Position numbers and translations under genes: made by a program. This document shows, piece after piece, positions 1 to 64,000 of a stretch of DNA of 64,000 nt; the first letter of the stretch is position 1, and each line of letters opens with the position of its first letter. The notes beneath the pieces are model-generated. The model searched no databases. It was not told the origin of the DNA and saw nothing but the letters and a program-made list of their open reading frames with translations. Source of the stretch: Podarcis gaigeae (lineage: Eukaryota); NCBI GenBank assembly GCA_964106915.2, contig OZ066919.1, one strand, 5' to 3'.

Positions 1-162
1 TCCGCTAACCCAGAAATAGTACCTTGGGTTAAGAACTTTGCTTCAGGATGAGAACAGAAATCATGCGGCGGCAGCAGTGGGAGGCCTCATTAGCTAAAGT
101 GGTGCTTCAGGTTAAGAACGGACCTCCGGAACGAATTCAGTACGTAACCAGAGGTACCATTG
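1..162. mobile_element. Tc1/mariner (Tigger/pogo-like) MITE, right part cut by window edge
   Basis: Same internal sequence as the copies at 37465, 42616 and 55660; ends gaggtaccattg followed by TA. Confidence 0.85.
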
Positions 163-1724
163 TATTTTGTTTACAACCAATATATGGTGAAAGCCTGCAC
201 TAGATTCTCCATTATTCAGAAAGCCTCCTTTCTCCTACCAATGTCTATGCAGAAGGCTAAATTTATGCTTCCCTATATTTAATGCTCAGAGAGTGCAGCT
301 ACACTTTTTAAAAGCTGTTATTTCTTTTTAATTTTGCATATTTGCAAAAGCATTTGGCATACTCCTCACAGCTAGCTTTCTAAATCCCCAGCCTATCTCT
401 GATCCATTTAGGGGAAACCGAAACTGTGCTTAAGGGTTTGTTTCAGAGCCTTTTGCCTCTCTTCCAACATGGCAGTTTCTCGTGTATCCATCTCACATGT
501 ATTATTTCTAAAAGCTGTTCTTATAAAGAGGTTTTACAAGCTTACTCTTGATTTGGTAAAATATCTGTTTATATAATTTTTCTTTTACAAATTGGTCCCC
601 TCAGGATCTCAGGAGGGGTGTTTATATTAAACAGCATTTATGTAAATCAGTATGATTATAGAACATGTTGGTTTGCTGATAATTTCAGAGTCAGAAAGCA
701 GTGGAACAGGCAGAAAAATACATGGGCAGCCCTGTGTCTCACAAGTCCTGTGCGTGGCGTAGGTTGAGAAGACTATTTAGAAAAGAGTAGTTATTTTTGG
801 CATTTTCTTCATGTTGTGGACAGAGTTGGGAACTGTTGTTTCTAGGAAATTCTGACATTAGGTTTAAAGATGGAAAGGCCTGTTGTGAAACAACACTGGA
901 CTTTGTTTAATGCATTGCAAGTGGAATTCCTGTTAAGTGTAATAGAAGAGTGCTATCTGGAATAGTTTCCTGCCTAGATTGCCATAGAAGTAATTAATAT
1001 AGGCTTTGCACTTCCCAAGTAATGGCTTTTTGGTGAGGAGCTCTAGTACATTGTGTACAAAATGCACTTAAAACGGGTGACAGGACTGCCTTTGAAGTAC
1101 TTGAACTGAGACACATGCTCCCCTTCCCCAGCGACATGAAATTGAGTTTACAGAGAAACAAACTGTGTCTCTTGAACCAAATGAATTATTCTGCTTTGAT
1201 TCCCAAAACAGTTTAGATGTGTATGGTTTGTGACAAGACTTGGTGGTGATAAGATGGCAGTACCATCTGAACAGAGGCAGGGCTAGTTTTTCAAGTGCTT
1301 GTCACTTAAAGGGTTAGATTAATAGTGCCTATGTCTTGGAGTGGTACAATGAATGGCTCAAGATATGGGGGTGCAGCAGGTATATTGTACCCCTGCCTGT
1401 GGTCAAAACGGGGCCTGGGACCTCAGAAAACATTTGCATATATTGTATGAAGACAACATTTACATTTTGTGTAAGCCTACATAAAACACCATAATATTTC
1501 TTCTCCCAGAGCATAGGTTAACTTCAGCTTTGCGTTTGGACTTAACTATTAACACCAGAGTAGGAGGGAACACATGACCCCTCAACTTGCATATGTCATT
1601 CTATGCAAGTCTAGTATTATATCTAAACCAAGGCCTTTGACTGCTTTCCAGTTCTCTGCTAGTGAGACTTAAGTTTGGCTTGTAATCTACAAATAAATTG
1701 TAATCTACAAACTCTAAAGTACCT

Positions 1725-1892
1725 TACCCAGTTTGGATGTAATGATGAAATCTGGTTAGTACTTTATTAACAAGCAGATTCTTCTGATCTCCTCCTTGCA
1801 GCTGTGCCAAAGAAAGATGTGGGAGCATGTAAACCTAGGTTTGCTTCTATTCACATGGCACTATGGTTTAACTACAATATGCAAAGTAGACC
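1725..1892. mobile_element. Degenerate squamate MITE-like repeat (aaaccatggttt-type family)
   Basis: Recalled family motifs gatgtaatg...tggttag, cttctgatctcctcc, ctatggttta. Family assignment from memory only. Confidence 0.35.
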
Positions 1893-4800
1893 TGGTATCA
1901 ACCTTATTAGATCCGCAAGCAATTTTTAGAGTTTTGTGGACCTGATAATACTCTTCTACAAAAATCAGAATTTATTTTAGCCTTAGTGGCAATGATTATA
2001 ACTTATTTTTAGAGCAGTTTTGAAAAACCGCACATGGTTACTGCAGCAGGGAGAGAACAGGAAAAGGTTTGCATAGTGAAGAATACAGCCACATGAAGTA
2101 GTGGTTTATTTTTATTTTCACAGTAAGAGCTAAACTAGGAAATTACTTAAATTTGATGGCCATCACCGATCCGTGTCTCTTTCCCTTGTCTCGTGGTGAC
2201 ATCTAGCTGAAGCAGATGTGTGATGTAATGCCATCGTGACCAGCATTTCTCAGTCCCTGTTCCATTTCATTTACCACTTCATTGACTGCTAAATGTAAGT
2301 GGTGAGTGAAATACTAAATGTGATGCCTCTTCAAGCATCTCCTTCAGCTAGAGGTTAACAAGAGACAAAGAATCATGGATTAGCATGGCCATGTGTTTCA
2401 GATAATGTCTACCTCTGGCCCTGAATAAAGCTAGTAATATATTGGCTCTGATTCAGGCTCTGTCAGCATTTAAGTTGCTAAGAATTATATCGCTGGCACT
2501 TACTTATTAGATTGCTGTTTATTTCTTGTATCTGTGGATAGTGATGCTGAAAACTGCATTCTTCTTTCTGTCGGACATAATTCCCCATCCAATATGCAAC
2601 CATCAGCCTTCTGTTTTCTTAGTATAATCACTGCAGTTAAGACTGCTACCTGCGGAACCTGTTTGATGCCAGCTAATATTGTAAACAGTGTCCAGCAATG
2701 GACTTTCCTCCCTCCTCTTCCTTTCATGCTTGCTTGTACTAAGGAAATTTGATCAACATGAAGCTTTGGCTGTCTGTCTGCTGTTACTATGTGTGAGACA
2801 GGGGTGGGAGAGAAAGGGAGACATACCAGCATACCTATGACAAAAGAGCATGTGCATAGATATGCAGACTGAGAATTCACTCACTACTTTATGCTTCCTT
2901 TTTGCAAATTGTAAGCAGTAAATTCCCTCAGATTTTGCTTACCTTCTTTGTGTTTCAGAATACCCCGAAACTGCATCCCCTTGGCTCACTCATACTAGAA
3001 GCCTTGAGTGCTCCAGTAGGTTTATGGATCAGCTCTACTACACTCCAAAAATAGTAATTCAGCCCAGCTGCTTTCAGAGTAATATGTTAAATACAAAAAA
3101 TGACACTAACGTAGTGGTAATGATTAGACTTTATACCAGTTTCTTTCAAACTGTTCCTAATATTCTGCTTCTCATTCGTAGGCAGACCTACGATAATGTG
3201 ATTGCATTGAAAATGTCATGTGAAAGGTGGTTTCTATCTAAATTAAGTTCCAAAATACATAATAAGTGTCTTAAAATGTGACTACTTGTCTGTATTCATT
3301 GTGAAAAATGGCAAAAGGACTTAATTTTGCAGCCAGCTGTGTCCTAGAAAGATTTCATTATATTATACTTGTATTGCATGGCAGCAACTTGTCATGCTCT
3401 CTTGTTTGTTACCAAGACATTCACAATACTTAGCCAGGCTGTAACGGCAAGCTAATGTGTGTCTGTGTCCAATACTCTGAATGGTCAAGAGCTGTTCTTG
3501 TCCCTGGTCCTGGGTGCTGTACTTGGCAGAGAGAAGTGACTCTCACATGAAAGTCAAAATAGAAATATATTTTGGGTCAAACTGGGCTCTGAAAGACATT
3601 TCTCTCTAGTAGTCATTAATCTCCAAAAAAACAAGCTTTGGAACTAAGCCAGCTCATATTATCCAAAGCTCATATTATCCCTCATATGGCAAAATGCACA
3701 ATACATTACTTGGACTTGATCAGACCAATTCCCTGTTCCCCATTTTTCTCCACTACTGGTTTAAAAACATGTGAGCAATATAGATTTAAATTCAGTCAGA
3801 GTTGTTGTTTCTCTTTATAAATATCCTAAAATTGTCACTTCCAACAGCTTTCTAGAGCATCCATAAATGAAGACCTTTGTAAACAGAGACATGTTTCCAT
3901 AGCAAAAAAAAAACCAAGTGCTGCTCTGGTTTTGTTTTCAGTTTAAAACTTCAGTGTGTTTTTTTGGCCCTTGAATCCAGGCATCTGTGTGACAGCTGGC
4001 TTTCATGGGCGTCTTCTTCCCTTTAATATTCAGAAGACTAAAAAGGATGAAGGGTGAGCAGATAACAAGATCTAGTTCTTACGATGGTGTGAACAGCCTG
4101 TTGATGGTATGACTACAGTTTTGATAATGGTGAAGGTCTGATGTGGTACCCTCCAGGATTAGGGCAAGCTACCCAAATATACTTGGAGAAACAGGCAGTG
4201 TAAGATGACAAATGAAGCCTAGAAAAGGATGACTAAAGTGACTATCTGGCTCTCAAACAAACAAACAAACAATTCATCACTAACAACCACGAGAGTGTAT
4301 CTGAAAGGATTTTTTATGATGAGGGATATGAATTATTAATTAAACAAATAAATGTCACAAAAATTTAAGTACTCTTTTATACCGTATACCAGCTCTTCTT
4401 AAAATTAGCACTTCATATAAGTAACATCTGTTTAAGAGAAAGTGAGTGTGCTCTTGATTATTCTTGTTATGTTTTGTCAAATTCTTACTGCCCATTTTAT
4501 TTCTAAGTCTTGTCCTCTTGTGCCGGATTTAGTAGATGTGGTTGAGCCTGAACTAGGTGGAGCTCATTGTGTTGCCAAAGAAAATAAGTTGTCTCTCTGC
4601 ATGTTTTAGAAAACTGATTTTGGAGATTATACACATTGTTTGTAAGCTTTATAGGCCTGTCTGCACATATTTTGCTTCTATTAGTCTGGTATGCTACATT
4701 TTTATACAGTATTATGAATTTTGTGTCTGCTTTATTTGAATTAAACTGTGTATCTGAAACAATATATTGATTTTGAAAACTTAAATTAAATATACTAATT

Positions 4801-6103
4801 AATTTTCAGAAGAAAAATAAATCTCGTCAGTGGCATCTCTGGAGGCTTTTCCAGAGTCTAATAGTTTATTAGCTTGTACACAGATATTGAATTTGCTGCT
4901 GTTGTTTACTTTTGAAAGAGCACAAGAAGCAATTTCCCTCCCCTGCAGTTTTTCCATGACCTTCTAGACCAGTGGTTCCCAATCTTTACAAGTAAATGGA
5001 CTCCCTTTTAACCATGAAGATGTTGCAGATTTGCACATACTAATTGTTGCAATTTTAGGCTCCATAAATTAGGAAAATAAATAATGACAGCAAACTATTA
5101 TGAACTCAGTAACCTTAGATGAGGTAGAGATTTGATCTGATTCATCAGGGCGCTTCTTGTATTAACACAACTGTGCATAAGGAAAAATTAAAACAGGTGC
5201 ATATTTTATACCGCTGCAGCACTTAAGATGGAGAAACAGAAACACTTCTGAAATACTGTCTTCTGCACTATTTTCAAACCTGCGTGTCTTTTCATCATAG
5301 CATGGCCATCTCCTTGTCCTCTGACTGCACTCCTATGCACTTATTTTGAGGATCCCAAAACAAACGTTATGCAGGGGATTTGCTCAGAAATTGGAAAAGA
5401 TGAAAAAGATTTAAAAAGCTGGTGTTTCCGGGCTCTTCCTCTACCATGTTCTTGCCATTGCTTTGCTGGGGAAGCCATGTGTATTAAATACCCTTTAAAT
5501 ATATAGTGTAGCATTGGCCTGATACAATTAGAGACTGTGTAAGGAGAAGTTTAATTGTGCACAGATGACTGATTCCTGAAGGAAACACAGTATCTTGTTG
5601 AATAAAATGAACCCCAAAATATGAAAGGAAGTATTTATTCCATCTAAATTAGAGTAAATAGATTTTACACCCACCCAAAAGCCCCTCTGAATATTTTCTA
5701 CCTCCTGTTTGCTATACACATGCATTACTCAAACCAAACCATTTAGGGGTGGGGGTGGGGGACAGATTATGTGTCTGATTGTTCTCTCCATGCCTATAAA
5801 TGCATGAGAGGGAAGAGAATTGAGAGAAAGACCAAAATACATTGTGTATGTAAGTAAGTGTCACTTTGAGACAGAAATTTTAAATCCTGTGAATTGACAT
5901 GTTTATGAGATTGAGGGGAGGGGAGATTAAACACTTATATGGTATTGCTGCTTGGTGAAAATGAGAGTAAATGTAAGCATAGAGAAGAAAGAGAAAATGG
6001 CAGGAGGAATGGAAAGGTCAGGATTGAGTTCACTGTTTCTTTTTCTTTGCAAAAATTCACTGCTGCAGCATAACCCATTATCATTCTCCTCCCTCTGAGA
6101 CAG

Positions 6104-6105
6104 AC

Positions 6106-6142
<37 letters not shown>
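6104..6142 (+). repeat. (CA)n microsatellite
   Basis: Direct reading. Confidence 0.95.
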
Positions 6143-6144
<2 letters not shown>

Positions 6145-6180
6145 AGTTGCCACTTCTGGGGCAAAATAAGTTGGCCCCAG

Positions 6181-6580
6181 TGACCATGCGTTGGTAACCA
6201 CAAGCTTGGACTACTTTAATGTGCTTTATTTGGGGTTGCCTTTATGGGTGGAAGTGTGGCTAATTGTTAATTGAGACAGTTTACTATGAGCATGTAACAC
6301 TCCTTATAAAAGTATGCACCTGGGCCAGTTTTAAGGTTTTAGCTATAAAGCCCCAAACAGCATGGGGCAGGGTTATCTGAGGGAATGCCTTCTCTCATAT
6401 AATCCTGCCTGATCACTAAAATATTCCAACAATTGCCTCCTGGTGGTTCCTCAGCCTGCAGAGGTCCATCTCCTAAGAAATGGTGTTGTGGTGCTCAGTC
6501 TATAGAACAAGCCTTCCACTGAGATAAGCCAAGTGCCTACTGTTAATGGTTTTCAGGACTTGGTAATTCCCCCAGTCCTT
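6181..6580 (+). mobile_element. Degenerate L2 LINE fragment (RT C-terminal region)
   Basis: Translates HALVTTSLDYFNVLYLGLP, similar to L2 HALVTSRLDYCNALYxGLP; frameshifted downstream. Confidence 0.7.
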
Positions 6581-6659
6581 TTATTTTTCCAGCCACAACA
6601 GAAGAGGCTGGTAGGATGTCTCCTACCAGCCTCTTCTGTTTTAAATGAGATTAGTATAC

Positions 6660-6845
6660 TACTACTCATGCATTATCTTGTTGTAATCCTTACAACAACT
6701 CTGTAAAGTTTAACATTATCCACATGTTGCACTTAGGAGGCTGAGAAGGGTGACTTGCTGAAGACTACGTAGTGAGTTCATGACAGAAGTGACATTTGAA
6801 TGGAGGATTTGTGGCTCGACTGTTTTAGCCTCTGCACCACACCAG
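6660..6845 (-). mobile_element. Old MIR/CORE-type SINE fragment
   Basis: aatccttacaacaactctgtaa...aggctgaga...tgacttgc...atttgaa CORE-like pattern. Confidence 0.55.
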
Positions 6846-7026
6846 TTCTGAGTATTAGATTTAGAAGCAGTAATTTTCTTTTGATTTGGTTTTCAAGTCA
6901 ACTGAATGGCATGTTGTATATTCAGTTTTTGTATCCAAATTAGGCTTGAAGGATTGTTCTGCAGTGCTTTGCTAGAACTTGTGGTATAGTGTATAGGAAT
7001 ACGGTATGTTCTGAACTCTATGATTA

Positions 7027-7265
7027 CAGTCGTATCTTGGATCCCGAACGCCTTGCGAGTCAAATGTTTTGGCTCCCAAATGCCACAAACCCAGAAGTGA
7101 GTGTTCCAGTTTGCAAACTTTCTTTGGAACCTGAATGTTCAATGTGGCTTCTGCAGCTTCCAGTTGCGCCTGCAGCCAGTCAGAAGTTGTGCCTTGGTTT
7201 CCGAATGTTTTGGAAGTCGAACGGACTTCTGGAGTGGATTCCGTTCTACTTCTGAGGTATGACTG
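7027..7265. mobile_element. Tc1/mariner-type MITE (second family)
   Basis: TIRs cagtcgtatcttgg / ctgaggtatgactg, with TA on both sides (7025-26, 7266-67). Confidence 0.8.
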
Positions 7266-7565
7266 TATTGGTTTTCTTTGTGTAGCTTCTGGTTGGGTAT
7301 GTAGATGCTATCATCATGAACTCTGAATTGCATATTTGGAATAGCTTATACTGGAAAGCTTTTTGCATCCTTTGCAGGGGCATTCCTAAGATTAAAAAGA
7401 GCCACAGGTTCCCTGACTCCTTTTTCTCTGTTTGATTTGCCCCCTATCATTGCTGGCTGCTGAGCCACATAGTTTTACAATTTGAACTTAGGCAATAAAA
7501 CCCTTTCTCTTCATTGAGTTCCTCCCCACTTTTAAAAAAAGATTCTGCTTCATTATATTTTTCAG

Positions 7566-7660
7566 GTTCTCAAAGCCAGCACCAATGTTTTTGGATGATT
7601 CCTTCAGAAAGTGGGCACGAATCCGGGACTTTGTACCGCCTTTTGGAATTAAAGGGCAAG
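7566..7660 (+). CDS. ST3GAL3: ST3GAL3 internal coding exon A (95 nt, phase 2-1): (R)FSKPAPMFLDDSFRKWARIRDFVPPFGIKGQ(D)
   Basis: Polypyrimidine-ttcag acceptor and gtagga donor. Translation is near-identical to the vertebrate ST3GAL3 stem region FSKPAPMFLDDSFRKWARIREFVPPFGIKGQ. Missed by the ORF track. Confidence 0.96.
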
Positions 7661-10600
7661 GTAGGATAGCAGTAGTTCATTTTCCATAACTTGAATGCCC
7701 TGCTGAAGTACAAAAATAGAAGGTGCCTATAGTTAAACATACTCTGTGTGTCTATGGTATCTGCCGCTTGTGGACTTCAACTGCTAACGAGCCCCATCAG
7801 CAGTAATAGGGGGAGCCCTGTTGCTCCACTTGAGCAACAGGGCTCCCCCTATTTCCCTCCACATGACCCTGTGGCCCCTGAAATTGGCTCTGAAATATCA
7901 TGTGGCAAGTTGAAATGCTTGTGCAGACAAAACATTTGTAATTGTGTGATGTTGAAGTCTACATTCTTGAGTGGGGACTAGGACACCACCAGGTGGATAT
8001 TGTTACCCTCTACTCGATTGAGAGGCAGAGCTTTGACTAGATGTCTGGTCCTCCCCTTCCCTGAGGAACAGTTCGTTTTTCTGCCTCACTTGCGAGTTCA
8101 CTTATTTTCACTGTGCATTTCTGGCCTCATTTGAAATTCACTGTCTGATTAGAAGAACGTGTGGATGTTGTACTGTTATTCTGAGTTCCTATCAACACTA
8201 TTTTTAGTTCTGCCTGATTACCAGTTGGCTTGCTTCTTTGCAAACTGAGCTTTCCCACCTCAAAAATTCCTTCCTAGTTCCTCCTTCAAGCATATCAAGA
8301 CATTTAACAGCCCTCCACAAGCTCTGGTGCTATACTTTAAGAATTAATTGTACAGCTGATTACCCTAAGAATTAATTGGAAAATTAATTATCCTTTTAAA
8401 AATAGAACTGATTACCAGTTAAAGGAAGTTGATCCTGACTCTGTGATTACCCACACCTATTGACTCTGATCCTGTGAATTAATTACCTAAAGTGGCATAG
8501 TTTGTACTTTGATCCTTTTGTAGCCACTTTGGAAAGATCAATGAGTAGGGTGCAAATTAATTCTGCATCTCAGAAATTACATTACTTGCCTGCATTATTT
8601 GTGAATATTGGGATTACTTGGCCCATATTGTAAGACTTCAGTTCATGATACTGGGTATAACATAAAGTGATCCTAGAATTGGGCTCCATGAGGTCTTGTG
8701 TATTGTTAGATATGATTTAATTAACACTGTGCATGGGGAACTGGTAACAGTCTCACTGTAGCATCTGTTTTCACACTGCAGTAGGCGCGGGACTGAGTGT
8801 AAATAAATCTGCTCTATATGAGGCAATATATATTATTATTCATATAATGACATTAGTTTCCCTAATAAGGGGAGGGTCTTGGAAGCCTGAGCTTGCCAGT
8901 GTTATAGTCCTTGTACCTAGTATAAGGAGGAATTTGTTCACCCTTTCCCTATCATTGTACCAGACCCAGTCAGTGTAGATGTAATAAGCTGTATACATTG
9001 TTCTTCTCTTATGCTTCCCTCTTAGCAAAGCGGATATTAAATACAGCTGTGCAAATTGTCCAGAAATAGAAACTCTTCATTCACTGCAAGAGATTTGCAC
9101 CATTCTTTATCTGCTGGCTTTCAAGGTGTGCAGATACAGAGAGGAATACAGGTCTTTGTAGTAGGTGGTTTTAGGTCTCGGAAGCAGCTGATCAAGTCTT
9201 TTGCCAAGTAGAATAAAAATGGAGAACCTCGACACAGGATGACTGAATATATTTGGCAGTCTTTGCTTTGCATTTCCAGGTTGCTGCCAGCTTGTGTCAC
9301 CACTACAGTGTTATGTAAATCCAGGGTTTTATATTGGATTTTCTTCAGTTAAAAACAGAAACTGCCATTACTTAAATGGCTGGGAGCTGAAGCAATGGGA
9401 GCAAAACAACTGAATGGATTGTTTAATGCCCTCATGGGACAGAACTTTGTGCCAGGATTCAGTCCAAGGCAGTTTGTATATGTGGGAGGGAAGAATTATT
9501 ACTCTCTGAAAACTGGTGAGCCTAATGGCTGTGCTGACAGGCTAGGAGCGTGAGAGAGGCAAATGGCAACCTTCTCGCATCACACGTCACTGGGATTCTT
9601 ACATCAGCTTTTTCTGCTTATCCCAGGGGATGCATTGGGGATGAATAATAGTGACCTGATGATGGGATCAGCACCTCATTAAGGTCTTCAGTCAGGGCTA
9701 GTCTGGTGCCAGTTGAAAGGAGACTGCAAGAAGAAGTTTCTGGTGCTTGCCAGAACTACAGCAACTGGAGAAATTGGGCGATGCTTGAGAAGAGGATGTG
9801 CCAGTTTAGCATCAGAGGGCAGCTAATCCTTCATAAAGACCCTACCTTTGTCAAGGAAGTGTACCATGAAAAGTGCTTGGTGCAAATGTTCAGGAGCTTC
9901 AGTCTGCTTGTCAGCTGTTTGATTTGAAATGGCAAGGGGGATTAACTTGCTTTGTTCTGTGAACTTGGGATCACCCTGGCTGTGATGTACATAGTCTGCA
10001 CAGTAACATTTTAAAGTTTCAAGCTGTTGTACCAGACTGTTTTAGTCTGTGAGTTGTTTGTCAAACTGATTCCGAGAGTTCTTCTTCTATGCCTTTTCTG
10101 GGTTGGCTTCACCAAGAAGCAAGCTAACCCAAACGTTAGTGTTGAGATTGGACTAGGTTTCATACCAGTAGACTACTGTATATTTTATAATTATTAATAA
10201 GCATGGTTGGTTTCAACATAGCAATTTGTTACAAATGCCACACGTGCCATAACTTCTTAAGTTATTTACTCAAATGCAAAGGCAAATAATAGCAATAGAA
10301 AAAAACTTATTCATTTATTTATATAACAAAGTCAATATGCTGGTTAATCAACAAAAACTTCTATGCTATAAAACTATGTAGAATAATGTCTGAGAAGGCA
10401 CACATTAGGAAAATGTCATGTCAGAATTCTTCACCTGTGTGAATTTTCTGGAACAGCTCCTGCTGGCTCCTGATCATGGGATTGTCCTAGAAAAATCTGT
10501 GTGGATGACCAATTTTAACTTCACATTTTTCACATATATGCCTACATTCCTGTGGAGGCAAGTGTTACGTCAAAGTGTTTGCTTTTATGAGCTCTGCAGG

Positions 10601-11601
10601 GTAGAAAGCTATGCATGCACAGTTGGAAGTATTGACCTCCAGGGCATACTGGAACAAGCACATCTGAGCACTACCAAACACAATCTATGCCATTCCCTTC
10701 CCTAAACATTCTTTTAGCTGCATAGCAGTCTCTTTTCACATCTGGCATGCTGATATAAATAATACTTTATCTCTGTTGATAAAATACAGATGCATGCTGA
10801 CATCAAAATTCAAATTTGCACTGAACCAAACTATCTGTCTTTACACCTCCTTCTTGGCTTCTTGCCCAGATCTGTGTTTGGAGGAGCTGAAGTTCAGAGA
10901 GCAGGAGTTCTTTCCCATTTTCACTCCCTCATCAACCTCCTGTGTTCATTGAGAACCTTTTTTCAGTCTGCTGTGTTATGGTAACTATTCTACATTAACA
11001 CGATGAGGTTCAGCAGTCTGTTTCTTTCATGAATGGATCTCTTGCTATCTACAGAGGTTTTAGGGTGCAACTTCCTCCATCTTATAATGAAAACAATTGT
11101 CAAAGAGTATAAATAAAACACTACATCCTTTTCAGTTAACCTGCCCATGCATAAGATTTACATGAGAGACCCTTCTGTAGGTGCCTTCCGCCTTCAGAAA
11201 TTTAGGCAAGTGGCAAATAGGTAAAGAATAACAATTGGAGCACCAACACTGACAATCCCCTTCACCTGTTTCCCACTTGCCTAAATCTCTGCCGTGGGTG
11301 GGTGGGGGGCAAACAAACAGTTTAACCATATTGAATGGTTGGGGGCTAAGGAAGGGGTGAAGTTCTTTTTGTTTATCTGCTAATTAGTGGTTGTGAGTGT
11401 TGCTTTGTTTGTTGTTTGCTTATTGCTAATGTTGTTTATTACTGCTAAGGTGTGTTGATTTTGTTTTCCTAATACGTTTTATGGAATACTAACATATTCT
11501 ATGATTCCCCCCTCCTTTTTCTAAGGTATAATGTACTTGCATATATTTTTCTGTGACATAAGTCACTAGGAGGCTCTTGAGTAACAGGTGACTAATAAGT
11601 T

Positions 11602-11602
<1 letters not shown>

Positions 11603-11649
<47 letters not shown>
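11603..11649 (+). repeat. (TAA)n microsatellite at the tail end of the adjacent SINE
   Basis: Direct reading. Confidence 0.95.
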
Positions 11650-11650
<1 letters not shown>

Positions 11651-11815
11651 ACCTTTCCTCCAAGAAGCTGGTGGTTCATGTCCCCCACTTTATCCTCACA
11701 AGAACCCTATGAAGTAGATTTGATTAAGAAGGCTTGCCTTGCCTGTAGCCACCAACGAGCTTCATAGCCGAGTGAAGATTTGATCCTGGTTTTTTATGTC
11801 ATAGTATGATGTAGC
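11650..11815 (-). mobile_element. Squam3/MIR-like tRNA-CORE SINE
   Basis: Reverse complement resembles 21804-22011 (tttcctccaag, ttatcctcacaa, gagcttcatagccgagtgaagatttga). Confidence 0.6.
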
Positions 11816-12769
11816 CAAAGTGTTTTGTTCCACTTTGGGTGGCCTTTTACTCTGTGGGATACGAATCCCATGAATATTGATTGGCACTTCCCAAGAGAAC
11901 AGAGAGCATTCTAAAATTACTCAAAGATAGGAGGAAAAATAGATGCAGCACCCTTATCTAAGAGTTACCCTTTTCTTAGTTATGATGAACCTAAAAGTAT
12001 GCATTTTGGATGAGATGAGGCCTTAGCCGGAACCCACATAACTTCATTGGCCTTTTTTTCCACCAAAGCTTCTATTGAAACCCCTTTGAAGTTTTTCCTA
12101 ATACCCAAGACTCTGGAAATAGCTTGCAAGCCCCTGGCAAAAATCCTAGAAGCTTGAGGATCAAGAATATTACCCCCTAAGGAATCAGAAAAGCAAAAGT
12201 ATGTTCCATGTACAGCTGGATGTTGCTCAACATCCAGTTTTGATGTCTTTCCACATGTGTTACAGCTCATCTACATAGTTTCTGTTGTCCTGATTTATTG
12301 CTATTATGCTAATCTAGGAATTTAAGAAGTTAAAACTCTCAGAGCAGGTACATCATAAACTGGGTGTGCCCTGCATTGGTATCATGTATCTGGTTATGAA
12401 AACTACATATATCACTCCAGAGCAAAGCATCCTACATCTGATTGCATTCATTTGAAGAGCAACTATGTGGCACTGGATATCTTTGTGCCATGACTGCTTT
12501 GTTTTCTCACAATATGAACCCTGACTTCAGTTGTACTCATCAGCTGTGTGCTCCTTTTGCAGAGTTGTGAGTCACAAAGTGCTGAACATGACCTAGAGAA
12601 GGCTGATCTATACCAGAATCCTGCAGCAGGTACCTTGGTTTTAAGTTGCTAAGGCAGGGTCAAGCAGGGTCAGGTAGGTCAGGACCTGGGACAGCTCACA
12701 GTGCAAATTCCCAGGAACAGTTGAGATTGTTCTGCCAAAAGATCTGGTATTTGTAGTGCAGATTTAGAT

Positions 12770-12930
12770 ATCATACACACCATGCATTTCTCCCACCCCC
12801 AATAATCCTGGGAACTGTAGTTTCTCCCTTACAGAGCTACAATTCCCAGCACCCTTAGCAAGCTATAGTTCCCAGGATTCTTGAAGGGTATGTGTGTTTT
12901 AAATGCACTTGAAATGTATGGTGGTTATGC
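12770..12930. mobile_element. Palindromic squamate MITE
   Basis: Inverted arms aatcctgggaactgtag / ctatagttcccaggatt; a fragment of the same family lies at about 24090-24160. Confidence 0.65.
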
Positions 12931-14989
12931 AGCCTTAGTTACATATCAGAAAAAGAATTGTTACAGGGTTGAGAGATCTGTGTCTGCATTCCGTAAGAAT
13001 CCCATAATTTCTTGCTGCTTTCTTACATCTCCAGCATTCCAACAAAATGTCTCTTGGCTAAATTTGTAGCATATAAAAGCAGCAATGCTAACCTTGTGGT
13101 CTAGATTTTTCTAGCACAAATATTACCAGCTTTCCTAGCACCTGACAACATTGTTACACCTTGACTTGTGTCTCACAAACCTGTTCCATGTAAAGTCAAA
13201 TTAATGGCATGTGTGCAGGTGCCAGATGCTCATTGCCAGAGTTCTGCTCAGGTGAATTTTTCAAATAGAGACCAATGGGAGATAAAATACTAAAATTCAC
13301 TTTTTCTCATTGCTTACTGTTTTGGAACATTTTTTAATGAAAGACACTATATAAACTTAGATGGAGCTGACTCATGTGGCAAGCTGACCAAACTTGCTTG
13401 AAACACTGCATCCCATCAGTGCTTGTTGATCCCTGAAGTGGATGCTGAGTCATTAAGCCCAGTGGCTGTTTATTTAGCCTTAATGTAGAAGAGGAGTGAG
13501 AACAGCATGTTGTAGACAGGAAGCGGAGTATTCTCTGGAGGGGAATTTGTATGGTTTGGACCTCTGGCAGAATCTCTGCTTTGTTTGGGGTAGGTTGGCT
13601 TTAGATGAGTGCAACAGGATGCACCCAAGAATTTTACTAGGATCATTTTGTGATCTAGCTCTATTACAAACCTGCATAGTTAGAAAGCTGGAAAAAGACC
13701 TTGTTACTTGGGAATAACTCATACTAAATAAGCTGAGGCCAACCTGGGTTGTAAAAAAATATTAACTGTGTTATTATCTGTTCAGTCAGCTCCCTGAGCA
13801 CTAAGGAATCAGTATTCTTATGTGCGTGCCAGCATTTCATAACAGTTTATTTTGCTATGGTGCTATCCTACATTGCAATACATTAACTTATAGAAGTTGG
13901 CATATATGAAAACATAAAACAAAAATGTAAAAATCCATTAGATAGCTATTGAAAGCCACTATAATTTCCTTAGGAGAGTTCCCCCCCACCCCTGAATTTT
14001 ATTCCACTAATACAAGATGTACACCAATTTTTGGCGGCTTCTTCTGCGCTAGAGCCTTGAGATTTACTAGCCTGAACCAGTCATAAAAAGTGGAGCAGGG
14101 CTAGTTGAAATTATCTGCTGTCTCCTACAATGAGTCATACATTGGGATACACAGTTTACATAAGTTACTGCTTCACAGGATGTTCAACTGAAAATAGTGC
14201 TGAGAACACTTTCCCTTCTCCCCCTCCATTTTCAAAAGAAAAAAAAAACCTACTTAAGGAAGAGCATGCCACAATGGAACTTTATTCTGAGTGAAATGCA
14301 TAGGATTATACTCTCATTGTCTTCTTTCCCATCCATTATTCATCTTTAAATGAAAGGTCTGGCCTCTAGCATTTTAGTAGGGAGCTCCAGCTAAGGTGGG
14401 GAGTTGTAAAAGGTTTGCAACATTAGGAGGAAATAGCCTTATGCCAAGTCAGACTTTTTCTCTTCTTCCTCCCCTCTCCCATTTACCATGCTGCTTGATA
14501 AAAGCTGCCTCCACTCAGGATATACACTCTTCACAGCCCTTCAAGCAGCCACACTTCTTTACTTTACTGTCTAATGATAGATAGATCTTGTAATCTTTGC
14601 ATATTATATATTATCTGCCTTTTCCATTAACTTGCATAATTCTGCTTTCATAGTGTAAGTCTTTCCTTTGTTTAAATGTGGTTTGCAAAGCCAAACTCCT
14701 AACTCTTCTGCACCTTTTAACTTGTTGAAAAGCTCAGTGCCTGATAGTCTTGCCTCCTTATGGTCATAATTTTCGCAGTAGCTATTTGCAGTTGTCCCAG
14801 TTCTGAATTATAAGTAACCAAAACATACAGTATTTTTTAAACGACGTTTATATGCCAATTTTCTGCGAACACACCCCAGGCAGTTTGCAGATTCCACCTT
14901 TTTGTCACAATATAGAAATATTGTGGCACATACCTTTTGGAACTCTTTCTTGTTAAATATATGTCACATACTGAAGACAGGCACCGTCA

Positions 14990-15170
14990 CCATTGTCTTT
15001 TTGGCACATACTGAAGACCTTTCTTTCCGAACAAGTCTTTTGAGTAAAGATCTTTCCCAGACTGCATCTGTATTGGAATTGTTTTTAGATGCTTTAATTG
15101 TTTTATTGCTTATGTGATCACTGCCTTGGACTCCTTTGGGAGGAAGAGTGGAATATACATCTAAAATACT
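14990..15170 (+). mobile_element. L2 LINE 3' end
   Basis: ctgaagacctttctttcc..., then a T-rich UTR and ctgccttggactcctttgggaggaag terminal motif. Confidence 0.5.
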
Positions 15171-15599
15171 ACAACTACTAATGCTTTGTAGACCTACCTG
15201 CTACCTAAATGTGAAGTGAAAGAAAATTAAGAAGAGAATCGCCCATTCAGATATATTCACTTGTTATGAAAAGAACCAATTTTGAGTTGAAACAATTTAT
15301 TTTTATTTATAAAAATTTTACAATAGTGTCCAAACCTACTTTTTAAAATTAAGGAGGTAGCATTATTTTGAGAATGCACAAATAAAAAAAAAATACCTCC
15401 AGTGAGAGCAGGATCCAGTACACGATACTCCTGATTTAGTGCTATGTCATGCATCATTCTGGTTCTTGGTTAAAATGAGCTCTTTATTGTTTACTGTAGT
15501 ATCATGTTCCAAAAGCAGGTTCAGTGCTGAAAAGTCATGTGTACATCTTTAATAGCCAATCTAAACTAAACATTGTAGTAGTCATCACAACTTTGTAAG

Positions 15600-16019
15600 G
15601 TTTGGCAGTTAGGCATTGGTTGAACTTGTGTTGGGGGAGGTGAGGTGTGGCCATCACGTGCCCCTCCAGTATTAAGGGTATTCCATTAAAGGAATCTGGG
15701 GGTGTGGATCTTGTCCGAAGCCCAGGGAGGGTCTAAGGCTATGCCATGACCCCATCGGGAACCCAGGGGGAGCTCGAGTTGATTTTCATCAATGGGGCTC
15801 CCCCTATTGGTGGTTGACCCTTACAAGACTCCCTGCATGGCAGGCAGGAGTCAGATATAGTCGGGTCAATTCCAATGCCTAAGCCAATACCAGTCACATT
15901 CTGTAACCAATAAAGTTGTGGCCAAAATTTGCCCAATAACCATTAACCTAATATCTGTGTCCTTGTGTCTTATTCATCATTGGGGGGGGGCGGGTGACCT
16001 CGGGGTTTTGACACGCAAA
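15600..16019 (+). mobile_element. Probable DIRS-like (tyrosine-recombinase retrotransposon) terminal fragment
   Basis: GC-richer insert with ccaataaagttgtggcc (AATAAA 15909-14) and an internal complementary pair ttaggcattgg (15609-19) / ccaatgcctaa (15872-82). Family call from recall. Confidence 0.4.
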
Positions 16020-16807
16020 CAGATTCAGTGCTGAAAAGTCATGTGTACATCTTGAATAGCCAATCTAAACTTGAGTTTGTAGTACATCCGTACAAGAGTT
16101 GGAGCCCAATGCTCTGGTTATGGCATAGAGGTGGTTGTCTACAAATCTGCCTGTCTCTAGATTGCCACATTGCTGTTTGCTCCCTGGCTCAGTAGATAGA
16201 AACCACATTAATCTACCAGGGGCTGCCTGTAACTGCACTACATAGGGTGGCATCTAATGTTGTGGAGTTGACTTATGGCATACTTCCCAAAATGGTTTCC
16301 CAGCCTTGATTGCACCGAATAGACCTGTTGCACGTATGAGTAATGCAAGTAGCTCCCTCCTTACGTGTAGAAAGTGCTGCAGGTCTTTAGTGAAAGCAAT
16401 GTGGTTTATTGTTCAGGATATCCACTTGGTACACATCAGAAAGAGAAGCAAAGAGGGAAGACACTGTATGTAACAAAGAAACAATGGAGAAATAGATTCT
16501 CAAAGGTGCCTGTGTTTATTGAAGCTCAGTCATTTTGGAAATAGAATTTTATTTTTCAGAGTCAATCTGAATTTTTAGCTCTAGGATATTCTTGAATCAA
16601 AGTAATGTGCTATAACATACAACCTAAAGAATGTATTTATGTAAGGTTTGTTGCCCTTTGTCTAATTTCTAATTGTTATGCTGTAACTTAAATATACCAG
16701 TGCAAATTCATTCATTAATCATCTTGGTCCCTGAAGTCTTTGTACATCAATACTATGGGGGGAAAATGAAGCAAGCTAACCCTTCCAATGTATTTTTTTC
16801 TTAACAG

Positions 16808-16871
16808 ATAATCTGATCAAAGCCATCTTGTCAGCAACCAAAGATTATCGTCTTACTCCAGCCCTAGACAG
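16808..16871 (+). CDS. ST3GAL3: ST3GAL3 exon B (64 nt, phase 1-2): (D)NLIKAILSATKDYRLTPALD(S)
   Basis: ttttttcttaacag acceptor and gtgagt donor. Matches ST3GAL3 DNLIKAILSVTKEYRLTPALDS; phase joins exons A and C. Confidence 0.96.
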
Positions 16872-17604
16872 GTGAGTAGATTCTTTTGGGAGCCTGAAGG
16901 AGCCCCTGGGAGTTGGTGGCCATTAATAAACTGCTTCCCTATGGGCTCTTGGCTTTGGAATAAAATGAGGAGCTGGGAATGATGCTCCTGTTCCAATCCA
17001 TGGGGTCTATAAAATAGTTTTTTTGACAGCTTCACAAATTTTATTCTCTAGTGTTACCGCAATCTGCTTGATTCCCTACATTTCAAAATAAATAACTGAC
17101 AATCTTTCAACAAATGCATTAACTTGTCACAACCTCCCCCAAGGTATCATTGTAAGGCAGCAGAATTGCACAGTGTTTATTCAGACAAATATAAGGTTCA
17201 GCTTGTTCTCACTAACAGCTCCTCTTCTAAACCCTATGTTTATAGCTGTGGGGCAGTGGAGCTGATAGCAAGACTGATTATGGAAATTTTTACCTGGCTT
17301 TCAGAGGTGTGAGCTGTTAATGCACATATTCATGGGAGCAGCAAACTTGGATGTACTGGCAGACATGTTCATTTCTCTTCCGTCCCCCCCTCCAATATTT
17401 TGCTTTTAATATAGAACATTCTTCACTAATCTATTGGCACATGGTGGAATCTCATACCTATTGTTGTTGTCTAATACTACCTTAGCACCAAATTCTTGCT
17501 GTTTTCCTTTGCCTCAATTTCTTCTACTGAGCTTTGTACCTCACTAAACATATTTTACATTCTGAATTGGCAAGAAAAATTGAGATAACTCTGTTCTGGG
17601 TCAC

Positions 17605-17815
17605 CTGTCATAACCCATAGTTTAAAACAAACAGTGGTTTAGTGTGAACAGGCCGCATGTCCCATTTCTACTGCTGCAGTTCCATGGATGAACCAAACCA
17701 GAATCTGGCATGTTGTGTTGCTCACACCCAGGAAAACCACAAGTGGTAAGCAAGGTTTGTTCTTGGCTTACCACTTGTGATTTGTTTGGAAGAAACAAGC
17801 CACAATCCTTGGTAG
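17605..17815. mobile_element. Degenerate MITE with central 14-bp inverted repeat
   Basis: cacaagtggtaagc (17738-51) / gcttaccacttgtg (17766-79). Confidence 0.5.
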
Positions 17816-18626
17816 AGATTAAACCGATAGAAGGGAAAGAGATAAGAGAGACTTGAGGAAGTATGCAAGGAATTAAGGCTACACAGACAGAGATTAAAGG
17901 TTAAATATGAAGTTCTACAGAGTAGAGTTAACCCATCCTAAAATCAGACAATTTTAAATAAATACTTTTTCAACCTTTTAGACAAGCCATTTTCATTCTC
18001 CTTTCCATTGAGTTACCTTAAAATAGTAAAATAGAAGAATAATAGTCCATTTTTATACAGACTGGATATGAGAAAGAGTTAAATCAAGATTGTAGATCAC
18101 TGTATATACTTGAAATATTACTGAAGTGAGGTGATAGTATTGCAGTTTTCAGTTGAAGCAAGAAGTGTTACCCTTGTTCTTGAACCAAAAATTCGATCAG
18201 CATCTCATCTTGTCTAGGAGTACTTCCAAGTGTCTGTCTTACTTCTGATATGACAACTTTATGGAAATGTGATCTGGTTTACAGACAGCCTACTATTGTG
18301 CTGTACTTTCTGCTTCAGTTGTGGTACTCCTTTGAGGCAGTTTTCAGTGTTTTTCTACACATCTTTGTATTTATGGTATCCCAGAGCATTCCTACTCTCC
18401 TCTTTCACATTGTTGGAGCCACTAAATGTAACCACAAATCATATGGTATCTGGGACCTAGTTTCCAAAGTTATACTCAACAATACACAATATTTTTAATG
18501 TATATAAGACTTTACAGAGCAATAAGTGGGAGGAAGAAGGAGAAAGAGTGAAATTAAGGAAGTGGCTTGTGTAGTACATAGACAGTTTTTACTCATCCTT
18601 CAGCCTCCAATTCCTGTTGGCAATTA

Positions 18627-18939
18627 CTGTACTTTTCTGTGTACAAGACAAGGGTTTTTTACTTGAAAGTAATGTAAAAAAATCAGGGGTCGTCTTATAC
18701 ATGAGTAGTGCAGAGGAGGGATGTGCGCAGCTGCAAGCAGGAGCTTGTGTGCGGCGATTGGGTGGGTGAGTTGTGGCTGTGGCAAGGGCTGCCATGGATT
18801 GGCTGCTGCTGTGATTGTCAGGGTTTTTCAGTCGTTTGATTTATTTTCGGCATCCCCCTCCCCACCAAAAAAGCTCAACACTTCTGGGCCATTTCCCCCC
18901 ATTTTCTCCCCCCATAGTCTTATTCACGGAAAAATAAGG
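18627..18939. mobile_element. Tc1/mariner (Tc2-like) non-autonomous element
   Basis: Imperfect 23-bp TIRs ctgtacttttctgtgtacaagac / gtcttattcacggaaaaataagg, with TA on both sides. Confidence 0.7.
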
Positions 18940-19124
18940 TAATTCTTAAAATTACAATGCTCTTATTATGTCCTTGAAAGAGGATGTAAAAAGGAGCCTT
19001 TGAATGTAGTCGCTTTGACTTCTCCTGAACTACAGGAAGCACTGATGAGGAAATGTTGAAGGATCTGGATTGGGAATTTTATCTTGTATAAAAGGAGGAG
19101 ACAACATGGGACAATAATGCTTTT

Positions 19125-19251
19125 ATATTATTTATTTCATTTATGTCCCACTTTTCCTCCAATGATCTCAAAGTGGCATACAACCCCCCTTCCACTGTAT
19201 CCTCACAACAACCTAGTGAGGCAGGCTAGTGAAGGGAAATTGACTGGCCCA
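19125..19251 (-). mobile_element. Squam3/MIR-like SINE 3' fragment
   Basis: tttatttcatttatgtcccacttttcctccaa...cctcacaacaacctagtgagg; complementary to the 3' half of 21804-22011. Confidence 0.6.
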
Positions 19252-19853
19252 TTGTATGTAACAGGGAGTGAAGCAAAGTGTACCATCCAGTCCATTGAGC
19301 AGAGGACAAGAGGAAATTGGATTAAACACAGATCCAGGTCTAATGTCAAAGTGAATAGTAAAATAAAGGGAAGAGAATTGCAGTAGGAATTCTAACATGA
19401 TTTTAACTAACAATCTACAACTGTCATTTTCCTCTTAAGGATTGTTTATTTGGGACCTTTCTCTGCATATTTTCCTGTGCATAGATAAATGGTATTTAAT
19501 TAAGCAGTTACTATTCTTCTGTGCAAACAAAATCTGCACTTAGTTTCACTGTTTAACTCTTCCCTTACAGTTGTTTCATTATGAAAAGAAACATTTTGTT
19601 AGCTATTTAAATGCAGTGATTTCATCTTGAGCCAATAAGCCTAAGTAGATATGGTGAGAACATTTCCTCCTTTTGCTACCTGTGTTGCTATGCTCCCTGT
19701 ATTATAAATTGACAGAGTTTGTTACTGCAAATTAATAGAGTACAGCCTCCTGATTATACTTACAGTGTCTGAATTGGATCTTGACCAGGAGGAGCTCTGT
19801 GCTTGTGGATTTTACTGTTTACCCAACTGCCCTTATCTCTGCTTCCTTCCCAG

Positions 19854-19949
19854 TCTCAGTTGCCGGAGATGTGTTATTGTGGGAAATGGTGGTATTCTAG
19901 CAAACAAGTCACTGGGTTTGAAAATCGATGACTACGACATTGTTATCAG
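19854..19949 (+). CDS. ST3GAL3: ST3GAL3 exon C (96 nt, phase 2-2): (S)LSCRRCVIVGNGGILANKSLGLKIDDYDIVI(R), first half of sialylmotif L
   Basis: cttccttcccag acceptor, gtgagt donor; CRRCxIVGNGG sialylmotif L. Confidence 0.97.
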
Positions 19950-21097
19950 GTGAGTTGTCCACACAGGGGAGAGGAATAGGTGTTCTATAATTCTTTTCCT
20001 ACTATGTGCAGTAGAGGTTTGCAGCACCTCTGGCCCTGTCAGATTCCAGTGTCCTTGGCACAATATGCCTCAGATAAAAGACTAAGGTTGGAATTAGAAA
20101 GTGTGGCAGATGTGGGGCTGCTGCTAAAAACAGCAGCTTCTTGTTTCATTCTCTTCCCCTTCCGCAGTAGCAACTAATAATACAATGTGTGACATAAAAT
20201 CATCTCATTCTGAGTTGCAAACAGCTAATGAAATGTAGTGGGGAAATCTGGGGCACACTGGCAAGACGTTAAATGTTTTTCCTTATCGGGGAGGCATAGG
20301 AGGATGTGGGACTACTGCTTTTCAGAACAGCCATTCTGATATTGTCTAGTCCTGAACTATAAGAGATAGAGACCCAGTTGCCAGTTTCTTGGTTTCCTGT
20401 TGGAAGGAAATTGTGGTGCAATGGTGACATCGCTTCATATGTCGAGTACCCAAGGGCATTCAAGGAGCTCCTTTTCCAGAGTTGGATACCAAAATTTTTC
20501 ATCTTCAAGTGCTTAGGGATGCTCTGGTTTGTGGACAACTAGTTTCAGTTTATAAGGCAGTCTTGCTAGCACTACCTCATGAGCATGATTATACCACAAA
20601 CTAAATTGTAGGTGAAAAGTTCTATGCACTTATGCTTTGTGATAAGCTTTGATGATAAATATCGGCCCACACCATAGTCCTAGTAGAGAATAACTACTTA
20701 CCAGCAGTTCAATATGTTCTAGGAAAAATCAAGATAGTGTAGATGGATGAGAATGGGCACTAATAACTTCTTTTATATTTGTATTGAGAATAGTGGCTGG
20801 CTCTTTATTTGAGTGCTTAGCTTCTCACTTTGGCCTGTGGAAGAATCAGGAAACACTAAATTCTGAAATTCTTGGTTGCTCAGTCAGGTCTAATTGATAA
20901 TCTCTTTATACACATTAACTCCAGAAGTTGGATGCAAGCAGTTTTAACTGCTTCACTGGCAGTTACGAGCTCTCAGCATATTTGCTCATGTCTGACTTTT
21001 GTTTAATCTTATAGTTTCTATCCTGTGTTTTTGCTACCATTTCAAACTGAACTCTGGTGTAAATGCAACTGGCAGCTCTTCTCTGAACTCTCTGTAG

Positions 21098-21284
21098 GCT
21101 GAACTCTGCTCCAGTGAAAGGCTTTGAAAAGGATGTTGGTGGCAAGACAACAATGCGAATAACATACCCAGAAGGGGCCATCCAGAAACCAGAGCAATAT
21201 GAAAAGGATTCCCTCTTTGTGCTGGCAGGGTTCAAGTGGCAGGATTTCAAGTGGCTGAAGTACATTGTTTACAAGGAAAAAGTG
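21098..21284 (+). CDS. ST3GAL3: ST3GAL3 exon D (187 nt, phase 2-0): (R)LNSAPVKGFEKDVGGKTTMRITYPEGAIQKPEQYEKDSLFVLAGFKWQDFKWLKYIVYKEKV
   Basis: ctctctgtag acceptor, gtaaga donor; RLN-AP...DVG-KTT completes sialylmotif L. Confidence 0.97.
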
Positions 21285-21803
21285 GTAAGAGTTACTCTGG
21301 AGAAGAACTCCTGGTATTTCCTGACTTTTTGCTTATAGCTCTCAGTGCTGTGCTTACATTTCTTGCACAGCTCTGTTTCTGTGGAATGCATCCTATCCAT
21401 TTGCCTTTCAAAGTAATAAAATGGGCTTCAGAATGCCTTTCTAATCTCAAATGACCCTGAGTTTGAACACCGACAAAATAAAGCAGAAATGTGGGGTTTG
21501 AGGCATGTAATAAATAAATACGGTAATTTAAAATGGCAGCGTAAGAACAACATATCTTTGTAGGCTGCTTGTTATTGATAAAAACAAGGCTGATAAATTA
21601 ATCCAATATTCAAGGCAAATAAATTCAAACAAAATAGGAAAATGATTTGGGAGATAAGCTAGGCTATCTAAGAACACTCCAGTCAGGCTGCTATTCCTTT
21701 TCAGGTTATTTTTGGTCTCACATACCTGTTTCATTCTGGCCTTTTTTAGCTGCTTGAGACATAAGTTGTACTGTAAGCATAGAACACATTTTTTCATAGG
21801 TTG

Positions 21804-22011
21804 AGAATCCAGTGTGGGGTAGTGGAACCCTGGGAGTCTAGGGTTCAAATCCCCACTCAGCCATGCTCACTGGGTGATCATGAAACAGTTACTGCCTCTC
21901 TTAGTTACTAACCTACCTCTTAGAGTTGTTGTGGGGCTTAAATGTTGAGGGGGAGAACCATGTCCACCATCCACAGCTCCTTAGAGAAAAAAATGAATAT
22001 AAATGCAATAA
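21804..22011 (+). mobile_element. Squam3/MIR-like tRNA-CORE SINE
   Basis: Box A-like tggggtagtgg, box B gggttcaaatccc, CORE ctgggtga...acctacctc...gttgttgtg, A-rich tail. Confidence 0.7.
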
Positions 22012-24699
22012 GTTAACAAACATTAGGGATAACCATGTTTCTAGTTTTGAAGTGTCAGCATTGTCTCATCTTTTCTATTGGAAAAGGCGGCAGCAGAAAG
22101 ATACTTAAAAATGCAGACTGCCAAACTTAGCTCAGACACTTTTTAAATAACTGGGCAGCCCTGATTCATACATGCAATGCTATTTAGTGGGTTGGATTCA
22201 AATATACTTCCTTACCTCAATAAAATGATTTCATCTGTAGGAAACTCTCCTTGAACATCTGGTTCATGTTGGTAAAGGAGCCAAATGAGGGCAAAGGTTT
22301 CCTTGGAAATAAGTAGCCTCTAGGTTTTCCCCGCTCTAAAAAATAACCCTATACCTACTTTCACCAGTAGGCTGCCAAAATGAACAGCTTATGGAGCAAG
22401 TGCCTGCGGCATCAGGAAGATGTCTTTAGTAGTGTAAGTCTGCTGTTGAGTGAGCACCTGCCTGCAAGTGCAGCCACGCTCAACAGCCTGCTCATTGCAG
22501 AGGTGTGTCTGATGCACACTGTGCAGGGATGACGTTGGAGGTCGAATAGGGTGCAGCTGAATCTGGGCAAGGGGAAATGCTTCTGTTTTTATTCCATGTG
22601 CACATCAGTTGCCTTCTATAAGATCTGAACAATCTTCAATCTACATATCTTAGGAAGGAAAGACAAAATTTACTATGAAGCGAAAAGTTCTCTCCTAGCA
22701 AATCTTAGCATATGGGCTCCAGAGGTACCAGTGGAGGAAGGAACAAAAGAAACCATCTCCCATACAGTACCCACTTCAATGATTATTTCATTCGAAATAA
22801 TGGGGAAATGTCTTACTACAGTGTATTTGGATTTTTTTCTCCATATGCTTATACCTGCCTATGGAACCATTACAGAAGAAGGGCAGTTTTATCAGCTTAG
22901 CTCTCTTTAGGACCATAGAAACCACTATTTATTGATGGCAGCAAGTCTTTTTTTCCTTTTCCCTTTTCTTTACTGGTTTTGAATATTGTGTAAGCGTGCA
23001 GAGAACAGTGGATAGCTCAAGTGGCAACTAATTCTTCTTGTGCAACACATTACCACTGTGGGTATTACCTTATTAGCAGATTTATTTAGTCACACATGAA
23101 CTCTCTGCCACCATCCAGGAAGAGCCAGCACAACAATACAGTCTTGCCCCCCCCCCCAACCAATGAATGATCCAAATAGGTTAAAATTAATCCTCTTTGC
23201 CTTGCATCAAAGAGGAAATGGGTGCTTTAAACATTTAAAATGAATCACAGTCACAAGGTAAGCAAAAGGGGGGGGGAAGGGAGGGGCAATGCTATTAAAC
23301 TGATTCTCTCTACAAGGTGTTGTACACACAGGGAGTGGAGCAGAAATTCTCTTTCACTCCCCTTCTTTGACCTTGTTCTTGCAAGGCAGTTTTCCAGGAC
23401 AAACTGAGAGGCACGTTCAGGGAGGAGTTAAAATATGTGTCATAGGAGTTTGGGAAGGTCCTTTAATCCTTTTATAAAGCAATTGCCAAACTGCTGCTGG
23501 GACAGGAGTTAGCATTCCTGGGCGACAATGTACAGAACTGTAGTATTCCTGAACTTCTTTCATCCTGCCTAAATAAGAATAAAAGTTCTCACATTATAAA
23601 TATGAAAGGAATTGGAAAAGTACTTTCTGCTTTGAAATTTTAGCTTTAGACCACTTGACAATGCTGCATCTGAAACCTTGCCTCCCTCCCCACAAGCTTC
23701 AGGGAGATGTACGGTACTTCTCCTTGTTGTTGTTTGGGCATTGTTTCCCAGACTTGTAATCTGCTGGTATTTGCAAATACTATTAGCATAACTTTCCATT
23801 GATATGCTCATTTTTAAATGTTCTATTCATTTTTTTAGTGCTCTCTGGAGGTGAGGTAGTGACAGTGCTCAATAGCTTGCATAGGATGTCTAGTTCCCCA
23901 TGCATTTATTCATTACCAAGGAAGGAGTTTATCTCATGCTGTTGCCTATTTTCAGAGTTCTCAGTCACCAAGATGAATTATCACTAAATATGCTGTGTTT
24001 CTTTGCCTCTCCAGCTTTACTGTCATTTCAGTTCAGTGATTTGTTTGTTTTTGAATTTATTTATGTTGTAGTTCGGGGGGGATAGGGGCTTCTTCACTAC
24101 TCTCAGCACTCTTAACAAACTACAGTTCACAGGATTCTTTGGGGAAAGCCATAACAGTGCCCCAACTTATAGGCATGTGAAGACTTTATTAGAGCTAATG
24201 GGGAAATAGTTGACACTTAACAGCACTTCCTGTAGGATGGCACGCTTAAGTACCAATGTACATTTGGAGGGAGAAGTCTACCAGTGGGATGGCACAGCAC
24301 TGTCAGAGGCCTCTCAGTAGTTCCATAGAAAGAGTTCAGAGATGTGCATGTCCTGCTGGCTGTGTTATTGCAATGACACCAAAATTGTAGTCAGTGGGAG
24401 GAAAACAAGAAGTAAAAAGGGGAGAAATAAGAAAATACCCCTTCCTGTCCTATAGAGAAGACTGTGCTGAAGCTGCTGGAATCAGCTTTGGTTTTGTTAT
24501 GCCAACTAAGATTAGCAGTTAGGTTTATGGCCTTTTTGGCTTGTCTGTGCATGGCTGTGTAATAAGGAGACACACAAGTTGTCCCAACAGCTTCATGCAG
24601 CTTCATGTAGTTGCTGTAAATTCTTCAGTTTAGCACAGCAAAAGATCATACAAATCCATGCAGGTTAAACACATTTTGAAAAGTAGGAGCTTGTGTAGG

Positions 24700-24702
<3 letters not shown>

Positions 24703-24738
<36 letters not shown>
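24703..24738 (+). repeat. (AC)18 microsatellite
   Basis: Direct reading. Confidence 0.95.
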
Positions 24739-24741
<3 letters not shown>

Positions 24742-27039
24742 GTGTATTTATGTAAACATAAGGCAGACATTTCCCTGCTGAACTCCCAGTTTGTCTTAGT
24801 GTTTGCCATATATAAATCATAATTTAGTTTATATGTGGGAGAAGCAGAAAATCTGGCAGTGTTGCCCTGCCCACACAACAGTAGACAAGCATAAGTCTAC
24901 AAGACTATACAGGTTTGCACAGGATATCTTTGGCAGTGCTGAAACTGTTCTTTTCACTGTGGTGCTCTCCATCAGGTGGATGGCTATAAGTGAAAGGGAA
25001 AAGTGCTTAATATTAAGGTCAGCATCACAGAAATGACATAAAATGAGTGCCTTTTTGAGAACAGGTGACCCATCAAATCCTTAGAAAGTGTTGAATGGAG
25101 TATTACAACTGAGAATACGCATGAGTTCATTTGTGCAGCCTACAAATACAAAACCCATTGGGAGCTCTTGAAGTTAGAAGGCATTGTGGATGGTTATGAA
25201 AATCATGTACTTGAAGTATGTGCTATACACAAAGGTATTTGACATTTCTTCCTCTTTCTTCTTAATGTTTGCGTTTCCTCTGATAGCCAAATATCTAAGT
25301 ATTTACTTACGCCAGTTACCCACTTGTAAACACTGTGGGGAAAAGAATCTATGCACTGAAGGTTTCAAATAGAATATTTGTGTACCCTGAGCATGGTGAT
25401 CTGAGTATTTGTGATTCAGTTTCTTTAAAAATGTGTGTTTTTGAGTGCTCAGAACTACATTCTACAGTAAAGTCTTCAGACCTTACTTCAGACTTTTGAT
25501 TTGCTTGGAGGGCTTCTGCTTAGGTAAAGGCAAACATTTAGCATCTAACTTGCAGCCCGGAACAAGAAATATTTTAGAGCACTATATTCAAAACCATCTG
25601 CAAGAACCATGCAAGCTTACCAGCTACTGACTAAAACACCCTGTTTAGTTAGATGCCTTTATTATTTATCACATCAGAATTCTTCTTCCTTTTCTTCTGT
25701 TTGTGATTCTCATGAACAAATGTAAGCAGATGAGTCTTGAGTTGCTAATTGAGAGTGCCTACTTTGGGGCCTAACCAAAGTTATATGTGGGCAGAAACAC
25801 TTCCCATTTGTCAGTCTGGTAAACCTACCTTTCACTTGTGCAATGGAGTCAGGGGTTGTATAACTACATTCCTGGTTGGGTGGGGCACACAAAGAGGCAC
25901 ATGGTGAATTGGAGCATTGTTTGGTCTACATCTGCCCTTTTCCGTTTCCTCTCTCAATTGTTGCCAATTGTACCAAAGGCCAACTGCATTCACCTAGATA
26001 CTTTGAGGCAAGCCTCCATTCTCATTCATTGTTCTGTGTAATTTTCACAAACTTGTTCCTGAAGTATAAAGCACAAAAATATCCCCTTACAGAAGCCCTT
26101 ATTTCCAAATGATTTGTCTTTCCTGCTGATCTACCAGCCATTCTCATACAACTGATGTGCAACTAATTAGGGATCAATGAGCAGTTTTACAGGACTAAAG
26201 TTTTGTTTGCAGGACGTGGAGTACTATATTGTGATGTAACCTGCAGAATCTGTGAGATGCACAGCTATGAATCAACACACCTCCTGAGTTACGGCTCTTT
26301 AAACAAAACTGGGTTGAAGAAACGTCATTTCTTTGCTGCCCTAGGGGCATCATGCATCAACAGGCTAACTGAGTCCTGGTATCATTCATTTCAGGGACAA
26401 ATTTGGAGTGGAGAAGTAGCAAGAGTACTTAACACTTTCCCCACCTACCACTTCTCTGCTGCATATCACCCCCACCTGCAGCGTTCCAAATTCATGTTTG
26501 TCCTTGCAATGACTAGGAGATGCATGGGAAGTAATTTTGACCACAGAAATAATTACCTGGGGAAGGGTAATGCATCCACCTTTCAGTTCTTTATATGAAA
26601 TTGAGGCAGCATAGTGACTATAGACTCAACTACAGAGGAACAAAATGTGCACAAATAACTCATCTTTGCACTATTTCTTCTATTTTTTGCCTGTCTCTGA
26701 TCCCTCACCCCACCCATTTTTTGGTTAATTGGTCAGTTACATTATATTTTTGCACATTTTTCAGCAGTACAACTGAAAGTTCAACCAGGGCATGAGGAAC
26801 CTTTACTAGGAAGGTAGCTAATAACCCAATCGTATCCATGCAACTTAAATGATAGCTCATTTATCCCTTGGGCAGATGCAAGGAAAAAGAAATGCAATTC
26901 AAATAAAAAGTGTGAGAAGGAATGTATGACACCAGACTGTTGCACTGTGAGCAACATGAACACAAAATATATCTAGGAGATCTACCACCACCCCTACCCC
27001 ATGAGCACACCTTTATGTGAGCTCTCTTTGGACCTTTTT

Positions 27040-27340
27040 CTTTGCCCCTTTGTGTGAGAAACTGGGAAAAGTAGAGTTGTCATACGTTCAGAATTTCCCA
27101 GACATAAACAGAATACTGCAGTTGGAATCAGGGTCTGGGCAGAAATCGGCAAAATGTCCAGGAAAATTTGGATGTATGGCAACCCATGTTGGCAGTGTAG
27201 TTTTTGCCGATTTTCCTTTAAAAATAGCTCAGAACCATTTTTGGTGTTTTGGGTTTTTTTGCAATTTTGCAAAAAATAAAATAAAAAGCTCAACAACCTT
27301 TGTGTCTGGGTTTTCACTTTTTGAAATATGGCAGCCCTAG
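27040..27340. mobile_element. DNA transposon end fragments (tatggcaaccct-type TIR, two nested ends)
   Basis: gtatggcaaccc at about 27175 and atatggcagcccta at about 27327. Confidence 0.4.
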
Positions 27341-29155
27341 GAAAAGGCAGGTACTATATGTCCAGTGGAGATGTGTGAAGTCCACTCTGCTAAATCCGCA
27401 GGCTGAACTAATCCTGCAGCTATCCCAGTCTAATTGTTGGTGGCTGAACAAAGAGACAGAGGAGCTGTTAGGTCTTCAGGGTCACTGGTGGCTTGGAGAT
27501 TTGCTGGAGAATCATACTTTCCTTTCTCTGTGGAGATGCTGGGTTCAAGGTCTGGGCTGGACTGAATCCTGGCACTTGGATACATTTAAGGACATTAAAA
27601 ATACAGCCCGTTAACTGGTTTTAGTCCTTTGCACAACATGCAACATTTATTACATGCCTCCAGCTTGGAAGCTTTTCAGAATGCATTCTTCATTAGTGTC
27701 TTTGCACTCCACTAAAATATGATGGCTAGAAAAGTGCCATACTTCAAGAAAGAGCTTGAATACAAGCTATATTCTAGGTGGACCTATCAGGGGTTGGCTG
27801 TTCCTTCATGGCTTGTGGATGTCAGGCATTTTGAGCCAGTGTGTTTAATGCTTTTTTTAAAAGTCAAATAACCTTTTAATGATGGTATATAATAAAGCCC
27901 ATTTGAAAACATATCTGAGGTTCGTAGTTGGGTGAGAAGAGTGGTGATTATGTCGGGAAGAGCAGGCGCAAACCAAACTAGACTTCACCAACTGCCCACA
28001 AATCAGAGATTCCTGGTGGCCGTGACCAAGCTACAGAGCAACAGAGCAAACTCTGTATTTTAAGGGCTGTTGCTTCAATGAGAGCAGGGGTGTCCAGGGA
28101 ATTTCCATTGGGTTTGCTTTGCCCAGTTTCTGCTTTCATAATACAACACTCCTTATTTGATGACAAATGCACTTCATTGTGAGACTTTATTGCTTGCTGA
28201 AGGAAATAATTACTTCCTGCAACTAATTATATAAAAATGAAGTCACAAGAACAGGCCAATTGCCTGGGAAGTGACTCAGTGCAATGATTGTAAGAAAAGC
28301 ACTGGAAAAGATCTCAGTAGCAGTACTTCACTAGACCTCCGCTTTGGTGTTCCATAATGAAGAATAGATAAGCATCTTTTTTTCTGAGCCTACCCAACAC
28401 ATGACTGCAAAGGAGTGGAGAAATTGGCAGTGTTGATACCATCCTCCACACATTCTTGAGATAGCTTGGTGTTTTTAACACCCTCTCTGGTGTCATTACT
28501 CGGTTCAAGCATTCAGATAACAGAAGGCCAAGGATACCCTGACATCCCCCAAGTTGCTCTCCTCGGTTCAACCAGTATTGGCAAATGTAAGTAATGACAG
28601 GCACCGGAAAACTCGCAGCTCTTCAGGATGCAAACTCCCACTTTGATGGTGGAAACAACCTCAGTGCCTTGCAAAGAGGGGGGATGGATATCGTTTGACT
28701 GAGAAAGAAGAATGAATTTAGTCACAAATCTCAAGAAGGAATGTAATGTAACAGCAAAATCCTCTACATGCCTTCTCAGAAATAAGCCCCATTGAGTTCA
28801 ATGCGTTCACTTGTGCAATTGAATATCTGCCACTCCCCCTGTTATTCAGGTGGAGACAATAATAGATTCTGGAAGAAGTAAAGGCAAACTCAGCTCATAT
28901 GTGCCCTGCTTTCACCTGTGCTCTCATAGATGAAACAATTATATCCTCCCAAATCTACCTTACAAACCACATTCCATATATAGAATTTCCTTAGCTGTGC
29001 TCTTCCTGTTCGCTGAGCATTTCATGTGACATCCCACATGATGTGGATTCAATTGATTCAAGTGTAAAGTTAAAGAAATTGGAAGGAGGGTGTAATTTAG
29101 CCCTCCACTCAAGAAGAACAAAATAGGAGCCCTCCCTAATTACTGATCACTGGAG

Positions 29156-29665
29156 TAAAGGCAAGTAAGAAGTGATATGATATATATAAAATTATGCATG
29201 GCATGAAGAAATTGGAGATAAAAAAGTTTTTATTCATTTCTCATAACAATAGAGCTCATGGACTCCAGTGAAGCTGAATGTTGGAAGATTCAGGACAGAT
29301 GAAAGGAAATACTTCTTCACACAGTGCATAGTTAAACTTTGGAATTTGTTCCACAAGAGACAGTGATGGCCACTAACTTGGGTGGCTTGAACAGAGGTGG
29401 CTTCAAGGAAGATAAGGTTATCTGTAGCTACTAGCTACAATAACTGGCAGAAGTTTATTCCAGATGCTTCTAGAAGTGAAGCCCTTGATGGTGCCGAAGC
29501 AGTGTCATGCTTCTCAATACCAGTTTCTGGCAACCATAGGAAGGGAGAGGGCTGTTGCATTCAGATCTCGCTTGTGGGCTTCCCATGGGCGTGTGGCTGG
29601 CCATTGTAAAAGCAGAAAGCTAGTTGGACCACTGTCCTGATCCAGCAGGGCTATTCCTATGTTAC
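29156..29665 (+). mobile_element. Old CR1 LINE 3' end (ORF2 tail plus 3' UTR)
   Basis: Decayed KL..GRFRTD.RKYFFTQ.IVKLWN coding remnant and tgatccagcagggctattcctatgtt terminus. Confidence 0.8.
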
Positions 29666-31462
29666 TACTGCTAAGATACTGTAAAATCTGCTGCTTGTCT
29701 GCTTGAATTTCTGCCTCTTGGGCTACAGGGTACTCACTGTATTGAATCACCTCCCATCAACTCATCTCTAGCCCCTATCCTAAAAAAGATTGCTCTTATC
29801 CCAGATCTGAGGAATATACTTTTTGATAAGGTCTATACAAACATTCAGAAAATATCCCTTAGCTCTCTTCCCATGACTGAGCTGAATGAGCTCTAAGAAA
29901 TGTGTGGTTTTAGTAGTGCCTGGCATTTGTTAACTGCCCTGTCTGTCTGCTCCTCTGAGTCTAAAGAAGGGCAGGTATCCCCAATAGGAATTAACAGCTT
30001 TAGACATTTCCCCAAGCATCTGTCTCTAATCAGACTATTAGACATAATAGTGGCTGCCCCAGTAGAACACAGCAGCTGAGAGGATACCTTAATACTAGCT
30101 GCTAAAGCCTACAGGGGTTAGTGGCTATGGAGCCAGCTGCCTGTGGTTTGTATAGTGGTGGATATGAGCTTTATAGCTGAGAAACAAGGAGCTGTAGAAC
30201 AAAACCGCAAAGCCTCTGTTTTGGAACCCAAACACAAGGAACAGGATGCTTTTATTTTGAATGCATTCAGCATGGTAGCACATTTCAGTAATGTTGATAA
30301 TCCTAGAATAATACAAATGAAATAGACCAGAATATCACCAATATCCTGTTACCCAAAGTAGAATATATTTTCAAACTCCAGTGTGCCCAAAATAGGTTGA
30401 AGCAAAGTGTACCATGGTAAAAAGACTGCACAGCTAATACCTCTGCAAGTGAGCCCTGCCGCCCTTAAAGGGAAAGCAATCCAATCCAACAATCTGGTTT
30501 CTCCTCCCCCTAGAAGTCAAGTCCTTGATGGTCTAGAAGCAATAGGTCATATTAATTATAGCATTAAGAAAAAAATTGAAATACATACACACATTTTTGA
30601 TGCATTAAGTTTGCCTGCCCATCGCTAGCTCCTGGAGTTTACACACAGATGTTGCTGGCAACAAGACAAGGTAGTTCATATAAACCTAGAAAATTTCATG
30701 TTTAGAAAACTCCTTGTTACATTTTCTTTGATGCCATCCACAAAATGAAAATATTGCTGACTTTGGGGTTTTGTTTTCATTTGTAGATGTTTCAGGATCA
30801 CAGCATTGGCTTCTGGGCATAAAGACAAGCTATAGGAAGCTTTCCTAGTTGATAATGTTTTGTTGACGATTGTTTAAACCCCAGAGCTTGCATAAAACAC
30901 AGAAATATATTTAATCCAATTTGTAAATACTTTATTTAAACAAGCAGTCCATCTGCTTCAGTTCACAGTTGCATTCAAAGCACTGCCCCACATGTTTCTG
31001 AGTCATGGGCCACCCCTTCTTATTGCATTGTGAAATTGGCCAAGATCCTTCCATTATCCTGGAGTTGCAAACATGGTGCTCATGACTGATTACTTCCACT
31101 GGTACCTTTGAAACTCCCCCCCCCCCCCTCATCATGAGGTATCAAAGATATAGAGCTGAAGAAGAACTTAGAGATACATTCTATTGCACTGCCTCTTTCA
31201 TCTGTATTTACACTTCAAAGCTCAGAGCAGCATCCAAGCTGTCAATCTGAGTTTTACAAAGCACATAATGTTAGAAGAGGAAGGGGGAAGAGTGTTGCTC
31301 CTTTCAGCTTCCTCTTTCAGTTGTATGAGTTTTTCAAGGCTCAGATTGGCAGCCAACATCTTGTCAGAAAGTGAGGTGACCCAAAGGGTAAGAGGAAAAG
31401 CAGGATATAACAAAAGAGGAGTGGTCTTTATATACCCCACTTTCCCTCTTACCCTTTCTCAT

Positions 31463-31855
31463 TGGATTCTGCACCAGTTAAAGTTTCTGAACCATCTTCA
31501 GAAGCAGCTCCATGTGTAAGATGTTGCAGTAATATAATCTAGAGGTTACCAGAACATAGACAACAGAAGTTAGGCGGGCTGTCCCTGTCCAGATGGGGGC
31601 ACAGCTGGGCCATCAGCCAAAGCTGATGGAATGCACTCCGCACACCCAAGGCCAGCTGAGCCTCCAACGATAGCAAAAGATCCAGGAGTACCCTCAAGCT
31701 ACATATCTGCTCCTTCAAAGGAAGTCTAATCCCATCAAGAGCAGGTAATTTCCCAACCATCCGTTCTATGGAACCACCCACTAAAAATGCCTCAGTTTTA
31801 CCTGGATTGAGCATCAGTTTATTGGCTCTTATTCAGTCCATTACTGAGGCAAGGA
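31463..31855 (-). mobile_element. L2 LINE RT fragment
   Basis: ORF 31539-31814 LNPGKTE..SLRVLLD..LSLEAQ..RSAFHQL plus VLVTSRLYYCN..LVQN in a shifted frame: L2 signature with stops and frameshifts. Confidence 0.85.
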
Positions 31856-32360
31856 CTAGAGGGGTTTTATTGGAAATACTGTACACCTCTGCATTTCGCA
31901 CCTTTCTTTCTCTAAACTGCCACTTCAGAGTGTGTTCACACATGAAGCATTTTCTGCATAGATGTCTTAACATGCAGTAAATTGCATTCGTCCCCTACAG
32001 TGGACACACATTTCTGTTCTCCACGCCTATATGTGGTGTGCCACAGTAGTGATTTTATTATAGGAAAACTGGTTTGAATGTTTTGTTACCTCACCACCAC
32101 TTCCAGGTAACTCCAAATAGCTTTACAGAATGTGATGTTGAAATCCATCATGTGAATTACAGCACTGTTTCTTGATACTAAAACTTTTAATTGTTTCTCT
32201 TTGAACATTCCTTTAATTGACACCTTTCTGTCTACCATAACTACTTCCCAGAAACTGTTAGCACTTTTTCTCTCGCTATAAACACTGCCTATCAACTGAT
32301 ACTGTAATATCAGTAGTAACTCATGGCAAGTCTTTTTATTTCACGTATTTCCAGGACTCA

Positions 32361-32525
32361 GGGCAGAGGCTATAGCTCATTGGCAGAGACTGTGCATTGC
32401 ATGCAGAAGGTTCCAGGACCAATTTTTGGTATCCCTGGGTAGGAAGAACTCTAGTCTGAAACCCCCAAGAGCCACATGAGCTAGATTGACCAGTGGTCTG
32501 GTTCAGTATTAGGCAACTTCCTGTA
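32361..32525 (+). mobile_element. Squam2-type tRNA SINE (internally deleted)
   Basis: tatagctcattggcagag...gcatgcagaaggttccagg tRNA head; gagctagattgaccagtggtctggttcagtattaggcaacttcc tail. Confidence 0.7.
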
Positions 32526-32751
32526 CTTATCTGCATCCCACTTGGTAAGGAAGAAGTGATACTTCTGCTACTCCTTATTTTGATGATGACTGTTTTGTCA
32601 GCTTTTGTCTTTGTATAGACTTTTTTACCCTGGGGAGCAGAAATTGCTGCTATTTAAAATTATATGAAAATTGCTTAGTTAGTATAGGAGAAAGCACAAA
32701 CTGTTTAAAGTGGAAACTGGCAGTGTGTAGAAAAGGCTGTGCTCTGCCTTG

Positions 32752-32870
32752 AAGCTGGTGTCCTCCAGATGTTTTGGACTACAGCTGTCTTCAGCTGCAG
32801 CCAACATAGCTTCACTGACTGGGGGTGATGGAAATTGCAGTGAAAAACATATGGAGGGCGCCAGATTCAG
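32752..32870. mobile_element. Short hAT-derived MITE (ctccagatgttttggactac family); another copy at about 33185-33312
   Basis: cctccagatgttttggactacag...gatggaaattgcagtgaaaaacatatggaggg self-complementary layout. Confidence 0.6.
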
Positions 32871-34763
32871 AAGGCTGTTCTATCTACAAGGCTGGGAGCA
32901 AGCAAAAAATAATAATGAAATTTTGGTGGGAAACTCTCTGTTCTTAAGGGTTGAGAACTATGGCAGCAGGTGGGAATCTCAAGGGAGAGAGAAGAAGCAA
33001 AAGCCATGGGAAAACCAGTAGGGAAGGACTGTTGGAGCTGGGGCTGAAATGTGCCCATCCACTAAGCTGCAGGCCATTTTTATGCCCACATTTCCATATA
33101 CCGGTACATCTCATCTGTTTGGGCATTTTGTTAGTTAATTATTAAAGACCAATAGATTTTATAATTGCTTTAAAAAACAACTGGTGACTAACATGTGACC
33201 CTCCTTAATTTATTGGAGTACAGTTGCTCTAATCCCTGGCCATTGGGCATGCTTACTGGTGCTGATGAGTGTTAAGAGTCGAATAACATCTGGAGGAGCA
33301 CAGGTTAGCTGCCAGTATTTTAAAAGCAGATAATTCACAATGAGTGGATTGTGGGAATTCATTAAAAAACATAGTTTTGTGTGTCGGACTGCTGACTAGA
33401 TATCGGCACATCAGGAGCTTCTGGGAACTCTCAAGAGCAAGGTGTGATCTCTGTATCATGTTGAAAATTTAACACATGTTTCTAGTTCCACTGAAGATTG
33501 TGGTTATAGAGTAAGGAGCAATAGTGCCATCTAAGTGGTGCTGTCATGCTCCATACTGCACATTAATCTTCAGAAGGTAGTCTTCTTCAAAAATATTGTG
33601 TTGCATATCCTAATGATTTTCTGCTGTTCATAATAGAAATTGAGCACTTGTGAAAACAATACCCAAAGCATTGGATTAGGTACTGCAGGGAATCAGTGCC
33701 GTTGCAGGCTCTCTGTAATTGGAGCTGCTTGATTTGTCTCCACTAATCTTTCCTCAGCTGTGGATTTTACATCAAATAGCTGGTTTTCTCAGGGGCACAA
33801 TAAGAAGTACAGACCAAACTACAGTAAATAAAGATACCTAATCCATTCTAGACATGAGCCGAGAGCCTAGTTTCCTCATCTGTCAGAGTTCTCCCTTCCT
33901 TCGATTTATGAGGTGTTTCATTCTGCAGACATTCAGCTTTTCCTTTAGCCCATGGGTGCAAAGGGCAGGGAGTATATATGGTTCACTGGGAGAACAAGAG
34001 AAATATATTACCAGTGTTGATGGTCAGTCTAGGGAACAGCCAGACTGAAGCTACTTTCATTTTGTAAATTGAGTTGAGATTGAACTTACTCACAGTTTTG
34101 AGAAAGCAAAAGTCTGGTGGTGGAATTTTAAGTGATTCTGGGCATATTTTTATGAGTTCCCAAATGCACTTCTCACTTATACAGCCCATTTACTTAAGCA
34201 ATTGTGTTTCTGCTTGATATAAGTAGGCCATGACCTATTATTGCTGTCCAGAAAATATTTGAAGTATGGTTGTAATTTGTAGGAAGAATGCAGCAAACCT
34301 CTGGTCTTGGATGCACATAATCTCCAATGTTTCTGCAATGAAAATTGGGACTTCCCATTCCAGAAAGATAAGTTTACTATTTATACCCCACACATCTTAT
34401 TGGGTTGCCCCAGCACTCTGGGCAGCTTCCAACATATATAAAAACATAATAAAGCATTAAACATTAAAAAGCACTTCCCTATACCAACTCTACTTCGGCA
34501 ACAGAGTTGGCGGGGTGGGCAGTGTGGCACTTCCCATTTCATCCCAAGTGGAGAAATGGGACACACTACTCCTGCTCCTGTGCTGTGGATGTAACTGCTA
34601 CTGGTGGTTCTCCCACTTTACGTTGATAGGTGTTTTCTTTCTCTTTTCCTGCCATGTCCACAGCTTTCCAATTATGAAGTATTTCCAAAGAAATCCCCTA
34701 GAAGGTACACAATGGAGAGTGGGTGTTAGGAATGTAAAAAGCAGGAGCTAGGCCTATGTGTAA

Positions 34764-35131
34764 GGGACGCTGATGACGCTGTAGTCTAAAGCACTGAACC
34801 TCTTGGGCTTGCCGATCAGAAGGTCGGCGGTTCGAATCCTCACGACGGGGTGAGCTCCCATTGCTCGGTCCCAGTTCCAGCCAACCTAGCATTTCGAAAG
34901 CACACCCAAAAAAGTGTAAGTGGATAAATAGGTACCACTCCGGTGGGAAGGTAAACGGTGTTTCAGTGTTCCATTGCGCCAGAAGCAGCTTAGTCATGCT
35001 GGCCACATGACCTGGAAAAACTGTCTGTGGACAAACACTGGCTCCCTCAGCCTGTAAAGCGAGATGAGTGCCACAACTACAGAGTCGTTTGCAACTGGAC
35101 TTAACTGTCAGGGGTCCTTTACCTTTACCTT
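34764..35131 (+). mobile_element. Full-length Sauria SINE
   Basis: tRNA head (ggttcgaatcc box B), gtcatgctggccacatgacc body, (ACCTTT)n tail, and 13-bp TSD taggcctatgtgt (34749-61, 35132-44). Confidence 0.92.
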
Positions 35132-35574
35132 TAGGCCTATGTGTGGGCCAATTTAGTAAGTCCCCCCCCCCAAGACTTTGTAATAGTACTAAACCACCAC
35201 CAACACCAAACCCCTTCTATTATGCTCACAATTTGTTGTCGTTGTTACTTCCCCTTTCCTGTATGTGTATGTGACAAGACTTATTTGTCTTGGATTGTAA
35301 ATCAGATGTGACCTAACAAGGATGGCTGAAGTTGGAGTATGGGTGGAATGTATCTTAAAAGCCCAGACAAGAATGGCTGGAATGGACCCATCATTCAGGG
35401 CTTTTTTGTGTAACCTGCCCATACCTTGGCATCATTCCTTGGTAGATCCTAGAATATGTTCCTAGGATATAATTTCTTTCTACAGAGCTGGCAGGTTCAA
35501 AAGAAAAACAGGTTTGTGAGATTATAGCATGTCAGTTATCTAACCATTTGCGATGGGCCTTTGCTTTTCTACAG

Positions 35575-35721
35575 AGTGCCTCTGATGGCTTCTGGAAGTC
35601 TGTGGCAACCCATGTTCCAAGAGAGCCACATGAAATCCGTATCCTGAATCCATATTTCATCCAAGAGGCAGCTTTCAGCTTTATTGGCCTTCCTTTCAAC
35701 AATGGTCTGATGGGCAGAGGG
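35575..35721 (+). CDS. ST3GAL3: ST3GAL3 exon E (147 nt, phase 0-0): SASDGFWKSVATHVPREPHEIRILNPYFIQEAAFSFIGLPFNNGLMGRG
   Basis: ttgcttttctacag acceptor, gtaagt donor; matches ST3GAL3 SASDGFWKSVAT...ILNPYFIQEAAF...GLMGRG. Confidence 0.97.
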
Positions 35722-37464
35722 GTAAGTGTGCAGGAAGCTTACCCCCAATATGACACTTTATTTTGTGCTGCTTATAGAAAGCAAAATGTGAATTTAATCC
35801 ATGATCCGTAGTCCTTTCCCAAAGCCACACTCATCTAATAGAGGTAATTCCTCTGGTCAGAGACTCTGTAACTTCTGTGTTTGTGCAGTGTCTAGCATAC
35901 TGGTGCTAAATGTTAGATAGAAGCTGTAATAGTGATTATCAGAAAGGTGATTAAAAAATGATAAAAATAGATTTCACAAATGAGGAATGCAAATTGCAAC
36001 GTTTCACATAAAACAGGTATGACTGGGTCAGATGTGGTCATATGTGCTATATGTTTTAAATTGCATCAATACACATATGATACTGCTTCATGTTGCTTGA
36101 GAGAGTATGTACTTATGTACTTCCCTGGCACATGGGGGAAGTACATTGTTTTCCCTCCTTCAAGATATATAAATTGAATAAGTTGTTGTTATGTGAAATG
36201 GAATTCTCTCAAAATGAATGCAGCTGGAAGATGTCAAGATAAGTTCTTACTGGGACCTTTTGGGTCCCCAAAACGTTTTGCCACCAACCCTTACTACACT
36301 CAACACAACTCAGTGATTTTTAGGGCCATGGAGCCTGTGCCCTTAATGAAGCAAATGTGTTCATTTGCCAATGACTCCAACTGCTTGTCACAATATCAGC
36401 CACTTACCACTTCCTTTTAAAATTTGTAGCATCAAGTGACAGGTACTGCCAGTTGCCTTAATATACATATTGTGAAATTTGCTGCTATCTGCAAGCAAGT
36501 GTAAGTAACTGGAGCAAAATTTACATTTTTGATGAAAAGTTCTAGCCCATGGGAATATGGTATTCCACTTGTTTTAGTTTTACATCCCATAGCTTGTCTT
36601 ACAGAGGCTAGGCTAGTCTCATTTGCAGAAAAATCAGTCTGGCCACCTGCTTCTTCTTTGGGGAATATAAACAGGGACGTACAAGCAGGTTTCAAGATTC
36701 CAGCCAATTAACAGGAATCTTATAGCACTGTTTGTGGGCTCATATAATGCTGGAGTGATCATTTTTTTACCTGATGGCACACATCTGCACATAATGCTAC
36801 TCTTCTTGCTTGGATGCTATAAGTAAGCTTAAGCAGGCCTATTTCTTCCTTCAGTTTTCTTTTTTATTTCTTCAGCCAACACCTTTGGCAAACCATGGCT
36901 GAACTTCCCTCAAGATTCTGTAGGTACTGGAAGTTTATAGGTCCTTGCTAGGGCATTTTCACATTATTAATATTATTATTTTAAATAATGAAATAATATA
37001 TTTCTGAATATTTGGGGAATCTCCTCAATATGCAGAATTACCACCTTTGTTTGGATGATGGACTTGTTTTGCTTCCATACTGATGGGCATGGAATCACCT
37101 AAGTTTTGTATTAGAGGGGATGGTGATATTTTCATTTTATTATGTATTTTATGTTCTGATTTTCATTTTAATATTGTGAACGGCCCTGTGATCTTCAGAT
37201 GAAAGGCAGTATACAAATTTCAAAAGTAAATAAATATGAAAAACAACTCAATTCAATTTTCATCATTCTTATGTCCTTCACTCAGGAATGGACTCCCTTT
37301 CACTTTGAGGGATTACAGCAAAAATGTTCCCTTAATTTCTCCAGTATGTTAGCAGTGTGAGTAAACATAGAGTATAAGGTAATTTGTAGATGGAACAGAG
37401 CTGCTGATTAGAGGACACAGAAAAGAATGTTTCATCTATGTCTGAGATACACTTCATCACTATA

Positions 37465-37706
37465 CAGTGGTACCTCGGGTTACATATGCTTCAGGTTACA
37501 TACGCTTCAGGTTACAGACTCCGCTAACCCAGAAATAGTACCTCGGGTTAAGAACTTTGCTTCAGGATGAGAACAGAAATCGTGCTCTGGCGGCGCAGCA
37601 ACAGCCGGAGGCCCCATTAGCTAAAGTGGTGCTTCAGGTTAAGAACAGTTTCAGGTTAAGAACAGACCTCCGGAATGAATTAAGTACTTAACCCGAGGTA
37701 CCACTG
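37465..37706. mobile_element. Tc1/mariner (Tigger/pogo-like) MITE
   Basis: Perfect TIRs cagtggtacctcgggtta / taacccgaggtaccactg, TA TSD, internal ttcaggtta subrepeats. Confidence 0.92.
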
Positions 37707-39444
37707 TACTAGAATTGATAGAATGGGAAACCATGCAGACATTCCTTAAGCCTCTTCAGGTCCTATTTATTTCTGTTACAATATATTCCTGTCATTAGAT
37801 ATAGAAAAAGTAAATGATCCTCCCAAGACCCTTCCTCATATGCCTTTTAAATATCTGGGTTTCTTTTGCTGGAAGAGGACAAATTGCCCAGCTAGGTCAG
37901 CTCTGTGCTTCAGCATTCTGTCTTCATCATTAGGCTGCATTATCTGATTCAAAGGAATGGGTAAAAGATAAACAATTGTTGCATAGAGCCAGGACAAGTT
38001 GCCTGTTAAGAAGATTTTAACACCTTCCCCACAGTATGTTTTTTCTTGTTCCCCCAGCAAGGTAGATAATGTATTTTGAAAAGCTTCTTGATTAATATTT
38101 GGAATCATTTTCAGTTAAACTGTTTTTTTATTGAGTATATACCCAAGTATATTCTCATAGTTGTGTGGTTTTTTTTAATCCTCATAAATTTGTTATCCTA
38201 CTTTTTTGTACTAGTGACAACCAATCTAAAGGTGACATTGTGCAGAAAAATATTTCCTCATCTCAGTTTTCACTCTTTGCTTCACAGAATGGCCCTTATT
38301 CTTTTATCCTATGAGCTAGGCAGGCTAGATATTGCCCCTCTGCATTCCTGTTGGACTTTGTAATTATAGAGATGTTTGTCATCTCCTCTCTAAGGTAAAC
38401 AATCCCAGCCTTTGCAATTTTCCTGTACAGAAGAATCAGCCCAGACCCGTGAGAGTTCATTCCCCTTCCTTTTCTGGCATACTCCACCCCCACAATACAT
38501 TTGGAAGGTGTGTTTTTTTCATGAAATGGGAGACTTGGAATGAATACACTTTGCTAGGTGGGATTTCTAAAGGTGTGCCATGGCCTGCTATGAGAGAGCA
38601 CTAGGCAGTAAGCTTCTTAGAGAGTGAGTGAGTCAGACCACCTAGATGGCGAAGAGTCATGTGATGAAATTCAATCAGTTTATTTATGCAGACAGACATG
38701 GAGAAAAAATATGTAGTGATTAGACTCTGAAATCAAGAACATGCAAATTTGGTGTAAGATGCACTTCTAGTCATTAAGAATAATTGCACCCAAAACGACT
38801 CAAAGAGAATGATGAGAAAGCCAGGGATACTACTGAGATTGACTATTTTCTTAAACAAATGTAAGTAATCCAGGTGTTTAGTTTCTACGTACATAAGAGA
38901 TAAAATGAGACATTCAAAGCTCTTTCCCCCTAAAAATTAACCTTCAGAAGTGGGAAAATAGTCAGAACTGAACATCAGGAAGACATCTTGCATTATTTCA
39001 TTTTCATTTTCAATTAGGCTGGATTTTAACACACAGCAAAGCAACTCATTATTTACAGATATGCTGAAAATATGATTGCAGAATGCATAGTAGAATACTT
39101 TAATTGTGTATTTTCTGTTGGTCATTTTTATATTTGTGTTCTGCATACTGACTATAAACATATATGAAATCTATTAAAACCAGCCCTTTCATTAAAAGCC
39201 CCAAAGCCTGTTGGAGCAAGAAAGTCTTCACCAGCCAGCACAAGGACAACAAAGAAGGAGCCAGTCTAGCTTCTCTAGGGAAGGAGTGATTGCAATTTAA
39301 CTTCTCAAATATGCTCTGCCCCTAGTAGCATGTATATTCTTGTACCAGAACAACCGGCTGATTGTCAGGAAAAGTGGGGCTTCAAAGCATTGCGCAGGTT
39401 GAAAATGGGTCTCCTGATGTATTAGTGACATCAGTTGATTGACA

Positions 39445-40055
39445 GTTGATCTTCTGGTGGGGGATATGTCCTGCTTCTTCTAGGGTAGTTTGTCCACCTT
39501 TGGTCCTCGCCTGCACTCAGCTTTCATCTGTGGCTCCTAGATGCTGTCAGCATGTGACAGCAGTCACACCTCTGGAAACAGCTTTGACTGGCTGGCTAAA
39601 CCTGGTGAAGGTAGCTGATAGGTCTCAAACTCTCAGTGAGTTAGGGACTTTCCCTACATGTGAAGACAGGGTCTGGCAGATTGAGTGGGTCCAGTGGTCA
39701 AGAGGGTGATTTCATTCATGACAGAAAGGCTTTGGGAGTGATCCCTGTGGAAAAATCTTCAGGAGAAGAAAAGGCTAAGGAATAAACCTGACACAAATCC
39801 TGAGTGGAGTCCCTAAGACGGTTGGATGGTGTCTTGTATACCTCCTTCCGGCAACTCTTGCAGCCAAGCTGGTGCCAAATGTATTGCTCTGAATTCCTTT
39901 AAACCACAAAAGCAAGGCCAAGAGGGGGGTCTTGTCATCTGGGCAGCCCAGGATCTCCATATACATTGCCCAGGCTTGCACTCCCAGGTAGTCACTATGC
40001 AGTTTGACTTCATCCCGTGAGGCAAATTCCATTGTCTCTTGAGACAGGCACTGCT
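39445..40055 (+). mobile_element. Unclassified interspersed repeat, possibly RTE-related non-autonomous element
   Basis: About 600-bp GC-richer non-coding block with recalled squamate repeat motifs (gagtggagtccctaagacggttggatgg; ccattgtctcttgagacag). No coding remnant recognised. Confidence 0.3.
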
Positions 40056-41704
40056 GTGACAAGATTTTCTATTTTAGCAAGGATTTCCCTTATCCAAATT
40101 ATGCATGTATACATTCTGAGAATCCATTTCCCCCTACTTTCATTCTTATCAACAAAACAGCTTCTGATGAGGGGTTTTGATGTGTATGGTGGGTGACAAA
40201 CATTTTTTTGCTAGCCTCTTTTTGCTCAGTTTATTTTTATTTTGAAAAACATTATCTTAAATACACATACAATTAAATTTCTTTGGAATGTAGAAAAGAG
40301 ACTGCAGAAATGAACATGCTCTGAATTGAGCTTTCTGAGGTTTTGATAGGTTGTGTTACAATATCAAATTGGTAAAATCAACCAAGGAGGGCTTTAATTA
40401 GAACCTGATGTTTAACTTTATGAAAGTATGCTTGGGCATGTTTTAAAAAAATCTAGTTTATGAGACTTTAAGGAAAACAGATTTTTGCCAATGGCCTCTA
40501 TCAGATGAAGTAAACGGTAAACTATTTGGTCAGATGCTTTGAACAAAAGCAAAATTAGCTATGCAGGTGTAGGACCTTAGAAAGTTAGGATCTTGTGCTA
40601 CACATAGGGACAATTACAATCCCATCTGAGAACTTGTTTGCATCCACTTGGGACCTCCATGTACTCATGAGTTATACTTTAGTGCACAACTGGAATGTAT
40701 GAAGCAACCCCAGGGAAAAGGAGGGTGGCTATGAAACAGGGTTTCTCACAAAAGCATTGTACCTTCCTTTGTATAGACTGTGACACCTATGAGCTGCTTG
40801 TTACTGTATTACTTTAGAGCAGAGGCAGTGGGAATAGGAGTGATTTGCAGCACCATCCTACCAAATGGATGCCAAGGGTAAATCTTTGCCATAAAGACAC
40901 TGCAGAGTCCTCTTCATGTAATGTGCAGCTTGCTCTTTAATCTTTGTGGTATCTTAACAGTCAGTTAACCAAACCTCCTCTTTTTGTCAAGAACTTAATT
41001 GAAAAAGGTACTGGGGAATTAATGAAAGATAATATGTAATGAAAGTCCTCTCACAAAGTGTCTATCTTGAGCATGTCCAGAATTGTACAAAAAGGCACCA
41101 GCAAAGCATAAGGTCAGGCAGAGGCTTGAGGTAGATCATCTCCTTAATAACTAGGGCCAATCTGAAATCATTATAAAGGGCCGTAATATTCCATACCTCT
41201 TTCCAAGCTTAAATAAACTTCAGGGCGCTGCTAGCACACCACATATGGTAACAATGTGCTGCCAATTAACTTTGTAATTTTAGGGGGGTTTTCAACAGGG
41301 TTGAGAAGGCTGAGTGAAATGGTTCAAGGCTGATCTCAAAGTGTTTCTTCCAGGATTTAATAAATGGTTAAATGCAGGAACATTCTCCACTTTGAGACTA
41401 TAATTTGTGCCAGATGAATCTGGAGAATACTGTGAGGTACAATAGTGCATAGACAGCAAAGATGGCTGAAAGATTCATTCAGTTGTGTGAGACTTGCTTT
41501 CTAGGCAGAATTGGATAGGGTATGTGGAAAGTGGGGAAGCTTCAGTGTGTTGTAGGCTTTTTAGTGATATATGCCTCTGGATTGAGAAGTGGGTAAGGCA
41601 AACTTTCAGGGAAAGACCATCAAATCTTTCTCCTTCCCTTAACACTGTCAGCATTATTTGGGGGTATAAAAGAAACTTTTGGTGCAGGACTTTAAGGTAG
41701 GGTA

Positions 41705-41995
41705 TTGGCAGCATGTCACCCCACTGCTCAAACTGCACTGGCTTCCATATTGTCTTTTGGGCCCAGTTCAGAGTGCTGGTTTGGACCTTTAAAGCCCCAT
41801 ACCAGGTAGGACCAGGATATCTGAGGGATAACTGTCTGAATCACCCTGCTCATTAAGATCATCCCTAGAGATCCACTTGTCGGTTCAAATACATGTTTTG
41901 AAACAAGGAAGAGACTTTATCTGCTACCACTCCCATACTCTGGAACATCCTGCCCTGGGGAGGTTTGTTTTGCCCCCTGTTTGTATGCCTTCTAC
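41705..41995 (+). mobile_element. Degenerate L2 LINE fragment
   Basis: HVTPLLKLHWLP...FRVLVWTFKA L2-type motif. Confidence 0.7.
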
Positions 41996-42615
41996 TAGAG
42001 CAGTGGTTTCCAGTTAGCTAAGTACTGCAGACCCCCTGCTTTTCAAAAGCCAAGCTATGAACCCCCCACTTTTGAAAATGTTATCTATGTGGTAGTTTTT
42101 ATTACGTGCATAGTGCCAGCATAACCCTCCAACATGTCCCAGCACAAAACCAGGACAGGCACCTTCCAGCTTATAATTCTTTCAGGTAAATAACTAAAGA
42201 CCACTACTTCTAATTAGCATTCAGGGTGCATCCTTATAAATCATTTTTTGTAGCAGATTGATTACGCAGAGTAATTCACACTCTTATCTTTTCTGTCCTT
42301 GCTACTATCATTCCAATTATACAGAATGGAAACTAATGTTAGTAGAGATAGTATCTAGCTCTCTGTGTGGTCTTGGGTAATTCATGAGCTAGGCTTTAGT
42401 TGTCTTTTCAGCCAGTTTGTTGCTCTAGTGAGAAATGACATCCATAGGAGTGACTGAATTCAGCTGATACATATTGATGCTGTGCTCATGACCTGGCTTG
42501 TTTACCTGCTGTAAATGTGTGTTGCATTTGTATCTGTTCAGCATGATCTTAAGCCATAGAATGCACTTTTCTGCAGTTATTTGGTCAAACTGGACGTTGC
42601 ATACAACAGCATGTA

Positions 42616-42847
42616 CAGTGGTACCTCGGGTTACAGACCCTTCAGGTTACAGACGCTTCAGGTTACAGACTCCGCTAACCCAGAAATTAGTACCTCAGGT
42701 TAAGAACTTTGCTTCAGGATGAGAACAGAAATCGTGTGGCGGCGGGGGGAAGCCCCATTAGCTAAAGTGGTACCTCGGGTTAAGAACAGTTTCAGGTTAA
42801 GAATGGACCTCCAGAATGAATTAAGTTCTTAACCCGAGGTACTACTG
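42616..42847. mobile_element. Tc1/mariner (Tigger/pogo-like) MITE
   Basis: Same TIRs and TA TSD as 37465-37706. Confidence 0.92.
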
Positions 42848-43318
42848 TATACAGGACCCAGCCAGGGGTGTATGTTAGTCTGTTTAATGAAAAGCAATCT
42901 TGAGGGGCTGTACTTTTCCATGAAATAGCTGAGACTATGTGAATGTACACTTTAACTCTTTCCTTGCTGGCCATATTCCTGCTCAAAATCACCCTTCCTA
43001 AACTGCCTTTTTCTGTGATTTGGATTATATTTGCCGTTATAAAAATGTATTTTTATGTAAAGTGTCATATGCCCCTTATTCTGCATTATACCTCAAGTAT
43101 ATGTTGAACAAAAGATTTCTAAAATTATTGCCTTTTCAAAGGACATTGATTTAAGCCTCAAAAGCTGGAAGAAATGCTAGATCTTTGACTTTCTCCATTA
43201 TCTTCACTGTTAATTTATCGAATTTGTTGTAAGATATCCTCCCAATGGAGACAATGCCTGAAGACATTGTTGTAAGCTGCCCAGAGTGGCTGAGGCAACC
43301 CAATTGGATGGCTGGGGA

Positions 43319-43320
<2 letters not shown>

Positions 43321-43350
<30 letters not shown>

Positions 43351-43363
43351 AGCAGCAGCAGCA
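43321..43363 (+). repeat. Compound (GAT)10(AGC)4 microsatellite at the tail of an L2 3' end (about 43270-43320)
   Basis: Direct reading; preceded by tgtaagctgcccagagtggctgaggcaacc, whose complement occurs near 34400. Confidence 0.9.
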
Positions 43364-44846
43364 AAGGAGACGCAGATTTCTGATATATGCTCCCATCTTC
43401 TTTTTCTTCTTCACACGCAGGCTACATTATCTTCATCTAATTGAGAAATGAAATCTATACTCACACTCTATTGGGATTGTAGTGGGAGTTACTCTGGCAC
43501 TATACCAGTGCAACAGCCACCATATCCAATATATTCTCAGCCCTGAAAAGGGGCGGGGGGGGGGATAAACAACTAGAAAATATTAAAAAAAACTCATAAA
43601 AATAGAAGACATGACCATAGAGTCTCAGTAGATTCTGCAAGTGCCCCATCAATCAGGATCTGTGGTGCTGCCACCCACATGCTACCTGCACATGGAGAGA
43701 GCCAATTAATTTATGATGATGGGGACACATGCCCCACAGCTCCATAGCACCTCCCCTCCATCAGCCCCAATCACATAGCCTGCAATGATCCCACTTTTTC
43801 CAGTCCTACATGCAGAAGTTTTAATCCACTTCTGCTACTCACACCCAGCATTTGTAGCACAATGCACAAAAGGGGAAGACGAGGAGCCCTCAAATTACAG
43901 CTCCAACAGTTTCCTGTGTAGGACACCCGTACAGAGCACACACAGCCATCTTTGGACAAGGGCCAAAGCAGCAGTGAGATTCTAATAGCTACCCGTCCCA
44001 AAGAAGCAGTCTGTAAGAAGTGGCTTCCTGACTTTGACCAATGGCATGTTTGCAGATGAATCCAGGGTTTTTGGCAGAAGCTAAGTACTACTTATTTTGG
44101 TGGCCAATCTGGCTGGATGTCAGATAACTTGCCTCTTATCTACAAACATCCATAAAGCAGGTTTACTTTCCTGCGATGATGGGGTGGCCAAAGGCAAGCC
44201 AACTTTGAATGGCAAAGGGCACAGGCAGTGACTGTTGGTAAGCATCACAAGACAGTTTGTCCACCACAGTTAAGAGGCCACAAGGGATCTGTGACTAATC
44301 AGAACTCACAACCGGATGACTGAGGTGTCCCTCATAAGGAAAAAAAGAATGCATTTTTAGACTTAATCCAATTACTGGTGGAAGATGTTTGCTGTAGGAA
44401 GCCTTTTTTTTCCCTTTCTTGAAATTAATTCATTGATTGATAGTTGAATATAGGTATTGGAGTATATGCTTGTGTCAGATATGGCAAAGGTTCTGGGAAT
44501 TAATTAGACTTGCGCTTCTGTTGCAGATTATGCAAATACCCACTCACATACTTGGCTACTGCTGTGGGAGTAAGATTGTTTTCCTCTGGTATGTTTGTAG
44601 TAGCACCACACACGTTGTTCAGAGCAAAACCAAACTAGGCACACAGTTCTGGTCATATGTAGTGTTCCAGATAAATGGAATTTCTCAATAATGATGCACC
44701 CATGCAGCAGCATTCATTTCTCTTGTGCACCTTTGAAATGCCTGTCCCCTTAAAGTCCAAGGAACACTTTACTAAATGAGCAGTGGGTGGAGGAGCACTG
44801 CACCCAAGGCCATCAAACTTACTGCCTTTCCACCATTCCACTAGTA

Positions 44847-45413
44847 CAGAGGTTTTCAACCTTTTTGAGTCCACAGCTCCCATAACCAACTACATTCTTT
44901 CTGGGGCACCCCTGTGCGGCTCAGGAGCCCTGTTATGTCACCTCTTGCCTGCTGTCCCCCTTTCTTGAACAACCTCCCTTGTTCCCTCAGCTGCTTCTTC
45001 TGTCCCCTCCTTGGGAGTCTTCCAGGCAGCTGCTGCTCCCCCCCCCCCCGGTCTCTGAGCTGCCCCCCTGCCCCCAAAGAGAGATGCCTCCTCACTCTTG
45101 GGATTGTCTGGGATTGTCTGTCCATTCCCAACACCAAGGGCTGGCAGACTGGTTGGCTGGGGTACCTTGCCCACTTTCTTGCTTGCCGACAGGCCACTTC
45201 AGCTCCTGGCAGCCAACACCTTCTGACCAGCCCCAGAAGCACCATTTGTCTGTGGAGCTTGTAGCCAGGGCTGCTGCAACAAACAGCTGTGCAAGCCTTT
45301 GGGAGGCAGAGAAATGAGAGGGCATCAGAGGAAGGAGGGAAGGAAAGAGGGACAGAGGCCAGTGTTGTCCGTTGCACCCCAGGGTGCCACAGCACACTGG
45401 TTGAAAACCACTG
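44847..45413. mobile_element. hAT non-autonomous transposon (567 bp)
   Basis: 15-bp TIRs cagaggttttcaacc / ggttgaaaaccactg and a perfect 8-bp TSD cactagta (44839-46, 45414-21). Confidence 0.9.
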
Positions 45414-46190
45414 CACTAGTAGGATCTGAAGCCAGATTCTACTATACTAGGGTGGGGAAAAGGATTCCTTACCAATCACTCTAGCAACAATGCATGCAGC
45501 AGTGCCAAAGCCCTTTCTGAACAGTATCTGGGATGAAGGAGATCCTGAAAAGGGGAAGGCAAATGTGTGGGGCAGTCTGAAACTATCTTGTACCTTGGAC
45601 ACTGGTTGAATAGACAGCAGTGTAGCATGTGCAATGTCTCATATGGCACAAAACCAAGTTTGGAAGACTTACTGTTTGTCATGGAACTTGAAAGGATACA
45701 GAAGCCTGCCTGGAATGGTTAGTTCAACAACCCCACAGAGGAACAGCGGGGAACATCCTGGTCATTGCTGCTGATCATGGGGTGGGCCTCTCTCACGATC
45801 AGCATGGAATGGAGTGTGGGATATATTCTAAATCTGGGAGAGAGCAGCCTGCAGAGAGCAAAGGAAGTAACAGAACAGAAATAAAAAGCAATAATTAGGA
45901 GCAGGCGCACATAGTCCCTGGACCTAGATGCAAGTAAGATTTTTTTAAGGTTAGAGAGGAGATGGAGGTGTCACATGGGTGCTTAGTTAGTACTCATGCA
46001 TCAGCCTCCCCATCACCTCCTGAGTATACTTCCACATTCCCCATGGAGTTTGCAGGGGAACTCTGACATTTGCAGGCACAGCTTGCATACAGCCTGTGAT
46101 ACTGCAAGTTATAAGTTCTCACAAGTGTTTGGCCAGTAGCAGCAATGGTTAGATCAGAGTGCCTCGCCCTTGCCAACAGAGAGTTTAGTT

Positions 46191-46796
46191 GAATCATAGA
46201 GTTGGAAGAGACCACAAGGGCCATCGAGTCCAACCCCCTGCCAAGCAGGAAACACCATCAGAGCACTCCTGACATATGGTTGTCAAGCCTCTGCTTAAAG
46301 ACCTCCAAAGAAAGAGACTCCACCACACTCCTTGGCAGCAAATTCCATGGTCGAACAGCTCTTACTGTCAGGAAGTTCTTCCTAATGTTTAGGTGGAATC
46401 TTCTTTCTTGTAGTTTGGATCCATTGCTCCGTGTCCGCTTCTCTGGAGCAGCAGAAAACAACCTTTCTCCCTCCTCTGTGTGACATCCTTTTATATATTT
46501 GAACATGGCTATCATATCACCCCTTAACCTCCTCTTCTCCAGGCTAAACATGCCCAGCTCCCTTAGCCGTTCTTCATAAGGCATCGTTTCCGGGCCTTTG
46601 ACCATTTTGGTTGCCCTCCTCTGGACACGTTCCAGTTTGTCAGTGTCCTTCTTGAACTGTGGTGCCCAGAACTGGACACAGTACTCCAGGTGAGGTCTAA
46701 CCAGAGCAGAATACAGTGGCACTATTACTTCCCTTGATCTAGATGCTATACTCCTATTGATGCAGCCCAGAATTGCTTTGGCTTTTTTAGCTGCCG
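46191..46796 (-). mobile_element. Young 5'-truncated CR1 LINE (ORF2 C-terminus intact)
   Basis: [54 protein letters not shown]; stop at 46258; ctatgattc tail. Confidence 0.95.
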
Positions 46797-48939
46797 ATAT
46801 GGGAGGCACTGCTCTCTGCTGTTGGGATGGAACAATGCTAGTGCAATACAGTTGAGAAAAAAATGCAGTAAAGGGGTGCGAGACATATAAAATTGCTGCA
46901 GCGTTATACATTATTATAATATGTGATCCTTCTTGTTAGCTATACAGGGTACTCTGTCCTGCCCCTCCCCCCATTGGAGTGGAATGGGAATTGCTGTTGA
47001 ACATTTGTGTCTGGAGTCTCAAAGTGTAGTATCAGGGAAATATTAGTAATGTGTGTTGTGAGGTCAGGCTATTTTCTCTCTTTTTCCCATCACCAAAGTT
47101 CCCCTGTGAGTTGTAGTCCCATAGCACAGACCCTTGGAGTTGTGATCTTTCACTGTGGGGTTTATATACTGTTTCAGTGTGCTGTGATTCAGTTCTAAGT
47201 TACACCATGTCCTGTTCCTTGTTGTGGCTAGGCAGTTGTCAATGCAGGGCTGTTTCTTTTATTTTCCTCCCTCCCATTGAAGTCAATAGAAGGGAACTTT
47301 GCTCCAGGTCTGGGGCTGGTGCAAAGGTGTGCCATTAGAGAGGTGTGTTTCTGTGGATTAAAGAGGTATAGCCTTCTCGTCCCATGTACTGCCCATAACC
47401 CACCCATGAGTCCATCCAGTTTCAACTGGGGTGTCTTCACTGCCATAATAGCACTGCCAGCAGTATGTACCACTGATATATCAGATGACTTTCACCAGAT
47501 TATCCACTATTGGCTCAGTTTTATGTGAAGCAGCAACCATCAATTGCTCCAGACTTCTTGTCCATTCTTTCCCTGTCCTATAAGATCAGACCCTGTCTTC
47601 GTTTGCCTGACTCTCCTGAATTCTTGTGTTCATATGCTTGTATTGCTGTTTTACCGGTTTTCTGATGTATTTTTGTTTTAATTACACTGTTTGTTGTTTT
47701 TAGGCTGTACTCCACTTAGAGATTTTTAAAAATTAAAGTGCTTTATACACGCATGCATAAATAAATAAATAAATAATATCAATTATGGCAGTGGCATATT
47801 TGTTGTTCTTCTGGTATAGTGGAGCATCTTTCAAATCCTGCAGTCCCTCAACCAATGAATAGGTACAGTTGTGCCTTCATGCCAGTGAGTAACAGGCCTA
47901 TGGGAAGGGTTGGTATCTCCACTTCTTGCAGTGGTGCCAGTTTGCCATGGAGCTTAAAATAGTTTACTTTACATTTTAAATTCAAAGCATGTAATTTAAA
48001 ATCTCTAGAATCCTACCTTTCATTTTGAAAATATGTGTGTAGCTTAAAGACATTCTATTATAATATAAATATAAACTGCAGAATAGGCTTTTGGGCCACA
48101 TAAAATTCTACTGGATTTTCCATCTCCTTATGAAAGGTAGCTAGCTGCCTTATACCAGGACAGATTATTAGTGCATCTAGTTTGGCTCTAAGTGCTCTGT
48201 GTGCCTGTTCAAAATCATCAGGAGATTATGAGGGCTGGAAGCAGTGATTTCAGCTATGAGGCAATGAAGTGTGCAGGATCATTCCCTTCCTTCCACTCCT
48301 TCATAAAAAAGAGTGTAAATTAATGCTCCTATTTAAGTTTTATGCATCTTCAAGCTTGTTGCTTTTATCTATATTTTCTTTTTCCAGTTCTTTTATCTGT
48401 TTGTCATGGATTTGGCTTAATTCTTCTGTTGCTATAGTTGTTTTTGTTAGAATCAAGCCTTGTGTTATGTTCTGTTAGTTTCATTTCCATGTCCTCATGA
48501 CCACTGCTCCTTGTGCATTTTTCTAATCTATGGGTTGTGCCAAAGAAGATTCCAGCAAAACAGTTAGATTATCCGGGATCACTGTCCTACGTTGTTATTC
48601 ATTTACTACCTTGGCACCATGAACGCCTAAAAAGTTTTACCACTTAGCCCACAGGATAGCTTCTATTACTTTGTTTCAACCATAGACTTATTATACTTCT
48701 ACGGACTTTCAAAGATTGACAGATGTGTGTTCATTTGTTTTCAAATATATTAGAGAATTTACAAGTGTACACATTTTGTTTTTGTTGTACTAAATCATGT
48801 ATATTGTGCAATAAGAACTACAGTGCTATCTAGTATTCTGGTCCTTGTGTTGCTTGTGTTGTTTGTTGTGTTAAGTTTGCAACACAGGGGTTTGTTGTTC
48901 TGTATTGGTGATGCTTTCTAACTTGACTATAAATTACTT

Positions 48940-49694
48940 GTAGCCAAGGTGAGCACAGATACGGTCAAGTTTGATGATGATACCAAATTGTTCAGGTTGA
49001 TAAAAACAAAAAGTAATTGCAAGGAACTCCAAAAGGATCTTTCCAAATTAATTGAATGAGTGATATGTGATTCAATGTAAGCAAATGTGAAGTGATGAAT
49101 ATTGGGGCAAGAAATCCTAATTTCATGTACATGCCAGTGGGGTCTGAACTGGTGGTGAGTGACAAGGAATGAGACCTCAGGGTTATGATGGATATTGATT
49201 ACAGTGTTGACCCAGTGTGCAGCAGCTGTGTAAAAGGCAAATTCCATATTGAGGGTCATTAGGAAAAGGATTGAAAATAAAACTGCCAATAGGATAGTGC
49301 TGTTTTTCAGTTAAACAGTGTGACTGTACTTGGAATACTATGCGTACTTCTGGTTGCAGCACCTCAGGAAGCCTATTGTAGAGCTGGAAAAGGTGAAGAA
49401 AGGGGCAAGGAAAATGATTAAGGGGCTGGAGCAACTCCCCTATGAAGAAAGGTTACAACATTTGGTGGTTTTTAGTTGGGGGGGGGGGGAGAAGCAAGTA
49501 AGTGGAAACATGAAAAAAAGGTGTATAGAAGTATCCATTGTGATCTAGCATCTGAGGCAGTATCCCTCTGAATACCAGTTTCTGGGAATCATCAATAGAA
49601 AGAGTGCTGTTGCTCTCAGATCCTGCTTGCAGGCTTCCCATAGGCAAACAGGGTGCCTTTGATCTGATCCAGCAGGACTCTTCTAATGCTCTTA
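48940..49694 (+). mobile_element. Old CR1 LINE fragment (RT to 3' UTR, internally deleted)
   Basis: KFDDDTKL (decayed FADDTKL), LEYYAYFW..HL, LEQLPYEERL, and tgatccagcaggactcttctaatgctctta terminus. Confidence 0.85.
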
Positions 49695-52600
49695 GCCATT
49701 AAAACGGGTAGCAAACATGGTGCCCTCTGGATTCTGCTGACTTACAACTCCCACCATGCACATTTATCTGTTAATGTATTTCTTGGTTACTTACTGTTAT
49801 TACAATTGTCACATTTTAGTACTCGCCTTTCAGCCTAAGGCCCCAGAGTGAGTTACATTTATTAAAACATAATATTACACAATATTTAAAACAGTACAGA
49901 AGAACTTAGATACAAAAATAAGGTGGGTCCTAAAAATACAAACCTCAGGTGTCAAAAGCCCGGGGTTAAGATAATAGTAGTGTCAGCAGTAATAAAAATG
50001 AAGTACTTGACTGATTTTCGAAAGTGAAATGAATTAATTGGTGACAATAAATTGGAAAATTCATTTAGAATTGGCAAAATTTATTTACAGGTGGGTGACA
50101 GAAAGAGGGGATCTTGATACACAGCCTGAGGGCGACAGTAGCTGTCTCCAAGCTCCTTGCTACTCTGGAAATGATATGGCTGGTTGCCACTACCCCTTTA
50201 CTCAAGCCACAAGGGCTCAGCTTGCTCTCTGCTCTGCATGGCCCATTGATGTCAATGAACTGTTCTTTACCATCCTTTCACAGGGAATCAAGCAGGTCAC
50301 CACACCCCATTCTTGATCCTTCTTTCCCTCTTTGTTCCTTGTTTTCCTTCACCCACCAGCCATCCAGATTGCAATGGGGAATGATAGCAGGGTGATAGGG
50401 GGCATCATTCAGAGCTTCCTATGGCCATCAGTGTGTGTGTTTCTTAATGTTTTTTACCACCATTGATTGGGAGGAAAATCACACTCTCTTCATTGTAGTG
50501 GAAGGATGTAATTTTCCCACATTGCTGAAGAGTGGGTCAGAGAAACCTGTCTGCTCTAATGCTCTGTCATTACAGCCAAGAAGGCACAATTTTCCTACCC
50601 ATTGGCAGTGGCAACACAATTAAGAAACACAGTTGTCAATATCCTCACTGAGGAGCTGATCAGAATTCAAGTGCTAACAACAATTTTTTTATTTGGCCAA
50701 AACCAATTAATGTGAGTTACAGGAGCTTCATGGGGTCATTTTATGACCTAGGATAGATTTACCCCATTGTCTAAAGTTTTTTGTACTGTCTGATGAGTAT
50801 CAGTTATTTATGCCTGGCCTCTTCCTCTTGTTTCAAATGTGCAGGGCAGCATTGGTGACTCCCCCACCATGCACAGAAGCCAATAAAACTTTATTCTCAC
50901 TTGGATGCCAGTAGACTTTATGAGTTATATGAGGAAGCTCCTTGTAAGGTGGACATCAAAATCATCAGACTATTTAGAAATCATGAAGCCTAATTGCATC
51001 AAGTTCTTCATTTGCATTATCATTTTTAAATCATTTGTGTATAGAGCATTCACAGTTTCTTGACTTTTCATTTTTGTTTGACAAATCTTAAAATAGAAAT
51101 TGATACTATTCACCATTTCATTAAGACCTGAAGATAATGCATGATTGATCTCCACCCTCTTTCGAAACATATTCTGTTTGTTTCATTCTATTGTCATGGC
51201 AATGGCTGGGAGTTGTATTTTGGGCCTCTGAATTTTTCTCCCTCAAGGCACCTCAACCTTGCCTAGAGAAACCGCATACTACAGATTTAGTGTTACGTTT
51301 CAAGTCATGGATTTATATCTCTGTCATGTTCTGACATCCCTCACACCCTTGGGGATTAACCTCTGAGGTCAGGGAGACTGTGAGATTCACAGAATCATCA
51401 CTTCTCAGCTGTTTTGTAGTTTAGGCATAATGGTATATAGCCCATGATGGGCCCTTTGGCGTTGGGAGGCAGTCTAGCAGGATCCATATTGGCCAGCAGT
51501 GGTGGAAGTTGCACCAGTAATTCCTGCTGGTTTTAGGCCTGCTGCTGCCAGTATAAGCCAACAGGCTTTGAGTAAAGAAGTGCTTCTGCTTTAAATCTGT
51601 AGAACTGCTATCCCGTGCAGTCTACTTTGTTCATGTGGTTACCAGACTCTTTCTCAGAACAGAACTGTACTATTCTCTTCTATTCACCTTCCAGTTCCCT
51701 CCTCTAGGGTTTCAGTTCTGCTGCACTTAACAGAGAGGCGGCATGATTGAAAGACTGCAGCAGCATGGGGGTGAGGATTGTAGTATTCTGCCAAAGTGTT
51801 TGTATAGATATTTTGCGTATGCTCCAATGTATGGAAATCCTGTTTTCTTCAGATCTTCTCTATATGGCTCCATACATTTATGGAGTAAGGATAAATTTCA
51901 ACAGTTCTTCTTGAAAGTCTTGTTTTAACTTGTACTGAGCCATTAAATCTATCAACTATATATAGTTATCAACTCAGACTGAACCCCAACTCCACCCCAC
52001 ATACTCCCCTAGTGACACTCCACGGTCTAGCATCACTTCAAATGTAAGTGAAAATTTGGCGGACGTATTGAGCTTGGATCACAAATTAACTTTGTGGGAT
52101 CTTTCCGTTCTTAGGAAAAGGGTTGTCTCTCATTACAAACATATTTAGTAGAAACTCATATGCAGAAAGAGAACAGATGTCCTGGACTAGTATTTGTGTG
52201 AGGTCACTTCATGTATATTATTTTAAAAAGATATCCATATTATTTTAAACAACTTTTACATGCCTATGTTTTAACTGTGATCTACTGAACATGGTAGAGC
52301 ACATTTGTAGTAATAAACTGTTGAGTTTATACAATTCCACTCTGCTTCAGTTAGGAAGCAAGGCAGTCAAGCAAACACACTTGCACTTGCTTTGTTTACA
52401 AACAATTCCAACTTTGTGAATTTTGGACAACACAGTATGTACTATTTATGAACAGAACAGTTCCTTGAGGATGCTAGATTAATGAATTGTGGTTAGTCAT
52501 TAAACTGTTATTGACAATTAAACAACTACCCAGGCTGCACAAGCAGTTTTTATTGTAATATTCTGCTAGTGAAATTTGAGGCATCATCATGTCACACTCT

Positions 52601-55600
52601 GCCTAATATCCTCACACATCTATATTATTTTAATGTAATTTATTATTTTAATAAGAAAACCTTGAGGTCCATTCGGAGGCTGAAAGTCAGGGCATAAATT
52701 TTCGAAAATAAAATACACAATAATTTAAAATATATGTCCTTTCATTTGAAGGAGGATGTCAAATGAAGCATTTAGAAGCAGTTTGAAATGCACAGCCCAC
52801 AAAACACCTTTCAAAGGACTCTGGAAGACCTGACAACCAGCTGTTGTCTTGTGAAGCCTATGGTAAAGTCTCCACCAGTCCGATCTTGTGGAAAACTTTA
52901 CAAGGGGCCTTGCTGATAGTCAGGTTTTTTGAAGCCCTTTGCCAAAGGGCCTTGCATGTGCCACCAAGCAGCTGATTGGCACTTTATGTGATATATGATA
53001 TCAGGTGTGGGATAGATGAGTGTGACTTGACCAAAATGTCCAAGCAGGTGAAATAGCGGAAGGCCTGGTGGGCCTAATTAAGCCTGGTGGTCAGAGTTTC
53101 CGCACTCCTGCATTAAAGGATGTACTTTTTCAAATAAAGGTGCATCTCTTACAAAGTTATTTTAATTGTATTTAGTAGCTTCAGAATGAGTGGAAGTAAA
53201 AATCCAGAAATATGGTTACAGCATATGAGCAGTTCTCTACTTGCCAGAGAATTTATAAAATGTTGCTTGATACCCTTGTCAATAGATTTAATATTATTTC
53301 TACTCCAGTTTCATCTGTGGGGTACAACCCCAACATGATTAGGGGTTAAGATATCAAAATTGGAGATATTTTTACACTAGTCACAGATGTGCTGTTTAGT
53401 TCTCTGGTTCTCCAAACCAGCATTGATTTTTGCCTTTTCTGTGGACCAAGTGCCAGTTGGTCAGCCTTTGTGATGCTTTGTTGAACAGGAGGATTTCCCC
53501 CACAGGCACTGCAGTCACTCATGTTCTCAATTAAAATAGTGTCTGTATAATGAGGAACACTCTGTTCTGTTATCAGCACAGCTTATTTACCTATCATTCA
53601 GCTGTGCTGAGAGCAGCTCTGGTCTGATGGCCTTCCACCTCACGAGAAGTAGTCCTTCTGGGTCACCTTCAGACTGCACATCATACACGCTAAGTTTTCC
53701 ATCAATTAGCCCTCTTATTCCTTGCTTTTGTTAGATCCTTTACTTCACATATGCAAGGTAGTGTCCGTGCCTTCATCCCTAATGATGTCTTGAACAAATG
53801 CATAGTTCTTGCACAGCACGGTGGAAGCTTCTGAAAACTTGTCAGAGGTTTTCTGTGCTTTTTAAAAATCATAAATAAGCCATTTTTATTTTATGGATTC
53901 TCATTTTTCTTTCTCTGATGTCATACGGAGTTTCACACACTTACCATATCTATTTAATAGTGAAAATGCTTTCATACACAAAACTTAAGTAACTTTTTCT
54001 CCACCCAAAAAGTGATAGAAGGAAAGCTCAACCACCTGGCTAGAATTACTGGATGTTGGGTATATCTAAAGAAGAGGTAGAAATACCTATGGTGCCTTTC
54101 ATCATGGCATGTATGGTCCTATAGGCATGTTTGTGGTCTGAGACAAGCTTTAATACAATTGCTTTTGCTAAAAAGATCTACCCAACAAGCACTTGGCAAG
54201 GGATTGCCACTCCATTTGTGAGACTGTGTGGGTATTACTTGCGGAAGAATAAATGTTGCGAAAATCCAAATGTTCTCAAAAAAACAATATAGATGTATTA
54301 TGATATCTTGGCTGACTTTACTGGCATATTAACTTAGTGTTGGTTTCAAATTTCACCAATTGAAAGCTGCTCTTTAAAAACATTTGTGAATAATTGCTGT
54401 ATTGTCAATAAATATTTTAATGACTATTTGCAAGCTGGAAAACCTAAGTTAATACCTGCAAGACAATTTGAATAAAAATACTGTAAAGCTAATTGTTATC
54501 CATTATGTTATACAGACTGTATACTTATAAATTTATAAGTATAACATTATACTTATTTTTAAGTGGATCACAGCCAAGATATGTTCCCTGAACAAAGGGA
54601 CCTTCCAGAGGCTTGCTGTTTTTGGGTAGGATTCAATCACATACCAGCAAATTCAGGTTTGATTTGGTACTCTTTCACAACAAACTCACTTCCCTAAAGA
54701 ATCAGATTTTTAATGATAAAGAAAGTAGCAGGTACATGCACTGGAAAATGTGGGATAACGCTTGCCACACCATCTTATAACATTGGCACAAACAAATCAG
54801 AATGCATGCTCAATAAATAACCGATGTCATACAACCTCCCCACAAACTTCATGCAAACAAATCTGGATGGATGCTCAATATACAGGGCTTCTGGAAGTAA
54901 CAGAAGAGTTTAAAATACTAATTCTTGCAAGTGATCTCAGACAGATGCAAATGTGAACCTCAAAGGGGGCTGGGAGTTAGGGCTTCAGGGACAAGAATGG
55001 ACTCTGGTTTGAAACTCCAACAGCCATTCCTTAGGGATGTCAAAGCCCTTTAGGGTTCATTTTTCAACCAGCCTCAGAAGTTTGGCTAGAATTGTGTCTT
55101 GTTGTTTTGTATGTTTGTATGTATGTTTACTTGGATTTATATTCGGTCTCGTTGATTGTGTTTATAGTGACTGCAAGGGTGTCAGATGCTGTGTTTTAGG
55201 GACTGGAACTGGTTTTCAGGCAAGGAAGTTGATTATAACCCTCTGTTGTTAACCATGTAAAGTTGGCTGGTTTTAACAAGACAAATTGCAGAGAGCTGTC
55301 TTGAAGACTTGTGACAACTGTTAGACCAAAAGAATCACATTTTGCTCATTATTCTTTTGAGGAATCAGCATTATAGGTGGCCTGTCCCCCACCATTGGAT
55401 CAAATAACAACTAAAACTTCTACACACAATGTAGGTGTCAGGTATTTCTCCAAAGAGATTTACTGCAACCATTTCCTCCCAATCCAAAAAGCAGTGACAT
55501 AGAAATGACCCCCACACCCCATAAAGCTGGCAAGGCACTGAAGCAACAGGAATTTTCTCATACATCAAGCCCACTGCTGCAGAAAATGTTGCTCTCCTTG

Positions 55601-55659
55601 CTTTACAGAAATAAAGTGTGAGTTAGCGGGTATCATAGTGTCACCATGCATAGGATTTA

Positions 55660-55901
55660 CAGTGGTACCTCGGGTTACAGATGCTTCAGGTTACAGACAC
55701 TTCAGGTTACAGGCTCCGCTAACCCAGAAATAGTACCTCAGGTTAAAAACTTTGCTTCAGGATGAGAACAGAAATCGTGCTCCGGCGGCGCGGTGGCAGC
55801 GGGAGGCCCCATTAGCTAAAGTGGTACCTCAGGTTAAGAACAGTTTCAGGTTAAGAAAGGACCTCCAGAATGAATTAGGTTCTTAACCGGAGATACCACT
55901 G
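55660..55901. mobile_element. Tc1/mariner (Tigger/pogo-like) MITE
   Basis: Same TIRs and TA TSD as 37465-37706. Confidence 0.92.
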
Positions 55902-56140
55902 TACACTGTTCTGAAGCTACTGATCCTGTAACTGCTATGCCCTGCTTCAAACTGCTTCTGCTTCTCTCCATTGCGACTGGTATACGTTTATGTCAGCAAT
56001 TTTCGAACTCCTCCCACATCCCATGAATCATTTGAAAGTTGCTGAAGGTATTGGTGGACCACTTAATGATTTTTTTGCCTGTTCTGGCAGTTTTAATTCC
56101 ATAGAAATTTGTAATACATTAAAGTACAATATAATAGACA

Positions 56141-56393
56141 GAGCCAGTGTGGTGTAGTGATTAAGAGCGGTAGTCCCGTAATCTTGGCAACCGGGTTCGT
56201 GTCTCTGCTCCTCCACATGCAGCTGCTGGGTGACCTTGGGCTAGTCACACTTCTTTGAAGTCTCTCAGCCCCACTCACCTCACAGAGTGTTTGTTGTGGG
56301 GGAGGAAGGGAAAGGAGAATGTTAGCCGCTTTGAGACTCCTGAAGGGGAGTGAAAGGCGGGATATCAAATCCAAACTCTTCTTCTTCTTCTTC
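56141..56393 (+). mobile_element. Young Squam3-type tRNA-CORE SINE with (CTT)n tail
   Basis: gagccagtgtggtgtagtg box A, gggttcg box B, ctgggtgaccttgggctagtcac CORE, (CTT)n tail. Confidence 0.85.
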
Positions 56394-56688
56394 TAATAAA
56401 TAAAAGGAGCAATAAAAATAAATGTGAATATTTAATGCAATGGATGGCCCATCTCCCATTTTCAAACACAAATCCAAAGACACACCGTGGACTATTTGAA
56501 TGAAGCTTGCAACACTGGCGGTCCATGGATCACAGTTTGGGACACCCTGGTGTGTAAGACATGCAGTCATGTTGCTCAGAACCTTGGTTGCTAGCATGAG
56601 GTCCAAGATTTAAAATCAGGGCTGTGTATAAACTCTGTGATAAAGCTTTCACTAGCACAGGTTGACGTAACAAAAACCTCACAGGCCA

Positions 56689-56691
<3 letters not shown>

Positions 56692-56727
<36 letters not shown>
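56692..56727 (+). repeat. (AC)18 microsatellite
   Basis: Direct reading. Confidence 0.95.
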
Positions 56728-56729
<2 letters not shown>

Positions 56730-58811
56730 TTATTTGCAGCTCCCTTGAATAATTTGAATACCCATTCCTTGTGGGTCTTTCTCACCCTGATCAAGTCAAG
56801 CAATTATAGTGGAGGTAGAAGAATTGTATAATCTGCATTGCTCCTCCTTGGATCTAGAGGTGTGAGGTGCTGCTGCCAGAATCTGCATGCCTGCTTCAAC
56901 CACAAGCCACCCCCACTGCATGGCTTCTTTTGTGTCTAAGATCTTGGCTGTGAGTTCTAGAAGAGCTGCTCCTGCCATGCACCTGACCTAGGAGGACGGG
57001 ACCCTGACTGACTCCAGCTACAAAAGCTGAGGTTGCTGAACAGATTACTAGGTTGGAGTACTGTTTGTGGGGCAGGGATGAGGGTTGTTGGCGGGGTTGT
57101 TACTGTTATTGATACTAGTTTTTGTATCTTTATTTTTAGATCTTACCATGATTTATATGGAAATTGTTCAATTTAGTTGCATACTTTTGGTTGTGCTTTT
57201 TATTGTTTATGCCTACTTGTGTTATATTTGTAATTATGTAAAGATTCCATGTTGTAAACCACCTTGAGCATGGTTTTAACTATAGAAAGGCAGCCTACAG
57301 ATCAAATGATGTGTGTATGTTTGTATTCCCTCTGCATATGAATTGTTGGGAGAGTGAAAATTTTATGTTCTGTTGTTGTCACTGAGGTGAACATGAAAGA
57401 ACAAACATAAGGAACCAAATGATAGAGAAGAAAACATGGTAAAAAGGAAGAGTGAAGGAAAAAATGGTGGTGCACATAGATCTGTGAGATAAAGAGAAGA
57501 AGAGAGGCAGCAGGGAGGTGATGATGCAAAAAGACTTGTGAGATGGGAAACAAAAATAAGAGTAGGTGTTGGATTTTGTCTGTAGAAATTCAGATGTTTG
57601 GATTTATAAGGGTCAGTGGCCTGCTTATCCTTACGGGGCAAATCAAAACTTTTAAGATGGCAAAGGAATGTTTAGGACTGTATATAATGAATCATTTAAA
57701 GTTAATATATACAGACAAAACTGTGTTACAAAATGCTAGCCAAACTACTGATGTCACCATCTTACATTAATAAAAGTGTAAAAGTCACCCTCAGAATGCT
57801 TTGAATTATATGCCCCTGCTCTAAGGCAGACATAATCTGGAGCAAGATATTCTGCATTAAGGATCACCTTGGTACAGATTCTTCCTTGAGCAGCTAGGCA
57901 GTGAGAGAGGAATGAGACAAGTGGCAGAACTATAGTAAGGCGGAAGTTTGTACTGTCCTCTAAAGACTAAGGTACTCCTGATTTTTGCTAGTGCCAACAT
58001 CTGAAAGAAGTCTGAGTAACTGGAAACCTTCTACAGAGGGAAGACACACACATTGCTATTATCATATTAGTTCGAATGGCTTATTGTTCTAGCTCTTGAA
58101 TGTATACACATTTACTTATTAAATAATTAATTAACAACAGAACCCAACTTATTAAACAGCTCCCACCTCATATTGTTAGCAGCAGGAAGTGAACCAACAA
58201 CAAATAAAATGATCCATTAATACTGAATGGCCTCGTTTAAAGATCCTGGGAAGGATTCAACATTGTGCTCTTCCATTTTTTCCGTCAGTACAAACATTTC
58301 AGCTTTCCCAGTGGAATAATCAAATGTCTCCTCCTCCTGCATGCTGTTCTGGGAGTTCTTCAGACCCCATCCCTCCCACCCCTGAGCCAATGTGGGGGGA
58401 GGGGAGAGGAGGAGAGGGAGGAAAGTGCCTTGCACTAGCAGAACTCATTGCACTGATTCCTGCTAGCACACCTACTTAGTTGAATCCAGCCCACTGCTCT
58501 TCTGTCAGACTCCCCTCAGTTGCTTTGAAGCTGCTGTGTGCCATCAACACTCAATGCCAGAGTTATGATCTGTGGCTCTTCTCTCGGGGATTATTGTGAA
58601 AGTATTTGATACCTCTTTGTTTTTCCATAGCCATTCCAGTTGAAATCCTTTCTTCTCTCCTTCCCTCCTCGCCATCTGTGTTCTGCAAAGCTATTTTTCT
58701 CTTCTCAATTAACTCCCTTTCTCTTCTTGTCAATTGCCATGGATCCTTCCTTCCCATTTCCCATGTGCAACTTGCTCCTACATTCTGCTCCAATAGGGAT
58801 TTGCACTAGTT

Positions 58812-58853
58812 ACACACACACACACACACATACACACACACACACACACACAC
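58812..58853 (+). repeat. Interrupted (AC)n microsatellite about 85 nt upstream of exon F
   Basis: Direct reading. Confidence 0.95.
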
Positions 58854-58937
58854 GGGTGCCATTAAATTCTATTGCTTAAGAAAATGAAAACTTAACTTAA
58901 TAGCTTGCATTGTGCTTCCTTCCCCTTTCCTTCACAG

Positions 58938-59084
58938 AACATCCCTACTCTGGGAAGTGTAGCAATAACCATGGTGCTCCACAATTGTGATGAGGTAGCA
59001 GTGGCTGGATTTGGTTATGACATGAGCTCTCCAAATGCACCACTACATTACTATGAAAACATCAAGATGTCTGCCATCAAAGAG
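58938..59084 (+). CDS. ST3GAL3: ST3GAL3 exon F (147 nt, phase 0-0): NIPTLGSVAITMVLHNCDEVAVAGFGYDMSSPNAPLHYYENIKMSAIKE, sialylmotif S and motif III
   Basis: ccctttccttcacag acceptor, gtaagg donor; PTLG...CDEV..AGFGY and HYYE motifs. The final exon (sialylmotif VS) was not found before 64000. Confidence 0.97.
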
Positions 59085-59109
59085 GTAAGGTACTCTATGT
59101 TCAGTAGGC

Positions 59110-59300
59110 AGTAGCCTTGATAGCTAAATCCATGTTCAGAAGCAGAATATCTCTGAATACCAGGTGCAGGAAACAAACAATGGGGGAGGGCTGCTCTCTT
59201 CCTACACTTCTCATTGGTTTCCTGAAGGCATGTATTGGCCACTTTTAGAAACAAGATGGTAGACTTTGTGGACCCTTGAACTGAGCCAGCTATTTATGAA
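59110..59300 (+). mobile_element. CR1 3' UTR fragment immediately downstream of exon F
   Basis: ctctgaataccag...gggctgct...ggccac...ctgagccagc, similar to the UTRs at about 29500-29665 and 49550-49694. Confidence 0.6.
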
Positions 59301-60136
59301 GCAAAATAGTTAACTAGTGGTTTTCCCTCCATGGAGGAAGCTAGGAAAGACAACAAAGCAAATCCAATATCACCTGGATATTGTGCTGCTAGGAACTCAT
59401 ACAAATAGTGGAAGCTCATATTTCATGGTACCGCTCAAAGGATTCATTTACAGCAGAATCCTTTTCTTTTTTTTTCACTTCCCGACCAGCCATTATAAAG
59501 GAAAAGGTACAGGAAAGTGTGATAGAGAACAGATAGTTTAGAAGAACAATGCGGGCCTTAGCAAGGCGTTGTTGGCCATTTTCCATTTATGTAACTTACA
59601 ATTGCTACTTAAGCAACATCCAAGCTACAGACCCAAACTGGTTTTAAATAGTTTGTAACCATCATGGTTTTCCCAGAACAATGCTGAAAAACCATATAGT
59701 GTGAGGCTATGAATAAGTTTTTTTAATTGGAGATCCCTAAATGGAACTACATTTCTGTGAGTTCTGAGGGTGGGGGATTGTGACAGTTTTATGACAGTTT
59801 GAATCACACAATATGTCTTTATTTGATGTACACATATAAAACTCTGGGAGTTGGTTTTGACTGTCCAAGGGAGAAAATGGCAGGGTTTGAACTCAAGTGG
59901 TGGGAATTTTCAAAGCCGAAACAATTAAGATCTATAATTATAATCAGGCAATATTTTAACCAAATATATTCTTGCTATGAGTACTCATTCCATAATTAAT
60001 TTAGTAGTCTTTATGTTATTGTAGAACTTGTTTGGTTGTTGTTGTTTTTACTTCAGTGGAATACCATTTTGGAATAATTAGATATTCACCTCTTTGGAAA
60101 CCAGACTATACTCCCCTGTGCATTACATATGTGGAC

Positions 60137-60369
60137 CAGGGGTGGGGAACCACAGGACCAGGGGCCGTATGCAGCTATTCAAGCCATTCTGTCTGGCTCT
60201 CAGGACTCTTCCCAGACTGTACCCTTCAATGGCCCCACTCTGCACTTTCTCAGGTGCCTTTGGAGTCATACTTGCTGCTCCACTCATTTTGCCTCTGACC
60301 CTGCTCACCAGTGGCATGGTTGTCCATGAGGGTATGTGTCCCTCAGGTTGAAAAGGTTCCCCACCTCTG
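60137..60369. mobile_element. hAT-like MITE
   Basis: TIRs caggggtggggaacc / ggttccccacctctg; no clear TSD. Confidence 0.65.
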
Positions 60370-60586
60370 GTACAGAAGACAGGACAGATTAACTTACCCT
60401 TCCTTACTCCCATTCAGCAGTGAAACAATTTGTCCCATATCTGAACTATTTTTGCTGCAAAAAGTTTTATGGAGATGAATATTTGCCTTATGGCTGCTAC
60501 AGACTAAAGTAATCTGTGAGACGCATCTGATTGTCAGTAAAAATGACAGGCAAATGCAGCTGTTATGGACAGACCAGTCTTCAATA

Positions 60587-60866
60587 AAGGTAAAGGTAAA
60601 GGAACCCTGACAGTTAAGTCCAGTTGCAAACAACTCTGGGGTTGCGGCGCTCATGTCGCTTTACTGGCCGAGGGAGCTGGTGTTCGTGTGCAGACAGTTT
60701 TTTCTGGGTCATGTGGCCAGCATGACTAAGCCGCTTCTGGCGAAACCAGAGCAGCACACGGAAACGCTGTTTACCTTCCCGCCGGAGTGGTACTTATTTA
60801 TCTACTTGCACTTTGACGTGCTTTCTAACTGCTATGTTGGTAGGAGCTGGGGCCAAGCAATGGGAG
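60587..60866 (-). mobile_element. 5'-truncated Sauria SINE
   Basis: (AAAGGT)n tail on the left, body homologous to 34764-35131, tRNA head missing; flanked by 82-bp direct repeats. Confidence 0.92.
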
Positions 60867-62284
60867 TAAAGTAATCTGTGAGACGCACCTGATTGTCAGT
60901 GAAAATGACAGGCAAATGCAGCTGTTATGGACAGACCAGTCTTCAATAGAGTCCAACATTAAAGCATCCTCGACCTGCAAACCATACTAATGGAGGAGCT
61001 GTTCACTGATATATGAGGAGCTCTGTAGACAAAGGTGCAGGAGGATGACCAGCCTTTATGAAGTATCTTTGCCTTCCCATAAGGATTCCAGGTTACATGC
61101 AGAACCATTAGAAAGAGGTATGAAGAATGAATTGCTTTCACGTCATCTCCCACATAGATTGCCTTTTCTCATTATCTGGTCTGTAGGTACCAGGCTAATC
61201 CTCACCTCTCAAACCCAAGTTCTCTTAGGTTTCACTTCCCCTAATACAAGCAGAGCCATCTGCTCCCAAGTATCAATATTTAATTCTTCTCTAGCCTTCA
61301 CTTCTCCCCTCTGGACTAATTGTTTATAATATTATGGAATCTAACTACATGAGAGGGGATTGCATTTCTGCCTTGCCTCGCCTTTTTAATATTAATGACA
61401 GCTAGTAATTGTTAGCCACTTGGGAATTAAGATGAAAGGTAAAAGGGGCAGTGGCTTGGTTTGTCATCTTCTGCTTTTCCCAGGAGTGTAACAAGTGAGA
61501 GTTTGTAGTGCTGCAAGACTGGTGTTCCATGATCAGTAGACTATGCAAATGCCAAGAGGTGAGAAGAATGTTGTGCTATTAGTGATCCATGGTAAAAGTA
61601 CATGTATTGTCTCTCATAACCAGTGCTCTGGAAAGAGCAGCTTTCTCCTTTTGATACTGAGTCAGCTGAGGTTGTATCCTTACTTACCTTTATGCAAGGT
61701 TCTATATGCTCCTTTTACTTTACTGGTGCTTGTTGGCAGGATATCCCACCGTATGCCATAAAGAGCCAGTTCTGTCTATGAAACTTTGAAGCTTTTTGAA
61801 CATCAGTGTTAGTGCCAAATAGGTACAAGGTTTATACGTGTTGTGAAAGAGAGGAGGAAATTAATCATCATAGCTCTTGGGACACAATTATCCATAACAA
61901 TGGGAGGGAAGGGTAATGAGGGTGTGTTGAATATAATTTTCTTTCTTCTATTCTGTAGTAATATTTACATGTACAGTAAAGCCTTGAACAGTTTCATTTG
62001 AACTTAAAACCTATGCCTTTTAAAATGAGTCTTTGGGATTCATCCAGGAAGGTAGGCGTAACATTTTTGAGGCCTAAAACAACTATTGGATGAATGAATG
62101 ACCTGAGTCTAAACTGTTTTGTCATAGGACAGGGGAGTAAAGTCCAGTGTACAACAAGCAAAAATGCATTTTCTGTAAATTTTCAGACAAATCAATCTAC
62201 AGAAGACTGAGAGAACCTTGAAAATGATGGCCTGTGTGACTAGGCACAAAGTATGTTTTGCTTCCAGTGTGGCATCATGTATAG

Positions 62285-62694
62285 CAGGAATGGAGAACCT
62301 TTCTGGCTCTGCAATACAGACCTTTTTTTAGGATTGGCTTTGCAGGCCAAATTTGACAGGTGGGTGAGGTTACCCACCTGTCAATCACTTGACATCACAA
62401 TGACATAAGAGCCAAAACCTGCTTTCTGGTGTGGTGAGGGCTCCACTTGCTCCAGGAGGGTTTCCATTGACAGTAGTTTCATTGAAACCACTTCCCACTC
62501 CTGGAAAAAGGCATGCCTCCACTCCCCATCTGTTTATGCAGAGGGAGTTCAGTCGTGATTTCTTCATGGATCAGCAGCCACATCTCCACCTGCCCCAGGG
62601 CAGCTGGGTGTGGCGTGGGGGAAATTGCCTTGCATGCCAAACAGGGAGAGCTAGTGGCTCAATTCATCCCACAGACCAGAGGTTCCCCACCATG
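62285..62694. mobile_element. Old hAT-like MITE containing a 13-bp hairpin
   Basis: Ends caggaatggagaacct / aggttccccaccatg; internal ttgacaggtgggt / acccacctgtcaa (62353-62384). Confidence 0.5.
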
Positions 62695-62841
62695 ATATTT
62701 TAGGAAATGAGAAGAAATTGCTTGTTGCGTTTCACTTGGTACTGCCCTGTGTACTGCCCTGTTAGAACTTCTGTTCTGATACAAAAGAGAAGGATGGAAT
62801 AGTCTGATAAAAGAGGTCTGTGTACTCTAAACAATATATAT

Positions 62842-63195
62842 AGGTAAAGGTAAAGGGCCTCCTGACCATTGGGTCCAATCGTGACCAACTCTGGGGTTGC
62901 GGCGCTCATCTTGCTTTATTGGCCGAGGGAGCCGGCATACAGCTTCCAGGTCATGTGGCCAGCATGACTAAGCCGCTTCTGGTGAACCAGAGCAGCACAT
63001 GGAAACGCCATTTACCTTCCCGCAGGAGCAGTATCTATTTATCTACTTGCACTTTGATGTGCTTTCAAACTGCTAGGTTGACAGGAGCAGGGACAGAGCA
63101 AGGGAGCTCACTCCGTCACGGGGATTCGAACCGCTGACCTTCTGATCGGCAAGTCCTAGGCTCTGTGGTTTAACCCACAGCGCCACCCGTGTTCC
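62842..63195 (-). mobile_element. Full-length Sauria SINE
   Basis: aggtaaaggtaaagg tail, ggattcgaacc (box B reverse complement), imperfect AT-rich TSD aatatatata. Confidence 0.92.
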
Positions 63196-64000
63196 TAAAA
63201 ATAATATATATATCTCTGCTAAACTCAGTTCAGGAAGGTAAAAGAACCCCAGCCCAAATCTCCATTGTTTTTACATAATAGGAATAAATAGAAAATTCTA
63301 GTCCCCAAAGTGTATATTTGCGTGCACGCGCATGTGCACAGTCATTAATTGGAGCCTCTCTGGGAATGTCCATCAACCGGCAATTCTATTGTGCTGGGTC
63401 TTAGAGTGAACAGACCTGCAGGCTACGGTGTGTGTTCCCTAACTCAAGGTGTGTCATTGATTTACACGCAATGTCTGCTTGACATCTCCCTGGACACCAT
63501 TTAAAAGCCCAGTGACTCATCTCTAGGGAATTTCTTCTCAATACACACAAAGCCAATGAATTGCATTTGTTTGCAGCTGGGTGGAGATGGCCCCTCCTGT
63601 GCAAAGACATGAGCGATAAAACCTCAGGATAGAAACAAATGGCCTTTTTCTATTACCTGCTGCACTATGTAAGGCTGAAGGTTTTGCCAGATTTTTAAGG
63701 GCAAAAATGCTGAAAGCACAGTATGTTACTGTGAAATCATGCATTTACCAGCTACATATCTGTGGTGTAAATTATATGTATATGAAGGTATGCAATCATC
63801 CAGGAAGCATCCAGCCTAGATGGAGCAGGTAGGACTCACAGAACTCAGTGGGACAGCTCATGAGTAAATTTGCATAGTTGCATCCTTATGGTAATAGTTA
63901 TCAAACATCTCCCCAAAAATCTAGACAGATATCCATCATCAATAGCCTTATAGTCAACAGGCATTATTGGACACCCACTTCAAATGTAACAGTCTTGGTC

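Follow-up and report, generated by a model that had tools for sequence, protein, structure and literature searches.

The locus raises the question of whether a fold-back deep in a long ST3GAL3 intron acts as an RNA structure, and if so on what, or whether it is only the remnant of an old palindrome. The window, a 64,000-nucleotide stretch of Podarcis gaigeae contig OZ066919.1, contains an imperfect palindrome that a first-pass annotation had read as a selected RNA duplex in ST3GAL3 pre-mRNA, mainly on account of a G-U bias on the sense strand. Both the gene and the plus-strand orientation were named correctly, as the exon translations match ST3GAL3 entries. The hairpin lies inside a 37.4-kb intron of this gene, bounded upstream by a 93-nt exon (L004:73-165) and downstream by the exon at 7566-7660. 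The 93-nt exon is a conserved cassette in the stem region of ST3GAL3, and is omitted in frame in 51 of the 120 listed ST3GAL3 entries (squamates, birds, a crocodilian and platypus). The downstream exon is flanked by two perfect hairpins, of 22 bp (7805-7853) and 20 bp (6597-6640); that at 7805-7853 folds at a z of about -7 on both strands.

The 237-nt fold-back is real. The four nested arms described earlier were found at the same coordinates. The outermost (2156-63/2385-92) has 8 of 8 Watson-Crick pairs and the second (2168-75/2374-81) has 6 Watson-Crick and 2 G-U pairs. The third (2186-2218/2336-2368) has 28 Watson-Crick pairs, 1 G-U, 3 G.A and 1 C.C in 33 positions, is the longest among 116 inverted pairs in the window, and contains an 11-bp perfect core with UAG on each strand. 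The inner stem (2264-83/2292-2312) consists of 18 Watson-Crick and 2 G-U pairs, is interrupted by a bulge at 2296 and closes on a loop of 8 nt. Folding energies are -92.7 kcal/mol for the sense strand (z -7.89) and -86.3 kcal/mol for the antisense strand (z -6.26); in the shuffle comparison proposed with the original claim, none of 200 dinucleotide-shuffled controls folded as well, whichever strand was taken. It is, narrowly, the most stable fold among the nine windows given z-scores.

Table 1. Features of the ST3GAL3 intronic fold-back and its surroundings (window coordinates).
Feature	Position	Strand	Description
Imperfect 237-nt fold-back	2156..2392	+	ST3GAL3 pre-mRNA sense
Outer arm, left	2156..2163	.	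Self-complementary 8-mer; also direct repeat of 2385-2392
Outer arm, right	2385..2392	.	Pairs with 2156-2163
Long arm, left	2186..2223	+	31 Watson-Crick and 2 G-U of 38 against 2331-2368
Long arm, right	2331..2368	+	Partner of 2186-2223
Inner stem, 5' arm	2264..2283	+	Complementary to both candidate donors
Inner stem, 3' arm	2292..2312	+	Carries both candidate donors
Candidate 3' splice site	2101..2123	+	T-rich tract, pyrimidines 14/20, CAG
Candidate 5' splice site 1 (GTAAGT)	2295..2300	+	U1 pairing -6.5 kcal/mol; bulged base is its T2296
Candidate 5' splice site 2 (GTGAGT)	2302..2307	+	U1 pairing -10.0 kcal/mol
Candidate cassette exon	2124..2301	+	Putative; ends at 2294 (171 nt) or 2301 (178 nt)
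In-frame stop codon	2131..2133	+	Frame from upstream phase-2 exon
Next ST3GAL3 coding exon	7566..7660	+	Previous coding exon is L004:73-165

Two candidate 5' splice sites, seven bases apart, both lie in the 3' arm of the inner stem. Noticed post hoc, this pair is the sole sense-strand case of tandem GTRAGT donors in 324 kb; the antisense strand has four, three of them in one cluster. Ranked by U1 pairing, donor 2302 is fourth among the 2121 GT sites of the intron, and it beats the three real neighbouring donors that were scored (-5.6, -7.1 and -9.2 kcal/mol). A donor of its strength is present in about 5% of 237-nt windows and in 3 of 68 fold-backs, this hairpin included. Pseudoexons are common in the intron: at a donor threshold of -6.5 kcal/mol or below there are 47 acceptor-donor pairs, formed by 40 different donors, and five different donors reach -9.5 kcal/mol or below.

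Together with the acceptor ending at 2123, the two donors enclose an exon-sized stretch whose inclusion would bring in a premature stop, as in exons of the BRD3 5b type. The upstream exon ends in phase 2, so that the stop is the third new codon; the stretch also has stops in all three frames. A second exon look-alike lies at 2959-3016, with a strong acceptor at 2958 (16 of 20 pyrimidines) and a weak donor at 3017 (-5.3 kcal/mol), and is read through unspliced by a contig of X20.

Folding in five contexts leaves both donors paired every time, with a mean unpaired probability of 0.0-0.1 and a predicted opening cost of 16.9-20.5 kcal/mol. A strong unused donor in a predicted stem is also what characterizes the ATM and CFTR pseudoexons. 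The three imperfections of the inner stem all fall on donor letters: the bulge at 2296 and the G-U pairs at 2304 and 2306, which are the +3 and +5 G of donor 2302. This is expected if splice-site sequence holds the 3' arm and pairing alone holds the 5' arm. It can also be chance, and is not rare by itself because the donors occupy 12 of the 21 arm positions. A search for long-range helices competing with the hairpin gave none that stands out.

The locus contains a fold-back, tandem donors, an acceptor and an in-frame stop, with no second copy of the hairpin detected. The reading favoured here, tentatively and at somewhat less than even confidence, is that the inner stem masks the tandem donors and so likely silences the stop-carrying candidate exon 2124-2294/2301. 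The stem would form in the pre-mRNA, at a predicted cost of about 17 kcal/mol to open, and its pairing would keep U1 snRNP off donors 2295 and 2302; the long outer arms are predicted to tie up most of the candidate exon too. Were the stem opened, the exon would presumably be spliced in and the transcript passed to nonsense-mediated decay. Selection would then maintain the pairing, with G-U allowed, and not the exact letters. A passive pseudoexon silencer is more likely than a regulated poison-exon switch. The more ambitious form of the idea, in which an undescribed, conserved ST3GAL3 poison exon arose from an old palindrome and folds over its own tandem donors until the inner stem is opened, by a helicase or an RNA-binding protein or through editing or elongation rate, and the message goes to decay, is unlikely. 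Of the functions suggested in the first-pass annotation, a splicing element is the one favoured, by the anatomy of tandem donors in the inner stem.

Use of the candidate exon was looked for in proteins and in sequencing contigs. Neither its sequence nor the predicted short ending is present in the 120 longer and 15 shorter listed ST3GAL3 protein entries; isoforms targeted for decay are seldom annotated. A duck ST3GAL3 model (P0047) has a 69-codon in-frame insert at the junction before 7566, with the first residues (N-K) and last residue (M) expected of the candidate exon. As a counterpart of the hairpin this insert was rejected, since it scored z 3.9 against intron maxima of 4.7-5.0, no better than chance, and P0077 and P0118 likewise gave no match above chance. 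Other inserts or endings are found at that junction in the bird and turtle models P0077, P0122 and P0131, none matching the lizard intron above chance where tested.

Among the 24 sequencing rows, 6 are guessed to be RNA. Contigs X15-X17 of organism H (guessed RNA, depth 2-3) cross both donors unspliced, and no splice joint or loose end at the candidate exon was seen in the four low-depth contig sets. X15-X17 cover 2096-2398 and nothing else within 1500-3300, other parts being covered by X20. This coverage was considered as a sign of accumulation and rejected, because the runs had been selected with words taken from 1900-2700, a choice that favours invariant sequence. The three contigs differ from the window at 3, 1 and 0 letters (2145 and 2146 are those listed), counts that would have to be rated against the background divergence of organism H. 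One of them, X16, is a 216-letter contig that reads 2213-2398 and then 2213-2242 again, that is, a circle joining 2398 to 2213. The ends at the joint share 5 bases of microhomology, no placement of the joint is followed by GT, and the depth is 2.7, so that a back-splice is less likely than a switch by reverse transcriptase or during PCR in a single molecule.

In the ST3GAL3 literature searched for intron, RNA structure, splicing, editing, nonsense-mediated and microRNA, the element is undescribed, the PCCR and EvoFold tables lying outside that scope. ST3GAL3 has no match in five supplements of PMC8052449, among which the large PCCR tables are perhaps not included.

The evidence for constraint on the hairpin, from one related lizard, is modest. 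Organism B (contig X4) has 32 changes in 2243 bases and none listed in 2147-2405; for the 237 nt, 3.4 changes are expected (P about 0.03, Poisson, in a test set beforehand). The list for 1900-2700 can be taken as complete, since the share of intact 31-mers that it predicts (0.704) agrees with that reported (0.70). The grading as modest reflects that the count comes from organism B alone, a single close species and the only one fully covered by the 40 difference rows listed of 139, and that divergence is blocky: in X12 there are 10 changes in 1020 bases (2117-3136) as against 20-21 in the 550-770 bases beside it, and the Poisson value is therefore too optimistic. When 32 changes are placed at random, 54% of draws are expected to contain a gap of 260 bases at some point. 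The low divergence of organism B spans 1917-2405, past the hairpin, and the word shares of X7, X12 and X14 (0.68-0.69) speak neither for nor against constraint.

The G-U bias on which the RNA claim was first built holds within the stems as originally drawn, where there are 5 G.T against 0 A.C (P 0.031 one-sided and 0.063 two-sided, for boundaries drawn with G-U in mind), and shrinks beyond those boundaries. A strand-neutral self-alignment of the hairpin gives 8 G.T, one of them at the loop, against 4 A.C (P 0.19), and 5 G.A against 0 C.T; the minimum-energy folds have 7 G-U pairs on the plus strand and 8 on the minus strand. Random flips of the 16 mismatches reach the strand energy gap of the hairpin in 10% of 300 trials (P 0.10, not significant for the element as a whole). 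The gap itself, -6.4 kcal/mol, is equalled by 37% of 1032 windows. The asymmetry is concentrated in the inner stem, which taken alone folds at -23.5 kcal/mol (z -6.8) in the sense and at -15.4 kcal/mol (z -2.8) in the antisense direction. Strand balance prevails overall in the other 67 fold-backs of the 324 kb (122:108), and among the 24 that have four or more transition mismatches, 5 are one-sided at 80% or more. The hairpin has a mild lean to the sense strand, which is no proof. With counts of 8:4 and 7 versus 8 and a flip-null P of 0.10, the argument from G-U pairs is weak and does not by itself show selection at the RNA level; an excess counted in stems picked by hand is no evidence of it. 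RNAstrand, as the excerpted paper describes it, takes the strand information of G-U pairs from alignments and not from single sequences (PMC1892782).

These figures bear directly on a close rival to the masking stem, namely that the palindrome has no function. It would be left over from a local inverted duplication of long ago, made by template switch, or from a palindromic element in decay, and chance would account for both the donors and the G-U excess; this is held to be rather unlikely. A fold-back of this kind is not very unusual in this genome: the 324 kb contain 68 inverted repeats, 29 of them with at least 33 aligned columns, and of these long ones 9, the hairpin included, are without a second local copy. 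The folding z-scores of other windows come close (-7.2/-6.9 at 7681 and -6.5/-6.6 at -5879), and the energy gap and the one-sided fold-backs just described show how common such asymmetries are. Against a relic stand the unchanged hairpin of organism B, the unique sense-strand tandem donors inside the stem, and the joint lean of the G.A and G.T mismatches to the sense strand on a background that is balanced (122:108 and 48:45).

The hairpin itself is an old palindrome with no detected second copy. That no other copy is present in the window had been stated in the first-pass annotation, and the genome search detected none either. BLAST with three hairpin queries returned only the hairpin itself; four patterns allowing one to three mismatches matched 7, 0, 3 and 4 other places, none extending past the seed, and a gapped core pattern matched one other, unrelated place. 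In four relatives, DNA contigs matched at 80% likeness cover the hairpin evenly and in a single layer; they pile up at 1414-1505, a short multi-copy repeat fragment on which many partial contigs stack in all four. A high-copy lizard MITE, named at the outset as the finding that would count against a selected duplex, was thus looked for and is absent by BLAST, by patterns and in the contigs of relatives; with no second copy detected, a recent MITE is unlikely. Families diverged by more than about 25-30%, or very old and low in copy number, could escape these searches. A metagenome pattern scan for orthologues of the hairpin gave 12 stretches, about the number expected by chance and none related, and the only tandem repeat found was an AC run at 6100. 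Elsewhere in the window, a MITE-like element of about 240 bp with 20-bp terminal inverted repeats is present in three copies (37463-37708, 42614-42849 and 55658-55903).

The stem might instead be selected as an intronic RNA duplex independently of the donors, for example as a substrate of ADAR or a stem bound by protein. Its 38-bp imperfect arm on the transcribed strand, the UAG in each strand of the core, the high stability of the fold and the mild sense-strand lean are in keeping with such a role, and conserved intronic editing duplexes exist according to the excerpts of PMC4053846. It is nevertheless unlikely: no A>G change inside the hairpin is listed in the three contigs X15-X17, whose depth is 2-3, whose RNA status is guessed and for which the word index disfavours edited reads, and no partner helix with ST3GAL3 exons stands out.

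Also improbable is an account at the DNA level, in which an ancient palindromic repeat (Eulor, UCON or hAT-MITE type) was exapted as an enhancer or insulator and the RNA fold is a by-product. The hairpin folds on both strands, and the low divergence of organism B reaches beyond it. It is also flanked by a perfect 8-bp direct repeat formed by the outer arm, the length of a hAT target duplication being 8 bp. The earlier statement that no target site duplication is present was therefore not quite right; the 8-mer is self-complementary, so the palindrome alone explains this TSD-like repeat. The segment 2196-2209 on the minus strand is a candidate CTCF site by its likeness to the core motif; a 23-base pattern over it has seven other matches at three mismatches, against none for the reversed control. 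Many Eulor and UCON consensuses are palindromic. Like these ancient repeats, the lizard hairpin is non-coding, old and low-copy, and unlike them, as far as the excerpts of PMC5753468 describe them, it has no second copy in the BLAST and pattern searches or in the contigs of the four relatives. The excerpted text of PMC5753468 has no match for 'palindrom' or 'hairpin', and the literature on Eulor elements and palindromes gave no sequence-level lead for this one. Many ancient repeat families have fewer than 150 copies, according to a reviewer's remark in the excerpts of PMC3500645, and such families could be missed by the searches made here.

The pre-miRNA suggested in the first-pass annotation, which the two 21-22-nt arms, the 8-nt loop and the more stable sense strand of the inner stem would suit, is very improbable, as Drosha needs a stem of roughly 35 bp and this one has only 20 bp and no stable lower stem, its flanks being open in centroid folds, and Rfam has no match at E <= 1 over 1-6000.

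The masking of the tandem donors by the inner stem would have precedents, compared here as the excerpted sources present them. In the deep-intronic pseudoexons of ATM and CFTR, unused donors sit in stems, as shown by minigene mutation of human disease alleles (PMC1935003). The lizard locus resembles these in having a deep-intronic candidate exon with more than one donor nearby and with donors predicted to be unavailable in a stem. It differs in that the stem belongs to a 237-nt nested palindrome and in that its exon is a candidate. RNA structure also controls poison exons, such as BRD2 exon 3b and the cryptic BRD3 exon 5b (PMC10789245), and PCCRs loop out poison exons (PMC10573301). Common to these cases and to the present one are a stop-carrying exon, a conserved-looking intronic element and pairing predicted to lower inclusion. 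In the BRD2, BRD3 and PCCR cases, however, it is segments of the flanking introns that pair and loop the exon out, whereas in the lizard structure the 5' arms belong to the candidate exon and would pair directly with the donors; those exons have demonstrated inclusion and deep conservation, while the lizard exon is a candidate read from the DNA. Local stems over a 5' splice site are also known from MAPT exon 10 and SMN2 exon 7, where donor hairpins compete with U1 snRNP (PMC11802352). Those stems are short and on real coding exons, and the lizard stem, with a predicted opening cost of about 17 kcal/mol, would be much more stable and would act as a lock rather than a dial. A masking stem in ST3GAL3 would at best add to a known kind, that of ATM/CFTR and BRD2/BRD3.

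Loss of ST3GAL3 leads to developmental epileptic encephalopathy (PMC10767576, PMC10235173, in excerpt), and in the excerpted text of PMC13387830 the gene is named solely as differentially expressed. Should the palindrome prove neutral, it would serve only as a caution, since fold-backs and one-sided G-U counts of such size are frequent in this genome. If the stem does mask the exon, it would be another case of RNA structure guarding a long intron, in a medically relevant sialyltransferase gene, and a palindromic relic would have been turned into a splice-site lock. If the regulated form of the idea were true and common to mammals, the exon would offer a switch for dosage and a target for antisense in an epileptic-encephalopathy gene.
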